A DNA stretch of 64,000 nucleotides from an uncultured delta proteobacterium (GTDB lineage: Bacteria; Desulfobacterota; Binatia; Binatales; Binataceae), in the NCBI GenBank assembly GCA_963765675.1, contig CAVXXK010000001.1, positions 1,152,001 through 1,216,000 of the forward strand, given 5' to 3'. The notes beneath the pieces are model-generated. The model did no database searches. It was given only the letters and a program-made list of their open reading frames with translations, and had not been told where the DNA came from. Position 1 is the stretch's first letter, and each line of letters starts with the position of its first letter. Positions 1-64,000 of the stretch are shown here, in pieces. A program made the translations under genes and the position numbers.

Positions 1-1
1 G

Positions 2-340
2 GCGTTAGAGGAGGCATTCCTTTTCATCGATAGGACCGGCCAACGGTACTACGAGGCGGAGTTGCATCGCCTGAAGGGTGAAATGTTGCTGGGCCACGAC
101 GCCTCGAATGCGGCTGCAGCCGAGCACTCCTTTCACTCGTCGCTCGATGTCTCGCGCAAGCAACGAGCCAAATCGTGGGAGTTGCGCGCAAGCACCAGCC
201 TTGCGCGGCTGCTGCGAGACTTGAATCGCCGCGAAGAGGCGCGCCCGCTGCTCGCCGAAGTCTACGCGTCGTTCACTGAGGGCTTCGACACCGCAGACTT
301 GAGAGATGCCAAGGCGCTCCTTCAGGAACTAAGCGCATAG
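2..340 (+). CDS. C-terminal TPR-like end of a predicted ATPase / adenylate-guanylate cyclase family signalling protein (5'-partial)
   Basis: Frame is open from base 2 (ALEEAFLFIDRTGQRYYEAELHRLKGE...AKSWELRASTSLARL...FTEGFDTADLRDAKALL), the typical C-terminus of this family. Confidence 0.85.
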   Translation, partial: ALEEAFLFIDRTGQRYYEAELHRLKGEMLLGHDASNAAAAEHSFHSSLDVSRKQRAKSWELRASTSLARLLRDLNRREEARPLLAEVYASFTEGFDTADLRDAKALLQELSA

Positions 341-380
341 GTGCGATGCAGGTCGACGCGAGCGCAAGACCGCCCGAACT

Positions 381-1100
381 GTGAAAAAACCAGGATCAAA
401 GTCCAGACGAAGCGTATCTTCCGAAGACGCTCTGGACAGCAGACGCACGGCTTCGCAAGCGGAGCGCATCCTCAATTTCTGGATGACGCCCGGTCATGCC
501 GCCGAAGATACTATCCATCTTTGGTCACGATGGTTCGTGCCCAATCCAGAGTTCGACAGGCTTTGTAAGTCTCTTTTCCTCAACAGTTACCGAGACGCAG
601 CGTTTGGCCGCCTGGACAGCTGGAAAAAAGCCCCCAGAAGCTGTCTCGCGCTGGTATTATTGCTGGATCAATTTCCACGCAACATGTTCCGCGACACCGC
701 CCGAGCGTTTGCGACTGACACTAAAGCACGCGAGGTCAGCCGCCACGCAATTGCATCCGGATTCGATCGCGAATTGCCGCCAGTCATGCGGATGTTTTTG
801 TATCTGCCGTTCGAACACAGTGAAGATTTGCACGATCAAATAGAATCGGTACGCCTCGCCCTCGTTCTTGCAAATGACTTTGGCGAACCCGCGGAAGGTG
901 CCGCAGTTCGGACGTCCGCCGAGTCGCACCTAAAGATGATTCGGCGATTCGGCAGGTTTCCGGGCCGCAACCAGGCGCTCGGCCGACAATCAACAAAAGA
1001 AGAGATCGAATTCCTTAGAGGTCAGCACCACAAAGCTGACGATTCTCGCCGGCTGTTCGCTTCGGAATCCAGTCTCGGCAGACGAAAGGAATCGGACTGA
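381..1100 (+). CDS. DUF924 family protein
   Basis: Motifs LALVLLLDQFPRNMFR, FLYLPFEHSE, IRRFGRFPGRNQALGRQST. Confidence 0.9.
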   Translation: MKKPGSKSRRSVSSEDALDSRRTASQAERILNFWMTPGHAAEDTIHLWSRWFVPNPEFDRLCKSLFLNSYRDAAFGRLDSWKKAPRSCLALVLLLDQFPRNMFRDTARAFATDTKAREVSRHAIASGFDRELPPVMRMFLYLPFEHSEDLHDQIESVRLALVLANDFGEPAEGAAVRTSAESHLKMIRRFGRFPGRNQALGRQSTKEEIEFLRGQHHKADDSRRLFASESSLGRRKESD

Positions 1101-1208
1101 ACGCGATCTCGAAGCGCTCCTCGGATCCGATTGTCAGGAATAAAGAGAAACATTCAGGGCGAATGCCGGGCGAGGATGCTCTCTGCAGCAGTGCTGCTTT
1201 AATCTCCA

Positions 1209-1315
1209 GGCAAATTCGTCGCCAAATCCGCGGACAATTTTTCGATGAAAAGGCGAAGTAGGGGTCAGCGGTTCAAATCCCTTCTGCTCCACCATCCAGT
1301 CTTTCGATTTTAGAA
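1209..1315 (+). repeat. Diverged direct repeat copy 1 with tRNA-3'-end-like motif (GGTTCAAATCC...CTCCACCA)
   Basis: Aligns by eye with 5242-5343 (shared caaat, cgccaa, gacaattt, tcgatgaaaa, ggttcaaatcc, ccagtct). Confidence 0.7.
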
Positions 1316-1645
1316 CAAATCAGAGAATCGCTCGAAATCCGCGCCTGTGCGTGCGGTTTACGATCGGAGGCGGACACGGAGAACGCCTCTTGCCGCACGA
1401 TTCGCGTGGATCGGCCAATTCCTCTCTCGGCGCGATTTGCCTAGGTCCGTCCGCGGCCTCCAGGCTCCTCTGCTATTTTCTTCGCGCGACCGCGCTCAGG
1501 AGTTTGTCACTAGGACGTAAAATTTTCTCTTGACCGGGGCGAAAGCTCCCACCATTATGGCCAAATTCTACCGATTGTATTTCAAGCAACTCCTAGAGAA
1601 GAAGTTCGCCAGTTGGAGAAAATCCGGGTGAAAGGTTTGATAAGA

Positions 1646-3193
1646 ATGAGATTGGGGGCGTTCGCCCTCTTGCTGACCATTGGATGCGCCGCCTGCGGCG
1701 GCTCAAGCTCTTCAGGCGGTTCCTCTGGAGGTGGCGGGACGTCAGCCACTTTCAAGCCAGGGCCCTGTCCCGCTCCCGAAGCAGACGCATTGGCGAAACT
1801 CAACGCGAGTTGCGGAACGCTGACGGCTCCGCAAAATCGCAACAAGCTGAGTGAAGGCAAAGTTCAACTGCCGGTCGCGATCATTCCTTCGCAGAGTCAG
1901 CCGGCGCAGTCGGATCCGATCGTTTACATGGCGGGCGGTCCGGGAGCCAACGCCATCGGGCAGGCGCAAGATCTCGTCAACGTAGGCCTCAACCAGAAGC
2001 GCGACCTCATCATCATGAATCAGCGCGGGGTTGCCTACACCGTGCCCAATTTGGCGTGTCCGGAAATCGATATGGCCTTCGCCACCGCGGTTGGACTGCC
2101 TTACGATTCGCCGGACCACAAGACTCTGCACGTCGCGGCGACCAAGGCATGCCACGATCGGCTCGTAGGTCAGGGAATCGATCTGAGCAACTTCAACACC
2201 GCTGAAAACGAAGCCGACTTCGACGATCTGCGCAAAGCCCTCAAGATCAAGCAGTGGGACGTATACGGATTGTCCTATGGCACCGATCTCGCGCTCAGCC
2301 TGATGCGCGACTATCCGGATGACATCCGCGCTGTGATCATCGATGCGGTCCTGCCTCCCAGCGCGGTGAGTCTGGGATGGACGTGGACCAACGAGAATGA
2401 GGCCATCAACAACATCTTCCGCGCGTGCGCCAATCAGCCAGCCTGCGCCACCAAGTATGGCGATCTGAGCGCGCAATTCACGGCGCAGGTCCAGCAACTC
2501 GAAGCCACTCCGGTGACGTTAACGGTGACGATCCCGGGAACCGAGACGACTACGCCGGTGGTGCTCGACGGCGGCGCGATACTCAATTGGATAGGGTCGC
2601 TTCCAGATCCCGTGGTGCCAATAGCTTCCATTCCGGCGGCGATCGCAGAGTTGGTAGGGGGCCAGCCGACACAAATCGCCGAGGCGCGGGCCGTCGCCGC
2701 GAACCCTGCCGTGATCGGAGCAGTCGGCTACGGGCTTTTTTATGGTGTGATCTGCAGTGAGTGGATTCCATTTGAGCCCACCTCTCAGATTCTGGTGCAG
2801 GGACAACTGGCTTTCCCAGCCTATCCACAGAGCGTCCTGTCCCAGCCGCCGGGGTTGCCGTTTATGACCCAAGATTGCGCGGTGTGGGACGTTCCGTCAG
2901 CGTCTGGATCTGTGCGTCAGGTCACGGTTAGCTCAATACCCACGCTTGTGCTCAACGGAAGCTTCGACGGAAAAAGCGCCCCGCAGTGGGGCATCTATGC
3001 TGCCGGCACTCTCCAGAATTCGACTACGGTTACCGTTCCGAGCTCCGGACATGGAGCGCTGTTCCTGATCCAATTGCCGCCTGATGTACCGGCAAGGGCA
3101 TGCATCGAGGGCGTCGTGGCCTCGTTCCTCTCGAATCCGATCGCCCCGGACACCAGTTGTGTTGCGGGGTTGACTGACGTGCCGTTTAACTGA
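1646..3193 (+). CDS. Lipoprotein alpha/beta hydrolase, tripeptidyl-aminopeptidase (TAP)-like
   Basis: Lipobox AACGG, GGPG, nucleophile GLSYG, FDGKS Asp, SGHG His; ATG at 1646 chosen over TTG at 1613. Confidence 0.88.
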   Translation: MRLGAFALLLTIGCAACGGSSSSGGSSGGGGTSATFKPGPCPAPEADALAKLNASCGTLTAPQNRNKLSEGKVQLPVAIIPSQSQPAQSDPIVYMAGGPGANAIGQAQDLVNVGLNQKRDLIIMNQRGVAYTVPNLACPEIDMAFATAVGLPYDSPDHKTLHVAATKACHDRLVGQGIDLSNFNTAENEADFDDLRKALKIKQWDVYGLSYGTDLALSLMRDYPDDIRAVIIDAVLPPSAVSLGWTWTNENEAINNIFRACANQPACATKYGDLSAQFTAQVQQLEATPVTLTVTIPGTETTTPVVLDGGAILNWIGSLPDPVVPIASIPAAIAELVGGQPTQIAEARAVAANPAVIGAVGYGLFYGVICSEWIPFEPTSQILVQGQLAFPAYPQSVLSQPPGLPFMTQDCAVWDVPSASGSVRQVTVSSIPTLVLNGSFDGKSAPQWGIYAAGTLQNSTTVTVPSSGHGALFLIQLPPDVPARACIEGVVASFLSNPIAPDTSCVAGLTDVPFN

Positions 3194-3334
3194 CCACGCG
3201 GAGCCCGGTAGTAAAAAATTTCCACAGAACGATGAACCCAGAGTTGAGAGTCACCCGCGCACTGATAGAGACAGGGATTTCGGCTGACTGGGGGAAAGGC
3301 GGGCGGTGCTGCGCCCACAAAGTTGGAGACAGGC

Positions 3335-4870
3335 ATGAGTGGCTTCTTGCGATCGATGCAGAGAGTGCGCGTCGCACTATTGACCGCCGTTTTGGTTCTA
3401 TTTGTGGCTGCGTGCGGAGGATCTTCAGGTAGCAACTCGGCGCCGGGAGTCGCCTCGGCCAAATTAGAGTCCGGGCCCTGCCCTTCGCGGGTCGCTTCGT
3501 CTCCAGCTTTCGCCAATGCGCAATGTGGACAGTTGATAGTGCCGGAGAATCGTCACAAGCCGAACGGAAAAACCATTAGCATTTCCGTCGCCATAATTCC
3601 TTCGATAACCCAACCCCCGAAGCATGAACCTCTTTTCTACATAGCAGGCGGTCCCGGCGGCGATGCGATGGGAGACGCAGAGTTTCTGGTTCCAATATTA
3701 AACCAGACCCAGGATCTCATCGTCTCAGCCCAGCGCGGAACCCTGGACGCGACGCCAGCGCTTCTGTGCCCCGAAATCGACGCATTCAACGCCGAGGCGG
3801 TGAGTCTCGTCTACGATGCACCATCGACCGGGACCCTGCACGTCGCGGCAACCAAGGCATGTCACGATCGATTGGTCTCGGAGGGAATTGATCTGAGCGC
3901 CTACAACACGTTTGAGAACATCCAGGACTTCATGGATTTGCGCAGGCTTCTGAAGGTGTCCAAGTGGAGCATCTTTGGAACTTCGTACGGCACTTACGTA
4001 GCGCTCGCCCTGATGCGTATGCATCCGGAGAACCTAGTGACCGTGACCATCGACTCCATCGCGCCCCCCAGCGTGGCGAGCCTCGGATGGACCTGGAGCA
4101 GCGCTGGCGAAGGCTTCAACAATCTGTTTGATGCGTGCGCCGCTCAGCCTTCCTGTGCTACCAAGTACGGAGACGTAAGTAGCAAGTTCACGAGCCAGGT
4201 CCAGCAGCTCGAGGCAAATCCGATAACCATCACGAGCGAGTACACACCAGGTGGTCCGCCGGTTCAGGTCGTACTCGATGGCGGTGCGCTGGTGAACTGG
4301 TTTGTAGCAGGCGGTCGCTCACTTTTCCCGTCGGTACCTTCGGCGATCCAGGAGTTGGTCAACGGTAATCCGGTTCAGATTGCTGCCAACCGCGCCGCCC
4401 TGGCAAACCCGGCGACGGAAAGCACACAGGGGTACGGCTTGACCTATGGGGTGTTTTGCAGCGAATGGATTCCGTTTGAGCCGCAATCAGAAATACTGGC
4501 GAAGGGCCTGATCGCGTTTCCTGACTATCCGGACTCAGTTCTCTCGCAGGCGCCGCAACTTCCGTTCGCGACTGAAGATTGCGCGGTCTGGGACGTCCCC
4601 AAGGCGCGCTCCTCGATCAGAGAGGTCACGACAAGCAGCATCCCGACGCTGGTGATAGCCGGCACTTTCGACGCGAAGACCTCGCCGATGTGGGCGACAT
4701 ACGTAGCTAAAACTCTATCCAACTCGACTACTATCATCATTCCGGGCATAGGCCATCTCGTAACGCCGCAGTCCGACTGCGCGCAGACCGTGTTCAAGTC
4801 TTTTCTCGACAATCCCACCTCCCCAGATACGAGCTGCGTGAATGGGCTAGAACCGCCACCGTTCCAATAG
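3335..4870 (+). CDS. Lipoprotein alpha/beta hydrolase, TAP-like (paralog of 1646-3193)
   Basis: Lipobox AACGG, GGPGG, GTSYG, FDAKT, GIGH; shares blocks such as LHVAATKACHDRLV and CSEWIPFEP with the upstream gene. Confidence 0.88.
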   Translation: MSGFLRSMQRVRVALLTAVLVLFVAACGGSSGSNSAPGVASAKLESGPCPSRVASSPAFANAQCGQLIVPENRHKPNGKTISISVAIIPSITQPPKHEPLFYIAGGPGGDAMGDAEFLVPILNQTQDLIVSAQRGTLDATPALLCPEIDAFNAEAVSLVYDAPSTGTLHVAATKACHDRLVSEGIDLSAYNTFENIQDFMDLRRLLKVSKWSIFGTSYGTYVALALMRMHPENLVTVTIDSIAPPSVASLGWTWSSAGEGFNNLFDACAAQPSCATKYGDVSSKFTSQVQQLEANPITITSEYTPGGPPVQVVLDGGALVNWFVAGGRSLFPSVPSAIQELVNGNPVQIAANRAALANPATESTQGYGLTYGVFCSEWIPFEPQSEILAKGLIAFPDYPDSVLSQAPQLPFATEDCAVWDVPKARSSIREVTTSSIPTLVIAGTFDAKTSPMWATYVAKTLSNSTTIIIPGIGHLVTPQSDCAQTVFKSFLDNPTSPDTSCVNGLEPPPFQ

Positions 4871-4934
4871 TCGCTCGCGAACGCGAACGGCTTCGACTAG
4901 CTGCTGGACGGGGCTTAGGGTGAATCGCGAAGAT

Positions 4935-5130
4935 GCGCCAGCGCAACTCGCCTACGACGAAGCTCTTCGAGACGTAATAGCGATAGCGGCGCCCTCCCTT
5001 TCCTCCTCCTCCATGCACGTGTAGCGGGTCGCCGTTTTCGTCGAATAGTTTGCCCGCGAGCGGACTTCGCAGGGCTTCAATCTTGCGTCCATCACCCTGA
5101 CGTGCCTGTCAGGTGTCCACGTGCGCTCGA
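4935..5130 (-). pseudogene. Internal fragment of a large serine recombinase (recombinase / Zn-ribbon region)
   Basis: Minus strand reads ALRSPLAGKLFDENGDPLHVHGGGGKGGRRYRYYVSKSFV; catalytic N-terminal domain and C-terminus are absent. Confidence 0.75.
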
Positions 5131-5241
5131 ACCGCGCCACGAATCCAGTCTCGACCGCCTGAGTGGCCTGACCGGGTTCGGATCGCGGCTGACGCGAAAG
5201 CGTGGCGAACATTCTCTCTCCGGATATCCGGTTTCTTCTTG

Positions 5242-5343
5242 GCCCAAATACTCCGCCAAGTGCGCAGACAATTTAGTCGATGAAAAACCGAAAGGGTGGT
5301 CGAGGTTCAAATCCAGCTTGGACCAGTCTCTCAATTTTTGCAC
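5242..5343 (+). repeat. Diverged direct repeat copy 2 with tRNA-T-arm-like motif (GGTCGAGGTTCAAATCC...GACCA)
   Basis: See 1209-1315. Confidence 0.7.
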
Positions 5344-5537
5344 GCTTCGACTCAACCGATGCGTGGCCCATCGGAAACCCGATCGGGAATGCGCAGGGTT
5401 GACGGCTGAGCTGGCGCCCTGCCTTCAATAACCAATCGCATCTCGAAGTCGCGAGCTACGCCTATTTCTGCTGGCTGCTATACGAGGCTGTAACTTTATA
5501 TGGCGGAATAAGTAACTGTGCCGTGTAGAGGACGCCC

Positions 5538-5567
5538 TTGACATGATTTCTTATTCTTTGCCATTTT
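5538..5567 (+). promoter_or_regulatory. Possible sigma70 promoter for the S53 protease
   Basis: TTGACA at 5538, 18-nt spacer, TG-C-CATTTT. Confidence 0.35.
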
Positions 5568-5620
5568 GCTTGTCTTGGGTTGGTTCCTGTTGAGTGTAAC
5601 TTAGGGCGCGTGCCGTTAGC

Positions 5621-8062
5621 ATGATTACCCAGAGGACACCGAAGGACCGGAAAGTCGGAAACCGACTCCTGCTGCGCGCCTCAGTTACCGCTGCCACCCG
5701 CTGCATCTTTTTGCCCTGTTCTCAATGGGCTGCCGTTCTTGTATTCATGGCCGGCCTAATTGCCGTTCTCACCAATACAGCAGCCGCGCAAACTATAGCG
5801 ATGCACGGCACGATCCCATTCGAAGCCGCGCGGAATATCGCGATCCGGCGCGCCGACGCGGCGATGCCGCTCGAGCTCGAGATTACGCTTGCGGTTCATA
5901 ACCGCGCAAAGCTCGATCACCTGTTGGCCGAGCAGCAGGATCCCAGGTCGCGCGAATATCATAAGTGGCTCAGCCCAGAGCAATTCCGCAAGCGCTTCGG
6001 TCCTAGCGATGCTGACTCGAAACACCTAAGAGAGTGGCTCGTATCGCGCGGATTTCGGGTCATCGACGATAGCGGCGAAGGATTCATCAGATTCAGCGGG
6101 ACTGTCGCGATGGCCGAGCGCGCCTTTGCCACGCGGATTGCCCTGTTCGAGGACGGCAGCAAATTCGCGAACATCGATGAAGTGCAGCTCCCGTCGCAAT
6201 TCAACGGCCTCGTCGCCGACATCGTCGGACTCAATAATTTGGGGCACCTGCGGCCGACCGTATCGGCTCCGCGAGTTTTGTCAGCACTGACCACATCCGC
6301 GGAATTGCAGAACGTGTTGGGCGGAATCTTTTCCACAACAGTTTCCGAGAGTGCAGACAGCGTACAACCAGAGCATCGTGAATCACCACTGTATGACAGT
6401 ACCAGCTGGGGATTGCACTTTGCGCCGTCGGATTTTTATACCTTCTACGATGAGACACCGCTGCTGAGCGTTGGAATCAACGGCGGTAACAACGATTGCA
6501 TCGCAATCTTCTCAGAATCCGACACATCGTCGGATTTCTATTCCATATTTGACAACGTGTTTGACCTGAGCCCGGCAGGGGTGACTATCGACGACATAGG
6601 GACTCCTCCCGGCCAGGTCCTCGGCGCGGAGAGCGAGTTGCTGCTCGACATCGAATGGTCGCACACAGTTGCACCCGGTGCCCCGATTACGGTCTATGCC
6701 GCCGATCATGGAACCGGCGCGACCGATGCAGTAGCCCTCAGCCAAGCGGTTGGCCGGGCAGTTAGCGACAATCACTGCGGAACCATCAGCATCAGCTATG
6801 ACGACTGCGGCGACCCGGAGTCGTTCTATACAAACACCATGGGCGACATATTTGCCCAAGCCGCGTCGCAGGGGCAGAGCGTGTTCGTTTCGGCTGGTGA
6901 CAACGGCTCGGACGATTGCCAAACTGGTTCACAAAACGTGAACGAACTCTCGACCAGTCCAAACGTCGTGTCGGTCGGCGGGACCCAGTTTCTTCCCAAC
7001 TACTCCAGCCAAGGCAATGACGAAGGTTTTGTAGAAGAACTCACATGGAACGATGGTAACGGCGAGCCGGCGCAGGAAAGCCTCGGCCAGGGTGCAACCG
7101 GCGGCGGAGTCAGCCGGTTCTTCTCGAAGCCGCAATTTCAACAGGGAGTCACGCCTGCCGATGGAATGCGCGATATCCCGGATGTGGCGATGTTGGCCAG
7201 CGATTCGGAGCCCGGAGTCTTTGTCGAAGACGATGTTAGAGGCCAGCCCGGTTTAGAGGTCTTTGGTGGAACCAGCGTTGGAGCGCCGGTATGGGCCGGA
7301 ATCTCGAAGCTGGTGATGCAGAGTAACGGTGGTCACCGTTTGGGCAATTTGAATCCACTCATCTATCAACTGGCTTCCGCGACTAACGGCGTCCAGATAT
7401 TTCGCGACGTGGTCAGCGGGAACAATGCAGTCGATAGCCAAGTGAGTTTCGAGGAGAATGTCGAAGTCCCGGGATTCAGTGCGGGTCCCGGCTACGATCA
7501 GGTGACAGGCTGGGGCACGGTTGACATCGCGAACTTCGTGAAGATTGCTGCCGGCGCGACTCCGACTCCGACTCCTACCGGTTCGCCAACTCCAACCTCG
7601 ACCCCTCATCCGACTCCGACGCCGACTAATACCCCGCAGAGGACTGCGACCAGAACCCCCACACCAACCGCGACCGTCACCGCAACCAATACCCCGATTC
7701 CCACACCCACTCCAACCTTCGTAGTGGAGAAACTCACGCTATCGACCAACTCGCTGTCTTTTGGCAAGACGCCGCTGCTCAGCAGTAAATCGAGGGTTGT
7801 AACTATAAGGAACGTCGGCAATGCGAAGACTGGCAAGACCGTTATCATTGGCACCCCGAGAATTTCGGGTCCGGGAGCCACGGCGTTCTCCGTGACAAGT
7901 GACTGCCAAACGCCGCTGGCGCCAAAAGAAAGCTGCAAGCTTTCAGTCACGTTCAACCCTGGTCAGATTCTTTCGCAGCAACAAGCTACGCTCACCGTTA
8001 TCAGCAATACGGCCGGGCTTCCACGGACTGTAACTCTTCAGGGCTCGGGCCGACGGAAGTGA
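5621..8062 (+). CDS. Secreted S53 (sedolisin/kumamolisin) serine-carboxyl peptidase with pro-domain, PT linker and C-terminal choice-of-anchor-D (ASH/Ig-like) domain
   Basis: Pro-domain YHKWLSPEQFRKRFG; catalytic ELLLD, SAGDNG, GGTSVGAP; Ca site GYDQVTGWG; PT repeats; Ig-like tail. Start may be downstream. Confidence 0.92.
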   Translation: MITQRTPKDRKVGNRLLLRASVTAATRCIFLPCSQWAAVLVFMAGLIAVLTNTAAAQTIAMHGTIPFEAARNIAIRRADAAMPLELEITLAVHNRAKLDHLLAEQQDPRSREYHKWLSPEQFRKRFGPSDADSKHLREWLVSRGFRVIDDSGEGFIRFSGTVAMAERAFATRIALFEDGSKFANIDEVQLPSQFNGLVADIVGLNNLGHLRPTVSAPRVLSALTTSAELQNVLGGIFSTTVSESADSVQPEHRESPLYDSTSWGLHFAPSDFYTFYDETPLLSVGINGGNNDCIAIFSESDTSSDFYSIFDNVFDLSPAGVTIDDIGTPPGQVLGAESELLLDIEWSHTVAPGAPITVYAADHGTGATDAVALSQAVGRAVSDNHCGTISISYDDCGDPESFYTNTMGDIFAQAASQGQSVFVSAGDNGSDDCQTGSQNVNELSTSPNVVSVGGTQFLPNYSSQGNDEGFVEELTWNDGNGEPAQESLGQGATGGGVSRFFSKPQFQQGVTPADGMRDIPDVAMLASDSEPGVFVEDDVRGQPGLEVFGGTSVGAPVWAGISKLVMQSNGGHRLGNLNPLIYQLASATNGVQIFRDVVSGNNAVDSQVSFEENVEVPGFSAGPGYDQVTGWGTVDIANFVKIAAGATPTPTPTGSPTPTSTPHPTPTPTNTPQRTATRTPTPTATVTATNTPIPTPTPTFVVEKLTLSTNSLSFGKTPLLSSKSRVVTIRNVGNAKTGKTVIIGTPRISGPGATAFSVTSDCQTPLAPKESCKLSVTFNPGQILSQQQATLTVISNTAGLPRTVTLQGSGRRK

Positions 8063-8436
8063 TTCGTCTCTTGCCACTCCCGGATCTTTTCTCAAAAGTC
8101 CGATTACTGAATTGGATATGACCTACCTGTATAGCACTCATTTAAACTGTAAATCCGACTTTTAATCAGCAAATCAGCTTATCAAAAATCTACTCTTACC
8201 TACCTGACAGTCCCGAAAGTTTACAATCTGTTGGCTTGGCTTAAGTTGGCTCTTGCGCTACATCGTGCGGCAAAGAGCACGGACTTGACCATACGGTTGC
8301 GGAGTCAAGTAAGCGCGATTCATCGTCACGTTAACTCTGACCAGCGTGCGTGGGAGAAGGAACGTGAAAGTTGCCAGTTCCATAATTCGTGAGTCGGCAT
8401 GCCTCATGAAAATCGCACCGCGCGGAATGGTGAACG

Positions 8437-8667
8437 ATGGCGCGAGTAAGAGCAAGTAAAATCCTCACGGTCCAGGAGGTCAGCAACTATCTGCGTGTGC
8501 ATCCATCCACGATTTACAAATTGCTGAAGCGACATGAGCTACCAGCGTTCAGAATCGGCGGCTCGTGGCGATTCATCGACACAGACATCGACAAATGGCT
8601 GGCGCGTATTGAGACCGGCTTCACCGCCACGCCGGTGCAACCAGATGCGATGAAACCCTTGAAGTAA
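8437..8667 (+). CDS. Small excisionase-like (HTH_17 / BldC-type) DNA-binding protein
   Basis: ILTVQEVSNYLRVHPSTIYKLLKRHELPAFRIGGSWRF. Confidence 0.9.
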   Translation: MARVRASKILTVQEVSNYLRVHPSTIYKLLKRHELPAFRIGGSWRFIDTDIDKWLARIETGFTATPVQPDAMKPLK

Positions 8668-9033
8668 GGTCCCCCACCTGTTCGTACCAATCGCAATATC
8701 CAAAACGCTTTGGCGACTGAGCCGTATCGCTTAGTTGAGAAATCACAGCGGATTGTCCGCTTCTCAATTGGATTATTTCGCTGCTTTCAATTGCTTCCTC
8801 GTGGGAAGCGCAGCACGACAATAGGCGACAAAATTCTGCTGCATTAACCATCGTTTCTACAAACCGTCGAGTTCTCACTCTTGTAGTGCTTTTAAGTGGA
8901 ACAATTATTTTTATTATACAAGCTTGACATAAAGCTGGTCACAACATAGCAAGTACTGTGTTCGAGCTGTTTGAAGGTATCAATTTGTTTAGCCGAGTGT
9001 TGACGAAGAATGCTGCTCAGGATGGGTTCCTGA

Positions 9034-12000
9034 ATGTTACAACGCAGAATTTTTCCCAACTTATTCTTGGCTGTGGCCTTGCTCGGCGGAGCAGCGGTCA
9101 TCACCGTCGCGGCTATCGGCAATAACCAGCGGCGTCAATCGCTCCAGCCTGCTATCTCTAAGTCCTACATCGAAACGCGAATCTCGAAAGCTTATGGCAG
9201 ATTGGCGCTATCCTTCGAGCCAAACGTCGGCCAGGCGGAACACGGCATAGATTACCTCTCTCGCTCAACCGGCTTCACGGTCTATGTGGCGCCGACTTCG
9301 GCGACGTTTGATTTTGCGGATGGCGACTCCGGCTCAGCAAGTGAGCGTCGCGAGCTGCGCATAAGATTCGAAGGCGCCGACGCACACGCGCTTCGAACCT
9401 TCGAACATCAACTGCCTGGTGTAGTGAATTACTATATCGGGAACGACCCGGCGAAGTGGCATTCGCAGGTCCCGACCTTCGCCAAAGTCGGTTACCGGGA
9501 CGCTTGGCCGGGAATCGACCTTGTTTATCACGGCACCAGGGGCCGGCTCGAATTCGACCTCGAGGCGTCACCAGGAGCCAATCTGTCGCGGGCGCAGTTT
9601 GGCCTAAGTGGTATCGGCCGGGTCGAGATCGATCGCAGCGGAAATGCGATCTTGCATTTCGCCACCGGCTCGCTGGTACTGCACAAGCCCGACGCGTGGC
9701 AGGATTACGGCGGTGTACGCCATCCGGTTGAAGTTTGCTACCGCTTGAAGAGTGGATCGCGTCTCGCGTTTACGATCGGCGCCTATGACCATACGCAGCC
9801 GCTGGTGATCGATCCTTCCTTCACCATGTCGACTTTCGTCGGCGGCCACGTCGCACAATCGAATGCAATTGCGGTGGACGCCAACGGATGGACCTATCTG
9901 ACTGGCTGGGCCAACGACAACTGCGCGAGCTGCACCAAAGATACAGGATTGTTCCCGACCACAGTCGGTTCCAGCCCCACGTTTACCAAAAGCAACACCG
10001 GCGACGCCTGGGTCGAGGTGCTCACACCGACCGGTACCGCGGTAGCATACGCAACGCTTATCGGCGGCAGCGAGTTCGACGAGGGTACTGCGCTCGCGCC
10101 CGACAACTCAGGTTCGGGGATCTCGCCTGGAAACGTATACGTGGTGGGCAATACTCAATCGACCGACTTTCCATTTAGCAACTCTCAGCCCGGGGTGGAA
10201 TTCGGCAAGGGCGATGCATGGATCGCCAAGTTCGGCCCGACCGGAACAAAGCAATTTGCCACGGAAATTGGTGGAAACCAGAGTGACGTCGCAAACGGAG
10301 TGGCCGTCCAGCCCGGATGCGCCAGCACCGCGTTGAGGCCCTGCACTCCGGTGATAGTGGGCGCGACCTTCTCGAACAACTTCGAGTCTTCCAAAACTGG
10401 TACTCTGCTCGGCTCCGAGGATGCATTTCTCGTATCGATCAATAGCGATGGAGGTGTGACAGCGTCGCAGGTGGACGGCGCCAGCACTCCCGCGAGCGCC
10501 GCCGCGTACGGAAACAGCGTCGCGATCGATGGCAGCGGCGCGATTTACGTAACCGGAGGCACTGACGCCGAAACTTTCCCCACCGCCAACTCGGCGGTGC
10601 CATTCGGAGGCACTGCGGACGCGTTCGTGATGAAGCTTCCGCCGCCAGCTCCCACTTTCTCCGCCCCTATCTGGTCGCGATTTCTCGGGGGCTCGGGTTT
10701 TGATGAGGGCTTGGGGATCGCACTGACGCCAGGTTGCCAGTCGAACTGTACCGTGTTCGTTGAAGGCAACACCTTCTCGCCCGACTTTCCCGATACAACC
10801 AGCGCAGTCTTCCAGGGCACGGGCGATACATTCGTTACGGAGCTCAGCGAAGATGGCGCGACGAATCTCTATTCCACCATGCTTGGCGGCCTCCCGGACA
10901 AGACCCTGGGCGCAATCAATGGCATCGCGGTCGATAGCAGTGGCGACGCCTTTGTGGTGGGGACCACCAGCGCGAGAAACCTGCCTTTGGTAGCCGGCTC
11001 CAATCAGTTCCAGGCCGCCAACGGCGTCGTGTTCGAGAGCACTAATAATTTCAGCACTTCCACCTTCGCCAACTTTCCAGCCTCTGCGGGGTCGGTGATC
11101 AAATTCCAGGGCGCTATACCTGCGGTCTATGCAGCAACCGAGCGCGGAGAGATCTTTAGCAGTAGCGACGGGAACATCATCTGGAACCAGGCGGCCGCCG
11201 CTGGTCTGCCATCGGGTCCAATCACTTCCTTTGTCGTCGACACGAACTTTTCCTCTCCGCTGATGTTGGCGGCGACAGGCAGCGGATTATACATCTCCAC
11301 CGACGGTGCAGCCGCCACCTTCTCCGCCACTGGAATCAATGATCAACTGGTCACCTGGACCGCCGACATCTCATCGAGCTCGAAACCACAACTCTCCAGC
11401 ACGACGGTACTGGCAGGCGTTGTGGGAGGAATTGAAGTGAGCACCGATGGCGGCACATCATTTGACCCGAGCTGTGAAGTCAAAGGATTCCCGACTAACA
11501 ACTCGATCATTGTCTATGACTGGGTGCTCGAGTCCTCGACTGGAGTTGCATATTTCGCGACCAACGAGGGCGTCTGGGCCTCTACGTCCGATGTGGTAGG
11601 GAACGCCTGCGGGTTCAGCGTAAGTCAGACTGGACTCTCGACGGTTGCAGCCCTGTCCATTCAAGCGGACCAGAAGAGCACGATCATTTATGCGGGTACA
11701 TTCGAGGACGGTCTCTATGTAAGCACGGATGGCGACAATTTCTCTTCTCTGAGTCTCGGTTTTCCTGCACCGACAGTTTCGGTTCTCGCCAACGCGGCAG
11801 CGAACGCGACACCGAATACAATTCTCGCGGGCGTGACCAGCCTCTCTGAGGCGAGCATCCTCATCTGTACCGACGGAGGAATCTCCTTCAGTACCGAAGC
11901 GAACGGGGTCCTGGATTCCAAAGGGGCCGTGAGCGCCATTGGCGCAGACGATGCTGCCGCCAATCTCGATGAGGACGCCTTTGTCGCAGAAATTGCCGCC

Positions 12001-13110
12001 AGCGGCGGCGCTCCGCAGGTGGTCGAGTACGTCGGTGGTGACAACTATGACACCGGATCTGGAATCGCGGTTAACGCCGCCGGAAGTCTTATCTTCGTAA
12101 CGGGTTCAACCTTCTCGGGAGACGGAACTTTTCCGATTGTGGATGCCATACAGAGTCAGTTCGGCGACTCAGACAGCGGTGGCTTCGTCAATGGGTTCGT
12201 TACTCAGATCAGCCAGCCCGCCGGACCGCCGTCAAGTGCAACGCCGACCAACACTCCGACCGCCGGTACGCCGACTGCGACTGAGACGGCGACGACAACT
12301 CCAAGTCCGAGCCCCTCACCCACGGTCAGCTCTACTTCCTCCGCGACCGCAACTTCAACCCCAACTCCGACGGCAGCCGCGTCGCCTACGCTGACTCCGA
12401 CCGCGACCGCATCCGCTACAGCGACACCAACCGCGGCGCCGACTCCGGTCAGCGCCAGATTGACGGCTTCGCCGAAATCGCTGGATTTCCCGGATGAAAT
12501 CGTTCTCGGCAGTAACGGCACACCAAGCCGAGCGATGAATGTCACTCTGCGCAATTCCCGGACGTCGAAACAGGATCAGCCGATCACCATATTGACCATG
12601 AGTGCGAGTCCTCCGTTCGCAGCCGCGCAAACGTGCGTCGGCCAAGCTATTCAGCCCGGCGCAACGTGCCAGGTCGCGGTCACCTTTACGCCCTCCAGCG
12701 CTGGAGTTGCGCCGGAGGGGTCGCTGGTAGTGACTAGCAACGCGAGCGATCCGTCAGTCTCAGTGAAACTCAAGGGCAAGGCTAAGACCGCTGGCATAAC
12801 GATCACTCCCAAATCACTAAGCTTCGGCAAGGTAGCGATCGGCGAGTCGAGCGCCGCGATGACGGTGACCCTTACCAACGAGAATCCACTTGTTATGACA
12901 CTCGCCGCACCTACTCTGACTGACCCGAGAGGTGAGTTTGCAATCGACACGACCAATTGCACCGCGACTCTCGCCGTTAACGGTGGAACGTGTTCCATCA
13001 GCGTACTATTCCATCCGACCGCGAAAGGATCGGCGAAGGGCGAACTCCATCTCAACGACGACGCGGCGGGTAGCCCACAGCAGGTGAAGCTAAGCGGGGT
13101 TGGTGGTTGA
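9034..13110 (+). CDS. Large secreted SBBP-repeat beta-propeller protein with inserted BNR-like repeats, PT/TA linker and two choice-of-anchor-D domains
   Basis: Signal/TM N-terminus; LSFEPNVGQ...PGVVNYYIGNDPAKW...LVIDP N-domain; repeats IAVDxxG..YVTGxT..DFP..DAFV; S-T-D-G-G Asp-boxes; two Ig-like tails. Confidence 0.9.
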   Translation: MLQRRIFPNLFLAVALLGGAAVITVAAIGNNQRRQSLQPAISKSYIETRISKAYGRLALSFEPNVGQAEHGIDYLSRSTGFTVYVAPTSATFDFADGDSGSASERRELRIRFEGADAHALRTFEHQLPGVVNYYIGNDPAKWHSQVPTFAKVGYRDAWPGIDLVYHGTRGRLEFDLEASPGANLSRAQFGLSGIGRVEIDRSGNAILHFATGSLVLHKPDAWQDYGGVRHPVEVCYRLKSGSRLAFTIGAYDHTQPLVIDPSFTMSTFVGGHVAQSNAIAVDANGWTYLTGWANDNCASCTKDTGLFPTTVGSSPTFTKSNTGDAWVEVLTPTGTAVAYATLIGGSEFDEGTALAPDNSGSGISPGNVYVVGNTQSTDFPFSNSQPGVEFGKGDAWIAKFGPTGTKQFATEIGGNQSDVANGVAVQPGCASTALRPCTPVIVGATFSNNFESSKTGTLLGSEDAFLVSINSDGGVTASQVDGASTPASAAAYGNSVAIDGSGAIYVTGGTDAETFPTANSAVPFGGTADAFVMKLPPPAPTFSAPIWSRFLGGSGFDEGLGIALTPGCQSNCTVFVEGNTFSPDFPDTTSAVFQGTGDTFVTELSEDGATNLYSTMLGGLPDKTLGAINGIAVDSSGDAFVVGTTSARNLPLVAGSNQFQAANGVVFESTNNFSTSTFANFPASAGSVIKFQGAIPAVYAATERGEIFSSSDGNIIWNQAAAAGLPSGPITSFVVDTNFSSPLMLAATGSGLYISTDGAAATFSATGINDQLVTWTADISSSSKPQLSSTTVLAGVVGGIEVSTDGGTSFDPSCEVKGFPTNNSIIVYDWVLESSTGVAYFATNEGVWASTSDVVGNACGFSVSQTGLSTVAALSIQADQKSTIIYAGTFEDGLYVSTDGDNFSSLSLGFPAPTVSVLANAAANATPNTILAGVTSLSEASILICTDGGISFSTEANGVLDSKGAVSAIGADDAAANLDEDAFVAEIAASGGAPQVVEYVGGDNYDTGSGIAVNAAGSLIFVTGSTFSGDGTFPIVDAIQSQFGDSDSGGFVNGFVTQISQPAGPPSSATPTNTPTAGTPTATETATTTPSPSPSPTVSSTSSATATSTPTPTAAASPTLTPTATASATATPTAAPTPVSARLTASPKSLDFPDEIVLGSNGTPSRAMNVTLRNSRTSKQDQPITILTMSASPPFAAAQTCVGQAIQPGATCQVAVTFTPSSAGVAPEGSLVVTSNASDPSVSVKLKGKAKTAGITITPKSLSFGKVAIGESSAAMTVTLTNENPLVMTLAAPTLTDPRGEFAIDTTNCTATLAVNGGTCSISVLFHPTAKGSAKGELHLNDDAAGSPQQVKLSGVGG

Positions 13111-13219
13111 GGCGATCGCGAGCCGAATTAAGCATCCGAAATTTCGCCGGCAGTATGGTGACCGACCGGTTCGATCCATATCGCCGCAGCTTACTCGGCA
13201 GCTCTCCAGGAAATCGTTG

Positions 13220-14011
13220 ATGCGCCTATCAAATCGATGGCTTTCAGTTATTGCGCCGCTGGCGCTTTTGAGCCTCGCTGCCTGCCACTCGCATAGCGCG
13301 CAGAACGGCCAGAACGCGCAGGATGCGTCAGCTCCGGCGGCGAGCGTCGACCGGGGTGCCGATCAGAAGCAGGCAGCGTCTTCGAACCCGGCACCGAAAC
13401 TGGTTCTGGTCTACCGATTCCACATCCCTTCGGACTTGTTGATGGAGAGATTCTCGACTGGCGTCAGCTCTCGCGGCCGCGATACCACCTGGGAGCGGCA
13501 AATTGCTCTAGCTAACGAGGTTCAAGATGGGGTGGCACGCGACCTGGTCGATCGTATCAGTGCTCTCGGTATCCCGGCCAAGCGTTCCAGCAGCTCGCTG
13601 AACCCGACGCCGGTTTGTCTCATCCTCCAGGGACAATTCGTCAGCCGCGATCAGCTCGATCCGAGTCACCGCAACGTCATTGGATTCGAGCCAAGCCAAT
13701 CCGTGGTTGTCGTACACGTCACGCTGTCTCAGCTGGTTGCGAACAAAAGCTCAGTGGTGATGGCGTTTACGACTCGCGCGCACAGTGCTCCGATGCCGGA
13801 TGCACTAGTGAACGTTGGGGCAGGACTCGGCGGTGCCGGGAACCACAACGGCAATTCCGCGCCTACCGCAATTGAGCACTACGGGCCTCAGGTCGAAGAT
13901 CTCGCGAGCCAGAGCGCCGGTCAAATTTCGGCCCAGCTTGCACAGTACTTCAGCCAACAAGGTTGGATCAGCCCTGCCACACTGAGGAGCCAAGCCACGT
14001 CCAATCGCTAG
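13220..14011 (+). CDS. DUF4410-like lipoprotein
   Basis: Lipobox LAAC after ATG 13220; LILQGQF...RNVIGF...YFSQQGWI pattern. Confidence 0.7.
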   Translation: MRLSNRWLSVIAPLALLSLAACHSHSAQNGQNAQDASAPAASVDRGADQKQAASSNPAPKLVLVYRFHIPSDLLMERFSTGVSSRGRDTTWERQIALANEVQDGVARDLVDRISALGIPAKRSSSSLNPTPVCLILQGQFVSRDQLDPSHRNVIGFEPSQSVVVVHVTLSQLVANKSSVVMAFTTRAHSAPMPDALVNVGAGLGGAGNHNGNSAPTAIEHYGPQVEDLASQSAGQISAQLAQYFSQQGWISPATLRSQATSNR

Positions 14012-14075
14012 CTGAATCGGCAGCAGAATTCGCCCGCACGCTCTGTATACGCGGCGTGGCGCGGATCCTAACGCA

Positions 14076-14870
14076 CTACGGTTTTGCCGGTTGGGCGGCG
14101 CTTCCTCCAATTTTTCCTCCAGCGGCCCGGGTCGATGCACGCTTGGAATTCGACTTGAAGCCCGGCGGGATTGCGAAAGTTTCGGGAGGAAGGTCCGTCA
14201 CTTCAATCTTTGAGACCTCAATCTTGCTCGTCAGCGGATGCCGTTTTGCGAGCTTTTGCTGAATCTCAACCCCCTCATTGGGAATTTTCTTTCCCTTGGG
14301 CAGGGGGCTGGCGAGCATCTCCGTAGCCGAATCAATTGCTAGCGGAATGCCTGGCGGAATAGAGATCGAAGACGGCGTCAGTCCCGCGTTCTTCAACTTT
14401 TCTGTCATGGCCGAGCGGTATTCACTGAACTCGCGGGCGCCCGGCGCGCTGCTGGAAACGCATTCGGTAGTCGTGTAACGCACATTCGGCGCTTCAATTA
14501 AACCCGCGTAATCGTCGCACGCGTAGCCTGCGATCTTGTGCGACCTCCCGGTCTTTTTAAGGTCAAACATCCCTTCGCTACGCGCGAAAATCTCGCCCAT
14601 CGGTCCGGTCGGAGGGAATGGCGCTTCCGTGTATAGCTTGTGCGCCAAATCGAGCTGATACATCTTTCCTGCATCCAAGTCGGTGATGATTGCGCCTTGG
14701 TAGAGAACAACTTTGCGCTTATGACCCTGTATCCACGTAGTCTCATTAAACGTTCGATCTTTTGCCCCGCCGCTGGTCTGCCGCTGCTCAGTGATGGTCA
14801 CTCCCGCTGAAGCGGGAATCGCCATCAGAACAAGCACGATCGCCAACGGTGCGCCGATTGTCAGTTTCAT
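14076..14870 (-). CDS. Exported DUF4412-like protein
   Basis: Signal peptide (ASA/G), KKTGRSHKIAGYACDDY, C-terminal LPPETFAIPPGFK; RBS GGAGG. Confidence 0.75.
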   Translation of the reverse strand: MKLTIGAPLAIVLVLMAIPASAGVTITEQRQTSGGAKDRTFNETTWIQGHKRKVVLYQGAIITDLDAGKMYQLDLAHKLYTEAPFPPTGPMGEIFARSEGMFDLKKTGRSHKIAGYACDDYAGLIEAPNVRYTTTECVSSSAPGAREFSEYRSAMTEKLKNAGLTPSSISIPPGIPLAIDSATEMLASPLPKGKKIPNEGVEIQQKLAKRHPLTSKIEVSKIEVTDLPPETFAIPPGFKSNSKRASTRAAGGKIGGSAAQPAKP

Positions 14871-15285
14871 GATTCAGTACCCTCCGTTTTTCTATGCGTC
14901 TTCAGAATGACCGAAAATTCGACGGAGCGGACTCCCGCGTTTGGGGTTGCGCCGGCTTTAGGCAAATGGCCGATCGTTTTGTTGCGCCGGTTAGCCAAGA
15001 AAACGCATGACTGTGTATGCGGTCGCCGTCCATCTGTCAATGTGCAGTGCGTCAATCACAGTTCCCGACCGTTCCGCGGATCGGACCAATCCGCAGCACA
15101 TTTGGCGCGCATGAAAGTAGATTATTCGACGCTCACTGGCAGCGAATTGAGTTCTTGCCGGAATAATCAATTGTCGTGATACCGCCATGAAACTACGGGC
15201 CGTCTCGACGCAAGTCCGGCGGAATTCTATCCTTGCCCCGAATGAGGTCAATTCACCATTTGCAGTCGCTCTCCGAAGAGGCCCT

Positions 15286-15807
15286 ATGTCGAAGTTGATG
15301 CTTGCTTTCGGCTCATTCGTGATCGGTGCAATCTCCACGTTCGTCGTACTTACCGGCAGTCAGGCATTGATCTGGGCGCAATCTCCTGCGGCATCATCGT
15401 CATCGTCGCCGTTAGGTTCAGCTGTACGCCCCGAGACGATTTCGGTAGACGCGCGAGTACCCAGGGTTCCAGAAATTCCGGTACGGTTCGCCAACCTGTC
15501 GTTCCCGGCTAACCAATCGGAGCAGCTTGACGGTCTGAGTTGCACGGGATGCGCCTTCAGCGATCCGTTGCTCATCTATGGAGGGGGCGAATACCAGTTG
15601 ATCAATACGACCTTCGCCAGAGGCACCCTACGGATCCAACTCGTAGGTGCGGCACAGAACACGTTCAATCTTCTCCAGCAGCTTGGACTTCTCCGTGAAC
15701 CGTCCTTCAAAGGACGGGTGCCGAAGTCCAAGGTGCCTCCCACTCAGACGGTCGAGCTCGACAAAACGATTACGATCAGCCTGAGCAGCGTTCACAGCCA
15801 GCGATAA
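15286..15807 (+). CDS. Hypothetical exported / membrane-anchored protein
   Basis: Hydrophobic N-terminus after ATG 15286 (GAGG RBS); LDGLSCTGCAF..LIYGGG core. Confidence 0.6.
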   Translation: MSKLMLAFGSFVIGAISTFVVLTGSQALIWAQSPAASSSSSPLGSAVRPETISVDARVPRVPEIPVRFANLSFPANQSEQLDGLSCTGCAFSDPLLIYGGGEYQLINTTFARGTLRIQLVGAAQNTFNLLQQLGLLREPSFKGRVPKSKVPPTQTVELDKTITISLSSVHSQR

Positions 15808-16035
15808 AATCGCAGAGCGCTTTTTGTCCGCAGAGCGCACTCCGGCGACAGCCAAAACTGTCGACCCGGGCGAGTTTTGAGCGATTGGCCGAATTTAGAC
15901 GTTGAAGTGGATAGAAATTGCCAATGCGAAGGGACCAGTCGCGGCTAGGTATGAGGGCATGATTGAGACGATTCGGCGGCTAACATTAAGTTAGCTAAAC
16001 TTGCTTTAAGCTGAAGTTCTTTGTCAATCCCGCTG

Positions 16036-16120
16036 AAAGAAAGGAGCGCCAGCCGTAACCCATCTTAGCAGGAGGAGGAACGGACTGGCGCCCCGGCCCT
16101 CGGTATTACCTCGGGACCAT
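16036..16120 (-). ncRNA. Candidate two-hairpin antisense sRNA with anti-Shine-Dalgarno loop targeting the RBS of 16763
   Basis: Minus strand: hairpin 1 GGUCCCGAGGUAAUACCGAGGGCC; hairpin 2 GGGGCGCCAG(U)CCGU / ACGGCUGGCGCUCC then UUUCUUU; loop UCCUCCUCCUGCUAAGAUGGGUU; extended -10 TG-C-TAGATT just upstream. Confidence 0.7.
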
Positions 16121-16125
16121 CAAAC

Positions 16126-16155
16126 AATCTAGCAAACGCGGTAATCTGTCAGCAA
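16126..16155 (-). promoter_or_regulatory. Putative promoter of the candidate sRNA
   Basis: Minus strand TTGCTG, 18-nt spacer ending TGC, then TAGATT (extended -10). Confidence 0.5.
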
Positions 16156-16441
16156 TCGGGCGAACCAAAGTTTAAACCCGCGCATTTCTACCGAACTCTC
16201 AACCGGCGTTGCGATCTGTTCTTAGAATTTGGTCGAGAGGTTAGGTACGTCGCCTCAAATCAAAATTGTTGGTAAATACGATCGTAACTTCGTTCAGGCA
16301 AGTTGTTTCTAGGGTATGCCTATCCAAACTGGCCACTGCTCTATAAACGGCGAGATGTATTTTAATATGCCGTCCCATCACAAAATTCATCGCAACGTCG
16401 CAAAAGTAAGATATCAGGAAAAAAACGGTTTTTTAGCTGAT

Positions 16442-16450
16442 TGTTATAAT
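16442..16450 (+). promoter_or_regulatory. Consensus extended -10 (TGTTATAAT) upstream of the Cys-rich gene trio
   Basis: Exact TGnTATAAT in an AT-rich intergenic region. Confidence 0.45.
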
Positions 16451-16762
16451 AATTGTCACTGAGTAGGTGATACCTAGATGAAACCGTATCCCCGTAGGGG
16501 CTTTCGCTCTGTTATTGGGTGTGTAAGAGGAAAACAAAGAGACAATTTTTATGACATTTCGATCACAATTTGTGCTTTGACTCATGCTTGCAACACGGCT
16601 GTACAAGTGGGATAAACCACGAGACGCAACGAAAACACGCGAAAGAAGTGCAAGAGCAAGCCTTAAGCATTCCTGAGCGCTTCGGAGGTTCGCAAGCAGA
16701 AAAGACACCGAATTAGTTTTAGCTCTAATAGTCCGTAACCCATAGCAGGAGGAGGAACGGAA

Positions 16763-17446
16763 ATGCGTAAGAGCCCAATCAACCAAACGGTCTTAGCATG
16801 GGCCGGCGTACTGGCGATAGCGCTGGGCGCCGTGATCTTGCTTGGACCAACAGCCCAGGCGGGTACGTTGCGCCGGGCTGGAACCAACCAAACCGGTTCA
16901 GGCGGTGCCGATCCTGGCACGTTCCTGACCGGTTATTTTGACACCGCACCTGGTTCCGAAGCATTTGGCGCCGGAGATAACGCTCTGCGGATCGAGAATC
17001 CGACGGCGGCCAACGGCAATCTGTGCGCGATGATCTACATCTTCGATGCGAGCGAAGAGCTCGGCGAATGTTGTGGATGTGTCCTGACTCCCAACCAACT
17101 GCTGCAGGATAGCGTTGACACTATTATCGGCAGCGCGTGGGAGATCAGCGGCGGGACCCCGGAGCAGGGCGTGATTCAGATCGTGAGTGCACTGCCCAAT
17201 GTGGGAACGACCTGCAACCCGGCGGCTGCCTACACCCCGACTGCGAACCTCAACGGCTGGGTGACCCATGCGCAGACGGTTGGCGGAATCACCGGCCTGA
17301 CTGAGGTGAGCCTGACGGATAACGGAGCAGCCGATGCGACTGAGGCGGCCTACCTCATCTCGACCTGCGGCGACATTCTGAGCAACGGCTCAGGCAAAGG
17401 TGACTGCACTTGTCCGACTCAGCCAGATGGAGTTCTCGCACCGTAG
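16763..17446 (+). CDS. Secreted 8-Cys protein of unknown function, copy A
   Basis: Very strong RBS AGGAGGAGG; Sec signal ending AQA; core NALRIENPT..NLCAMIYIFD..EELGECCGC.LTPNQL...GSGKGDCTCP. Confidence 0.9.
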   Translation: MRKSPINQTVLAWAGVLAIALGAVILLGPTAQAGTLRRAGTNQTGSGGADPGTFLTGYFDTAPGSEAFGAGDNALRIENPTAANGNLCAMIYIFDASEELGECCGCVLTPNQLLQDSVDTIIGSAWEISGGTPEQGVIQIVSALPNVGTTCNPAAAYTPTANLNGWVTHAQTVGGITGLTEVSLTDNGAADATEAAYLISTCGDILSNGSGKGDCTCPTQPDGVLAP

Positions 17447-18921
17447 CCGCGGGCAGTACACGAGGACACGGGAGGAACAAATTATGAAAAGTAAGTCTAT
17501 AAAGAGTATGGCTCTGGCATGGACGGGCGCTCTGGCCATCGCGTTTGGGGCTGCGCTCGTCCTGAGTCCGACTGCCTATGCGCAGCCGGGTACTTTCCTG
17601 ACGGGGACTTTCGATCTTACGGCCGGTTCCGAAGCATTTGGCGCAGGAGATAATGCTCTGCGGATCGAGAACCCCACCGCGGCAAATGGCGATCTGTGCG
17701 CGATGGTCTACATCTTCGATGCGAGCGAAGAGCTCGGCGAATGTTGCGGTTGTGCCCTAACCCCGAACCAGCTGCTCTCGGACAGCGTTGAGACAATCCT
17801 GAGCGACACCTGGGAGATCAACGGTGGGACACCTGCGCAGGGCGTGATCCAGATCGTGAGCGCACTGCCCAATGCGGGGGCGGACTCGTGCAACCCTGCG
17901 AAGGCGTATACCCCGACCGCGAACCTTAACGGTTGGGTAACCCATGCGCAGAGAGTCGGCAGCGTTGGCGGTCTTACCGAGGTGAGCCTGACTGACAACG
18001 GAGCGGCCGACGCGACCGAGGCATCATTCCTGATCGCGGAGTGCGGAGACATCCTGTCCAATGGCTCGGGCTTTGGGAGCTGTGCTTGCCCGACTCAGCC
18101 CGACGGGACGTATACCGAAACCGCGGTGAAGACTGCCGGAACCGCAGTGAAGACAAAGCTAAGCAAAGTCAAGGCGTCCAATAGTCATGGCGTCGGAGTG
18201 AGATGACGATCGGTGCGCTACGCGTACGCTCAAGGAGGAATCGAAATGCGTAAAAGTTCATTTAATCAAACGGTTGCAACATGGGCCGGCGTACTGGCGA
18301 TTGCACTGGGCGCCGTGATCATGCTTGGACCAACGGCCCAAGCGGGTACGTTGCGTCGGGCCGGGACCAACCAAACCGGTTCAGGCGGTGCCGATCCTGG
18401 CACGTTCCTGACCGGTTATTTTGACACCGCACCTGGTTCCGAAGCATTTGGCGCCGGAGATAACGCTCTGCGGATCGAGAATCCGACGGCGGCCAACGGC
18501 AATCTGTGCGCGATGATCTACATCTTCGATGCGAGCGAAGAGCTCGGCGAATGTTGTGGATGTGTCCTGACTCCCAACCAACTGCTGCAGGATAGCGTTG
18601 ACACTATCATCGGCAGCGCGTGGGAGATCAGCGGCGGGACCCCGGAGCAGGGCGTGATTCAGATCGTGAGTGCACTGCCCAATGTGGGAACGACCTGCAA
18701 CCCGGCGGCTGCCTACACCCCGACTGCGAACCTCAACGGCTGGGTGACCCATGCGCAGACGGTTGGCGGAATCACCGGCCTGACTGAGGTGAGCCTGACG
18801 GATAACGGAGCAGCCGATGCGACTGAGGCGGCCTACCTCATCTCGACCTGCGGCGACATTCTGAGCAACGGCTCAGGCAAAGGTGACTGCACTTGCCCGA
18901 CTCAGCCAGATGGAGTTCTCG
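16883..18921 (+). repeat. 556-bp near-identical direct repeat (16883-17438 and 18366-18921)
   Basis: Only two synonymous differences seen by eye (ATT/ATC, TGT/TGC). Confidence 0.9.
17484..18206 (+). CDS. Secreted 8-Cys protein of unknown function, divergent copy B with Lys-rich tail
   Basis: RBS GGAGG, ATG at 17484; signal ending AYA; same Cys pattern; tail TETAVKTAGTAVKTKLSKVKAS. Confidence 0.9.
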   Translation: MKSKSIKSMALAWTGALAIAFGAALVLSPTAYAQPGTFLTGTFDLTAGSEAFGAGDNALRIENPTAANGDLCAMVYIFDASEELGECCGCALTPNQLLSDSVETILSDTWEINGGTPAQGVIQIVSALPNAGADSCNPAKAYTPTANLNGWVTHAQRVGSVGGLTEVSLTDNGAADATEASFLIAECGDILSNGSGFGSCACPTQPDGTYTETAVKTAGTAVKTKLSKVKASNSHGVGVR

Positions 18922-18926
18922 ACTAG
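18246..18926 (+). CDS. Secreted 8-Cys protein of unknown function, copy C (mature part identical to A except last residues)
   Basis: RBS AAGGAGG, ATG at 18246; 18366-18921 matches 16883-17438. Confidence 0.9.
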   Translation: MRKSSFNQTVATWAGVLAIALGAVIMLGPTAQAGTLRRAGTNQTGSGGADPGTFLTGYFDTAPGSEAFGAGDNALRIENPTAANGNLCAMIYIFDASEELGECCGCVLTPNQLLQDSVDTIIGSAWEISGGTPEQGVIQIVSALPNVGTTCNPAAAYTPTANLNGWVTHAQTVGGITGLTEVSLTDNGAADATEAAYLISTCGDILSNGSGKGDCTCPTQPDGVLD

Positions 18927-18942
18927 AGCGTTCTCATGCGAA

Positions 18943-18973
18943 GCCGCGCCGCCGGGCTTTTCCGGCGGCCGGC
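18943..18973 (+). terminator. GC-rich stem-loop after the Cys-rich trio (stabiliser or partial terminator, no U-tract)
   Basis: GCCG(C)GCCGCCGG-GCTTTT-CCGGCGGC-CGGC. Confidence 0.55.
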
Positions 18974-19013
18974 ATCGCAAACAGTGACGAAAATCGCAAC
19001 AGGAGATCAGACT

Positions 19014-20189
19014 TTGAATCATTTAAAGATCAGCAAGCTTATAGCAGTCGCTCTCCTTGCCGGCGTAGTCAGTTTCGGTACTGCCTCCTTGGGCGACGAT
19101 CGGCCGGTCGGTTCGGCACCGGCAGTGGCTCAAGTAGGCAATGTACAAATCAGCCTCGACAAAGTTGAACAGAGTTCGGGATCGAGCCTGACTCAAGCGC
19201 GCGGCAGAGTCCTCAACGCGCAGTATCAATACTATGTCGCGCAGCATGAAGCACTGGAAAAGCTGATCGACAAGGAAGTCCTCGAGCAACAGGCTCGCAA
19301 GGAGAAGGTAACCGTCGAAGAGCTCCTCCGCCGACACATCAAGGACACCATCAAGGATCCCAGCGAAGAGACGATGAGAATCTATTACATCGCCCTTCAA
19401 ACGGATCAGCCCTACTCTGATCTACGCGGCAAGATCCGCGACCATATTCGCGACTTGGAGGAGCGCAAGTTGGTCGCCGACTACGTCAAGTCGCTTCGCG
19501 CTCAAGACAAGATCCAGATCATGCTCGAACCTCCGCGAGAGGAGGTGGCTACCGGCGCCACGCCCACGATGGGACCGGCCGCCGCTCCGGTGACGGTGGT
19601 GGAATTTGCGGACTATCAATGCCCCTATTGCCGCGGCACCGAAGCCAATGTCGACAAACTCCGCGCGCAATTCAAGGATCAGGTGCGCTACTCATACCGC
19701 GACTTCCCCCTCCCCAATCATCAGTTCGCGGAAAAGGCTGCCGAGGCGTCCAGATGCGCGGCTGATCAGGGAAAATTTTGGCAGTACCACGATCTTCTGT
19801 TCACCGGCGATGGCAGCGACCTCAACGTAGCAGGTCTCAAGGCATTAGCGAGCAAGGAAAAACTCGACACCGCCAAGTTCGACCAGTGCCTGGACTCGAA
19901 CAAGGAACAAGCCGCAGTCCAAGCGGATCTTAAACAGGGTGAATCGCTAGGCGTCTCGGGAACTCCGAGCTTCTTTGTCAATGGTTATTTCATCAGTGGC
20001 TCGGTGACCTACGACACGCTGAGAGAACTGGTAGAGCAGCAGATTGCCGACGCGCATGCTGCGTCCGGTTCCACGATTGGAGAGCGATCCGGCACCGCGC
20101 ACTCGGCCAACAGCGCCGACTGTAATACGGCTCGCTCGGCCTCTATGGATCGCGCCGCGAGCGGGAAAATCTGCAGATTTCCTGGATAA
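19014..20189 (+). CDS. Exported DsbA-family thiol-disulfide oxidoreductase with N-terminal SurA-like helical domain
   Basis: VEFADYQCPYC, YRDFPL, cis-Pro GVSGTPSFFVNG; TTG start at 19014 after AGGAG. Confidence 0.9.
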   Translation: MNHLKISKLIAVALLAGVVSFGTASLGDDRPVGSAPAVAQVGNVQISLDKVEQSSGSSLTQARGRVLNAQYQYYVAQHEALEKLIDKEVLEQQARKEKVTVEELLRRHIKDTIKDPSEETMRIYYIALQTDQPYSDLRGKIRDHIRDLEERKLVADYVKSLRAQDKIQIMLEPPREEVATGATPTMGPAAAPVTVVEFADYQCPYCRGTEANVDKLRAQFKDQVRYSYRDFPLPNHQFAEKAAEASRCAADQGKFWQYHDLLFTGDGSDLNVAGLKALASKEKLDTAKFDQCLDSNKEQAAVQADLKQGESLGVSGTPSFFVNGYFISGSVTYDTLRELVEQQIADAHAASGSTIGERSGTAHSANSADCNTARSASMDRAASGKICRFPG

Positions 20190-20540
20190 GCAGTCGCGCG
20201 GAAAGCTATCGGATCAGCGGTTGAAAACATGGTCTCGAAGGCAGCAATAGATGCGAGCGCAAACCACTGGTGGGTTTATTTGAAGCTGCATGGACTAGCC
20301 TCACGCAGCCGACTTGGCGCGTGCGTGTATGCGGGGGCTGAGAGCGCACACGACTCTCATGCTGCCGCGGAATCGAGCTTCGCTAGCTTGTCCGGCCCTT
20401 CGACTCTCCTCGGCTCGATAACCGATTGAGATGAACAACTCGAGTGACAAGGCCTCGCGCGCGAGGCACGGCAGGACTCGCTCATCAGCATGGATTCGCA
20501 TAGGCACGATATCGCTGTCACAAAAAGGTCGAATCAATTT

Positions 20541-23500
20541 ATGAAGAAGTTAGCCAGACAAAAATCGTCTCTGTATGTCACCGGCTTGCTCGCCATAATT
20601 GGCGCCCTAATCCTGCTGCTTTCTTCGGGCTCGCATGTAATGACAGCGGAGGCATGGATGCACGCGCGGCAGTCGAATAAGACGACTACGCCGCAGGAGC
20701 GGCAGGCGGCACGCGAGGAGTACTGGGCGAGCCGGCACGGATTGCAGTACGGGTTTCCCAAGCACGCGCTTAGCGAGGCGGTATCGCAGATGCGCGCGAT
20801 GGAAAGCGCGCGGCAGAGCAAGCAAGCGGGGTCGTTGTCGCAAGTGGTGGGGACGCCAGATGTATCGGAGTTGACCTGGAACTTCATCGGTCCGCAGCCG
20901 ATTACCGAGAAGTCCAACTTTACCGGCAAGGTGTTCGGCAGTGACTTTGCCGCCACCGGGCGGATAACTTCGGTGGCCGCAGACGCCAACGGAGTGATAG
21001 TGGCGGGGGCGGCGTCGGGAGGGGTGTGGCTGAGCACCAACAATGGGACGACATTTGCACAGATCTTCAATAGCGAACCAACCCAGGCGGTGGGCGCGAT
21101 TGCGCTGGACACCACCACCACGCCGAGCACGATCTATGTGGCCACCGGCGAGGGCAACGGCTCATTGGACTCGCTATACGGGCAGGGCGTCTTCAAGTCG
21201 TCGGATCTGGGAGAGAGTTGGACGTCGCTGGGGTCGAGCGGCCAGTTCGATCACGCCTCGTTCACCAGTCTTGCGATCGACACCACCACCACGCCTGGGA
21301 CTCCGCGCCTGTTCGCGGGAGCGACCAATGGGCTGAGCGCGAGCGAAGCCGATGCGGCGATCTTTGAAACCGAAACCGGCGACACCGGCCTATGGTTCTC
21401 CGGCAACGGCGGCACCACCTGGACGCAGTACCCCGCGTCCACATTCGGCAACTGTGAAATCATAGGCGGCGTCAACTCTCCGTGTCCCGCCGACGACGTG
21501 AAAATTGATCCCAGCAATCCGCAGAATGTCTACGTCGCGATCGATTCCAACGATGTCTACTATTCGCATGACGGTGGCCAGACCTTCACGGCCGCATCAT
21601 TCCCCGGCGGCAGCATCGCGCAAGGACGCCAAAGTCTGGCAGTTGGTTCCCCGAAGAGTGCCGGGCTGCCGGGCGTGGTTTACGCGATGATCGGAGCCGA
21701 AAATGGCTCCAGTTATACAAACCTGTTCGTTTCGTTCGACGGAGGCGTTACGTGGAATCCGACCACCGGTCCGAACGCCATCCTGACACCGACGGTTCCG
21801 TCCTTCACCCAAAATGGCTTGGTGCTAGACGGCACCGGCGTGGGTAATGTCTCACAGTCGTATTTCGACCAGGCGATGCTGGTCTCACCCAGCAATTCCA
21901 AAGTCGTATATTTTGGGGGCGTTGGCCTATACGAGTCGACCAACTGGGGCAACCAATGGAGCTTCCTGCCGTCCAACGGAGGTCTACATCCTGGTCAGCA
22001 CGCGCTGGTCTTTGATCCATCGACCGGCCAGATCCTGGTTGCGAACGACGGCGGCTTGTACAGCTTCAATCCCGCGACGCCGAATACCTTTACTTCCCTG
22101 AACGCAAGCATCAGCGCGAGCCAGATCCAGGGGATCGGCGTGCATCCGACCAACAGCAATGTGATGATCGCCGGACTGCAGGACAACGGCACCCAGCTTT
22201 ACAGTGGTGAAGTCGGGACCTGGTCTGGCGCCGACAGCGAGAGCGGCGATGGCGGGTTCGCGCTGATCGATCCGAACGATCCCACCCACGTCTATCACGA
22301 CTTCTCGATCGCCGAACTGAGTGGTGCGCTGATCTCGGAATCGATCAATAGCGGCTCGACCTGGTGCAGCGCGACGGTGACTGGGCCGAACCCGTGCAAC
22401 GCCCCTGATGCCTGGACTCCTAACCTCAAAGCGGCCATGTCCGCAGCGGATGACCCGGGTCCTGCGTTCTATCCACCGATGGCGGTCGATCCAAAAACCG
22501 CCTACCGTGTGCTGTTCGGCGCTCATGCAGTCTACGTCTCGACCAATGGAATGCAGACCTGGACCTTGCAGAGCAATCAGGACCTGACCAGCGACGGGAT
22601 CGACGGTGCTGACGTCTGCACTGATGCGACCTGTTCGCTCGAGGATATCGAGTTCGCGCCGTCGGACCACACCAAAGCGTGGGCGGTGGCGATGAGCAAT
22701 CTCTCCGGCTCGGTCGCCTTTGCGGTCAGCAACACCACCCAGGCGAACATCTTTGTGAACGGGAGTAACCCGAACGGCGGACTGTGGACCGACGTCACCG
22801 ATGCGATCAACAGTGTGTTTCCAGTGGTAAATACGCAGGCCACTGGCATCGCAGTCGATCCGAACAATTCCAATGTCGCATACCTGAGCCTCTCCGGGTT
22901 CCACGCTGACACCGAAGTCGGACATATCTACAAGACGATCAACTTTGGCAAATCCTGGACCGAAGCCGACGGCTCGACGGCCAACGGCAACACTCCCGGT
23001 TCATCGCCTTTGCCTGACGTGCCGGTGCTGAAGATCCTTGTTGATTCGACCGATACCAGCGGAAGTTGCGGTGGCTCGCCGTGCAGCAACAGCATCTACG
23101 CGGGAACCGACATCGGGGTGTTCCACAGCGCGGACGGGGGCAACACCTGGCAACCGTACAATCTGAATGTGATTCCCGCGGTACCGGTGTATGACATGGC
23201 CCAGAACACTCCGGGCAACATCTTCGTCGGAACCCACGGACGCGGGGTCTATCAGCTCGCGCCGGTAACCAGTGCCACCCCGACCCCGACTCCAAGCACC
23301 AGCCCGACCCCGACCGCCACTGCGACGTCAACCGCTGGCGGCAGCCCGACTCCGAGCGCGACCGCGACTCCAACCGGCACTCCGTCGCCAACCCAGACCG
23401 CTACCCAGACCCCCACTCCGATGCCGACTCCTACCCCGGTGGTCGAAAAGCTCACGATTTCGCCTAAGACGCTGAGCTTCGGCAAAGTCCGAGATGGCGC

Positions 23501-23783
23501 GAGCAAGTCTAAGCTCGTCACCATCAAGAACGCGGGCTCGAAGAAGAGCGGCAACACGGTGCAAATTGGAACGCCGACAATTTCGGGTTCCGGAGCGGCG
23601 GATTTTTCGGTGACGAGCGGCTGCCAGGTCCCGCTCGCGCCACAAAAGAGCTGTAAGCTTTCGATCACATTCAGCCCTGGGCAGGCCACGAGCACGGAGG
23701 ACGCCACGCTCGGGGTCCTAGACAACGTAGCGGGACCGGAAGTGATGATTCCGATGACGGGGAGCGGTAAGGCCCCGAAATGA
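20541..23783 (+). CDS. Large secreted BNR/VPS10 (Asp-box) beta-propeller protein with PT linker and choice-of-anchor-D domain
   Basis: WNFIGPQP..GRITSVA..GAASGGVWLSTNNG, repeated SxDxGxTW boxes, GLQDNGT, GDGG, GTHGRGVY; PT linker; Ig-like tail. Confidence 0.9.
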   Translation: MKKLARQKSSLYVTGLLAIIGALILLLSSGSHVMTAEAWMHARQSNKTTTPQERQAAREEYWASRHGLQYGFPKHALSEAVSQMRAMESARQSKQAGSLSQVVGTPDVSELTWNFIGPQPITEKSNFTGKVFGSDFAATGRITSVAADANGVIVAGAASGGVWLSTNNGTTFAQIFNSEPTQAVGAIALDTTTTPSTIYVATGEGNGSLDSLYGQGVFKSSDLGESWTSLGSSGQFDHASFTSLAIDTTTTPGTPRLFAGATNGLSASEADAAIFETETGDTGLWFSGNGGTTWTQYPASTFGNCEIIGGVNSPCPADDVKIDPSNPQNVYVAIDSNDVYYSHDGGQTFTAASFPGGSIAQGRQSLAVGSPKSAGLPGVVYAMIGAENGSSYTNLFVSFDGGVTWNPTTGPNAILTPTVPSFTQNGLVLDGTGVGNVSQSYFDQAMLVSPSNSKVVYFGGVGLYESTNWGNQWSFLPSNGGLHPGQHALVFDPSTGQILVANDGGLYSFNPATPNTFTSLNASISASQIQGIGVHPTNSNVMIAGLQDNGTQLYSGEVGTWSGADSESGDGGFALIDPNDPTHVYHDFSIAELSGALISESINSGSTWCSATVTGPNPCNAPDAWTPNLKAAMSAADDPGPAFYPPMAVDPKTAYRVLFGAHAVYVSTNGMQTWTLQSNQDLTSDGIDGADVCTDATCSLEDIEFAPSDHTKAWAVAMSNLSGSVAFAVSNTTQANIFVNGSNPNGGLWTDVTDAINSVFPVVNTQATGIAVDPNNSNVAYLSLSGFHADTEVGHIYKTINFGKSWTEADGSTANGNTPGSSPLPDVPVLKILVDSTDTSGSCGGSPCSNSIYAGTDIGVFHSADGGNTWQPYNLNVIPAVPVYDMAQNTPGNIFVGTHGRGVYQLAPVTSATPTPTPSTSPTPTATATSTAGGSPTPSATATPTGTPSPTQTATQTPTPMPTPTPVVEKLTISPKTLSFGKVRDGASKSKLVTIKNAGSKKSGNTVQIGTPTISGSGAADFSVTSGCQVPLAPQKSCKLSITFSPGQATSTEDATLGVLDNVAGPEVMIPMTGSGKAPK

Positions 23784-23805
23784 CAGGGAGGAAGCTGTCA
23801 TTAGA

Positions 23806-23848
23806 ACTCCGCGGGGGCAAGATTGGCGCCCCTTGCCTCCCGCGGAGT
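23806..23848. terminator. Strong hairpin between convergent genes
   Basis: ACTCCGCGGG-GGCAAG ... CTTGCC(T)CCCGCGGAGT. Confidence 0.6.
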
Positions 23849-23907
23849 GTCAGAGCTTCGGAAAGAAGACTTAGGAAAGCGGCGAGACATCGGCCGGCAC
23901 GTGGGCC

Positions 23908-26173
23908 TCAACTCCCATTGAGGACGGCCGTTGCCTTGTTCAGCCGATCGCTATACGCGTTGAGCGCCTCGGCAGTGAGCTCGACGTATCTGTTGGCGTC
24001 GGTCCAGCGTCGGTCTTCGATCGCCTCGCGAATACCGGGTAAGGTCTTGGCTCCGTAGCCGGTGAAGCGACCGGGTGCGTAAACGAGATTCTTGTACCAG
24101 CTCCTACCGGGCAGCCCCACCTCGGGCGCGAGAGTCTGGTCGATGTTCAACATCAACACCTGCAGGCGCGCAATCTGACCGGCGGACAGGCTTGAAGCGT
24201 TTTTCGCGAGCGCGTCGTCGTAAGCCTTGGCGGCGCGCTTCAGACGACTTACGGAGTTCTCGAGCGCCGCGAACTCCAGGTGCGGGACACGATCCAGCGC
24301 CGTGGGCAGCCCGCTCGACTTGGTGGGATCGGACGCCAGCTGGAATGCTCGGTCGCGTAGCAGCTTGGCTTGCGTGTCAGCCTCCTCCCGTTCGTCGACC
24401 GAGAGTTTCTTCACCTGATCGAGATAGTCCGAGACCGCGTTGGCGAAATCGCTCGCGTTCTGGACGGGAACCTCGGAATCGGCGACGCGCAGTACTATCC
24501 GTCCCGACCGTCTTTGCCAGCATCGCGTCATATACGAAACCCGGATCGACGAAGCGGCTGTGATGCTCGAAAGTGTCGTAACGAGAGTGGTAGACGCCAT
24601 TGGAATGGCCCTCTTCGCCGAAAGCAACATCCAGCGCAGGCACACCCAGGTGATCAAGAAAGGCTGAAAAGTCGGAACCCGAACCCAGTGCCCCGATAGG
24701 GAAGTCCTTGTCCGGATCGGCTGCGATCTTCGCCTCGTTCTTGACTTGCTCCGTGGCGCTCGGTGCGAGCGCAGCGATTCGCATCTTGGCGCGCAGCCGC
24801 TGGCCGATGGAAACGCCGGTTTCAGGATCGACTACATCGGCGGCGACTTCGTTCACCAGGTGCTGGAAGTCGGGGCTGCCCCCTACCTCCAGAAAGCCTC
24901 GTTCGTTGGAGTCGGAGTTTATATAGAGGACGACTTTCTTTTTCAGTTCAGTCGCGTGCTGCTCCGCCCATTCGGTCGAGCCCAAGAGCATGGGCTCCTC
25001 GGCGTCCCAACTCGTATAGACGATCGTACGCTTGGGCCGCCAACCCTGCTTGGCGAGGCGGCCGAACGCCTTGGCTTCGGCCAGCAGCGCGACTTGACCC
25101 GACAGTGGGTCGGTGGCGCCGAACACCCAACCGTCGTGATGATTGCCACGGACCACCCACTGGTCCGGCCAGGTCGCGCCCTTCATGGTCGCGATAACGT
25201 CATAGATTGGCCGGATCTGCCAATCGGACCTCACCGCCAGATGGACTAGCGCAGGCCCTGGTCCAACGCGATAGGTGATTGGCAGCGCGCCACGCCAGGC
25301 GGGAGGAGCGACAGGACCTGCCAGCGCCGCGAGGAAAACCTGAGCGTCGGCGTATGAGATGGGCAGCGTGGGAATCTTCAAGATGGTCGGCGCGTCGGAA
25401 ATCTTCAGCCGCTTGGCGTCCTTCGTCGCACCGACCCCAGGCGTTAACGGATCGCCGGGATAGAGCCCCACGTCGAGCACGGAGCCGCGTTGTATACCAC
25501 GAGGCGGCCGCATTGGACCGTTGGGATAAGTCTCGTCGATGGAATAACCGTCTTGGGCAGGGTCGGAGTATATGATGCAGCCTATCGCGCCGTGATCCTG
25601 CGCGAGCTTGGGCTTCAGCCCGCGCCATCCAGAGCCGTAGCGCGCGATGACGATCTTGCCCTTTACGCTAACGCCGAGACGCTGGAGCGTCTTGTAGTCG
25701 TCCAGCATCCCATAGTTAACATAGACCAGGCCGGCGGTGACGTCGCCATCATGCTGGTAATCGACGTAGGCTGGAAGCGCGGGATCGGTCGCGGTCGCAC
25801 TGGAATCGCCAGGGATCGGTGGCTCTTGCAGCGTGGCTTTGAACGTACGCGGACCGACCAGCTCCAAGGTCTCGCTTATAGGCTTGGGGTAGAGCACCCA
25901 GAAAGTTTCAATGTGCGCATCCCAGCCCCAACTCTTGAACCAGGCAAGGATTTGATAGGCGTTGGCTTTGTCGTGCGGCGAGGAGACGTGGTTCGGCTGC
26001 GCGGCAAGTAGCTTCATCCAGTCGCGCAGATCGTCCGGGCGAATTAGCGCGTCAAAGTTATGTTCGAGCGTGGCCTCATTTGACGATGTCGAGGTTGGTG
26101 CGGCGAGGGCCACGCTCATCCAAAGAAAGCCCGCCGTCGCGAGCGAGATGATCAGCTTCGATCTAATTTTTAG
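23908..26173 (-). pseudogene. M28B glutamate carboxypeptidase II-like peptidase (PA, M28 and TfR dimerisation domains), frameshifted and lacking a start codon
   Basis: GNHHDGW, DPLSG, WDAEE, GSGSDF, YHSRYD motifs; extra C at 24503-24505 separates AKTVG from RIVLRVAD; signal peptide begins at a CTA codon (26171-26173). Confidence 0.8.
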
Positions 26174-26206
26174 TTCCCGGCTTGTCTAATTCTCAGGGAG
26201 ACCAAC

Positions 26207-26425
26207 CTAGGCGCGTTTCTTTTTTTTCTCCGCCCAGCGTTTTTTCATCGCCTCCGACAGTCGCTTCCTGCCTGCCGGAGTGATCCCGCTGCGCTTTGGG
26301 CGACCGATGCGTTTGCTTGGGGTCGCGCCGGCTGCGGTCGCTCCGACAGCGGCGAGGGCGCTAATCGCGCGATCGATCCGGTCACGTTCGCTCTTTAACT
26401 CTGCAAGGATTCTCACAAGATCCAA
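26207..26425 (-). CDS. Small basic coiled-coil protein, candidate nucleoid-associated DNA-binding protein
   Basis: RBS AAGGAGAG + TTG; ILAELKSERDRIDRAISAL coil, GRPK AT-hook-like motif, ITPAGRKRLSEAMKKRWA tail. Confidence 0.75.
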   Translation of the reverse strand: MDLVRILAELKSERDRIDRAISALAAVGATAAGATPSKRIGRPKRSGITPAGRKRLSEAMKKRWAEKKKKRA

Positions 26426-26750
26426 TGTTGCTCTCCTTATAGTACCGCTTATACAGCGCGCCCTTGGTGCCGCTTGCGCCCCGGAACCGCGCCTAACATT
26501 TCATCTATGGTGAGGGCTTGCAATCCTTCATGGCCTTAAGGACGGTCTGATTCGCGACACAAGAGTGCAACCCAGGCACGAAGCGAATCGAGTCTCTGAG
26601 GCATGATTGGTGGGCTGCTTGCGGTCATTTGGTTCTTTTTGAACGAAATCGAGTAAGCTCGATTATGTCCGCTATCGCGATTCCAACGCGGCCTCAGTGA
26701 GAAATAATCGCTTGTCTCGGTAATGCGGCGAGTGATGAAGTGAGCCTCTC

Positions 26751-27113
26751 ATGTTGACTTGGGACAAGACCGCCGTTCTCAAAGATACGCGAGCATTCAT
26801 CGAGCACCTCCAGAGGTTGGAGGCGGAGGGTTGTCGATGGCTGGTTGTTCCGCTCGCAGAGGATGAATCTTCAGGATTGTTCAGGTGCAGTAAGTGCGAG
26901 ACGGTCGCTCCGGACGCGGCACCCCTTTATTCACTAGCGACGCACATCGCGTTTGAACAGGAAGTGCTGCGCGCTATCGAGGCGAGTAACTCGCACACCG
27001 AATACGAGAGCCGCGTTTCCCGCATCGTCGAAGAAGAACCCACTCCTATGGTATGCGGAACCTGTTGCCCCCGCGCCAGGCCCCACCGTCACGACCTGAA
27101 CCATGCCTTCTAG
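26751..27113 (+). CDS. Hypothetical protein with two Cys clusters (CSKC, CGTCC)
   Basis: 120-aa ORF with plausible composition; no family recognised. Confidence 0.5.
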   Translation: MLTWDKTAVLKDTRAFIEHLQRLEAEGCRWLVVPLAEDESSGLFRCSKCETVAPDAAPLYSLATHIAFEQEVLRAIEASNSHTEYESRVSRIVEEEPTPMVCGTCCPRARPHRHDLNHAF

Positions 27114-27396
27114 TGTTTCGAGTCGTTTCAAGCTCAAGGGCCGCAATCTCCCTCCAACACTGCGAAGACAGAGAGAGCAATGGAGTGGACGGCGGCCAAA
27201 ATTGCGTTGCGCGTTTGCCTGAGACCCGAAGATTGACAATCTTACATGATGTGCTGTAGGCGTTAGTTGTTAGTCGCAGGCGAGGGCAGGTACCGGCTGA
27301 ACCTGCATATTATCTAACCTGTCAGCCGTCATATGTTTTTTCCCCCGGCGTGGTTCTCGGTCGTGCTCTGTGTCGTTGGTCAGACAGGAGTGGCTT

Positions 27397-30205
<2,809 letters not shown>

Positions 30206-30332
30206 GGCTCAACGGACAAGTGAGTTAGTCTTCGATTGGAGGTCGAAGACTCCGAGTATTTTCCGAGAGGAGAGAGCCGCCCTAGAACGGCTCCTGACCT
30301 GGCTCTATGATGGCGGCGTTGCACAGTCGTAT

Positions 30333-31529
30333 ATGAGCGAGCTTGACGATATCAAAGTCTACGGTGAGACCGACGTGGGCTGGTGTGCGCTAACTTTGCC
30401 CAACGAGACAGTGGACGATATGGGCCATCCGTTCGTACGAGAGAAAGGTTTCAGTGCGGCGGATCCCAGGGCTCCAAAGCGTCGGGTTTACGAGGATCCA
30501 GAGGTTTGCACTTTGCGCGAGCATCTGCGCACGCGTAATGGAATTCCGGGCGTTGAAATTCTTGAACCGCACGAGATCGAGAGGGCGGCGCAGATTTTTT
30601 TTCGTGACGGTTTCGTGGTGGTGAGAGACGCCTTGAATACCGGCGAGCTCGAACGTTTCCGCTCCGCGAGCGCCATGGTGCTGAAACAGATTCTGCAGAT
30701 TCCAGGTGTTGGTGGGCGCAAGTACTTAACCGAGTCATACCGGCTGCCTCACCGCTATAGCTATGGAACCGCGTCCGTATCGCGACACTTGCTGCATGAT
30801 CCGGTGTGGGCATCGATGATTGATCTGCCAACCACGACTCCGATTCTCACCCGGATCTTTGGCGGATCTGACTACCGAGTCCTCGGCGCTGGGGGCGATC
30901 TGTGCCTGCCAGGTGCTATCGAGTATCAGGCGCTGCACTCGGATGGAGACCGGGAGCATTTCCAGATGCCGCCCGCGCGCGTCGAGCAGGCCCGGCGACT
31001 TGGTATTGAAGTGCTTACCGACACCACCGCGGCAGGGCAGGATGTTCGAATCCTCCAGCGGATCATAGAGCGGACGCCGCCGGTCGTGACGATTAACTTT
31101 CTGATGACTGAAATGACGTGGGAGAACGGGCCTATCCGCCAGATTCCCGGAACGCAGGGGCGGCCAGGCCATCCGCCGTCTCCAGCCAACGAGCCAGACT
31201 GGATGCGGCTCTCCACGCTGGTCGGCGCGCCGGCGGGTGCGGCGATCTTCCGCGATACGCGAGCGTGGCATGGCGGGACGCCCAATCTGAGCCGCGAAAT
31301 ACGGGCGATGCCCAACGTCGAGTACACGGCACCTTGGTACGAAGACCCGAACTTCCAACCTGCGATGCCATACGAAATCTGGGCTGCTCTATCGTCGCAT
31401 GCGCAGCGAATTTCGTTGCTCAGCCGATTCCCACCAGGAGTATGGCCGGTGGGTGCGGGAGTGATGCATCCGCTGGCGAGTGAACGGCGCGCGGCGAGAA
31501 CGTCGAGCGGCCCGGTCCGACGCGAATGA
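30333..31529 (+). CDS. Phytanoyl-CoA dioxygenase (PhyH) family Fe(II)/2-oxoglutarate oxygenase
   Basis: FFRDGFVVVRDAL, QALHSD (HxD), NGPIRQIPGT, RAWHGGTPN...R. Confidence 0.88.
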   Translation: MSELDDIKVYGETDVGWCALTLPNETVDDMGHPFVREKGFSAADPRAPKRRVYEDPEVCTLREHLRTRNGIPGVEILEPHEIERAAQIFFRDGFVVVRDALNTGELERFRSASAMVLKQILQIPGVGGRKYLTESYRLPHRYSYGTASVSRHLLHDPVWASMIDLPTTTPILTRIFGGSDYRVLGAGGDLCLPGAIEYQALHSDGDREHFQMPPARVEQARRLGIEVLTDTTAAGQDVRILQRIIERTPPVVTINFLMTEMTWENGPIRQIPGTQGRPGHPPSPANEPDWMRLSTLVGAPAGAAIFRDTRAWHGGTPNLSREIRAMPNVEYTAPWYEDPNFQPAMPYEIWAALSSHAQRISLLSRFPPGVWPVGAGVMHPLASERRAARTSSGPVRRE

Positions 31530-31622
31530 CGAAAGGGAAGTCGAGTTCATTGCCGCCGCGCCAGTCGCACGCAGATTCGACCCGCGCGCCCGGTAACAAT
31601 CGACAGAGGAGGAGCAAGAACC

Positions 31623-32507
31623 GTGAAGATCGGAATCATGATCGCGGCTACCGCCGAATCCGGCGACATCGCGGAGATCGCGCGCGAGGTTGAAAATCTC
31701 GGTTACGAATCGTTCTTCATTCCGGAGCACCCGGTCATTCCGATCGACTTCAAGACGCCGCTGCCCGGCGGCGGAGGCGGCACGCTCCCAGAGCATTACG
31801 GGCGATGGCTCGATCCGTTCGTCGCACTCGGCGTTGCGGCCGCCGTCACGAAGCGCGTCAAGCTCGGCACCGGAATTTGCCTGCTCCCGGAGCGCGAACC
31901 GATAGTCACTGCGAAGACGATCGCCACGCTCGATGTGATCTCCGGCGGACGCGTCATCCTGGGTGTCGGTGCGGGATGGCTTCGCGAGGAGACGGAGGCG
32001 CTCGGCACCAACTTCGTCACGCGATGGAAACGATTGCGCGAGACGGTCGAAGCGATGCGCGCGCTGTGGACGCAGGCGGCGCCAAGCTATAAGGGCGAGC
32101 TGGTCAGGTTTCCGGCGGTACGATGCGATCCGAAACCGATTCAGAAATCGGGACCGCCGATTCTGCTCGGCGCGCGAGGGGCCAAAGCGATGGAGCGCGT
32201 GGTGCGCACCTACGACGGATGGGCGCCGATTGCCGGACGGCCTGCGGGACTCAAGCGCGACATCGATGCGCTCAAGAAGGTCGCCGCTGAGCGCGGGCGC
32301 AATCCCGAAAGCATGCAGTTAAGCGCATTCGTCGGACCGGGCGAAGATGGGTTTTCATCGGATGATCTGAAGGCCTACCGCGACACCGGCGTCCATCGGC
32401 TGGTGCTTTTCTCGCAGGGCGATGCGATCAAGATGGCGGCCGGCAAGACGCTCGAGATTGTGCACCGCCTCGCTGCGACGGTCGAGCGCGCCGCGAAATT
32501 GAATTAG
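31623..32507 (+). CDS. LLM-class (probably F420-dependent) oxidoreductase
   Basis: FIPEHPVIP, DPFVALG.AAAVT..VKLGTG, GRVILGVGAGWLREE, PKPIQ..PPILLG. Confidence 0.92.
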   Translation: MKIGIMIAATAESGDIAEIAREVENLGYESFFIPEHPVIPIDFKTPLPGGGGGTLPEHYGRWLDPFVALGVAAAVTKRVKLGTGICLLPEREPIVTAKTIATLDVISGGRVILGVGAGWLREETEALGTNFVTRWKRLRETVEAMRALWTQAAPSYKGELVRFPAVRCDPKPIQKSGPPILLGARGAKAMERVVRTYDGWAPIAGRPAGLKRDIDALKKVAAERGRNPESMQLSAFVGPGEDGFSSDDLKAYRDTGVHRLVLFSQGDAIKMAAGKTLEIVHRLAATVERAAKLN

Positions 32508-32786
32508 CGAGGCTCAAACTGTAGCCGTCGCCATCTCCGGACTCGTCCACCCGTCCTTTTCGAACAACTTCACGAATTTCGCCCATTCTCCGACGGCCTT
32601 CCGGAACTAATAGCAGCCGGGGACGTGGCTGCTCTTCACGATTGAACATGAAGTGCGAAGCATGCGGCATCCGACGTATCTGCGTCCGCTGGTGGATCGA
32701 AACCCCTCGCAGAGCATCATCCAATACGCAGCCTGGGAAAATGCGCGCAATTGGGCGATGAGATCCAGCTGGGCGTCTGGAATGAA

Positions 32787-33140
32787 TCAGTCCGCGAGTG
32801 GAATGAAAAGCGAGAGCCGCTCTTCGGCGCCGATCCCGCGCGAAGTGTGCCCCTTGCCGGTGACATCTTCCGCAAGCAGGACGGTTCCGGGTCCGAAGCG
32901 GCGCGTCTCGCCATCGCTCGCGACGATCTCGACCGTGCCGGTCACGTTCACGACGAACTGGCGGCGCGGCGCGTTGTGCCAATCGATAAAATATTCCCCC
33001 GATTGCCGGAACATCACACCTTTCGCCGCGATCATGTCGGAGATGGTACCAGAGTTGGAAGGCGCCCGCTTCATGGCAACTTCGACGTCCTGGAAGTGAG
33101 ACTCTCCGTCACTGTCCGAGTAAATTCGTGTGTATTTCAT
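32787..33140 (-). CDS. Cupin-domain protein
   Basis: YTRIYSDSDGESHF, WHNAPRRQFVV, LLAEDVTGKGHTS. Confidence 0.88.
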   Translation of the reverse strand: MKYTRIYSDSDGESHFQDVEVAMKRAPSNSGTISDMIAAKGVMFRQSGEYFIDWHNAPRRQFVVNVTGTVEIVASDGETRRFGPGTVLLAEDVTGKGHTSRGIGAEERLSLFIPLAD

Positions 33141-33204
33141 GAGGTTCCCTTTTCGGATTTATAGCGCCGAGATCAAATCTGCCGATGAACGCCGTTTCGG
33201 TCGC

Positions 33205-34101
33205 TTAATCGCCGCGACTGGTTTGCGAGCCAATTAGTGTGCCGCCCTGCAGGCTTTGCGAATCGCGTAACATCCATTTTCCGCGTTCTACCGCGCCAAA
33301 AAATTTCTGAACTGCGCTATTGAAAGCGTCTGGTTCCTCAAGGTTTACCGCGTGACCTGTTTGCGGCACGATCCAGAGCCCCGCGCTCGGAATCGTTCGC
33401 TTCAGGAAGAGATTAGTGTCGAGGCACGGCTCGTCCTCGTCGCCAACTGCGAGCAGAATCGGCACGGTCATCGCGGCGAGCTGCTCTGAAAAGTCGTAAA
33501 GCGACGGGCGGAGCGCCTGGTAGTTGCGCAATGTGAGCGCCGAACCGATCGAGGAATGCTCGCTCAGATGCCGCATGAACTCTTCCCATCCCCGCGGATC
33601 CTTGTTGCGCAGTTGTATTCGTGTAGGTCCGAGACCCAGATCTCGAGCGGTGCGCGCGGAGCCATCTTTGAGAAAGCGCTCGGCGGTCGCATTGCATTGC
33701 CGTTTGAAAGTCTCGCGATGGGAATTCGGCGCGCCCGAACCGCATCCAGCGACAACCAGTGCGCTCGCCATCTGTGGATATCGCATCCCGAAATGCAGTG
33801 CGGCGAAAGAGCCCATGCTGAGGCCGATTAGGTGCGCCTTTTCGATCTTGAGATGCCGCAATACCGCCGCGATGTCGTCAGTCGCGTGATCCTGTCCGTA
33901 AAGCGAGTCATCTTCAGGAACATCCGACGGCGGATAGCCGCGGGCGTTGAAGGCGATGCATCGATACTCGCGCGAAAACCATCGTATCTGCGTTTCCCAT
34001 TCGCGCAGATCCGAGCCGAACTCGTGCGCGAAAATGATTGGATGGCCCGTACCTGTCTCCTCGTAGTACAGCTTTGCTCCCGACGATTGTGCGTATGGCA
34101 T
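33205..34101 (-). CDS. Alpha/beta hydrolase
   Basis: FAHEFG, ARGYPPSD, GLSMG, GDEDE, GHAVNLEEP. Confidence 0.92.
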   Translation of the reverse strand: MPYAQSSGAKLYYEETGTGHPIIFAHEFGSDLREWETQIRWFSREYRCIAFNARGYPPSDVPEDDSLYGQDHATDDIAAVLRHLKIEKAHLIGLSMGSFAALHFGMRYPQMASALVVAGCGSGAPNSHRETFKRQCNATAERFLKDGSARTARDLGLGPTRIQLRNKDPRGWEEFMRHLSEHSSIGSALTLRNYQALRPSLYDFSEQLAAMTVPILLAVGDEDEPCLDTNLFLKRTIPSAGLWIVPQTGHAVNLEEPDAFNSAVQKFFGAVERGKWMLRDSQSLQGGTLIGSQTSRGD

Positions 34102-34266
34102 GAGATGATCTCCCGCAAAGAGAGAATTCCGGACTGAATGACTTTACATCCCGGGCCGACGATGTCCCCAGATGCTGGGCGTCGCCATGAGGACAGGCTA
34201 TCGCCGGGCGATCGAAACCAACAATGAATTCGCTTCGGATCAAGTCTTGAAGAAGCGCGATGTTGT

Positions 34267-35061
34267 CTACCTTCCCTTGAAGACTGGTTGGCGTTTCTCG
34301 AAGAAGGCCTTGCGGGCTTCCTTTGCGTCCTCGCTGCTGAAGGCGATGCGAATATTGGATAACTCATAGCGGAGTTGCTGTTCCATGTCGCTCGTCTCGA
34401 GAGATTTCACCATGCCCCGCTTGAGTAGTCGAAGCGTGATGGGCGACCAGTGGCAAAGTTCCGCGCAGTAGCGCGCCAAACGGTCGACGAATTGCGCGTC
34501 GTCAACGACTTCTCCGGCCATCCCGAGCGCGACCGCCTCTTCGCCCAGCACTGTCCGGTTCTCCATCATGAAACGCATCGCCTGCTCGTAGCCCATGGCT
34601 TGCGGCAGCGTGATCGTAAGGCCAGCGTCAGGTGAACCGCCAATTCTCGTATAGCCAGCCATGAGCTTCGCGCCGCGGCTGACCAGCCGTACGTCGGTCG
34701 CCATGGCGAGACCGAGTCCGGCCCCCACGGCTACTCCGTTGATGCCCCCGACGACAGGTTTGTCGCACCGTTTGCGGATCGTCAGGAGGAAATGTCCAAC
34801 CCAGGAAATGTCATCGAGCTGAGCCGACTGTGCCGACAGCGGCGAAAAGCGATCGCCACCGGACAAATCCAAGCCGGCGCAAAACGAGTCGCCGCTACCG
34901 GTAATCGCGATCACCCAGACGTCATCGGTCCGCGCGGCATCCTCAACCGCAGCGATCACGCCCCATGCGAGGGCATTGCTCAGCGCATTCTTTTTTTCCG
35001 GTCGATTAAGCGTGATGGTCCTGACATGGCCCGCATCGGCGATTTTTACGATGTCTGTCAT
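34267..35061 (-). CDS. Enoyl-CoA hydratase/isomerase family protein
   Basis: ITLNRPEKKNAL, FCAGLDL, INGVAVGAGLGLA, AFFEKRQPVFKGR. Confidence 0.93.
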   Translation of the reverse strand: MTDIVKIADAGHVRTITLNRPEKKNALSNALAWGVIAAVEDAARTDDVWVIAITGSGDSFCAGLDLSGGDRFSPLSAQSAQLDDISWVGHFLLTIRKRCDKPVVGGINGVAVGAGLGLAMATDVRLVSRGAKLMAGYTRIGGSPDAGLTITLPQAMGYEQAMRFMMENRTVLGEEAVALGMAGEVVDDAQFVDRLARYCAELCHWSPITLRLLKRGMVKSLETSDMEQQLRYELSNIRIAFSSEDAKEARKAFFEKRQPVFKGR

Positions 35062-35133
35062 TTTGTTTACCTTCTGGGATTAAGGGTTTCGATCGCGGGC
35101 TACCATTCGTCATGCGTTAGCTTCGCGAGCTAC

Positions 35134-36471
35134 TTAGAAATAGATCGGATCGACGTACAACCCATGCTCCCGAGCGCCGGGCGGTTCGGCGATTCCGGGC
35201 GACCACATGTTGAACGGCTCGACTTCACGCGCGATCGAGCGAAGGATCTCCACTCCAGGCGATGAAGGCGAGGTGAAGATCGACAGCGTGTCCATGCCGC
35301 GTTGGTGAAGCCATCCACACCAGGCGCGCAGGAGGGCCTCGAACTCGCGTTCCGCTCCGGGTCTGAAGGCATAATCAAGTGCCAATCCGCGCAGAGATTC
35401 TGTTCGTACGCCATTTGTTTCTGACACGACCCGTAGCGATTCGCCAGCCGGCCAGACACCGACCATCGCGCCGTCAATCATCCATACTCTGTCCCATGAG
35501 TATAGTGCGGGGGCGCGTTCCAACCGCGCGCTCAGAGACTCGACGGTGTACGGCACGTACATCTCCTCGCGTCCGTGAAACGAGTTCAGCAACTTGACGA
35601 TCGCCGGCGCATCGGCAGGCGTTGCTATGCGTCCGGCCGCAGGGCCGGCGAGCATGGCGCATCCCAACTGAACTCGAAGTGCGAGGATGCTCCACTTGTT
35701 CGGCGTGTTGATAAAGCCGTGCTGCATGCCGGCGTTGTCGACTGAGATATAGGCGTTGGAGCCATCGACGGTGCTCCAGTATCTGTCAAGGATTCGATTC
35801 GCCGCGCCCCAGAGGCCTTTGCGCTGATGTTCGGGCAGGACGCGCAGATGCACGACCGTCACGATCGGGCGAATAACGCCGCCGATTCGCACTTGATGCC
35901 TGGTGCCGCAGCTAACCGCGGCGGGAATTCCATCGACCGAGGCGATTCCTATGGTGCAGTCCTCCATTAACCGGGCGAAGGCAAAATAATCCTGTCCCCG
36001 ATCGAAATGGACGCGGGTATCGCCAAGCACGATAGGGCATCGGCGCTCGATGTCCGCGAGGATCGGCGCGTCGGCCTCGGTTGCTTCGCGAACTTCCAGC
36101 TTGAACTCGAACTGCCGCTGCCAGTTGAGGAGCGAGATCCGATAGGGCGGGTTAGCTTCTACTTCGATCGATAGCCGCCACTTGCGGTTCTTGGCCGCGG
36201 TGATCAGCGCTTCGATCTTGAATTCGGATCGCGGCTCGACCGACAACTCCGATATTTTGCCGAGGCGGCCGGCGAAACCGCGCCAGCCCTCGCGTTCCCG
36301 ATCGTCGCTTTCGAAGGGACCCATACGTGGCGCGAACTCGGGGGTGTAGCGCTCTCGATCGGTCGCCGAAGCTCCCTCGCCCGCCGACAAAAGCATCCCG
36401 AGGTACCACTTCGCCTGGCGGCCAGCCTGAGAATCCGGAATATCGTTAAACAGCGCGGACGAGTTATCCAT
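35134..36471 (-). CDS. GNAT-fold protein with extra N-terminal domain
   Basis: VREATEADA, HLRVLPEHQRKGLW acetyl-CoA motif; start uncertain (ATG 36471 or TTG 36528). Confidence 0.7.
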   Translation of the reverse strand: MDNSSALFNDIPDSQAGRQAKWYLGMLLSAGEGASATDRERYTPEFAPRMGPFESDDREREGWRGFAGRLGKISELSVEPRSEFKIEALITAAKNRKWRLSIEVEANPPYRISLLNWQRQFEFKLEVREATEADAPILADIERRCPIVLGDTRVHFDRGQDYFAFARLMEDCTIGIASVDGIPAAVSCGTRHQVRIGGVIRPIVTVVHLRVLPEHQRKGLWGAANRILDRYWSTVDGSNAYISVDNAGMQHGFINTPNKWSILALRVQLGCAMLAGPAAGRIATPADAPAIVKLLNSFHGREEMYVPYTVESLSARLERAPALYSWDRVWMIDGAMVGVWPAGESLRVVSETNGVRTESLRGLALDYAFRPGAEREFEALLRAWCGWLHQRGMDTLSIFTSPSSPGVEILRSIAREVEPFNMWSPGIAEPPGAREHGLYVDPIYF

Positions 36472-36673
36472 TTCGGTCACCCCGCTCTCATTCGATTCCC
36501 AACTGCCACGGGAAAAAGGACCACTCAAGGGAAAGATCTTCTATTACCTTGGAGATCGGTTTGAATCCAGCGTGCCCAGCCGGCGTGTCGTAGGAGAGCA
36601 AAATCAGAAAGCCGGAGGCGCATTCCCCCGCTACCAGAATCGCTTTGCGAGCAGCCTCGTCTTCTTCCGATTA

Positions 36674-38263
36674 TCAGTTGTTTGACGGCGACTGGATCTT
36701 TTGCAGCACCTGATCGAGATTGAAGCTGCCGGGCTTGGAGCGTGGCGGAAATTCCTTGAAGCTTTCAAGGAACTGGCCGACGATAACCTGCGCGGGCACA
36801 AATGCCCACGCATTATCGACGCGCCAACGAGGATAGTCTTCGGATTCTTCGGCTCGCTCGAAAGGATCCATCCGCAGATTCAACAACATCGGCAGGCGGA
36901 GGGCGACATATGGTTCCTGCCAGACTTCCAACCCATGCGCGCGCTGTATCGAAAACAACATCTTCCAGTCGCCATATCGCAGCGCGGAGAGTGATCCGTC
37001 GTCGGTGAAGTAGAAGAACTCCTTGCGTCCGCTGGGGCCTTTTCCCTCCAACATCGGCAACTGATTATATCCATCGAGGTGTACCTTGTAGGTTTTTCCT
37101 CCGACCGAATAGCCGGTCAGCAGTTTCTCCTTAATGTCGGGTTGAGTGCAGGCAGCCATCAGTGTCGGAACCCAGTCCAGCAGCGAAATGATGTCGTTTG
37201 AGGTGGTGCCTGGCTTGATGTGTCCAGGCCACTTCACCATCATCGGGACCCGAAAGCCGCCTTCCCAAGTGGTGTTCTTCTCTCCGTGGAACGGCGTCAT
37301 CCCGCCGTCAGGCCAGAACAGGAGCTCGGCCCCATTATCAGTGGTATAGATGACGACGGTATTGTCCGAGATTCCCAGCTTGTGGAGTTCGGCAAGCAGT
37401 TGGCCTACCTGGCCATCATGCTCGACCATTCCGTCGGCGTAAACGCCGAGACCAGTCTTACCCTTCGACTCAGGCTTGAGGTGGGTCCAGATGTGCATGC
37501 GTGTGGTGTTGATCCAAACGAAGAACGGATTGCCAGCTTTGTTGGCGCGTTCCATGAAGTCGATGCCGCTTTTGAGAAACTCGTCGTCGGCGGTCTCCAT
37601 TCTTTTGCGGGTGAGCGGACCGGTGTCCTGGCATTTTTGCTTGCCCATCACGCCGAAGCGCGGATCGACAGTGGAATCAAACGAGTTCGTGGCGTAGCAA
37701 TGCAGCACTCCGCGCGGCCCGAATCGTTGCATGAATTTCGGATCTTTCGGGTATTGCTCCTGTTCAGGCTCTTCTTCGGCATTGAGGTGATATAGATTGC
37801 CGAAAAACTCGTCGAAGCCGTGGACGGTTGGAAGAAACTCATTGCGATCGCCGAGGTGGTTTTTTCCAAACTGACCAGTGGCGTAGCCGAGCGGCTTGAG
37901 CAATTCAGCAAGCGTCGGGTCCTTGTCGCTCAAACCCTCTTTCGCTCCCGGCAGCCCGACCTTGAGTAGCCCTGTCCGAAATGGACTCTGACCCGTGATA
38001 AACGCCGACCGTCCGGCTGTGCAACTATTCTCCGCGTATGCATCGGTAAATTTCATGCCATCGTTGGCTATACTGTCGATGTTGGGTGTCTTATATCCCA
38101 TCATCCCCTGGTTATAGGTACTGATGTTCCAATAGCCAATATCGTCACCCATGATGACGAGTATGTTAGGCCTCGCAACGTTCGATTGCGCCAGCGCCGT
38201 GCCATGGTTCAGCAGAAGTACCGCCATGAGAATCGGCAAGGCCGCTCTCGTTATTCGAAACAT
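36674..38263 (-). CDS. Secreted Cys-type (FGly) arylsulfatase
   Basis: PNILVIMGDDIG, SCTAGRSAFITG, GKNHLG, TTDNG, GEKNTTWEGGFRVP; signal peptide after ATG 38263. Confidence 0.95.
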   Translation of the reverse strand: MFRITRAALPILMAVLLLNHGTALAQSNVARPNILVIMGDDIGYWNISTYNQGMMGYKTPNIDSIANDGMKFTDAYAENSCTAGRSAFITGQSPFRTGLLKVGLPGAKEGLSDKDPTLAELLKPLGYATGQFGKNHLGDRNEFLPTVHGFDEFFGNLYHLNAEEEPEQEQYPKDPKFMQRFGPRGVLHCYATNSFDSTVDPRFGVMGKQKCQDTGPLTRKRMETADDEFLKSGIDFMERANKAGNPFFVWINTTRMHIWTHLKPESKGKTGLGVYADGMVEHDGQVGQLLAELHKLGISDNTVVIYTTDNGAELLFWPDGGMTPFHGEKNTTWEGGFRVPMMVKWPGHIKPGTTSNDIISLLDWVPTLMAACTQPDIKEKLLTGYSVGGKTYKVHLDGYNQLPMLEGKGPSGRKEFFYFTDDGSLSALRYGDWKMLFSIQRAHGLEVWQEPYVALRLPMLLNLRMDPFERAEESEDYPRWRVDNAWAFVPAQVIVGQFLESFKEFPPRSKPGSFNLDQVLQKIQSPSNN

Positions 38264-38347
38264 ATGTTCACCTCTGCGTGGCTTATCGCCCGAGCGCCGC
38301 ATATTGTGTCCACCGAATCGAGTTCGCCATAGCGATCGCACTTCAGA

Positions 38348-39685
38348 CTAGAATTTCCAGATTAGATTGAGAGCGACGAAGTTAAGATAATTCGTTGAGT
38401 AGTGCCCTTGCAGTGTTCCAGCGAGCGGTCCGCGGCTAGCACTGAAAGGGCCGGGGCCTGCGTCCATAAACTCCCAGGCGGCACCGGCGGTTACGTCATC
38501 GTTGATGTCATACTGGATGCCTGTGCCGTATCGCAGTTGACGATCTAAAGGTAGGACGGGAACGCGATTGGTCTTTGAGACAGGCGAGCTGTCATACGCA
38601 AATCCTGCCGACCACAGCCATTTTTCAGCGATCCTGAACTGTTGCCCGATCGCAATCTGGCATGTGTCCGAGAAATGCAGGTTAGCGGTGACGGTCCGTT
38701 GCCTGGCGGTAGAGATTCCGACTGGAAACTCCCCAAACGCAGACCAATTCTGCCATCCTACATTGCCCATTAAACTGAACCTGGGGGTGACGTCGTAGAC
38801 GGCGCTCGCCATTGCCTGCTGCGGCACCTCCATCGGAATGTTGATCTTTGCTCCGCCGATTTTCTTGCGAATGAACGTAAGCGCAGGCCCGAGATTTGTG
38901 AGGTGCGGCCGAAAACCGAACTTGTAATAGACCGGTGATTGATAGGTGAGTCCAATGCGGAGTTTGGCGATCGGCCTGAGCAGTACGCCGACGTTACCGC
39001 CGAATGCTTCATCCCATGATTCGAACGCCAGGCCGCCATCCTGTGCACGCGGAAGAATGTTATTAATCTTCGACTGAAACTTCAGCCGTGCGATCGACAA
39101 GCTGACACCTGCTCCTACGGAGAGCCAGTCGTTCACCTTGTAGGCTATCGACGGGTTGACAGTGCCAGAAACGATTGACTCGTAAGTCACGTAATAGCGT
39201 CCGACCCAGGTCTTGCCGTAGTTGCCGCTAAGGCCAAAATTTGAGTCGACCGCCACGCCGAGCCGGAACCGCTCGGAGAGTTTGTAGACATAGAAGAACG
39301 CTCCCAGCGGGGTAAACACGCCGGAATTTCCGCCGCCACCGCCCGAGGTTGTCGTTTGTGGAGCAACGTCGAAGTTAGTCGAGGGCAGTAGCGCGCCGGA
39401 CGCACCCAGCAGTTGTGAACGGTCGAGCAGAGTCATTCCGGCGGGATTGGCCGCCGCAGTCGAGGCGTCCGCCGCCATTGCAGCTCGGCCGGCGCTGGCG
39501 GTACCGAGATCAGGTGCGCCCGTTTCATACAGCGCCATACCTGCGCCTTGCGCGGACGTAACCCACGCCAGCAAAACGGCTGTTACGAGAAAGATAGTCT
39601 TATGGATCTTACGCGATGTTGCTTGCAGGTGCGTCGACGATTTAGTTTTCCCAACAACACACCGCATTAGAGATTTCATTTTCAA
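38348..39685 (-). CDS. FadL/OmpP1-family outer-membrane channel
   Basis: AGMALYE..A..LGTASAG..A...DAST..ANPAGMT hatch motif; C-terminal Phe (WKF). Confidence 0.9.
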   Translation of the reverse strand: MKMKSLMRCVVGKTKSSTHLQATSRKIHKTIFLVTAVLLAWVTSAQGAGMALYETGAPDLGTASAGRAAMAADASTAAANPAGMTLLDRSQLLGASGALLPSTNFDVAPQTTTSGGGGGNSGVFTPLGAFFYVYKLSERFRLGVAVDSNFGLSGNYGKTWVGRYYVTYESIVSGTVNPSIAYKVNDWLSVGAGVSLSIARLKFQSKINNILPRAQDGGLAFESWDEAFGGNVGVLLRPIAKLRIGLTYQSPVYYKFGFRPHLTNLGPALTFIRKKIGGAKINIPMEVPQQAMASAVYDVTPRFSLMGNVGWQNWSAFGEFPVGISTARQRTVTANLHFSDTCQIAIGQQFRIAEKWLWSAGFAYDSSPVSKTNRVPVLPLDRQLRYGTGIQYDINDDVTAGAAWEFMDAGPGPFSASRGPLAGTLQGHYSTNYLNFVALNLIWKF

Positions 39686-39743
39686 ATCGCCTCACTCTGG
39701 CCCGATCTATCGAGCGATCGTCTGGATGCGCAAATCGTTGCCA

Positions 39744-40610
39744 TCAGAGCTGCAAATCAGGGAAGAGCAGCGTCAAACCGAACCTGACGGTGTACATCGG
39801 GGTGATGTTTGTATTCTGCCTATAGGTCGTCCACTCTCCGGATACCCACGGATCGAACTTCAGGCCAGAAACCTTCCAGACGCGGCCAATGCCGAAACTT
39901 ATTGGGATCGTGGTCGAACCGCCGTGGCGCCAATTGACTGTCCACGTCGAGTCGGAAGATTTGACGTACCAGCCATGACCGAGAGTGTACGAAATCCTCG
40001 GTTGAAATTGCATTTGGCTTTGGGGCGTCGCCGAAGAGTTCGTGTACCCAATCGATATGGGATTCTGGAAAATAAAACCGATCATCAAACGCGGGATTCC
40101 GCGATATGCCGCAGCGGCCGCAGGTCCCGCTTGCCAGGCATGACTTCCCGCAGCGGAAACTCTCCCCGTCGGTAATACAAAGGTCGGCCCAACGCCCCAG
40201 CCAAATCCGGTTTTTTTCGGATCAGGCCAGTTAGAGACGAATAGATCAAAAAGCTCCATATCCTGGTACTCGGTTATCGTCGAACTGCTGGATGAGGTCG
40301 CGATCTGTGAAACTTTAAAGGTTGGGCGGATGATCTGCTGAAATGGGAACTCGGAAAATGCTTGTATCGGCACAATCGGGCGAAGCTGAATTGTGTTCGT
40401 CTGCGCGGACGTTTGAAAATTTCTGGGAGTATACAGATCCTGAAACTGGAGCTGGGCAAGAATCGCGGTCGGGTCTTCTATCTCCGTGGCGAGATGATCC
40501 TCTTCAGTCTCAGCGCCCGCCGAATTGAGTGTTATGGTATGATCACGGATACCACAGGTAAGCACAATTGTCAGAGTAAGTGCGCATGACGCGATCGTCC
40601 AAGGTTTCAT
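39744..40610 (-). CDS. Sulfatase-cluster outer-membrane beta-barrel-like protein
   Basis: Signal peptide; LA...DP.A, IQLRPIVP, WGVGPTFVLPT, WQAGPA, IPISFGIGRV. Confidence 0.7.
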   Translation of the reverse strand: MKPWTIASCALTLTIVLTCGIRDHTITLNSAGAETEEDHLATEIEDPTAILAQLQFQDLYTPRNFQTSAQTNTIQLRPIVPIQAFSEFPFQQIIRPTFKVSQIATSSSSSTITEYQDMELFDLFVSNWPDPKKTGFGWGVGPTFVLPTGRVSAAGSHAWQAGPAAAAAYRGIPRLMIGFIFQNPISIGYTNSSATPQSQMQFQPRISYTLGHGWYVKSSDSTWTVNWRHGGSTTIPISFGIGRVWKVSGLKFDPWVSGEWTTYRQNTNITPMYTVRFGLTLLFPDLQL

Positions 40611-40619
40611 CGCTTCACA

Positions 40620-41061
40620 CTAGTCTTCTAATAGAGTTCCCTTGATCAGCATCGGAATGACAGGGGTAATGGCAGACTGCAGGTTCCACTTCTGGCCGAA
40701 CGCTTCGGGATGAACCGGCATGTACTGGCCTTGAACCTGAAACTTCACAGGAAGCGGGCCAATCTTGATTATTTTGCCGACATTCAGGCCGATAGGAAAC
40801 GTGACTTCGTTGCCGCTCTTGTTGGCGTTCCAGTTGACAAGCATGTTCGGTGAAGTGCCTATCCCCCATCCATCGCCAGGGAGGTAAACGAAGAAATATT
40901 GAAGGTTCATTTGGCTGACGGTCTGCGAGCCTGGTCCTCCGACTGAAAACCACTGCTGAATAAAGACCCCTGCTAGCGATTTATCACCGAGGTAGCCAAA
41001 CACCCGGCGGGTCCAAGCTGCTATTTCTTTTGACCCAGTCTTGAGCAAATCGGTTTTTCAC
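40620..41061 (-). pseudogene. Decayed paralog of the same beta-barrel family (internal deletion, nonsense codon and frameshift)
   Basis: GGAG + GTG start MKNRFAQ jumps to LGQKK*QLGPAG (TAG at 41021-41023), then shifts frame to VFGYLGDK...FPIGLNVGK...TPVIP. Confidence 0.75.
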
Positions 41062-41124
41062 GAGTCTCCGTTTAGGTTCGCTGCTAGAGCATGCCACCTC
41101 ACTGATACGCGGCGCTGGAGGATT

Positions 41125-41886
41125 TCATTGCGACATGAGCACCTTGCCAGTAGTGCTATCTATGTTGAACAGCCAGAAAGCCGTTACATCCTCCTCGAGG
41201 ATCATCGCGACCATGCCAACGCCGGGTGCAAAAAAGTTGTAGCCTGTGTTATGAGTATGAGCCGGGCCGACTTTGCCCTCGCACTTGACACGGAACAGGG
41301 CCGACTGAAAAGTGCCAGCTGGCACCGTTACCTGGTAAGTCCCGACGTAGGTGTAGGTACCGTTGATGTATCCTGAGTATCTCTGGTCGCTCGGGTCATC
41401 CAGATAATTCACCGAGACCTGCTGCGAGTAGGCCCGCGTCTCTCCCGGTTGCATGCCCTTGGGCAGGAACGGATTCGCAGGCGTGGTGATAACCACCACG
41501 CCTTCGCCCGAGTCGGTGACGGCAGCCATTATAATGTCGCCTTCTTTCGTTTCGCGCATGAAGCTGTTGAGTGTGGGCGAAAGCTGAAACCGCCAGGCCA
41601 TCCTGCCGCCCGGGCGCCTGGTCTTCGCAAGTGCAAGTGCCTGTATGTTCCCAGCGTTGGGCCCCGCAACCACTTGGTAGTTTCGCGTCTTATCTTGGAG
41701 TGGGAAGTAAACGGAGGGGTCCGCGATAGGCTCGCTCGGCAATGCGGCGCCTACCACATTCTGACCAAGCTGAGTGATGATGTTCTGCTGATCCTCCTGT
41801 GGCAGCGGGAGCACAACGCCGTGGCCACGGGCGGATCCTGACACAAGCAATAACAAGCCAAGCGTTATGGTTACGACTGTTCGCAT
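41125..41886 (-). CDS. Hypothetical exported protein
   Basis: Signal peptide; VTVPAGTF...FAPGVGMV motif typical of DUF3108/TapB-like beta proteins. Confidence 0.7.
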   Translation of the reverse strand: MRTVVTITLGLLLLVSGSARGHGVVLPLPQEDQQNIITQLGQNVVGAALPSEPIADPSVYFPLQDKTRNYQVVAGPNAGNIQALALAKTRRPGGRMAWRFQLSPTLNSFMRETKEGDIIMAAVTDSGEGVVVITTPANPFLPKGMQPGETRAYSQQVSVNYLDDPSDQRYSGYINGTYTYVGTYQVTVPAGTFQSALFRVKCEGKVGPAHTHNTGYNFFAPGVGMVAMILEEDVTAFWLFNIDSTTGKVLMSQ

Positions 41887-42009
41887 AATTATTCCTTCCG
41901 TCGATTTTCAGGCGTCCGGCAGGCACGGTACTCTGTTGCGGCACCCCAATGGTCCTTGAACCGATCGCGGACCATCGGTTGAGGATCACAGAAATAATGT
42001 TTCTGCTAC

Positions 42010-42324
42010 TTAGTTGCCAATTGTCTGACTCTGGACAAAGACGCTGCCCTTCGGCCCGATTCGAACGCACTCGCCCTGGCCAGTGTAATCGGGGCTGCAC
42101 ACCGGTTTGTCAGCCGCCGGACACTTATAGAGCCCCGCGCCGAGCTGCTGGCATTTGCTCAGATCGAAATGCAACTCGGTTTGTGCCAGGGCAGCTTGCT
42201 GGGACGCCGGCTGAGGCTCGGACGAAGAGCAACCGCAGAGTAGCAGAAGCCCCAGCACTGCGAAGGCTATAGCTATTCGCTTCGCCGTGTGTTCCACCCT
42301 AGTTCCTGTATTTGAGTCCGTCAT
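42010..42324 (-). CDS. Small Cys-containing lipoprotein
   Basis: RBS AAGGAAGG + ATG 42324; lipobox LCGC; four further Cys. Confidence 0.7.
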   Translation of the reverse strand: MTDSNTGTRVEHTAKRIAIAFAVLGLLLLCGCSSSEPQPASQQAALAQTELHFDLSKCQQLGAGLYKCPAADKPVCSPDYTGQGECVRIGPKGSVFVQSQTIGN

Positions 42325-42489
42325 CGAGGTTCCTTCCTTGCGTTTTGATCCGTTTTCGCGTTTGAGCGTAACACTGTAGGTGCAAGGGCGTGTGGTTTTT
42401 CGCGTTCTAAAGGCTATTTCTTTCGTGGGCAGCAGCCCGCAATACTGACGGCCGGTCTCAATAGACCGCCCGTTAGATTGCGTATTCAC

Positions 42490-44169
42490 CTATTGACCTT
42501 CATGCTGCTTCATCATTTCCTCGACCTGAGCTTTCACAGCTTGAAGGTTGAAAGTGGCCGGCGCCTGCATCGGAGGATAGTCGATAGCCGACATCGCGAG
42601 TTTCTGGACGTACTTTTGTACCATCACGAAGCGCCAGAACTCGCGTGCCATGAAGTCATTCATGTAACCTCCGCCCATTTCGTTTAGGCTCTCGCCGCGG
42701 AGATCCGGCGTACGCTCGAATGGATCTTGGCGGAGATTTACGATGGTGGGCATGTCGGTGGTGACCTTCTCCCCAGGCCATCCGTTTGGTTGCTGGACGA
42801 ACTGGTACTTGAAGTCATCGATGCGCACGGCTCCGAGGTGTGGTCCGCCGAAGTAAAAGATCTCGTGGCGCCTCGATTCACCTTTGCCATTAATCAAATC
42901 GATCTGGTTATAACCATCGAGGTGGTTCTTGTACTCGCGATCGCCGAGTGTCACTCCTTTCAGGAGTTGATCGGTGATATTGGCATTGCCAGCTGCCGCC
43001 GAGAGCGTGGGTAGCCAGTCGAGTCCGGAGAAGATACCGTTCTCAACTCGGCCAGGTTGAATGTGGCCCGGCCAGCGCACGATACATGGTACCCGGAAAC
43101 CCCCTTCAAAGGTGGTGCCTTTGGTGGCTTTGAACGGGGTCATGCCGCCGTCGGGCCAGGTGAAGACTTCGGCGCCGTTGTCCGTGGTGAAGATGACTAT
43201 GGTGTTGTCAGCCTCGCCAATGTCATCGATGTGCTTGAGGAGCGCGCCGACACTGTCATCCATCTGCGCCATGCCGGCCTCTTCGACGTTGTAATTATTC
43301 TTTGCGTTCATCATCGCCTGATACTTCGGCGGAAGGTAGGTAAAGACGTGCATGCGAGTAGTATTGTGCCAGATGAAGAATGGCTTCCCGTCGCTCTTGG
43401 CCTTGTCCATGAAGCGATCGGTGTTCTGGACCAATACGTCATCGAATGTCTCCATGTCGTATTTTGCCTGACGACCCTCCTGCCAGTTTTGCAGGTCTTT
43501 CATATTGGGAAATGGCGCAAGCGGACCCTCATCCTTAATCTTCTGTTTTCCGACCTTGCCCCAGCGCGGCATCACACTAGTGTCGTCGGTGTCCGAGGCC
43601 CAGCAGTGCGTGAGATTGCGCGGCCCGGTCTTGTCTATCCAGTCCTGGGGGTAGTCGAACCAGTACGGATCTGACATCGCGTCGAGGTGGTACAAATAGC
43701 CGAAGAATTCGTCAAAGCCGTGCACGCACGGAAGGTATTTGTTCAGATCTCCAAGATGGTTCTTGCCGAACTGGGCAGTTTCGTAGCCCTGTGCCTTCAG
43801 GATGGTGGCCAGAGTGACGGCCTGAGCCGGCAGCCCCACGTCAGCGCCGGCCTGCCCAACGGTTGTCAAACCGGTACGTAGGGGTAACTCACCGGTGATG
43901 AAATTGGCCCGTCCTGCGGTACAGCTCGCCTCGGCATAGTAATCGGTAAAAATCATGCCTTGGGATGCTAGTTTGTCGAGATTCGGCGTCTTGCCAGACA
44001 TGATTCCACGGTGGTAAGCGCCGATGTTAAACCATCCGACGTCGTCGCCCATGATGACGATAATGTTGGGCTTTTTGTCCTGAGCCCACGCCAAGTGCGC
44101 GATGGGCAGGATCATGACTACGCCGAGCAGCATCGCAATAGCGAAATATCTGGGTTTCGAACCAAACAT
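42490..44169 (-). CDS. Secreted Cys-type arylsulfatase
   Basis: PNIIVIMGDDVG, SCTAGRANFITG, GKNHLG, TTDNG, KGTTFEGGFRVP; RBS AGGAGG. Confidence 0.95.
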   Translation of the reverse strand: MFGSKPRYFAIAMLLGVVMILPIAHLAWAQDKKPNIIVIMGDDVGWFNIGAYHRGIMSGKTPNLDKLASQGMIFTDYYAEASCTAGRANFITGELPLRTGLTTVGQAGADVGLPAQAVTLATILKAQGYETAQFGKNHLGDLNKYLPCVHGFDEFFGYLYHLDAMSDPYWFDYPQDWIDKTGPRNLTHCWASDTDDTSVMPRWGKVGKQKIKDEGPLAPFPNMKDLQNWQEGRQAKYDMETFDDVLVQNTDRFMDKAKSDGKPFFIWHNTTRMHVFTYLPPKYQAMMNAKNNYNVEEAGMAQMDDSVGALLKHIDDIGEADNTIVIFTTDNGAEVFTWPDGGMTPFKATKGTTFEGGFRVPCIVRWPGHIQPGRVENGIFSGLDWLPTLSAAAGNANITDQLLKGVTLGDREYKNHLDGYNQIDLINGKGESRRHEIFYFGGPHLGAVRIDDFKYQFVQQPNGWPGEKVTTDMPTIVNLRQDPFERTPDLRGESLNEMGGGYMNDFMAREFWRFVMVQKYVQKLAMSAIDYPPMQAPATFNLQAVKAQVEEMMKQHEGQ

Positions 44170-44191
44170 TGGAATCCTCCTGACGCTCTTT

Positions 44192-44926
44192 TCAGTGGGA
44201 GGTCGATGTCTGAACGCCGAACGATACCAGACGTTGATCCGTCAGCTCGGCCCAGTAGTCGATGGCGTGCTCAGCATCGCCCCACTGGAACACCGTTACG
44301 TTGGTGACGGACGTTCCCCCGACCCGCTTGTCAACCGCGGCCGCTAGCAACTGTCCCGATGTGGAATCGTTCAGCTTAAGCGCTCCTTGCGCTGAACCTA
44401 CGAACGCGTATGTGCCCGTGGCCGCCATCTTTATCAAGCTGAGCGCGCGAGCCTGAGGGACTATGACTGAAACGCTACGCAAAACGGGTACAGCTGAGGT
44501 GGCGTCGGTCAAAGCGACGGAGAGCTTCAACACGCCCGGCCCAGGCTGATCGACGATGACGAAGTTCTTTCCAAGATCTTTCACCAAGACGTTGTATGTG
44601 TAGTCGCATAACGCCTGCTGGTCTGCTGCGGAAACTTTGGAATCGTCATTCGCCCAGAAGGTGACGGGAGCAATCATGATTTTGTTGTAGCTGTTCCAGT
44701 TAGCGCTCGGATTGACGTAACGGAGCATCGCCTTCTGGTCCGAGCCTTCTGCGGGAGGTGTCAGCAGTGAGTAGTCATTGCCCAGAAATCCAGTCGGCGG
44801 TGGTGCGGCCGGGGTTTCACCTGACGCGCGCTGGATAAGGTTTGGTTCCGGAGCGGCTGTTTGCGAACAGCCGGCTAGTAACAATCCAGCAACCAGAACA
44901 GATAACAATCCTATAGTGCTCTTCAT
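44192..44926 (-). CDS. DUF3313-family lipoprotein
   Basis: Lipobox LAGC; GFLGNDYSLL, YNKIMIAPV, ALTDA, DSTSGQLLAAAVDKRVG, WGDA..AIDYWA. Confidence 0.88.
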   Translation of the reverse strand: MKSTIGLLSVLVAGLLLAGCSQTAAPEPNLIQRASGETPAAPPPTGFLGNDYSLLTPPAEGSDQKAMLRYVNPSANWNSYNKIMIAPVTFWANDDSKVSAADQQALCDYTYNVLVKDLGKNFVIVDQPGPGVLKLSVALTDATSAVPVLRSVSVIVPQARALSLIKMAATGTYAFVGSAQGALKLNDSTSGQLLAAAVDKRVGGTSVTNVTVFQWGDAEHAIDYWAELTDQRLVSFGVQTSTSH

Positions 44927-45001
44927 GTGTCTTCTTTCCCGAATCATCGTTTTCCTCCGACTCTTTGTCTCTGTCGTTACAAGTAATAAACGCAACTGCG
45001 A

Positions 45002-46363
45002 CTATTCGCCCTCGCGCAATGCCCACCCATTGGCCGCTAGTTGCTGGCGGGCGAGAGGTGTCATCTTACCGGTTATCCAAAGCACGCGGTGCCGCAACTT
45101 TATCAACTGAGGATCAGTCGCAAAGCCCGCGATACGCTCGGTCCACGATAGGTAGTCTACCGGCGCGGGCAGTATCACAGCGTGATTCTGATCGTGTGCA
45201 ACCAACACGCCCGGAGCCTGAATTTTGGTAATCGGACTCTTTTTTCGGCCCCATTGATCGAGCATATGCAGCGAAGTAACCAGAAACCGCGCCTGGTACT
45301 CGGTCATCACGTTGGCCAAAGCAACCGCGGCCGCGCGACGTCCCGGAATGTCGCCGAGGCCTTCGAGGTCTTTGAGCGCGGAAACCTGCAGGCTTAACGG
45401 AATGGCGTTATTGCTGCCGAAGGCGGCGATCTCTTCAGGTGACAATCCTAGTTTCTTCAACTTCTTTTGAACCAGCAGAATAAGGTCGGCTTTCGGAGTC
45501 TGATAGACGAGATCGTCGGTGACCTCTAGGCTTGTAATGATCATCGACCCAGGGACTGCCAGCATTGCTGTATCTACGGTCATGCGAGCCGAGAACATTA
45601 CCCAGGCGACCTTGTTCAGTTTCTTCGTGAGTATCGGATCGGAAGAGTAGGGATCGACCCGAAGCTTTCTCGCGAGATCGCGACGGACTTGATCGTAGCC
45701 CAATGCGGTCAACGTGGCGTTGGCGGTCTCGCCGGCAGCTTTTCCAGTTCCGGGAGAACTAGTCGCCGACGTATATATTTGACCGGCACCTAGATTGACG
45801 CGGCCAAAGAGTTCTCCGACTCCGCTGGGCAATCCGGAAATCGTATCCATCGGATGGACAACCATGTTTGCAGTATCTGTGATCGGGCGTTCCGCGCTGG
45901 AGGCGAGTGCTTTGGCGAAAACGCCGGTCTCACTTATGTTCTCCAACTGCGCGATTGCCGGAATCTCTGAGAGGCGTATCTTCAATAGATCCAGGCTTTC
46001 GACGTAGTAGGTGCCCGCGTCGCCACGAAACACGCTAGCATCAGCGACGACGGTATATTGACCCATTGCGCCGTTTGTCGGCACCTGTGGCTGCACGGAA
46101 AATCCCGGTCCCGAAAGCGCGCTCGCGGGCAGAAGGTCGGATGCGTTGATGATCGGTGGCTCCTCGTACTGTCCGCCCGGCGCAGCGGCTTCGGGTGGCT
46201 GGATGCTCGCCATAGGCGAAGGCGGTGGTTGTTCAGCAGCGGTTTGCGCGACTTGGGTCGATTCGGGCGCGGCCGTTTGAGAACAACCCGCCAACAAAAA
46301 TCCGGCGAGGAAGGCGGAGGCCAGACTCGTTGCATGCTTTATCCGGTTGGAGTTGGGCTTCAT
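45002..46363 (-). CDS. Hypothetical lipoprotein
   Basis: Lipobox LAGC; RBS GAGGAG; LRVDPYSSDP.L..KL, PVDYLSWT motifs. Confidence 0.75.
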   Translation of the reverse strand: MKPNSNRIKHATSLASAFLAGFLLAGCSQTAAPESTQVAQTAAEQPPPSPMASIQPPEAAAPGGQYEEPPIINASDLLPASALSGPGFSVQPQVPTNGAMGQYTVVADASVFRGDAGTYYVESLDLLKIRLSEIPAIAQLENISETGVFAKALASSAERPITDTANMVVHPMDTISGLPSGVGELFGRVNLGAGQIYTSATSSPGTGKAAGETANATLTALGYDQVRRDLARKLRVDPYSSDPILTKKLNKVAWVMFSARMTVDTAMLAVPGSMIITSLEVTDDLVYQTPKADLILLVQKKLKKLGLSPEEIAAFGSNNAIPLSLQVSALKDLEGLGDIPGRRAAAVALANVMTEYQARFLVTSLHMLDQWGRKKSPITKIQAPGVLVAHDQNHAVILPAPVDYLSWTERIAGFATDPQLIKLRHRVLWITGKMTPLARQQLAANGWALREGE

Positions 46364-46439
46364 CTTCTCCTCAGAGTATTCCTCAGAACTGGGTCCTTCC
46401 GTTCACCACAAGAGTCGTAGGTTTTCCGAGGAAGCGATA

Positions 46440-46455
46440 TTGTACTTTGGTACAA
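46440..46455. promoter_or_regulatory. Palindromic operator TTGTAC-TTTG-GTACAA (copy 1)
   Basis: Lies between divergent 46363(-) and 46540(+); its reverse complement matches 56335-56355 over 21 bp. Confidence 0.85.
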
Positions 46456-46539
46456 TGGCGTATATGTCCGCCGCGGATGCAGAATGCTTGCAAATGGTGA
46501 CGGATCTGATCCGCACCATTTTCTCGCAGCCGGTATCAT

Positions 46540-46926
46540 TTGTTGGAAAAGAAATCGACGGCCACAATCATTGTTGTAGATGACGACACGTCGTGCCTGC
46601 GCGCGCTGCGACGACAATTGCAGATTCTGGGATTCAGCGTACGGGACTATCAGAGCGCGAAAGCGTTTCTGGCAAGCCAGGTTCCAACCGGCGACGTATG
46701 TCTGCTGTTGGACGTCTACATGCCGGGAATGACCGGGATAGAACTATGCCAGAGTCTGGCAGCCTCAGGACGCTGCCTGCCGACGATCCTGATAAGCGGC
46801 CGCGACGATGAACCAACCAAGAAAATGATTCGCGACGCAAAGCCGATTGCGAGCTTGCTCAAACCGTTCGATGAGAAGGACTTGCTGCGAGCACTCCGAA
46901 AGGCATTGCGACATCAGCGGAATTAA
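46540..46926 (+). CDS. Single-domain response regulator (FixT-like receiver)
   Basis: IVVDDD, LLLDVYMPGMTG, ISG, LLKPF. Confidence 0.9.
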   Translation: MLEKKSTATIIVVDDDTSCLRALRRQLQILGFSVRDYQSAKAFLASQVPTGDVCLLLDVYMPGMTGIELCQSLAASGRCLPTILISGRDDEPTKKMIRDAKPIASLLKPFDEKDLLRALRKALRHQRN

Positions 46927-47129
46927 CTAAACACTATCAATCGCGCTATACCATCGAATAGTTCTTTCGCGAATCTGCCCAAATCTCCAATTCACTATCC
47001 CGTAACTTTCTGACTTTGATACGACTGCGCCATTATTATATCGTCCGTAACGCGGACCACGTTCCGTGTCCTCTGTGCTCCGCCCTCTGATCCCTTTAAT
47101 TCGAATCTTCGGCGCACGGGTTTTATCTC

Positions 47130-48482
47130 ATGCAACGACTCCAACGACGAGCGACCAGCGCCACCAGCGAGCCAAAGTGTGATCGGGGTGTCAGCCGCGT
47201 CGGCCGGGCGCGCCACGAGACTAAACGCTTCGAATTGTTGGTAGATGAGTTATCTGCAGCGATGGCGTTGGCGCCCGCCGACGCAGTGGACCGCGAAGTC
47301 GACTCTTGGTTGGGCAAGATCTGCGAAGCGCTAGATCTCGACCGAAGCGCCATTTATGAGCGCGACGCGCAGGATCAGCCTGTACGCACGACGCATACCT
47401 GGCTTCGACCGGGGTTCCCGCCGTTTCCGCCGGACTATGATCCGGAGAAGTTCTTCCCGATGGGCACCAAATTGGTCATGACAGGTATACCGTCTACGTT
47501 CGCGAGTCCGAGCGATATTCCAAGCGAAGACGAGGAGACCAGGCGTTTCGTAGAGCGATACGGACCCAAGGCGTCCGCGGCGCTCCCGATGTGGTCCGGA
47601 GGCAAGATCATTGGAGCAGCAACTTTTGGCAAGTTCCGCTCGCCGCGAAAATGGACACCTGAACTTATCGCTCAATTGACTTTTGCGCTGCGAATCTTGG
47701 GCGGCGCGATCGAACGCAAGCAATCTGAGATGGAGCTCCGGGCGGTTCGCGCTGAACTCAAGGTCGCTTCGCGCCGCAACCTGATGAGCGAGCTCGTCGC
47801 CTCACTGTCGCACGAAATCAACCAGCCGCTCGGCGCGATTTTGAGCAACCTTGGAGGTCTCGCGCGTTTGCTTGCCCAAGGAAATCCGCAACCACAATTG
47901 GCCTTGGAATCCATCAACAATGCGATTGAAGATACGCAGCGGACGGCTGAGATCGTTCGGCGGATTCGCTTCATGTTCAAGAAACACGTGGAGCACAAAA
48001 CCGTAATTGGCATCGGCGCTTTGATCGACGACGTGATGAAGCTGATCGCGGGCGAGGCCGCTGTTCGGAAGATCTCAGTGCAAATCGAAGTTTCACCACC
48101 CGAACAACGAGTCATCGCCGATAGTATCCAGCTTCACCAGTGCATACTTAATCTCCTGATGAACGCATTTGACGCGATCGGAGACGCCAACTCAGAGCGA
48201 CGCGGCGTAACGATCAAAGTGGCGCCGGTGAAGGCCGGATGGGTCGGCGTCAGCGTAAGCGATAGCGGCAAGGGGATTGATCCAGCTGTCGCGAAGCGGA
48301 TGTTCGAGCCTTTCGTCACGACCAAAAGCGAAGGATTGGGACTGGGGTTGCTCGTCACCAAATCAATAGTAGAGAGTCACGGCGGAAAAATCTGGTCAAC
48401 CTCCAGTGATCGCGGCACTACATTCACGTTCACACTTCCGGACGCCAAAACGAAACGTGCGCACACATCGAGAGGCGCGTAG
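47130..48482 (+). CDS. Soluble GAF-HisKA-HATPase sensor histidine kinase (FixL/NodV-type H-box)
   Basis: SLSHEINQPL, NLLMNAFDA, VSDSGKG, FEPFVTTK, GLGLGL; no TM helix. Confidence 0.92.
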   Translation: MQRLQRRATSATSEPKCDRGVSRVGRARHETKRFELLVDELSAAMALAPADAVDREVDSWLGKICEALDLDRSAIYERDAQDQPVRTTHTWLRPGFPPFPPDYDPEKFFPMGTKLVMTGIPSTFASPSDIPSEDEETRRFVERYGPKASAALPMWSGGKIIGAATFGKFRSPRKWTPELIAQLTFALRILGGAIERKQSEMELRAVRAELKVASRRNLMSELVASLSHEINQPLGAILSNLGGLARLLAQGNPQPQLALESINNAIEDTQRTAEIVRRIRFMFKKHVEHKTVIGIGALIDDVMKLIAGEAAVRKISVQIEVSPPEQRVIADSIQLHQCILNLLMNAFDAIGDANSERRGVTIKVAPVKAGWVGVSVSDSGKGIDPAVAKRMFEPFVTTKSEGLGLGLLVTKSIVESHGGKIWSTSSDRGTTFTFTLPDAKTKRAHTSRGA

Positions 48483-48541
48483 CTTTCAATCAAATTGCAA
48501 TTGCGCATCTGCCGAACGCGGGCGGCGGCGCGCCAGTTTTC

Positions 48542-49237
48542 TCATTTCATACCGGGTTTTTCGGAAGAGTGAATCTCGAGGATTCCAGCCATGCGCACCA
48601 GGTCCGCTAGAGAGCCGGCGCCCATCTTGAACATCACGCTCGCACGGTGCGCCTTCACGGTCCGCTCGGTCGTTCCCAGTTCTGCTGCGACTTGCTTATT
48701 GAGCAACCCCGTTGTTATCAATCCGAAGACCTCGCGTTCGCGGGATGTCAGAGAATGACGGTGCTCGTCGAGTTCGACCCGCTGGCACTGTTCAGCACGC
48801 CTTTTACGAGAGAGATCGACGCCTCGAGTTATCGAGTTCAATAAAACCTGGTCTTCAACCGGCTTTTCGAGGAAATCCACAGCGCCATTTCTCATCGCGT
48901 GCATTCCAAGCGACAGATCGCCATGGCCAGTGATGAAAATGATCGATGCGTAGGGAACGATGCGGCTGAATTCTTCCTGAAGCTGAAGTCCGTTCATCCT
49001 CGGCAGGAAAATGTCAGTTACGATACAATCAAATTTATCCGCATCAGCAGCTGCGAGAAATTCTTCTGCGGCTGCATAAGGGACAACTTCAATGCCAGCG
49101 GTGCTGAGCTGAAAGACAAGTGCCTGGCGTACCCGCTGGTCATCTTCAATTATCGCAACTCTGGCCCGCTTGGTCGTACCGACAACTCCGCTGTCCCGAG
49201 CGTCTTTGGCGCTGCCACTTTGTCGAGTGCTCGTCAC
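48542..49237 (-). CDS. FixJ/StyR/NodW-type response regulator (REC + LuxR HTH)
   Basis: IIEDD, VTDIFLP, ITGHGD, FLEKP, LTSREREV..GLLNKQVA..LGTTERTVKAHR; GTG 49237 after GGAGAG. Confidence 0.93.
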   Translation of the reverse strand: MTSTRQSGSAKDARDSGVVGTTKRARVAIIEDDQRVRQALVFQLSTAGIEVVPYAAAEEFLAAADADKFDCIVTDIFLPRMNGLQLQEEFSRIVPYASIIFITGHGDLSLGMHAMRNGAVDFLEKPVEDQVLLNSITRGVDLSRKRRAEQCQRVELDEHRHSLTSREREVFGLITTGLLNKQVAAELGTTERTVKAHRASVMFKMGAGSLADLVRMAGILEIHSSEKPGMK

Positions 49238-49380
49238 CGTCGTCTCTCCCAAGCCAAGGTTTCTTGCGAAACGCCGAGAGATGGTAGAACTCTGACGAAG
49301 TTGAGGCAAATCGACTCTAGCCTCATATGGACGAATTTGGTCCTTCGCGGAACAAATAGTCTCCGCACCCCAGCCACAGG

Positions 49381-51822
49381 TTGACGTTGAGCAAGAAGAA
49401 GACCCGCAACAAGCAGCCGAACACCGCTGCAATCGGACGGCCCGCGCAAGCGCAACGGCCGGCGGCGTCAACAAAACCGGATCGCGCGCTCCGGTACCGC
49501 GCGTGGCGTTTGCCGCTGATCATCGCGTGCGTCGTTGCTGTCGGCATCCTCGCGCGTGGGAGGCGTGGGCCTGTGCCTCCAGTACTTTCGTCGCCGACGT
49601 CCCCCGTGCTCGAAGCGAAATTCGTTGGAGCCGCGCAATGTGCCGCTTGTCACGAGCAGGAAAATCACCTGTGGCGCGGATCTCATCATCAAATGGCGAT
49701 GCTGCCGGCCACAAACTCTACGGTCTTGGGCAAATTCAATCGCGCGAGTTTCAACAACAATGGTGTCACGTCAACTTTCTATCGCAAAGGCGAGAAATTC
49801 ATGGTCAACACGGATGGTCCGGACGGGATGCTTCGTGACTATGAAATTAAGTACACGTTCGGTGTCTATCCGCTGCAGCAATTTCTGATTCCCGTGCCCG
49901 GCGGACGGCTGCAAGCATTGGGGATTGCCTGGGACACCCGCCCGAAAAACCAAGGTGGTCAACGCTGGTTCTTTCTGTACCCGGGCCAAAAGATCACTTA
50001 TCAGGGCCCAAGGCATTGGACCGGCATCGATCAGAACTGGAATTTTATGTGTGCAGATTGTCATTCGACCAATCTGCGCAAGAACTACGATGCTGGCACT
50101 CGCACTTTTTCCACTTCCTACTCGGAGATCGATGTCGCATGCGAGGGTTGCCACGGCCCCGGCTCCAATCACGTGGCGTGGGCCAAGAAGCAGGGCGATT
50201 GGAAGACCTTTGCCAACGAAGGCTTGACGATCGCGCTCGACGAACGCAGTGGCGTCGCATGGCCGATCGATCCGGCCACCGGCAACGCACGCCGAAGCTC
50301 GCCGCGTCACTCGGAGCGGGAAATTCAAATGTGCGCGCAGTGCCACGCGCGTCGAAGTCAGATCCACGAAGATTATGTGCACGGTCAGCCAGTCGGCGAC
50401 GATTACAGGGTGGCGCTGCTCGATGAGGACCACTATTTTCCGGATGGGCAAATCAAGGAGGAGGACTACGAATATGGGTCTTTCATCCAAAGCCGGATGT
50501 TCCATGCTGGCGTCACATGTAGCGATTGCCACGAGCCGCATAGCCTCAAGCTTCGGGCCGCCGGCAACGGTGTTTGTCAGCAATGCCATTCCGCGCAGAA
50601 GTACGATTCGCCGAAACATCATTTCCACCAAGCCGGATCGGCGGGCGCGCAGTGCGTCGAATGTCACATGCCAACACGTACATACATGGTCGTCGATCCG
50701 CGTCGAGATCACAGCATCCGCATTCCGCGCCCCGACCTGTCGGTGAAGCTCGGAACTCCAAATGCGTGCACCAATTGCCACACCGATCGTTCCGCTGAGT
50801 GGGCGCTGGAATCAGTCAACAAATGGTACGGTCACGCCCCCAAAGGCTTTCAACGGTTTGCCGAGATACTAAATGCCGGATCAGTTGGTGCACCCGGCGC
50901 ACAGCAATCACTCGAAGGATTGGTCTTGGACCGCGAACAACCGGCAATCGCTCGCGCCACCGCGCTTTCGATGCTCTCGCAATTCGCTCCACCTCTGTCC
51001 GACAGAGCAGTTCATGCGGGAGTGGCCGATGATTCCGCGCTGGTGAGGCGCGCCGCTGCCCACGCTCTGTCGAATACAGATCCAAGTGGCAGCGCGAATA
51101 CTTTGGCGCCCCTTTTGAGCGATCCGGTTCGAGCGGTGAGGATCGAAACGGCGGAAGTACTCGCAGGCTTGCCTGCCGATAACTTACCCGCAGATGTTTC
51201 GGCTGCTTTTAGTCGCGCAACTGATGAGTACGTCGCCGCGCAGGAATTGAACGTGGATCGGCCCGAGGCGCATCTGAATTTGGGATTGTTGTATGCGCGG
51301 CAGAATCACCTCGATAAAGCGGACGCGGAGCTCAGAACCGCAATAGCGCTCGACTCGAGTTTCGCGGCTGCGGCGGTCAATCTCGCCGATCTTTATCGGG
51401 AACAGAACCGGGATGAAGAAGGCGAGCGCGTTCTGAACGACGCTATCAGCCGTTCGCCGAATGATGCTTCGCTCGAACATGCGCTCGGCCTGCTGATGGT
51501 GCGTCAGAAGCATAACGCGCAGGGGCTGGACTTGCTGGCGGCAGCCGCGCGCAACGATCCCGGCAACCCCCGCTATGCTTACGTGTATGCGGTTGCGTTA
51601 AACGACGCTGGCCAGACACGGGCCGCAATTGCAGCGCTCACGAGTTCTATCAAGGTGCATCCTTACGACCGCGATTCACTGGCCGCGCTGGCTGACTTTT
51701 TGGAACACGCAGGCGACCCCGCTAAAGCGCTGACCTATGCGCGACGCCTCGGTGAACTCGAGCCGGAAAATCCAGAAGTCGGCCACATGCTGAAAGAGCT
51801 AAGCGAGCGTCAGCACCACTGA
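49381..51822 (+). CDS. Membrane-anchored octaheme c-type cytochrome with HEAT and TPR repeats
   Basis: Eight CxxCH (CAACH, CADCH, CEGCH, CAQCH, CSDCH, CQQCH, CVECH, CTNCH), one TM, C-terminal HEAT/TPR. Confidence 0.92.
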   Translation: MTLSKKKTRNKQPNTAAIGRPAQAQRPAASTKPDRALRYRAWRLPLIIACVVAVGILARGRRGPVPPVLSSPTSPVLEAKFVGAAQCAACHEQENHLWRGSHHQMAMLPATNSTVLGKFNRASFNNNGVTSTFYRKGEKFMVNTDGPDGMLRDYEIKYTFGVYPLQQFLIPVPGGRLQALGIAWDTRPKNQGGQRWFFLYPGQKITYQGPRHWTGIDQNWNFMCADCHSTNLRKNYDAGTRTFSTSYSEIDVACEGCHGPGSNHVAWAKKQGDWKTFANEGLTIALDERSGVAWPIDPATGNARRSSPRHSEREIQMCAQCHARRSQIHEDYVHGQPVGDDYRVALLDEDHYFPDGQIKEEDYEYGSFIQSRMFHAGVTCSDCHEPHSLKLRAAGNGVCQQCHSAQKYDSPKHHFHQAGSAGAQCVECHMPTRTYMVVDPRRDHSIRIPRPDLSVKLGTPNACTNCHTDRSAEWALESVNKWYGHAPKGFQRFAEILNAGSVGAPGAQQSLEGLVLDREQPAIARATALSMLSQFAPPLSDRAVHAGVADDSALVRRAAAHALSNTDPSGSANTLAPLLSDPVRAVRIETAEVLAGLPADNLPADVSAAFSRATDEYVAAQELNVDRPEAHLNLGLLYARQNHLDKADAELRTAIALDSSFAAAAVNLADLYREQNRDEEGERVLNDAISRSPNDASLEHALGLLMVRQKHNAQGLDLLAAAARNDPGNPRYAYVYAVALNDAGQTRAAIAALTSSIKVHPYDRDSLAALADFLEHAGDPAKALTYARRLGELEPENPEVGHMLKELSERQHH

Positions 51823-51867
51823 TTTCGCGATCCAATCGAGCTTTCCGCCAATTTCCCTGGAAAGACA

Positions 51868-51883
51868 TTGTACCTTGGTACAA
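51868..51883. promoter_or_regulatory. Palindromic operator TTGTAC-CTTG-GTACAA (copy 2)
   Basis: ~90 bp upstream of pqiA. Confidence 0.85.
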
Positions 51884-51975
51884 TAGTCGTCTTCCCACGC
51901 AGTGATGCAGAATGTATCGTCCGTCAATGAAGTGAGTGCTTTGCGGATTTCGAGCGGCGAGGCGGCGATTGCTCA

Positions 51976-52662
51976 GTGTATAGCGAACAGTTCAACCAGC
52001 CGGTCGCCGACGCGTCGCTCATCGCCTGCGCCCATTGCGATCTGCTACAGCGACTCCCCGACCTTGCGCCCGGCGCATCCGCGCGATGTCCGCGCTGCAA
52101 CAAAGAGCTGTGGCGCTGTCGTCAGGATTCGCTCAACCGGACACTCGCGCTGACGCTCGCCGCGGCGGTGCTCTATATTGTCGCGAACTCCGTTCCCATG
52201 CTCGGTCTCACCATCGTGGGGCGCGGCGCGTCGACTACGGTAATCGGGGGCGCCCAACATCTATGGGACAATGGGCAGCGAATCGTCGGTGTGTTGGTTC
52301 TATTTACCGCCGTGGTCGCGCCCGCGCTGCAAATCGGCTTGATGCTGGCGATCGTGCTCGGCGGTTTGCGTGAGCGTCCGCCAAAATGGGTGGGTAGATT
52401 GCTGCGGCATCATCCGACCACACGCATCTGGAGCATGATCGAAGTCATGATGGTGGGCGTGTTGGTCGCGTTGGTGAAGATTGCGGACTACGCGACTGTG
52501 ATCCCCGGCATCGCACTTTTCGTGCTGTGGGTGCTGGTTTTTGTGCTGGCCGGCATGCAGGCGAGCTTCGACCCCAAGGAGATTTGGGAAAGGATCCGAT
52601 GGGCTGACGACGATGCGCGAAGCACCACCGTCGCCGACGAGACGGCCGAGGGTATTTTGTGA
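51976..52662 (+). CDS. pqiA: Paraquat-inducible protein A (N-terminal-half type)
   Basis: IACAHCDLL..ARCPRC, ANSVP, WSMIEV..VGVLVALVKI. Confidence 0.92.
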   Translation: MYSEQFNQPVADASLIACAHCDLLQRLPDLAPGASARCPRCNKELWRCRQDSLNRTLALTLAAAVLYIVANSVPMLGLTIVGRGASTTVIGGAQHLWDNGQRIVGVLVLFTAVVAPALQIGLMLAIVLGGLRERPPKWVGRLLRHHPTTRIWSMIEVMMVGVLVALVKIADYATVIPGIALFVLWVLVFVLAGMQASFDPKEIWERIRWADDDARSTTVADETAEGIL

Positions 52663-53315
52663 GTCCGATTGCAATCACCGGGATGCAGCGTGGCCTGCAA
52701 AGCTGCGAAGGTTGCGGTCTGCTCTCGCGTCCGGCACCGGGCACTGACGAAGGACGCTGCCCGCGTTGCGGCGAAGCGCTCGAGTTTCGCAAGCGCGCCA
52801 GTTTCCAGCGGACGTGGGCATACGTGCTCGGAGCGGCGATTTGTTACGTTCCGGCCAACGTGCTCCCCGTCTTGACGACCACAACCGCTGCCGGCGCTGA
52901 ATCCGACACGATCATGCAAGGCGTCGTATTGCTGTGGTCGCCAACGGGATGGCCGCTGTCGATCATCGTGCTAATCGCGAGCATCATAATCCCGAGCGCG
53001 AAGATCTTGGCGCTCGCATACCTGCTTATCACCGCACAGCGGGGCTCAGCGGCGAACAACGAACAGCGGATCCGCTTGTACAGGATGGTCGCGTTCGTCG
53101 GGCGCTGGTCGATGGTCGATGTGTTCGTCGACACGTTCACGGCAGCGCTAATTCAGCTCCAGCCGTTGATGTCCGTAGAGCCGGGACCCGGTTTGATTTT
53201 CTTTGCCGCCGTGGTGGTGCTGACGATGCTCGCGGTGGAGTCGTTCGACCCGAGATTGATTTGGGATTCCATAAGTTCGCAAGAGACAGGTTCGGAAGAG
53301 GTTTCTTATGCCTGA
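52659..53315 (+). CDS. pqiA: Paraquat-inducible protein A (C-terminal-half type)
   Basis: CEGC..CPRCG, YVPANVLPV, DTIMQGV, GRWSMVDVFV, FDPRLIWD. Confidence 0.93.
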   Translation: MSPIAITGMQRGLQSCEGCGLLSRPAPGTDEGRCPRCGEALEFRKRASFQRTWAYVLGAAICYVPANVLPVLTTTTAAGAESDTIMQGVVLLWSPTGWPLSIIVLIASIIIPSAKILALAYLLITAQRGSAANNEQRIRLYRMVAFVGRWSMVDVFVDTFTAALIQLQPLMSVEPGPGLIFFAAVVVLTMLAVESFDPRLIWDSISSQETGSEEVSYA

Positions 53316-54897
53316 TCGCGATCCGCCACGCTCCTCGATCCCGGAGTCGAGAGCTATCCCCAAGAAACGCACACGGCTCTCGCTGGTTTGGATTATTCCG
53401 ATTGTCGCGGCGATTGTCGGTGCGTGGGTGGCAGTCACGAGAGTATTGAGCGAGGGTCCCAAGATAACGATCGTGATGAAATCCGCAGAGGGACTGGAAG
53501 CCGGCAAAACCAAAATTCACTATAACGGCGTCGATATCGGCACCGTCACAAAGATAGAACTGTCGGAAGATCACCAGCACGTCATCATGACCGCGCAGAT
53601 GGCGCCGAAGACCGATGCATTTCTCGTTGAAGATACCAAGTTCTGGGTAGTGAGGCCGCGGATATCCGGCGCCAATGTCACGGGGCTTGGGACTCTTATT
53701 TCTGGAGCGTACATCGGCGTGGAAATAGGCTCTTCGAGGGAAAGCAAGCGTGACTTTACCGCGCTCGAAACACCCCCGGTGATAACCGGCGAGATTCCCG
53801 GACGCTTTTTCATCTTGAAGACACCCGACCTCGGTTCGCTGGACACGGGTACCCCGATATTCTTCCGCCGGCTGCAAGTCGGCCAGGTCGCATCTTACGA
53901 ACTCGACAAGGACGGCAAGAATCTGACGGTCAAGGTATTCGTGCAGTCGCCGTATGATCAGTACGTCAATCCGGAGACCCGCTTTTGGCACGCGAGCGGA
54001 ATCGACTTGTCGCTCTCTGCGACGGGTCTCACTGTACAGACCCAATCGGTACTGTCGATCCTGATAGGCGGCATCGCGTTCGAGACGGCAGCGAGTGATC
54101 CGATTTTGCCGCCGGCCGAGGAAAATGCCGTCTTCACGCTCTATGCCAATCGGTCCCAGGCCTTTAACCCTCCTCCGCGCAATCCGCAGACCTATGAGCT
54201 CATTTTCAAAGACTCAGTGCGGGGCTTGGCGCCTGGCGCGCCGGTCGAGTTCCGCGGCATCCCGATTGGACAGGTGACCGATGTTCGCGCGCAGATTGAC
54301 CTGAAGACTTTCGAGTTCCTGGTGCCGGTAACTATCCAACTCGATCCGACGAGACTCGGAGTAAAGATCGTCGGTGCACCCTCACCCAACTATCTCGAGA
54401 TTATGCGCAGAAAGTTGATCGACAGCATGGTCGCCCACGGAGTTCGCGCGCAGTTGCGGACCGGGAACCTCCTGACTGGCGCCGTGTACGTGTCGCTCGA
54501 CTTCTTCCCCGGCGCGCCCCAGGCGACCGTGGACTGGTCGCAGAAACCAGTGCGGCTGCCAACCACGCCGGGCCAGCTCGAAGCGACCGAGACGACGGTC
54601 GAGAACATCATCAAGAAAGTCGACAAGATGCCCCTCCAGGAGATTGGCAACAACCTTAACAAGGCTATCGCCAGCCTTGATCTGACGCTGGTAAGCGCGC
54701 GCGGCGCGATAGACAGCACCAACAATCTCGTCGGTAACGCCAACCATCTGGTCTCGCCGGATTCCACGCAAGCACAGAAGCTGGACAACACCCTTGAGGA
54801 GGTGAGCCGCGCCGCACGCTCCGTTCGGGTGCTGGCCGACTACCTGTCGCGCCATCCCGAGGCGCTTATCAGAGGTAAGCAAGGGAGGCCGAAGTAA
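53308..54897 (+). CDS. pqiB: PqiB MCE-domain intermembrane transport protein
   Basis: SLVWIIP, AEGLEAGKT, FWVVRPRI, three MCE domains, QLRTGNLLTG, HPEALIRGK. Confidence 0.95.
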   Translation: MPDRDPPRSSIPESRAIPKKRTRLSLVWIIPIVAAIVGAWVAVTRVLSEGPKITIVMKSAEGLEAGKTKIHYNGVDIGTVTKIELSEDHQHVIMTAQMAPKTDAFLVEDTKFWVVRPRISGANVTGLGTLISGAYIGVEIGSSRESKRDFTALETPPVITGEIPGRFFILKTPDLGSLDTGTPIFFRRLQVGQVASYELDKDGKNLTVKVFVQSPYDQYVNPETRFWHASGIDLSLSATGLTVQTQSVLSILIGGIAFETAASDPILPPAEENAVFTLYANRSQAFNPPPRNPQTYELIFKDSVRGLAPGAPVEFRGIPIGQVTDVRAQIDLKTFEFLVPVTIQLDPTRLGVKIVGAPSPNYLEIMRRKLIDSMVAHGVRAQLRTGNLLTGAVYVSLDFFPGAPQATVDWSQKPVRLPTTPGQLEATETTVENIIKKVDKMPLQEIGNNLNKAIASLDLTLVSARGAIDSTNNLVGNANHLVSPDSTQAQKLDNTLEEVSRAARSVRVLADYLSRHPEALIRGKQGRPK

Positions 54898-55487
54898 TGG
54901 GATTCCGTATCGCGTATTTTCTCTCGATCTCGTTGCTCGTAGCTACTGTAGCAGGATGCGCCACGGCGCCGTCGCGGTTCTACTCGCTCGATTCCACTGC
55001 TATCGCCGACGGCGCCCCAGCCACTTCAGTTACCGTCATGGTCGGTCCGGTTGTTGTCCCCGCTGCGGTCGACCAACCCGAATTTGTGGTCAACACCTCC
55101 CCAAACCGGGTCGAGGTCGACGAGTTCAATCGTTGGGTTTCGCCGCTGAGCGACGCCATCGCACGCGCTGTCGCCGGCGACCTTGTAGTCCTGCTCGGCA
55201 CGCCGAACGTGGCCACTGCGCAACTGGCTAACTTTAATCCCGAGTACCAGGTGACGATCGACGTCCTGCAATTCGAGTCTGTTCCCGGCCAGGCAGCGAC
55301 GCTGGCGGCAGTATGGACCGTGCGCAAATCAGACGGCGGAGAAATCCGCTCGGGCCGGACGGCCGCGCGTGAGTCCGTGCAGGGACCAGGCTTCGACGCG
55401 CTTGCAGCCGCGCACAGCAGAGCGATCGCGAAGGTGAGCGCCGACATCGCGACAGCAATCCGAGCGGAAGCCGAACAGAAATCCTAG
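54897..55487 (+). CDS. pqiC: PqiC outer-membrane lipoprotein
   Basis: Lipobox VAGC, RFYSL, VGPV.VP..VDQP, RW.SPL. Confidence 0.9.
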   Translation: MGFRIAYFLSISLLVATVAGCATAPSRFYSLDSTAIADGAPATSVTVMVGPVVVPAAVDQPEFVVNTSPNRVEVDEFNRWVSPLSDAIARAVAGDLVVLLGTPNVATAQLANFNPEYQVTIDVLQFESVPGQAATLAAVWTVRKSDGGEIRSGRTAARESVQGPGFDALAAAHSRAIAKVSADIATAIRAEAEQKS

Positions 55488-55522
55488 GACTGGGCGAATC
55501 GATATGCCAACGGCGCGAAAGC

Positions 55523-56287
55523 GTGATCGGACAACTGCGAGAGGCCATTCATCTTCGTCTCTCGCCTCACAGGCATACTGCGCTGCTCGCCGCGATCGTC
55601 GCTGCATTTTTGGTGCGTCCACTGGTCGGCGACTCCGGAATGGGTCCTCCGGCTTTCAGTATTGCAATGTTGGCGCTGCTATTGCTGGCGCTCTACAATA
55701 TCAATGTCGATGAGCTGGTCGGAGACCGGGAAACCCTTCTAGCCCAGCGGCGGAAGCGAAGCATCATAGCCTGGACGTTGGGAGTTCCGGCGATTGCGGA
55801 ACGATTCGTGATTCCGTTCGAGCCAACCCATTCACTCTACCTGGCCGGCTCGATTTTGTGGCTACTGCTCTTTGCTTTCATTACGTGGAATGAATTGCGC
55901 GCCGTACTCAGACAGAAAGAGATCACCGCGGAAGTCATTAGTATGTCGATCTCGGTATATCTGCTGTTCGGACTGACCTTCGGGCTTCTCTATATTGTGC
56001 TTCACGACATCCAGCCAAATGCGTTCAGCTTCGGTGGCTCGGGCCCGGCTTCCGAGCAGCAAGTCATCCCCGTACTTATCTACTTCAGTCTGACGACACT
56101 TTCGACCATCGGATTTGGCGACATCACTCCACTCACTCTGCAGGCCCGCTACGCGGCAGTGGCAGAAGGCATCACCGGACAGTTCTATTTGGCGATTCTG
56201 GTCGCCCGCCTGGTAGGCTTACAAATGAGCCAATCCGTACGCCAGCCAGCTTCATCCAGGACCGTCGATTCCCACCGCGCAGAGTGA
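55523..56287 (+). CDS. Potassium channel family (Ion_trans_2) membrane protein
   Basis: YFSLTTLSTIGFGDITP filter, EGITGQFYLAILVARLVG. Confidence 0.9.
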   Translation: MIGQLREAIHLRLSPHRHTALLAAIVAAFLVRPLVGDSGMGPPAFSIAMLALLLLALYNINVDELVGDRETLLAQRRKRSIIAWTLGVPAIAERFVIPFEPTHSLYLAGSILWLLLFAFITWNELRAVLRQKEITAEVISMSISVYLLFGLTFGLLYIVLHDIQPNAFSFGGSGPASEQQVIPVLIYFSLTTLSTIGFGDITPLTLQARYAAVAEGITGQFYLAILVARLVGLQMSQSVRQPASSRTVDSHRAE

Positions 56288-56334
56288 TCCGGCTATCGGC
56301 CTGATTAAGACTCGGACGTCTCCGGGTCTTCTCG

Positions 56335-56350
56335 TTGTACCAAAGTACAA
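56335..56350. promoter_or_regulatory. Palindromic operator TTGTAC-CAAA-GTACAA (copy 3)
   Basis: ~110 bp upstream of the sulfatase ATG at 56462. Confidence 0.85.
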
Positions 56351-56461
56351 TATCGTTCCATGCTGGCGCGCAGTATTAACACCCCAGAGTGGTGATGGCA
56401 GAAGGCGACATCCGCACCAGGCGTCTTGAAGTTTGAGCGCCTACTCAGACGGAGAAGATCT

Positions 56462-58975
56462 ATGCAAACCATAAGAGCCACAGTTTGCACCTTCCTTACA
56501 GCGATCGTCTGCGTGTTTGCGTTAGGGGCGGCCCTCGCATCGGCACAGCAAATCAATGGCGTTCCAGGTTCGCCTGCCGCCACCATGACCATAAATGGCA
56601 AACAACTTCCGCCGCCGCCGATGAGGTTTGGCGGTGTGATCAAGGAGAGCGCCAAGGATTCCAAGCCTTGGTGGCCGCCGCGTGTAGTGCCACCCAAGGG
56701 CGCTCCCAACGTACTGCTCATCATGACCGACGACCAGGGCTACGGCGTTTCTGAGACCTTCGGTGGCGTCATCCCGACGCCGGCGATGGATCGCATCGCC
56801 AAAGCCGGATTGCGCTATACTGAGTTCCATTCGACCGCCCTTTGTTCGCCTACTCGGGCGGCGCTGATCACAGGTCGAAACCATCACTCGGTTGGCTTCG
56901 GTGTAATCGGCGAATTGTCCACCGGTTACCCAGGTTACGACTCCGTCATTGGTCCGGAAAACGCAACCATCGGCACCATCCTCCGCGACAACGGTTATTC
57001 AACTGCATGGTTTGGCAAAGACCACAACACTCCGGCCTTTCAATACAGTGTAGCGGGGCCTTTCGACCAATGGCCGGTCGGCATGGGCTTTCAGTATTTT
57101 TACGGGTTTCTGGGCGGCGAAACCGACCAATGGACGCCGTATCTTTACCGCAATACGACTCCCGTGTTTCCGTGGATCGGCAAGCCCGGCTACAACCTCA
57201 CCACAGATTTGGCGGACGATGCTATCAAGTACCTGAGCGATCTGAATGCGGCCGCCCCCGATAAGCCTTTTTTTCTCTACTACGTTCCGGGAGGCACCCA
57301 CTCGCCGCACCAACCCACCAAGGAATGGATAGATAAGTTCAAAGGCAAATTCGACGTCGGCTACGAAAAATTGCGTGAGGAGATCTTTGCCAATCAGAAG
57401 CGGCTCGGGGTGATTCCTGCAGACACCCAACTCACCCCCTGGCCTGACGGGCAAACAGCGTATGGTGGTGCAAAGCTGCCGAGATGGGACTCGCTCTCGC
57501 TGCTCCAAAAGAAACTATACTCGCGCGAGGCCGAGGTCTTTGCCGCATACGCGGCCTATACCGATTATGAGATTGGCCGCGTGATTCAGGAAGTTCAGGA
57601 CGAGGGCAAGCTCGACAACACGCTGATCATCTACATTTGTGGCGACAATGGCACCAGCGCAGAGGGCACGTTGGAGGGTACCTATAATCAAATGACCGCC
57701 TACAACGGTATCTTGACCCTTCCGTTAGCTGTGCAGATGTTGCATTACAGAGACTGGGGCTCTGACAAAACCTACCCGCACATGTCAGTGGCGTGGTCAT
57801 GGGCTTTTGACACTCCGTTCAAGTGGACCAAGCAGGTGGCGTCGCATTTCGGCGGCACCAGACAAGGAATGGCCATTTCATGGCCTAGGCACATCACGGA
57901 TGTTGGAGGCATTCGCGGCCAATTCCATCATGTCATTGACATAGTACCGACCATCCTCGAAGCCACCGGCATCAAGGCGCCCGACGAGGTCAATGGAATC
58001 AAGCAGAAGCCGATTGAAGGCGTAAGCATGGACTATACATTCGACAAAGCAAATGCCGATGCTCCATCGAAGCACGATACACAATATTTCGAGATGGTCG
58101 GCAACCGTGCGATCTACCACGACGGCTGGATCGCATCCACTACACCTCCGGCCGCCCCGTGGCTTCTCGCAACCGGTAAATTGACCAATATCGATGACTA
58201 CAACTGGGAACTGTATCATCTTACCGACGACTACTCGCAGAACAACGATCTCGCTGCGAAGAACCCAGACAAGCTGAAAGAAATGCAAGCGTTGTTCATG
58301 ACTGAAGCCGCAAAATATCAGGTGCTGCCCCTGGACAACACTGGTTTTTCGCGACTGCTGACGGCGCGACCAAGCGCGGTCGCCGGGCGAACGGTTTTCA
58401 CCTACACCGGCGAGAATTCGAACATTCCTGTCGGGAATGCTCCCAGCATTTTGGACAAGGACTACACAATCACTGCAGAGGTAACAATCCCGCAAGGTGG
58501 GGCGGAAGGAATGATCGTGACCTTGGGCGGCCGATTTGGCGGCTACGGTCTCTATCTGCTCAAAGGCAGGCCGGTCTTCGATTACAACCTTCTCGATCTG
58601 ACGCACTACCGCTGGGAGGGGGGTCCGTTAGGCCACGGCCTGTTGGCCGATGCGCTCAAGCCCGGCAAGCATACGATAGTATTCGACTTCAAATACGACG
58701 GGCCGGGCCCCGGCAAGGGCGGAACTGGAGTGTTGACGGTCGATGGCAAGGAGATAGCTCGCAAGAAGATCCCGCACACGATTCCACTACTTATGTCCAT
58801 AGACGAGACCTTCGACGTTGGGAGCGATACTCGTACAGCGGTAAACGATGACTATCAGGTGCCGTTCCGCTTCACCGGGACGATCGACAAGTTGACCTTT
58901 AACCTTGGGCCAGAGCAGTTGACGGATACGGACCGAAAGATCATCGCAGAGCGATTAGCCCGCGCGAGGGACTAA
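56462..58975 (+). CDS. Secreted Cys-type arylsulfatase with C-terminal beta-sandwich domain
   Basis: APNVLLIMTDD, LCSPTRAALITGRNHH, GDNG, WTKQVASHFGGTR, ETFDVGSD..FRFTGTI. Confidence 0.95.
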   Translation: MQTIRATVCTFLTAIVCVFALGAALASAQQINGVPGSPAATMTINGKQLPPPPMRFGGVIKESAKDSKPWWPPRVVPPKGAPNVLLIMTDDQGYGVSETFGGVIPTPAMDRIAKAGLRYTEFHSTALCSPTRAALITGRNHHSVGFGVIGELSTGYPGYDSVIGPENATIGTILRDNGYSTAWFGKDHNTPAFQYSVAGPFDQWPVGMGFQYFYGFLGGETDQWTPYLYRNTTPVFPWIGKPGYNLTTDLADDAIKYLSDLNAAAPDKPFFLYYVPGGTHSPHQPTKEWIDKFKGKFDVGYEKLREEIFANQKRLGVIPADTQLTPWPDGQTAYGGAKLPRWDSLSLLQKKLYSREAEVFAAYAAYTDYEIGRVIQEVQDEGKLDNTLIIYICGDNGTSAEGTLEGTYNQMTAYNGILTLPLAVQMLHYRDWGSDKTYPHMSVAWSWAFDTPFKWTKQVASHFGGTRQGMAISWPRHITDVGGIRGQFHHVIDIVPTILEATGIKAPDEVNGIKQKPIEGVSMDYTFDKANADAPSKHDTQYFEMVGNRAIYHDGWIASTTPPAAPWLLATGKLTNIDDYNWELYHLTDDYSQNNDLAAKNPDKLKEMQALFMTEAAKYQVLPLDNTGFSRLLTARPSAVAGRTVFTYTGENSNIPVGNAPSILDKDYTITAEVTIPQGGAEGMIVTLGGRFGGYGLYLLKGRPVFDYNLLDLTHYRWEGGPLGHGLLADALKPGKHTIVFDFKYDGPGPGKGGTGVLTVDGKEIARKKIPHTIPLLMSIDETFDVGSDTRTAVNDDYQVPFRFTGTIDKLTFNLGPEQLTDTDRKIIAERLARARD

Positions 58976-59022
58976 GGCGGCAAGGAGCAATAGCACGTAA
59001 GCCCGGAGCGGTCGAAACACCA

Positions 59023-59499
59023 GTGATTAACGAAGATCGCGACTCTGAGAAAATGAAATCCGCGCCGGAGCTAACTTCCCTAGACGCTCTGTACACCGCG
59101 ACCGCAGTGATTGAGCTCGGCGCCGGCTGCGCACTGCTGTGTTTCCCCGCGGTGAGTGTGGCGCTCCTGCTGGGAGCGCCGCTGGAGGCACGGGCTGCCC
59201 TGACCGTGGCGCGCGTCGGCGGATGCGCTTTGCTTACTCTGGGCGCGGCCTGCTGGCTTGCGCGCGGCGACTCGCAAAGCCGCGCCGCAAAAGGATTGGT
59301 CGCCGCGATGGTGGTATATAATCTCGGCGCAGTAGTCATTCTCGGAGCTACCGGTATCCGATGGCAGCACATCGGCGTCGCTCTGTGGCCAGCCGTAATG
59401 TTGCATGCGGCAATGGCGGCTTGGTGCATCGTAAGCCTTTTTAGCTGGAAGCATGGGCAAGAAACCGGCTCTACCGACGGCCTGTTTGACCGTGTTTAG
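59023..59499 (+). CDS. Small 4-TM membrane protein
   Basis: Four hydrophobic segments; MVVYN, LWPAV.LH. Confidence 0.7.
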   Translation: MINEDRDSEKMKSAPELTSLDALYTATAVIELGAGCALLCFPAVSVALLLGAPLEARAALTVARVGGCALLTLGAACWLARGDSQSRAAKGLVAAMVVYNLGAVVILGATGIRWQHIGVALWPAVMLHAAMAAWCIVSLFSWKHGQETGSTDGLFDRV

Positions 59500-59572
59500 A
59501 GAAACCGGACCGTGACGTCCGCCGGAATTTCACGATAACCTCGATGGCAATCGAAATTCGGAGAGGACGTTT

Positions 59573-60328
59573 GTGAGCGCAACGAACATCGGGTTTATCG
59601 TGTTGGCGTGCGTCTTTGGCGGTGCGCTTCTCGGGATGTTTCTTCGGGGGATTCTGCCTGAGCATCATCTGAGCGCGGATTCCAAGGATGTTATCAAGCT
59701 GGGGATGGCACTGACCTCGATGATGTCGGCATTGGTACTCGCTCTGCTGATCAACTCGGCCAAGAGTTCCTACGACACACAGAGAAACGAGGTTAGACAG
59801 CTCTCCGCCAACGTCATCCTGCTTGATCGGGTGCTCGCTCATTATGGGCCAGAGACGAAGACGGCGCGCGAGATGCTCGCCAACACGGTTGCTGAGATGA
59901 TTTCTCGGATCTGGCCCGATAGCCACTCGGCAGGCACTGAGTTGCAGCCGAACATTGCCGCGGGTGAAGGCTTCTACGATAAGATCCAGGAACTCTCGCC
60001 GCAGAACGAAGTTCAGCGCTCGCTACAGTCTCAGGCGTTGAAGATGAGCATCGATCTCGGGCAGACACGATGGTTACTGTTCGAGCAAGCGGGCAGCTCG
60101 ATCCCTATGCCATTCCTTGTATTAATGGTTTTCTGGATCACTGTTATCTTTCTGAGTTTCGGGCTTTTCGCGCCCCGCAATGCGACCGTCGTCGCTACCA
60201 TATTCCTCTGCGCCTTTTCGGTTTCAGGTGCGATCTTTCTGATCCTGGAGCTGGATCGGCCCTTCGGCGGGCTGATTCAGATTTCCGATGCTCCGCTGCT
60301 CAGCGCCGTCGCTCATCTCGGCAAGTAG
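59573..60328 (+). CDS. DUF4239 / bestrophin-like membrane protein
   Basis: LPEHHLS.DSKDVIKLG, SAKSSYD, LDRVLAHYG, ILELDRPFGG. Confidence 0.85.
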   Translation: MSATNIGFIVLACVFGGALLGMFLRGILPEHHLSADSKDVIKLGMALTSMMSALVLALLINSAKSSYDTQRNEVRQLSANVILLDRVLAHYGPETKTAREMLANTVAEMISRIWPDSHSAGTELQPNIAAGEGFYDKIQELSPQNEVQRSLQSQALKMSIDLGQTRWLLFEQAGSSIPMPFLVLMVFWITVIFLSFGLFAPRNATVVATIFLCAFSVSGAIFLILELDRPFGGLIQISDAPLLSAVAHLGK

Positions 60329-60760
60329 TATTGCACCAATACCCTGAAAATTTGATTTGACTCTCAGATGTCAGCAAGCGCTGATACTCTCAATCAGTGG
60401 TACTTCGGTGAGGGTAGAAAAGGCCGCGACAACGACGGCTTCGGTGGCCATGTCACCCAGATATGCGGATGTGCGTCGATCCAGAAAAGTGGCTGCATCG
60501 GCACTTTGTGAGTACGCGATGGCTTTGAAGCTCGGCGCAATGTGCAACTGGTCGTCGCTTCCCAGACCAGAAAGGAGCGTACGCAGGCAACGTAATCTTC
60601 GATTCCCGCGCGCGACGCGATCGAGCAAACTTCCAGCTTTTGCTTAGGCCCTGCGCGATACGAATGTCAAACGACCCGGTTTTCGCGATGAGGTAGTGCC
60701 CCGTTGGCACGCTACAAATGATGGTCGGAGAGCCTTGCGGACTCTCTCGGCTCAGCGCAA

Positions 60761-61795
60761 TCAGTCGAGCCCCGCGGGAAGGCGGTAAACTCGCGCGGCG
60801 GTTCCGCTAAAGAGCGCGGACTTCTCGGCAGCGGAGGCGCCGGCCGCGAGACGCTTGCAGGCGTTCCACAAGACTGCGTAGCTGCACCAGCGCTTTTGAA
60901 CCGGAAAATTGCTCTCGAACATGCACCGATGAGCGCCAAATTTCTCGACGCAGACCTCGAAGAAGGGCCGCCATGCGGCGGCGATGTTCTCCGAAGAAAG
61001 TGGTGGGGCGCCGCCCTGCCGCCCCGGTCCGGAGCGCCGGACCGGAAGCGCACCGAGCTTCACGTGGACATTGTCGTGAGACGCAACCGCCGTCATAGCC
61101 GCACGCCATTCGGCAAAGGCCTCTGCAGCGCGACCTGCGTTGGGACCGCCGAGAATCGGGCTGCCGAAATGGTTGAGGACGATTGGCGTATCCGGGAAGC
61201 TCGCAGCGAGTTCGGCGATCTCGCTCAACTGCGGATGGTATACCCAGGCATCGAAGGCAAGATTGAAGCGAGCCAGAAACTGGAAGCCCTCACGGAAACG
61301 CGGCTCCGCGAGCATTCGCGGACGCGGAACGGTTTTGTGCACGCGTTCATCCGCATCCCACGCCGTGGAAAACCGGATTGCGTGAAAGCGCCCACCGCTG
61401 GCGGCGATATGGGCCTCGAGGATCGGCTCGACGCGTGAGCCGAGGAACAGATTGACATTCCCAACCATCACCGCGCAGGCCCGCGTCGGTCCGAAGCCGC
61501 CACTCGCGCTCATCGCGGCCACGCCGGTAACGAACTCGGTCTCACCCAACGACCGAAGCTCCTCCGGCCCGTCAGCGCGATACATGGATCCGCACTCTTC
61601 AAAGACCGTCGCCCGGATACGGTGGCCACTCGACACATCAGCCAACAATTCCGGGAAGAGGTATACGTTGCTGGAGTGATGCCACAAGTGGTGATGTGCG
61701 TCCACGATCGACAGTTCGGGCTCAATGATCTCTTCGCTATGTTGGGCCAACCACGCTTCATCGACCCGGCCGGAAAAATCCGCGCCAGACGCCAT
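60761..61795 (-). CDS. Amidohydrolase_2 family protein
   Basis: IVDAHHHLW, FDAWVYHPQL, VLNHFG, MFESNFPV, LFSGTAARVY; ATG 61795 after GGAG. Confidence 0.92.
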   Translation of the reverse strand: MASGADFSGRVDEAWLAQHSEEIIEPELSIVDAHHHLWHHSSNVYLFPELLADVSSGHRIRATVFEECGSMYRADGPEELRSLGETEFVTGVAAMSASGGFGPTRACAVMVGNVNLFLGSRVEPILEAHIAASGGRFHAIRFSTAWDADERVHKTVPRPRMLAEPRFREGFQFLARFNLAFDAWVYHPQLSEIAELAASFPDTPIVLNHFGSPILGGPNAGRAAEAFAEWRAAMTAVASHDNVHVKLGALPVRRSGPGRQGGAPPLSSENIAAAWRPFFEVCVEKFGAHRCMFESNFPVQKRWCSYAVLWNACKRLAAGASAAEKSALFSGTAARVYRLPAGLD

Positions 61796-61910
61796 TACTG
61801 AAACTCCCTTCACACTGAGGTCGGTTAATCCGCCTAAGGTACGCCTTGTCCGGTGGAACGACAAATCAGGTTCATGCACTCTTTGACTCTCAGACGAGCA
61901 AGCTTCTGCG

Positions 61911-62087
61911 CTATCTCGGTATTACTGGCAGGAGGAGGTACGAGGCCATATAGGCCTGATGATATACAGTCTGATGCGCAGGCATCCCCTTGGTTCCTTC
62001 TCCGAATGGCTCGCCGGTATTGAGGTTGCGGTCGAAGCGAGGAAAATTGCTAGAGCTGATTTCGAGCCGGATGCGATGGCCTCGCTT
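61911..62087 (-). pseudogene. C-terminal remnant of a CocE/NonD (PepX_C) hydrolase
   Basis: KRGHRIRLEISSSNFPRFDRNLNTGEPFGEGTKGMPAHQTVYHQAYMASYLLLPVIPR*; not in ORF track; no upstream body. Confidence 0.88.
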
Positions 62088-62156
62088 GACTTCATCGGAA
62101 ACAGAGACGTACTTGAATCCTCACGTGAGCCCAGCGCGGCCGCGACGGTGTAACTC

Positions 62157-63407
62157 GTGAATGATCAGAGTCCTTCGATGCCGCTTGCTGATCGGCGTTT
62201 CCCGCAGGGCGGCGATTGGCTGTCGCGTGAGCAATTGGCCAGCGTCACGACCGACGGGCTCGTCAATCGAACCGTCGCGCTGAAACCCTTGCTCGCCGCC
62301 AACAGCCGCGAAGCAGAACGGCTACGGCGGCCGGTCGACGCGGTCTGGAAAGCGCTGCGCGCGAGCGGAATCTTCTACCACTTCGTCCCTAAGATTTACG
62401 GCGGACTCGAGTTCGGCGTCGACGCGTTCATCGACGCGATGTTGCCGCTCGCCGAAGGATGCTCCTCAACCGGATGGGTGGCGGCGTTCTGCGTCGAGCA
62501 CAACTGGATGCTCGCCCATTTTTCAAAAGAGCTGCAGGACGAAACCTTTGGCGCCGGCTTCCCCTACATCATCGCACCGGGAGTTACCTTCCCGCCCGGA
62601 ATCATGTCGCCGGTTGCTGGCGGTTATCGCGTGACGGGCCAGTGGAAATGGGGCACGGGCGTGATGCATGCGGATTGGATTCTCGCGACGGCGATGCTGC
62701 CCAACGGTCCGCGCCCGCACCTGTATTTTATCGCCGTCCCGGCAGAACAGGCGATCGTCGTCGACACATGGCACATGGATGGGATGATCGGGACCGGCAG
62801 TAACGACATCGTGATGCGTGATGTCTTTGTGCCCGCTCATCGCGCCATCGACATGAAGGAAATGCAGGACGGCACCGCGCCGGGCTGCAAGCTGCATACG
62901 AATCCTTTGTACAGGATGCCGATGCTGCCGTTTCTGGCCGTCGCCGCGGCGATTCCGGCGGTCGGTACGGCGCGCCAAGCGGTCCGCTTGTTTCGCGAGC
63001 GACTCTCCAGACGCGTGATCGTCGGCACCGAGACTACCCAGGGCGAAAAGCCCGCCGCCCAGATGCGGCTGGCCAAAGCCCACGTGCTCACGACTACAGC
63101 CGAGACGATGATCCGGCAGGCGGCGAGAGAGAACTTCGCGCTGGCAGAAAAGGCCGCGCCCGCGAACGCCGACCAGCGCATCGAGCTGCGATGCCGTATC
63201 GCCTACGCCGTCAAATTCGCGCGCGAGGCGGTGCAAACCCTATCGGAGGCCGCCGGCGCAAGCGCCCATTCCCTGGACGATCCGCTCCAGCGCGCGCTTC
63301 GCGACATCAATACAATGTCGAGTCACGTGGTGTACGATCTCGACACTGTGCTCGAGCAGCAAGGCCGCGCGATGGTAGGTCTGCCGCCGAATACCGTGCT
63401 CGTCTGA
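62157..63407 (+). CDS. Acyl-CoA dehydrogenase-fold flavin-dependent monooxygenase (HsaA-like oxygenase subunit)
   Basis: VPKIYGGLE, GCSSTGW, GQWKWGTG..HADW, DTWHMDGMIGTGSND, PLQRALRD...H. Confidence 0.9.
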   Translation: MNDQSPSMPLADRRFPQGGDWLSREQLASVTTDGLVNRTVALKPLLAANSREAERLRRPVDAVWKALRASGIFYHFVPKIYGGLEFGVDAFIDAMLPLAEGCSSTGWVAAFCVEHNWMLAHFSKELQDETFGAGFPYIIAPGVTFPPGIMSPVAGGYRVTGQWKWGTGVMHADWILATAMLPNGPRPHLYFIAVPAEQAIVVDTWHMDGMIGTGSNDIVMRDVFVPAHRAIDMKEMQDGTAPGCKLHTNPLYRMPMLPFLAVAAAIPAVGTARQAVRLFRERLSRRVIVGTETTQGEKPAAQMRLAKAHVLTTTAETMIRQAARENFALAEKAAPANADQRIELRCRIAYAVKFAREAVQTLSEAAGASAHSLDDPLQRALRDINTMSSHVVYDLDTVLEQQGRAMVGLPPNTVLV

Positions 63408-63477
63408 CAACCGCTCAGTCGCACGGCTCTCGAAAGAATTCGATCGCCAGAGAGTGCGAGTTCATCGCCACTCAGGT

Positions 63478-63999
63478 TCAAAACGGGTTCTCGGTCGGCA
63501 GGCCCAAGGCGTAGCGCCCGAGTTGTTCTGAGACACGGTCCGGATGCGCGTTGATGTGCAACGGCATCGCCTGAAAGTCGCGATAGCGCCGCTCGAAAGA
63601 TTGCCCCTCGCGCAGTCCGTTGCCGCCAAGCACACGCAGGGTGAGCCGCATCGCATCGTCGCATAGCCGCAGGGCCATCATGCTGGCGCTGAGCTGCTCC
63701 AGATAATTGCCCTCCGTGGGAATTTGATGCGCCGCGATGCGGGCATCGGTTTTCGCGCAGGCGTCGTAGATAGTGGCGCGCGCCGCGGCGATTAGCGCGA
63801 CGGCCTGACCGAGATTCACGTGGATCGTGGGCCGCTCCGTCATCTTAACTCCCATGATGGCGACTCGTCCTTGGATGCCGCTGCAGGCTTCCTTTAGTGC
63901 CGCGTCGGCGACGCCGACCGCCATGCAGCCGAGCCAAAGATCCGAGAGCGCCACCCAGTCCTCGCGATAACGATCATCGATGACGCTATAAGCCGGATC
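63478..63999 (-). CDS. Acyl-CoA dehydrogenase family protein (5'-partial, runs off window)
   Basis: LRVLGGNGL...FERRYRD..AMPLH; frame open to the window edge. Confidence 0.85.
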   Translation of the reverse strand, partial: DPAYSVIDDRYREDWVALSDLWLGCMAVGVADAALKEACSGIQGRVAIMGVKMTERPTIHVNLGQAVALIAAARATIYDACAKTDARIAAHQIPTEGNYLEQLSASMMALRLCDDAMRLTLRVLGGNGLREGQSFERRYRDFQAMPLHINAHPDRVSEQLGRYALGLPTENPF

Positions 64000-64000
64000 G

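What the first reader, a model, noticed from the sequence alone, without database searches (positions are those of the whole stretch)
16036..16762. Unannotated anti-Shine-Dalgarno sRNA aimed at the neighbouring gene's RBS
Seen: 16053-16084 (ccgtaacccat-ctt-agcaggaggaggaacgga) duplicates 16733-16761 (ccgtaacccat-agcaggaggaggaacgga), the RBS of gene 16763: 29 of 29 matches apart from a 3-nt insertion. The upstream copy has no start codon after it. On the minus strand it is the loop of an intrinsic terminator (GGGGCGCCAG-U-CCGU / ACGG-CUGGCGCUCC + UUUCUUU), preceded by a second hairpin with tandem GA mismatches and an extended -10 (TGCTAGATT) about 5 nt upstream. The target itself can fold UCCGU/ACGGA with the SD in the loop, which suits loop-loop kissing. 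The RBSs of copies B (GGAGGAAC) and C (AGGAGGAA) are only partly complementary. Inference: an ~85-nt divergently transcribed sRNA that represses translation of the 8-Cys operon and may tune the A:B:C ratio. The UCCUCCUCC loop recalls the alphaproteobacterial cuckoo/ar14 sRNAs, but the dedicated cis-linked target looks new to me.
Basis: partly seen in the sequence, partly recalled or inferred. Interest (0 to 1): 0.85.

Follow-up and report, generated by a model that had tools for sequence, protein, structure and literature searches.

The report
Small antisense RNA against neighbour's RBS
A conserved, roughly 84-base gene for a small RNA sits beside an operon for secreted cysteine-rich proteins, and its hairpin loop is the exact complement of that operon's first ribosome-binding site, so it most likely switches off translation of that gene; no transcript has been seen yet.

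Summary
Window 16053-16084 repeats the leader and RBS of gene A (16733-16761): 29 of 29 bases apart from a 3-nt insertion. This is more than chance gives, and the pair is unique in the 4.5-Mb genome.

The upstream copy is not a stray remnant. It is the loop of a two-hairpin element that a covariance model finds in six copies:
- the window;
- four copies in one other genome of the same family (G156);
- one metagenome contig syntenic with the window.

In the five copies whose flank is visible, the element lies 230-640 nt upstream of a close 8-Cys paralog and points away from it. The fold works on the minus strand: 133 of 138 pair cells, 28 of them G·U. On the plus strand it works poorly: 107 of 138. 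A U-rich tail follows the stem and a conserved TGn -10-like box precedes it.

Between the orthologous loci the element is 82% identical, while the flanks are 24-26% identical. Gene A's RBS is the best predicted partner among 10,782 crude ORF starts. Genes B and C are unremarkable.

Rfam has no match, and it is not a cuckoo/ar14 RNA. The nearest known architecture is the divergently encoded type I antitoxin sRNAs (IstR-1, OhsC, OrzO), but the target here is a 227-aa secreted protein.

No RNA data could be found, so transcription and repression remain inferred.

The parts
16037..16120 (-). Predicted small RNA, about 84 nt. The 5' end is inferred from the -10 box and the 3' end from the U tract.
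   Evidence: Covariance model R1 matches 16031-16126 (-) at 107.7 bits. The block is 82% identical to the orthologous locus L043, against 24-26% for the flanks. The ends are inferred and not mapped.
16095..16118 (-). Hairpin 1: GUCC/GGGC and GG/CC helices around a purine-rich 2x2 internal loop.
   Evidence: Helix 1 is paired in 97.2% of cells over 6 copies, including a U·G pair kept in 6 of 6.
16043..16094 (-). Hairpin 2: a terminator-like stem of 14 bp with one bulge, enclosing the 23-nt loop 16057-16079.
   Evidence: Helix 2 is paired in 95.8% of cells. One pair alternates G-C and A-U (3 copies each), and a G·U pair is kept in 5 of 6 copies.
16036..16042 (-). U-rich tail (UUUCUUU) directly after hairpin 2.
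   Evidence: By my reading of the aligned rows, 5 of the 6 copies have a U-rich run here; L045 does not.
16053..16084 (-). Anti-RBS segment, the complement of gene A's leader. It has an 18-nt block against AGCAGGAGGAGGAACGGA and an 11-nt block against CCGTAACCCAT, separated by a 3-nt bulge.
   Evidence: The duplex with gene A's leader is -56.6 kcal/mol, rank 1 of 10,782. The core UUCCUCCUCCUGCU is identical in 5 of 6 copies and carries one C-to-U change in L044.
16126..16134 (-). Promoter-like extended -10 (TGCTAGATT) inside the conserved box CGCGTTTGCTAGA.
   Evidence: Alignments. TGC directly before the -10 hexamer is present in 5 of 6 copies; L045 lacks it. The box is unique in the genome. 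Its function is inferred.
16150..16155 (-). -35-like TTGCTG, 18 nt upstream of the -10.
   Evidence: A TTGNNG is present in all six copies (cut at the contig end in L075), but its spacing to the -10 varies from 16 to 20 nt, so this assignment is weak.
16733..16765 (+). Predicted target: leader, SD and start codon of 8-Cys gene A.
   Evidence: The leader motif CGTAACCC...AGCAGGAGGAGGAA recurs, with small variants in L042_A, L045_A and L044_down, in 6 'first-gene' leaders of the window and G156.
16763..17446 (+). Gene A, a 227-aa secreted 8-Cys protein.
   Evidence: No Pfam family. Homologs are all 'hypothetical'. The AF2 model has mean pLDDT 78.6 and is a beta-sandwich, with weak Foldseek matches to TM1070 and the sensory rhodopsin transducer.
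17484..18206 (+). Gene B, a paralog. Its RBS is not specifically complementary.
   Evidence: rank 663.
18246..18926 (+). Gene C, 98% identical to A at protein level but with a different leader.
   Evidence: (98% identity), (rank 900).
18936..20189 (+). Last gene of the cluster: SurA_N-like plus DsbA/thioredoxin-like protein.
   Evidence: Thioredoxin_4 1e-33, DSBA 2.6e-20, SurA_N_3 1.7e-08.

Best explanation
Window 16120-16037 (minus strand) is the gene of an approximately 84-nt regulatory RNA. It is transcribed away from the 8-Cys operon from its own promoter and ends at its own hairpin plus U tract. The large loop and upper stem of that terminator hairpin carry a 29-nt complement of gene A's leader, SD and the bases up to -2 of the start codon.

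The RNA pairs with the gene A mRNA, covers the ribosome-binding site, blocks initiation and probably exposes the duplex to RNase. This lowers synthesis of the first secreted 8-Cys protein, while the near-identical copy C, which has another leader, escapes.

The long complementarity, and the absence of a detectable Hfq gene, suggest antisense-type pairing without a chaperone. The RNA gene most likely arose from a duplicated copy of the target's own leader in this tandemly duplicating gene family.

Shown here: the sequence repeat, the conserved strand-specific fold, the conserved position, and the uniqueness of the target site. Inferred: transcription, the RNA ends, pairing in vivo, and the direction of the effect.
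For: 1. The repeat is real, non-random and unique in the genome.

2. The element is conserved as a unit.
- Model R1, built from 4 copies, found a fifth copy that was not used to build it (G156 C1, 84 bits) and a sixth on metagenome contig L075 (104.5 bits).
- L075 also carries orthologs of the window's two upstream genes.
- L043 repeats the window's gene order as judged from ORF sizes.

3. Footprint between the window and L043: RNA block 82% identical without gaps, RBS 85%, flanks 24-26%.

4. Strand.
- RNAalifold gives -28.17 kcal/mol on the minus strand and -16.81 on the plus strand.
- 133 of 138 pair cells are standard on the minus strand, 28 of them G·U. On the plus strand 107 of 138 are standard, with 2 G·U.
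- Four G·U positions are kept in 4 to 6 of the 6 copies, and one pair alternates G-C and A-U.
- Sliding the partners drops pairing from 96.4% to 35-61%.

5. Ends. A U-rich tail follows the stem in 5 of 6 copies, and a TGn -10-like box in a conserved 13-nt motif precedes it in 5 of 6.

6. Position. All five copies with a visible flank lie 233-637 nt upstream of, and divergent from, an 8-Cys gene with the matching leader.

7. Target.
- The duplex with gene A's leader is -56.6 kcal/mol, against a background of -16.8 +/- 4.2 and a next-best value of -36.9. That is rank 1 of 10,782 crude ORF starts.
- All six A-type leaders score -34 to -57, against -22 to -33 for B- and C-type leaders.
- One position differs between the window and L043 in both the RNA and the leader so that pairing is kept: CCCAT with CCCAT versus CCCAA with CCCAA.

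8. No CsrA gene was found, which weakens the plus-strand GGA-hairpin reading. No Hfq gene was found, which fits extended antisense pairing.

9. There is no residual similarity of 15808-16762 to genes A or B; the best tblastn E-value is 0.35.
Against: - No transcript evidence exists: no RNA run was listed for this sequence.
- Only six copies from three sources are known, and they are closely related. L075 and L043 are almost identical over the RNA.
- Covariation is therefore weak. One pair changes on both sides, and the covariation score is reached by 80 of 500 shuffles and the percentage paired by 94 of 500.
- The alignment used for the pair counts was fitted to the model.
- A 23-nt loop is unusually large for an intrinsic terminator, and the scanner reports no terminator or promoter.
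- The -35 is poor and its spacing varies from 16 to 20 nt.
- Part of the anti-SD is predicted to pair inside the loop; unpaired probability is 0.0-0.7 over the CCUCCUCC stretch.
- Within G156 the RNAs show no preference for their own neighbour, so cis linkage may only reflect co-duplication.
- The shared change between RNA and leader could come from gene conversion rather than selection for pairing.
- The L045 copy looks decayed: 3 non-standard pairs in hairpin 2 plus one in the loop's inner helix, no U tail and a weak -10.
Confidence: 0.6

Rival explanations
1. The minus-strand RNA is real, but it is a general anti-SD regulator or sponge acting on many mRNAs with strong SDs. Alternatively it acts on the whole paralog family in trans, and the neighbouring gene is only one of many targets.
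For: The loop core is a generic anti-SD (CCUCCUCC). In G156 the four copies pair as well or better with non-neighbouring A-type leaders. One A-type gene there, L044_up, has no RNA gene within 3.3 kb upstream.
Against: Complementarity extends far beyond the SD, to 18 + 11 nt. In the window's genome that extended site exists once. The next-best ORF start is 20 kcal/mol weaker, and B and C rank 663 and 900. The RNA occurs only in genomes that hold the matching leader.
Confidence: 0.15
2. The functional molecule is the plus strand. A hairpin presenting an SD-like loop sits in a long 5' UTR of the operon or in the 3' UTR of the upstream gene. It would act as a ribosome standby or decoy site, or as a protein-binding site of the CsrA type.
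For: The copy has the same orientation as the operon in every locus. GGA-rich loops paired with a GGA-rich SD are typical of CsrA targets (my own knowledge). The operon's transcription start is not known.
Against: On the plus strand 31 of 138 pair cells fail, because conserved G·U pairs become A·C, and the consensus energy is 11 kcal/mol worse. The U-rich run lies on the wrong side for the plus strand. No CsrA gene was found in G000 (95.6% complete) or G156 (89%). Conserved TATAAT-like islands lie downstream of the element in the two long intergenic regions.
Confidence: 0.1
3. It is a non-functional leftover of a duplicated leader, from a lost fourth paralog or an aborted duplication. The hairpin and U tract would then serve at most as a terminator or insulator for stray divergent transcription.
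For: The family duplicates in tandem. The spacing between the two copies (680 nt) is close to the A-to-B repeat spacing of 673-676 nt. The L045 copy looks decayed.
Against: The stem arms, hairpin 1 and the promoter-like box are not part of any gene leader, yet they are conserved in six copies. The loop core is invariant while the surrounding intergenic DNA is 24-26% identical. No coding remnant is detectable. A plain terminator would not need to conserve a 14-nt anti-SD in its loop.
Confidence: 0.08

Closest known systems
Divergently encoded type I antitoxin sRNAs of E. coli: IstR-1/tisB, OhsC/shoB, OrzO/zorO and AgrB/dinQ. I read passages of PMC4147584 and PMC3919570.
   Same: The sRNA gene lies next to its target and is transcribed away from it without overlap. 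A short direct repeat in the DNA gives 18-21 nt of complementarity; here it is 18 + 11 nt. OrzO works without Hfq, and here no Hfq gene was found. zor-orz is tandemly duplicated, as these cassettes are in G156.
   Different: Those targets are small hydrophobic toxins (ZorO has 29 aa), and the pairing site lies in the 5' UTR away from the initiation region. Here the target is a 227-aa secreted beta-sandwich protein that heads a four-gene operon, and the pairing covers the SD itself. The pairing segment is at the 5' end of OrzO but in the terminator loop here. No toxicity is known or suggested.
Cuckoo / ar14 / CcsR-type anti-SD sRNAs of Alphaproteobacteria. I read the abstract and passages of PMC4615179.
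   Same: A C/U-rich anti-SD motif is presented in a hairpin loop, and RBS occlusion is the presumed mode of action.
   Different: That family has 2-4 adjacent hairpins that each carry CCUCCUCCC, has many trans targets and is found in Alphaproteobacteria. Here only one of the two hairpins carries the motif (CCUCCUCCU), the other loop is UAAUA, and complementarity extends to 29 nt of one leader. No Rfam family matched.
Classical antisense RNAs that start pairing from a loop (CopA/CopT, Sok/hok, RNA-OUT/IN).
   Same: Extended perfect complementarity, a loop-presented recognition sequence, and inhibition of translation initiation.
   Different: Those are encoded on the strand opposite their target at the same locus. 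This one is encoded 640 nt away from a duplicated copy of the target site. The target-side hairpin is weak and not conserved.

Membership tests
Cuckoo (ar14 / RSs0680 / CcsR) sRNA family | 2 to 4 adjacent hairpins, each loop carrying CCUCCUCCC (PMC4615179, abstract). | tested here: not met
   Of the two hairpins, only hairpin 2 carries a C/U-rich motif, and it reads CCUCCUCCU. The loop of hairpin 1 is UAAUA.
Cuckoo (ar14 / RSs0680 / CcsR) sRNA family | A match to the curated covariance models. | tested here: not met
   There was no Rfam 15 match over the whole window at gathering score. Over 15700-16900 at E up to 10, none of the three matches overlaps the element. Whether Rfam holds a model under each of these family names I did not check.
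Cuckoo (ar14 / RSs0680 / CcsR) sRNA family | Alphaproteobacterial host. | tested here: not met
   The record titles of the G156 copies read 'uncultured delta proteobacterium'. A homolog 89% identical to the target protein is labelled Candidatus Binataceae.
Type I toxin-antitoxin, divergent subclass (tisB-istR-1 type) | The sRNA is encoded adjacent to, divergent from and not overlapping its target gene. | tested here: met
   Five of five copies with a visible flank lie 233-637 nt from the start codon. Transcription itself is not shown.
Type I toxin-antitoxin, divergent subclass (tisB-istR-1 type) | Limited complementarity of about 18-21 nt to the target mRNA (PMC3919570). | tested here: met
   18 contiguous nt plus 11 nt across a 3-nt bulge.
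Type I toxin-antitoxin, divergent subclass (tisB-istR-1 type) | The target encodes a small hydrophobic toxic protein. | tested here: not met
   The target is 227 aa with a signal-peptide-like N-terminus and a beta-sandwich model. Toxicity is not testable here.
Type I toxin-antitoxin, divergent subclass (tisB-istR-1 type) | The pairing site lies in the 5' UTR away from the translation initiation site (PMC4147584). | tested here: not met
   Pairing covers the SD and reaches -2 of the ATG.
Rho-independent (intrinsic) terminator | A G+C-rich stem directly followed by a U tract. | tested here: met
   A 14-bp stem followed by UUUCUUU. A U-rich tail is present in 5 of 6 copies.
Rho-independent (intrinsic) terminator | A short loop, 3-8 nt in the scanner's rule. 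| tested here: not met
   The loop is 23 nt and the scanner found 0 sites. Inner pairs may shorten the effective loop.
Hfq-dependent trans-acting sRNAs | The host encodes Hfq. | tested here: not met
   PF17209 was not found in G000 (95.6% complete) or G156 (89%), while the control genomes gave hits. An incomplete genome does not prove absence.

The most novel reading that the evidence does not exclude
The RNA gene and its target form a portable, self-limiting cassette. The sRNA was born by duplication of its own target's leader inside a tandemly duplicating gene family, captured an antisense promoter and a clamp stem, and now travels and multiplies together with the gene (four cassettes in G156, and the same cassette in two genera).

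This would be a bacterial counterpart of plant microRNA birth from duplicated targets. It would also extend the divergent type I antitoxin layout to an ordinary secreted protein. One implication is that uncontrolled synthesis of this disulfide-rich protein is harmful. Another is that one of two 98%-identical copies (A, not C) is deliberately kept under RNA control.
Probability: 0.3. Interest if true: 0.65.

Novelty: new member of a known kind. Interest (0 to 1): 0.5.

Why it matters
If transcribed, this would be, as far as my searches show, a first described regulatory RNA family in this uncultured lineage. There was no Rfam match, and no paper in the searched library holds both 'Binatota' and 'small RNA'.

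Its target is readable directly from the DNA, which is rare for trans-encoded sRNAs and makes it easy to test in a heterologous reporter.

It also gives a clean example of how an sRNA can arise from a copy of its target's leader. And it shows that the 'divergent neighbour with about 20 nt of complementarity' layout, known from type I toxin-antitoxin pairs, may regulate ordinary envelope proteins too.

The mechanism itself, RBS occlusion by a C/U-rich loop, is standard.

Tried and rejected
- Rfam gave nothing relevant, at gathering score over the whole window or at E up to 10 over 15700-16900.
- The promoter/terminator scanner found 0 sites of each kind. Its rules exclude this hairpin.
- No RNA holder was listed for window 15800-17500. 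This is no evidence either way.
- The intergenic DNA was not found in 60 relatives, apart from one 26-nt match at E 0.007.
- Wider R1 searches added no copy.
  - 151 family genomes: two further matches of about 21 bits (E 0.07-0.08; L053, L054), which I did not inspect.
  - 47 genomes of G156's genus.
  - 151 class genomes: the one extra match, G045 at 24.8 bits, has no anti-SD loop and lies among unrelated ORFs, so I rejected it.
  - 28 loci around more distant 8-Cys genes with filters off: one match at E 0.86.
- The 21-nt degenerate pattern gave 9 genome-contig loci and 19 metagenome loci.
  - I gave 24 of these 28 to R1. One (L075) is a true copy and four scored 13-17 bits.
  - The remaining four (L058-L061) are the four known G156 copies, letter for letter.
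- In 11 more distant 8-Cys loci there is no repeat of the RBS leader of 11 nt or more within about 1.45 kb upstream on either strand. Three chance 10-mers were seen.
- Cognate versus non-cognate pairing in G156 shows no preference.
- The target-side hairpin is predicted in 3 of 6 leaders, with z-scores from -1.0 to +1.7.
- A small ORF after the upstream SD copy, read by eye from CTG: 15 codons in the window and L043, but an early stop in L042. I rejected it.
- The 49-aa minus-strand ORF 16241-16390: its start lies in a conserved island, but the frame is broken in L043, read by eye. I rejected it.
- Sigma-54 and ECF-type promoter readings of the conserved box were checked by eye. The spacings do not fit, so I rejected them.
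- (duplex energies with T instead of U and the whole RNA) gave unrealistic energies. I discarded it and replaced it.
- Supplementary files of the cited papers were not seen.
Full report
**1. The observation**

Bases 16053-16084 repeat 16733-16761, the leader and Shine-Dalgarno region that ends one base before the ATG of a 227-aa ORF (16763-17446). The match is 29 of 29 positions apart from a 3-nt insertion. The shared 18-mer occurs twice in the window at up to 3 mismatches. The expectation is 0.05, and 0 of 100 shuffles gave two. The repeat finder lists the pair.

In the whole genome (4,516,620 bases, 16 contigs) the 17-nt core has only these two sites at up to 2 mismatches. A BLAST of 16030-16135 against the genome finds only itself, the RBS (E 3.4e-5) and one 28-nt match outside the loop.

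On the minus strand the region folds into two hairpins at -45.4 kcal/mol, z = -2.93. The second hairpin is followed by UUUCUUU. TGCTAGATT lies at 16134-16126.

**2. Surroundings**

Three paralogous secreted 8-Cys genes follow: A (16763-17446), B (17484-18206) and C (18246-18926). A and C are 98% identical as proteins. After them comes a SurA_N plus DsbA-like gene.

The 8-Cys proteins have no Pfam family, and their homologs are all 'hypothetical'. An AlphaFold model built from 44 aligned sequences has mean pLDDT 78.6 and is a beta-sandwich. It gives only weak Foldseek matches, to TM1070 (E 2.5e-4) and the Anabaena sensory rhodopsin transducer. The target is therefore not a small hydrophobic toxin.

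**3. Conservation**

The intergenic DNA is not found in 60 relatives, including 10 genomes of the same genus. However, the protein has paralogs about 80% identical in one genome of another genus of the same family, G156. Upstream of three of those genes I found hairpins with the same loop and arms.

A covariance model (R1) built from the window and these three copies found:
- a fifth copy in G156 that was not used to build the model (84 bits);
- a sixth copy on a metagenome contig, L075 (104.5 bits).

L075 is syntenic with the window. It carries orthologs of the 206-aa gene at 15187-15807 and of the DUF4412 gene. L043 in G156 repeats the window's whole gene order, as judged from ORF sizes.

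No further copy was found in:
- 151 family genomes. Two matches of about 21 bits were not inspected.
- 47 genomes of G156's genus.
- 151 class genomes. One 24.8-bit match was inspected and rejected.
- 28 loci around more distant 8-Cys genes, searched with filters off.
- The other pattern hits in the genome and metagenome collections.

The close protein subfamily (E at most 1e-85) is itself found in only 2 of 165 family genomes. RNA and target subfamily therefore share the same narrow distribution.

**4. Footprint**

Between the window and L043, identity over alignment columns is as follows:

| Segment | Identity |
|---|---|
| RNA block 16037-16120 | 82%, no gaps |
| RBS leader | 85% |
| Promoter-like box | 67% |
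| Flanking intergenic segments (15900-16030, 16161-16340) | 26%, 24% |
| Remaining segments between RNA and RBS | 41-63% |

**5. Strand**

The consensus fold is -28.17 kcal/mol on the minus strand and -16.81 on the plus strand. Over six copies and 23 pairs, 133 of 138 cells are standard pairs on the minus strand, 28 of them G·U. On the plus strand 107 of 138 are standard, with 2 G·U. Four G·U positions are kept in 4 to 6 of the 6 copies. One pair alternates G-C (3 copies) and A-U (3 copies).

Sliding the 3' partners lowers pairing from 96.4% to 35-61%. Covariation proper is weak. One pair changes on both sides, and the covariation score is reached by 80 of 500 shuffles. The copies are too alike for more, and the alignment was fitted to the model.

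A U-rich run follows the stem in 5 of 6 copies. A conserved box, CGCGTTTGCTAGA, with a TGn-type -10, precedes hairpin 1 in 5 of 6 copies. The -35-like TTGNNG lies at a variable spacing of 16-20 nt. The L045 copy lacks the tail and the -10 and has three non-standard pairs in hairpin 2 plus one in the loop's inner helix, so it may be decaying.

**6. Target**

I used ViennaRNA duplexfold with the 32-nt loop segment against -40 to +10 of 10,782 crude ORF starts (first in-frame start of every ORF of at least 120 aa; these are not real gene calls). Results:
- gene A scores -56.6 kcal/mol and ranks first;
- the next best is -36.9;
- the background is -16.8 +/- 4.2;
- B ranks 663 and C ranks 900.

An earlier run of this computation used T instead of U, gave unrealistic energies and was discarded.

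All six 'first-gene' leaders of the window and G156 share a form of the CGTAACCC...AGCAGGAGGAGGAA motif and score -34 to -57 with all six RNAs. B- and C-type leaders score -22 to -33. There is no preference of an RNA for its own neighbour. One position differs between the window and L043 in both RNA and leader so that pairing is kept. This is a single event, and gene conversion could also produce it.

The leaders look open rather than structured. Part of the anti-SD is predicted to pair weakly within the loop, while the apical UGCUAA is free.

**7. Rivals**

*Plus-strand UTR element or CsrA site.* The fold is worse on that strand, the U-rich run is on the wrong side, and no CsrA gene was found in either genome.

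*Remnant of a lost paralog.* No coding similarity is left in 15808-16762; the best tblastn E-value is 0.35. The conserved arms, first hairpin and promoter-like box are not part of any leader.

*General anti-SD RNA.* The complementarity is much longer than an SD and is unique in the genome. Cross-regulation among A-type paralogs in G156 is nevertheless likely.

*Small ORF after the upstream SD copy.* It is not conserved: L042 has an early stop in the frame read from CTG (read by eye).

**8. Comparison with known systems**

There is no Rfam match.

The cuckoo family is defined by 2-4 hairpins that each carry CCUCCUCCC, in Alphaproteobacteria (PMC4615179, abstract and passages). That definition is not met here.

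The closest architecture is the divergent type I antitoxin sRNAs: istR-1, ohsC, orzO and agrB. They have 18-21 nt of complementarity, and OrzO is Hfq-independent (PMC4147584 and PMC3919570, passages). The layout and the extent of pairing are met. The nature of the target and the pairing site are not. No Hfq gene was found in either genome.

**9. Verdict**

The main inference, a divergently transcribed anti-RBS small RNA, is well supported by comparative evidence, but no transcript has been shown. The side claims (A:B:C tuning, kissing hairpins, cuckoo kinship, unprecedented layout) are not supported.

It is a new sRNA family of a known mechanistic kind. It has an unusually legible target and a likely origin from the target's own leader.

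Noticed in passing
window 16341-16470 and 16640-16732; L043 11640-11960; also L042, L045, L044: There are further conserved islands between the RNA gene and gene A. One is a TATAAT/TAGAAT-containing block (GTTAnAATAATTGTCAC), present only in the two long intergenic regions. Another, a block of about 170 nt including AAAGAAGTGCAAGAGC, is shared by five of the six A-type leaders compared (weak in L044_down). This is probably the operon's promoter and 5' UTR. There is no Rfam match.
   Followed up: partly
window 16763-17446 versus 18246-18926: Genes A and C encode 98% identical proteins but have different leaders. Only A carries the site complementary to the RNA. The same A/B/C arrangement is seen in L043.
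   Followed up: partly
G000 and G156: The whole block (large PT-rich protein, DUF4410, DUF4412, 206-aa gene, RNA, three 8-Cys genes, DsbA-like gene) is shared by two genomes of different genera. It was not found in 10 genomes of the window's own genus or in 46 genomes of G156's genus. That distribution is patchy enough to suggest horizontal transfer.
   Followed up: no
family-wide: The 8-Cys protein family is strongly expanded in some genomes, with up to 29 matches in G036 and 24 in G136. It is often fused into longer proteins. It has no Pfam family, and the model gives a TM1070/ASRT-like beta-sandwich.
   Followed up: partly
G000 and G156, whole genomes: Neither Hfq (PF17209) nor CsrA (PF02599) was found in either genome, although both families were found in the control genomes.
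   Followed up: no
L046 (G156 C2 76500-82500): An 8-Cys gene there appears broken into three fragments but still has an A-type leader (weak R1 hit at 2995-3028). No RNA copy was found beside it.
   Followed up: no
window 16010-16025; L043; L075: A short motif, AAGC(T)GAAGTT, is conserved just beyond the RNA's terminator in the three syntenic loci only. Its meaning is unknown.
   Followed up: no
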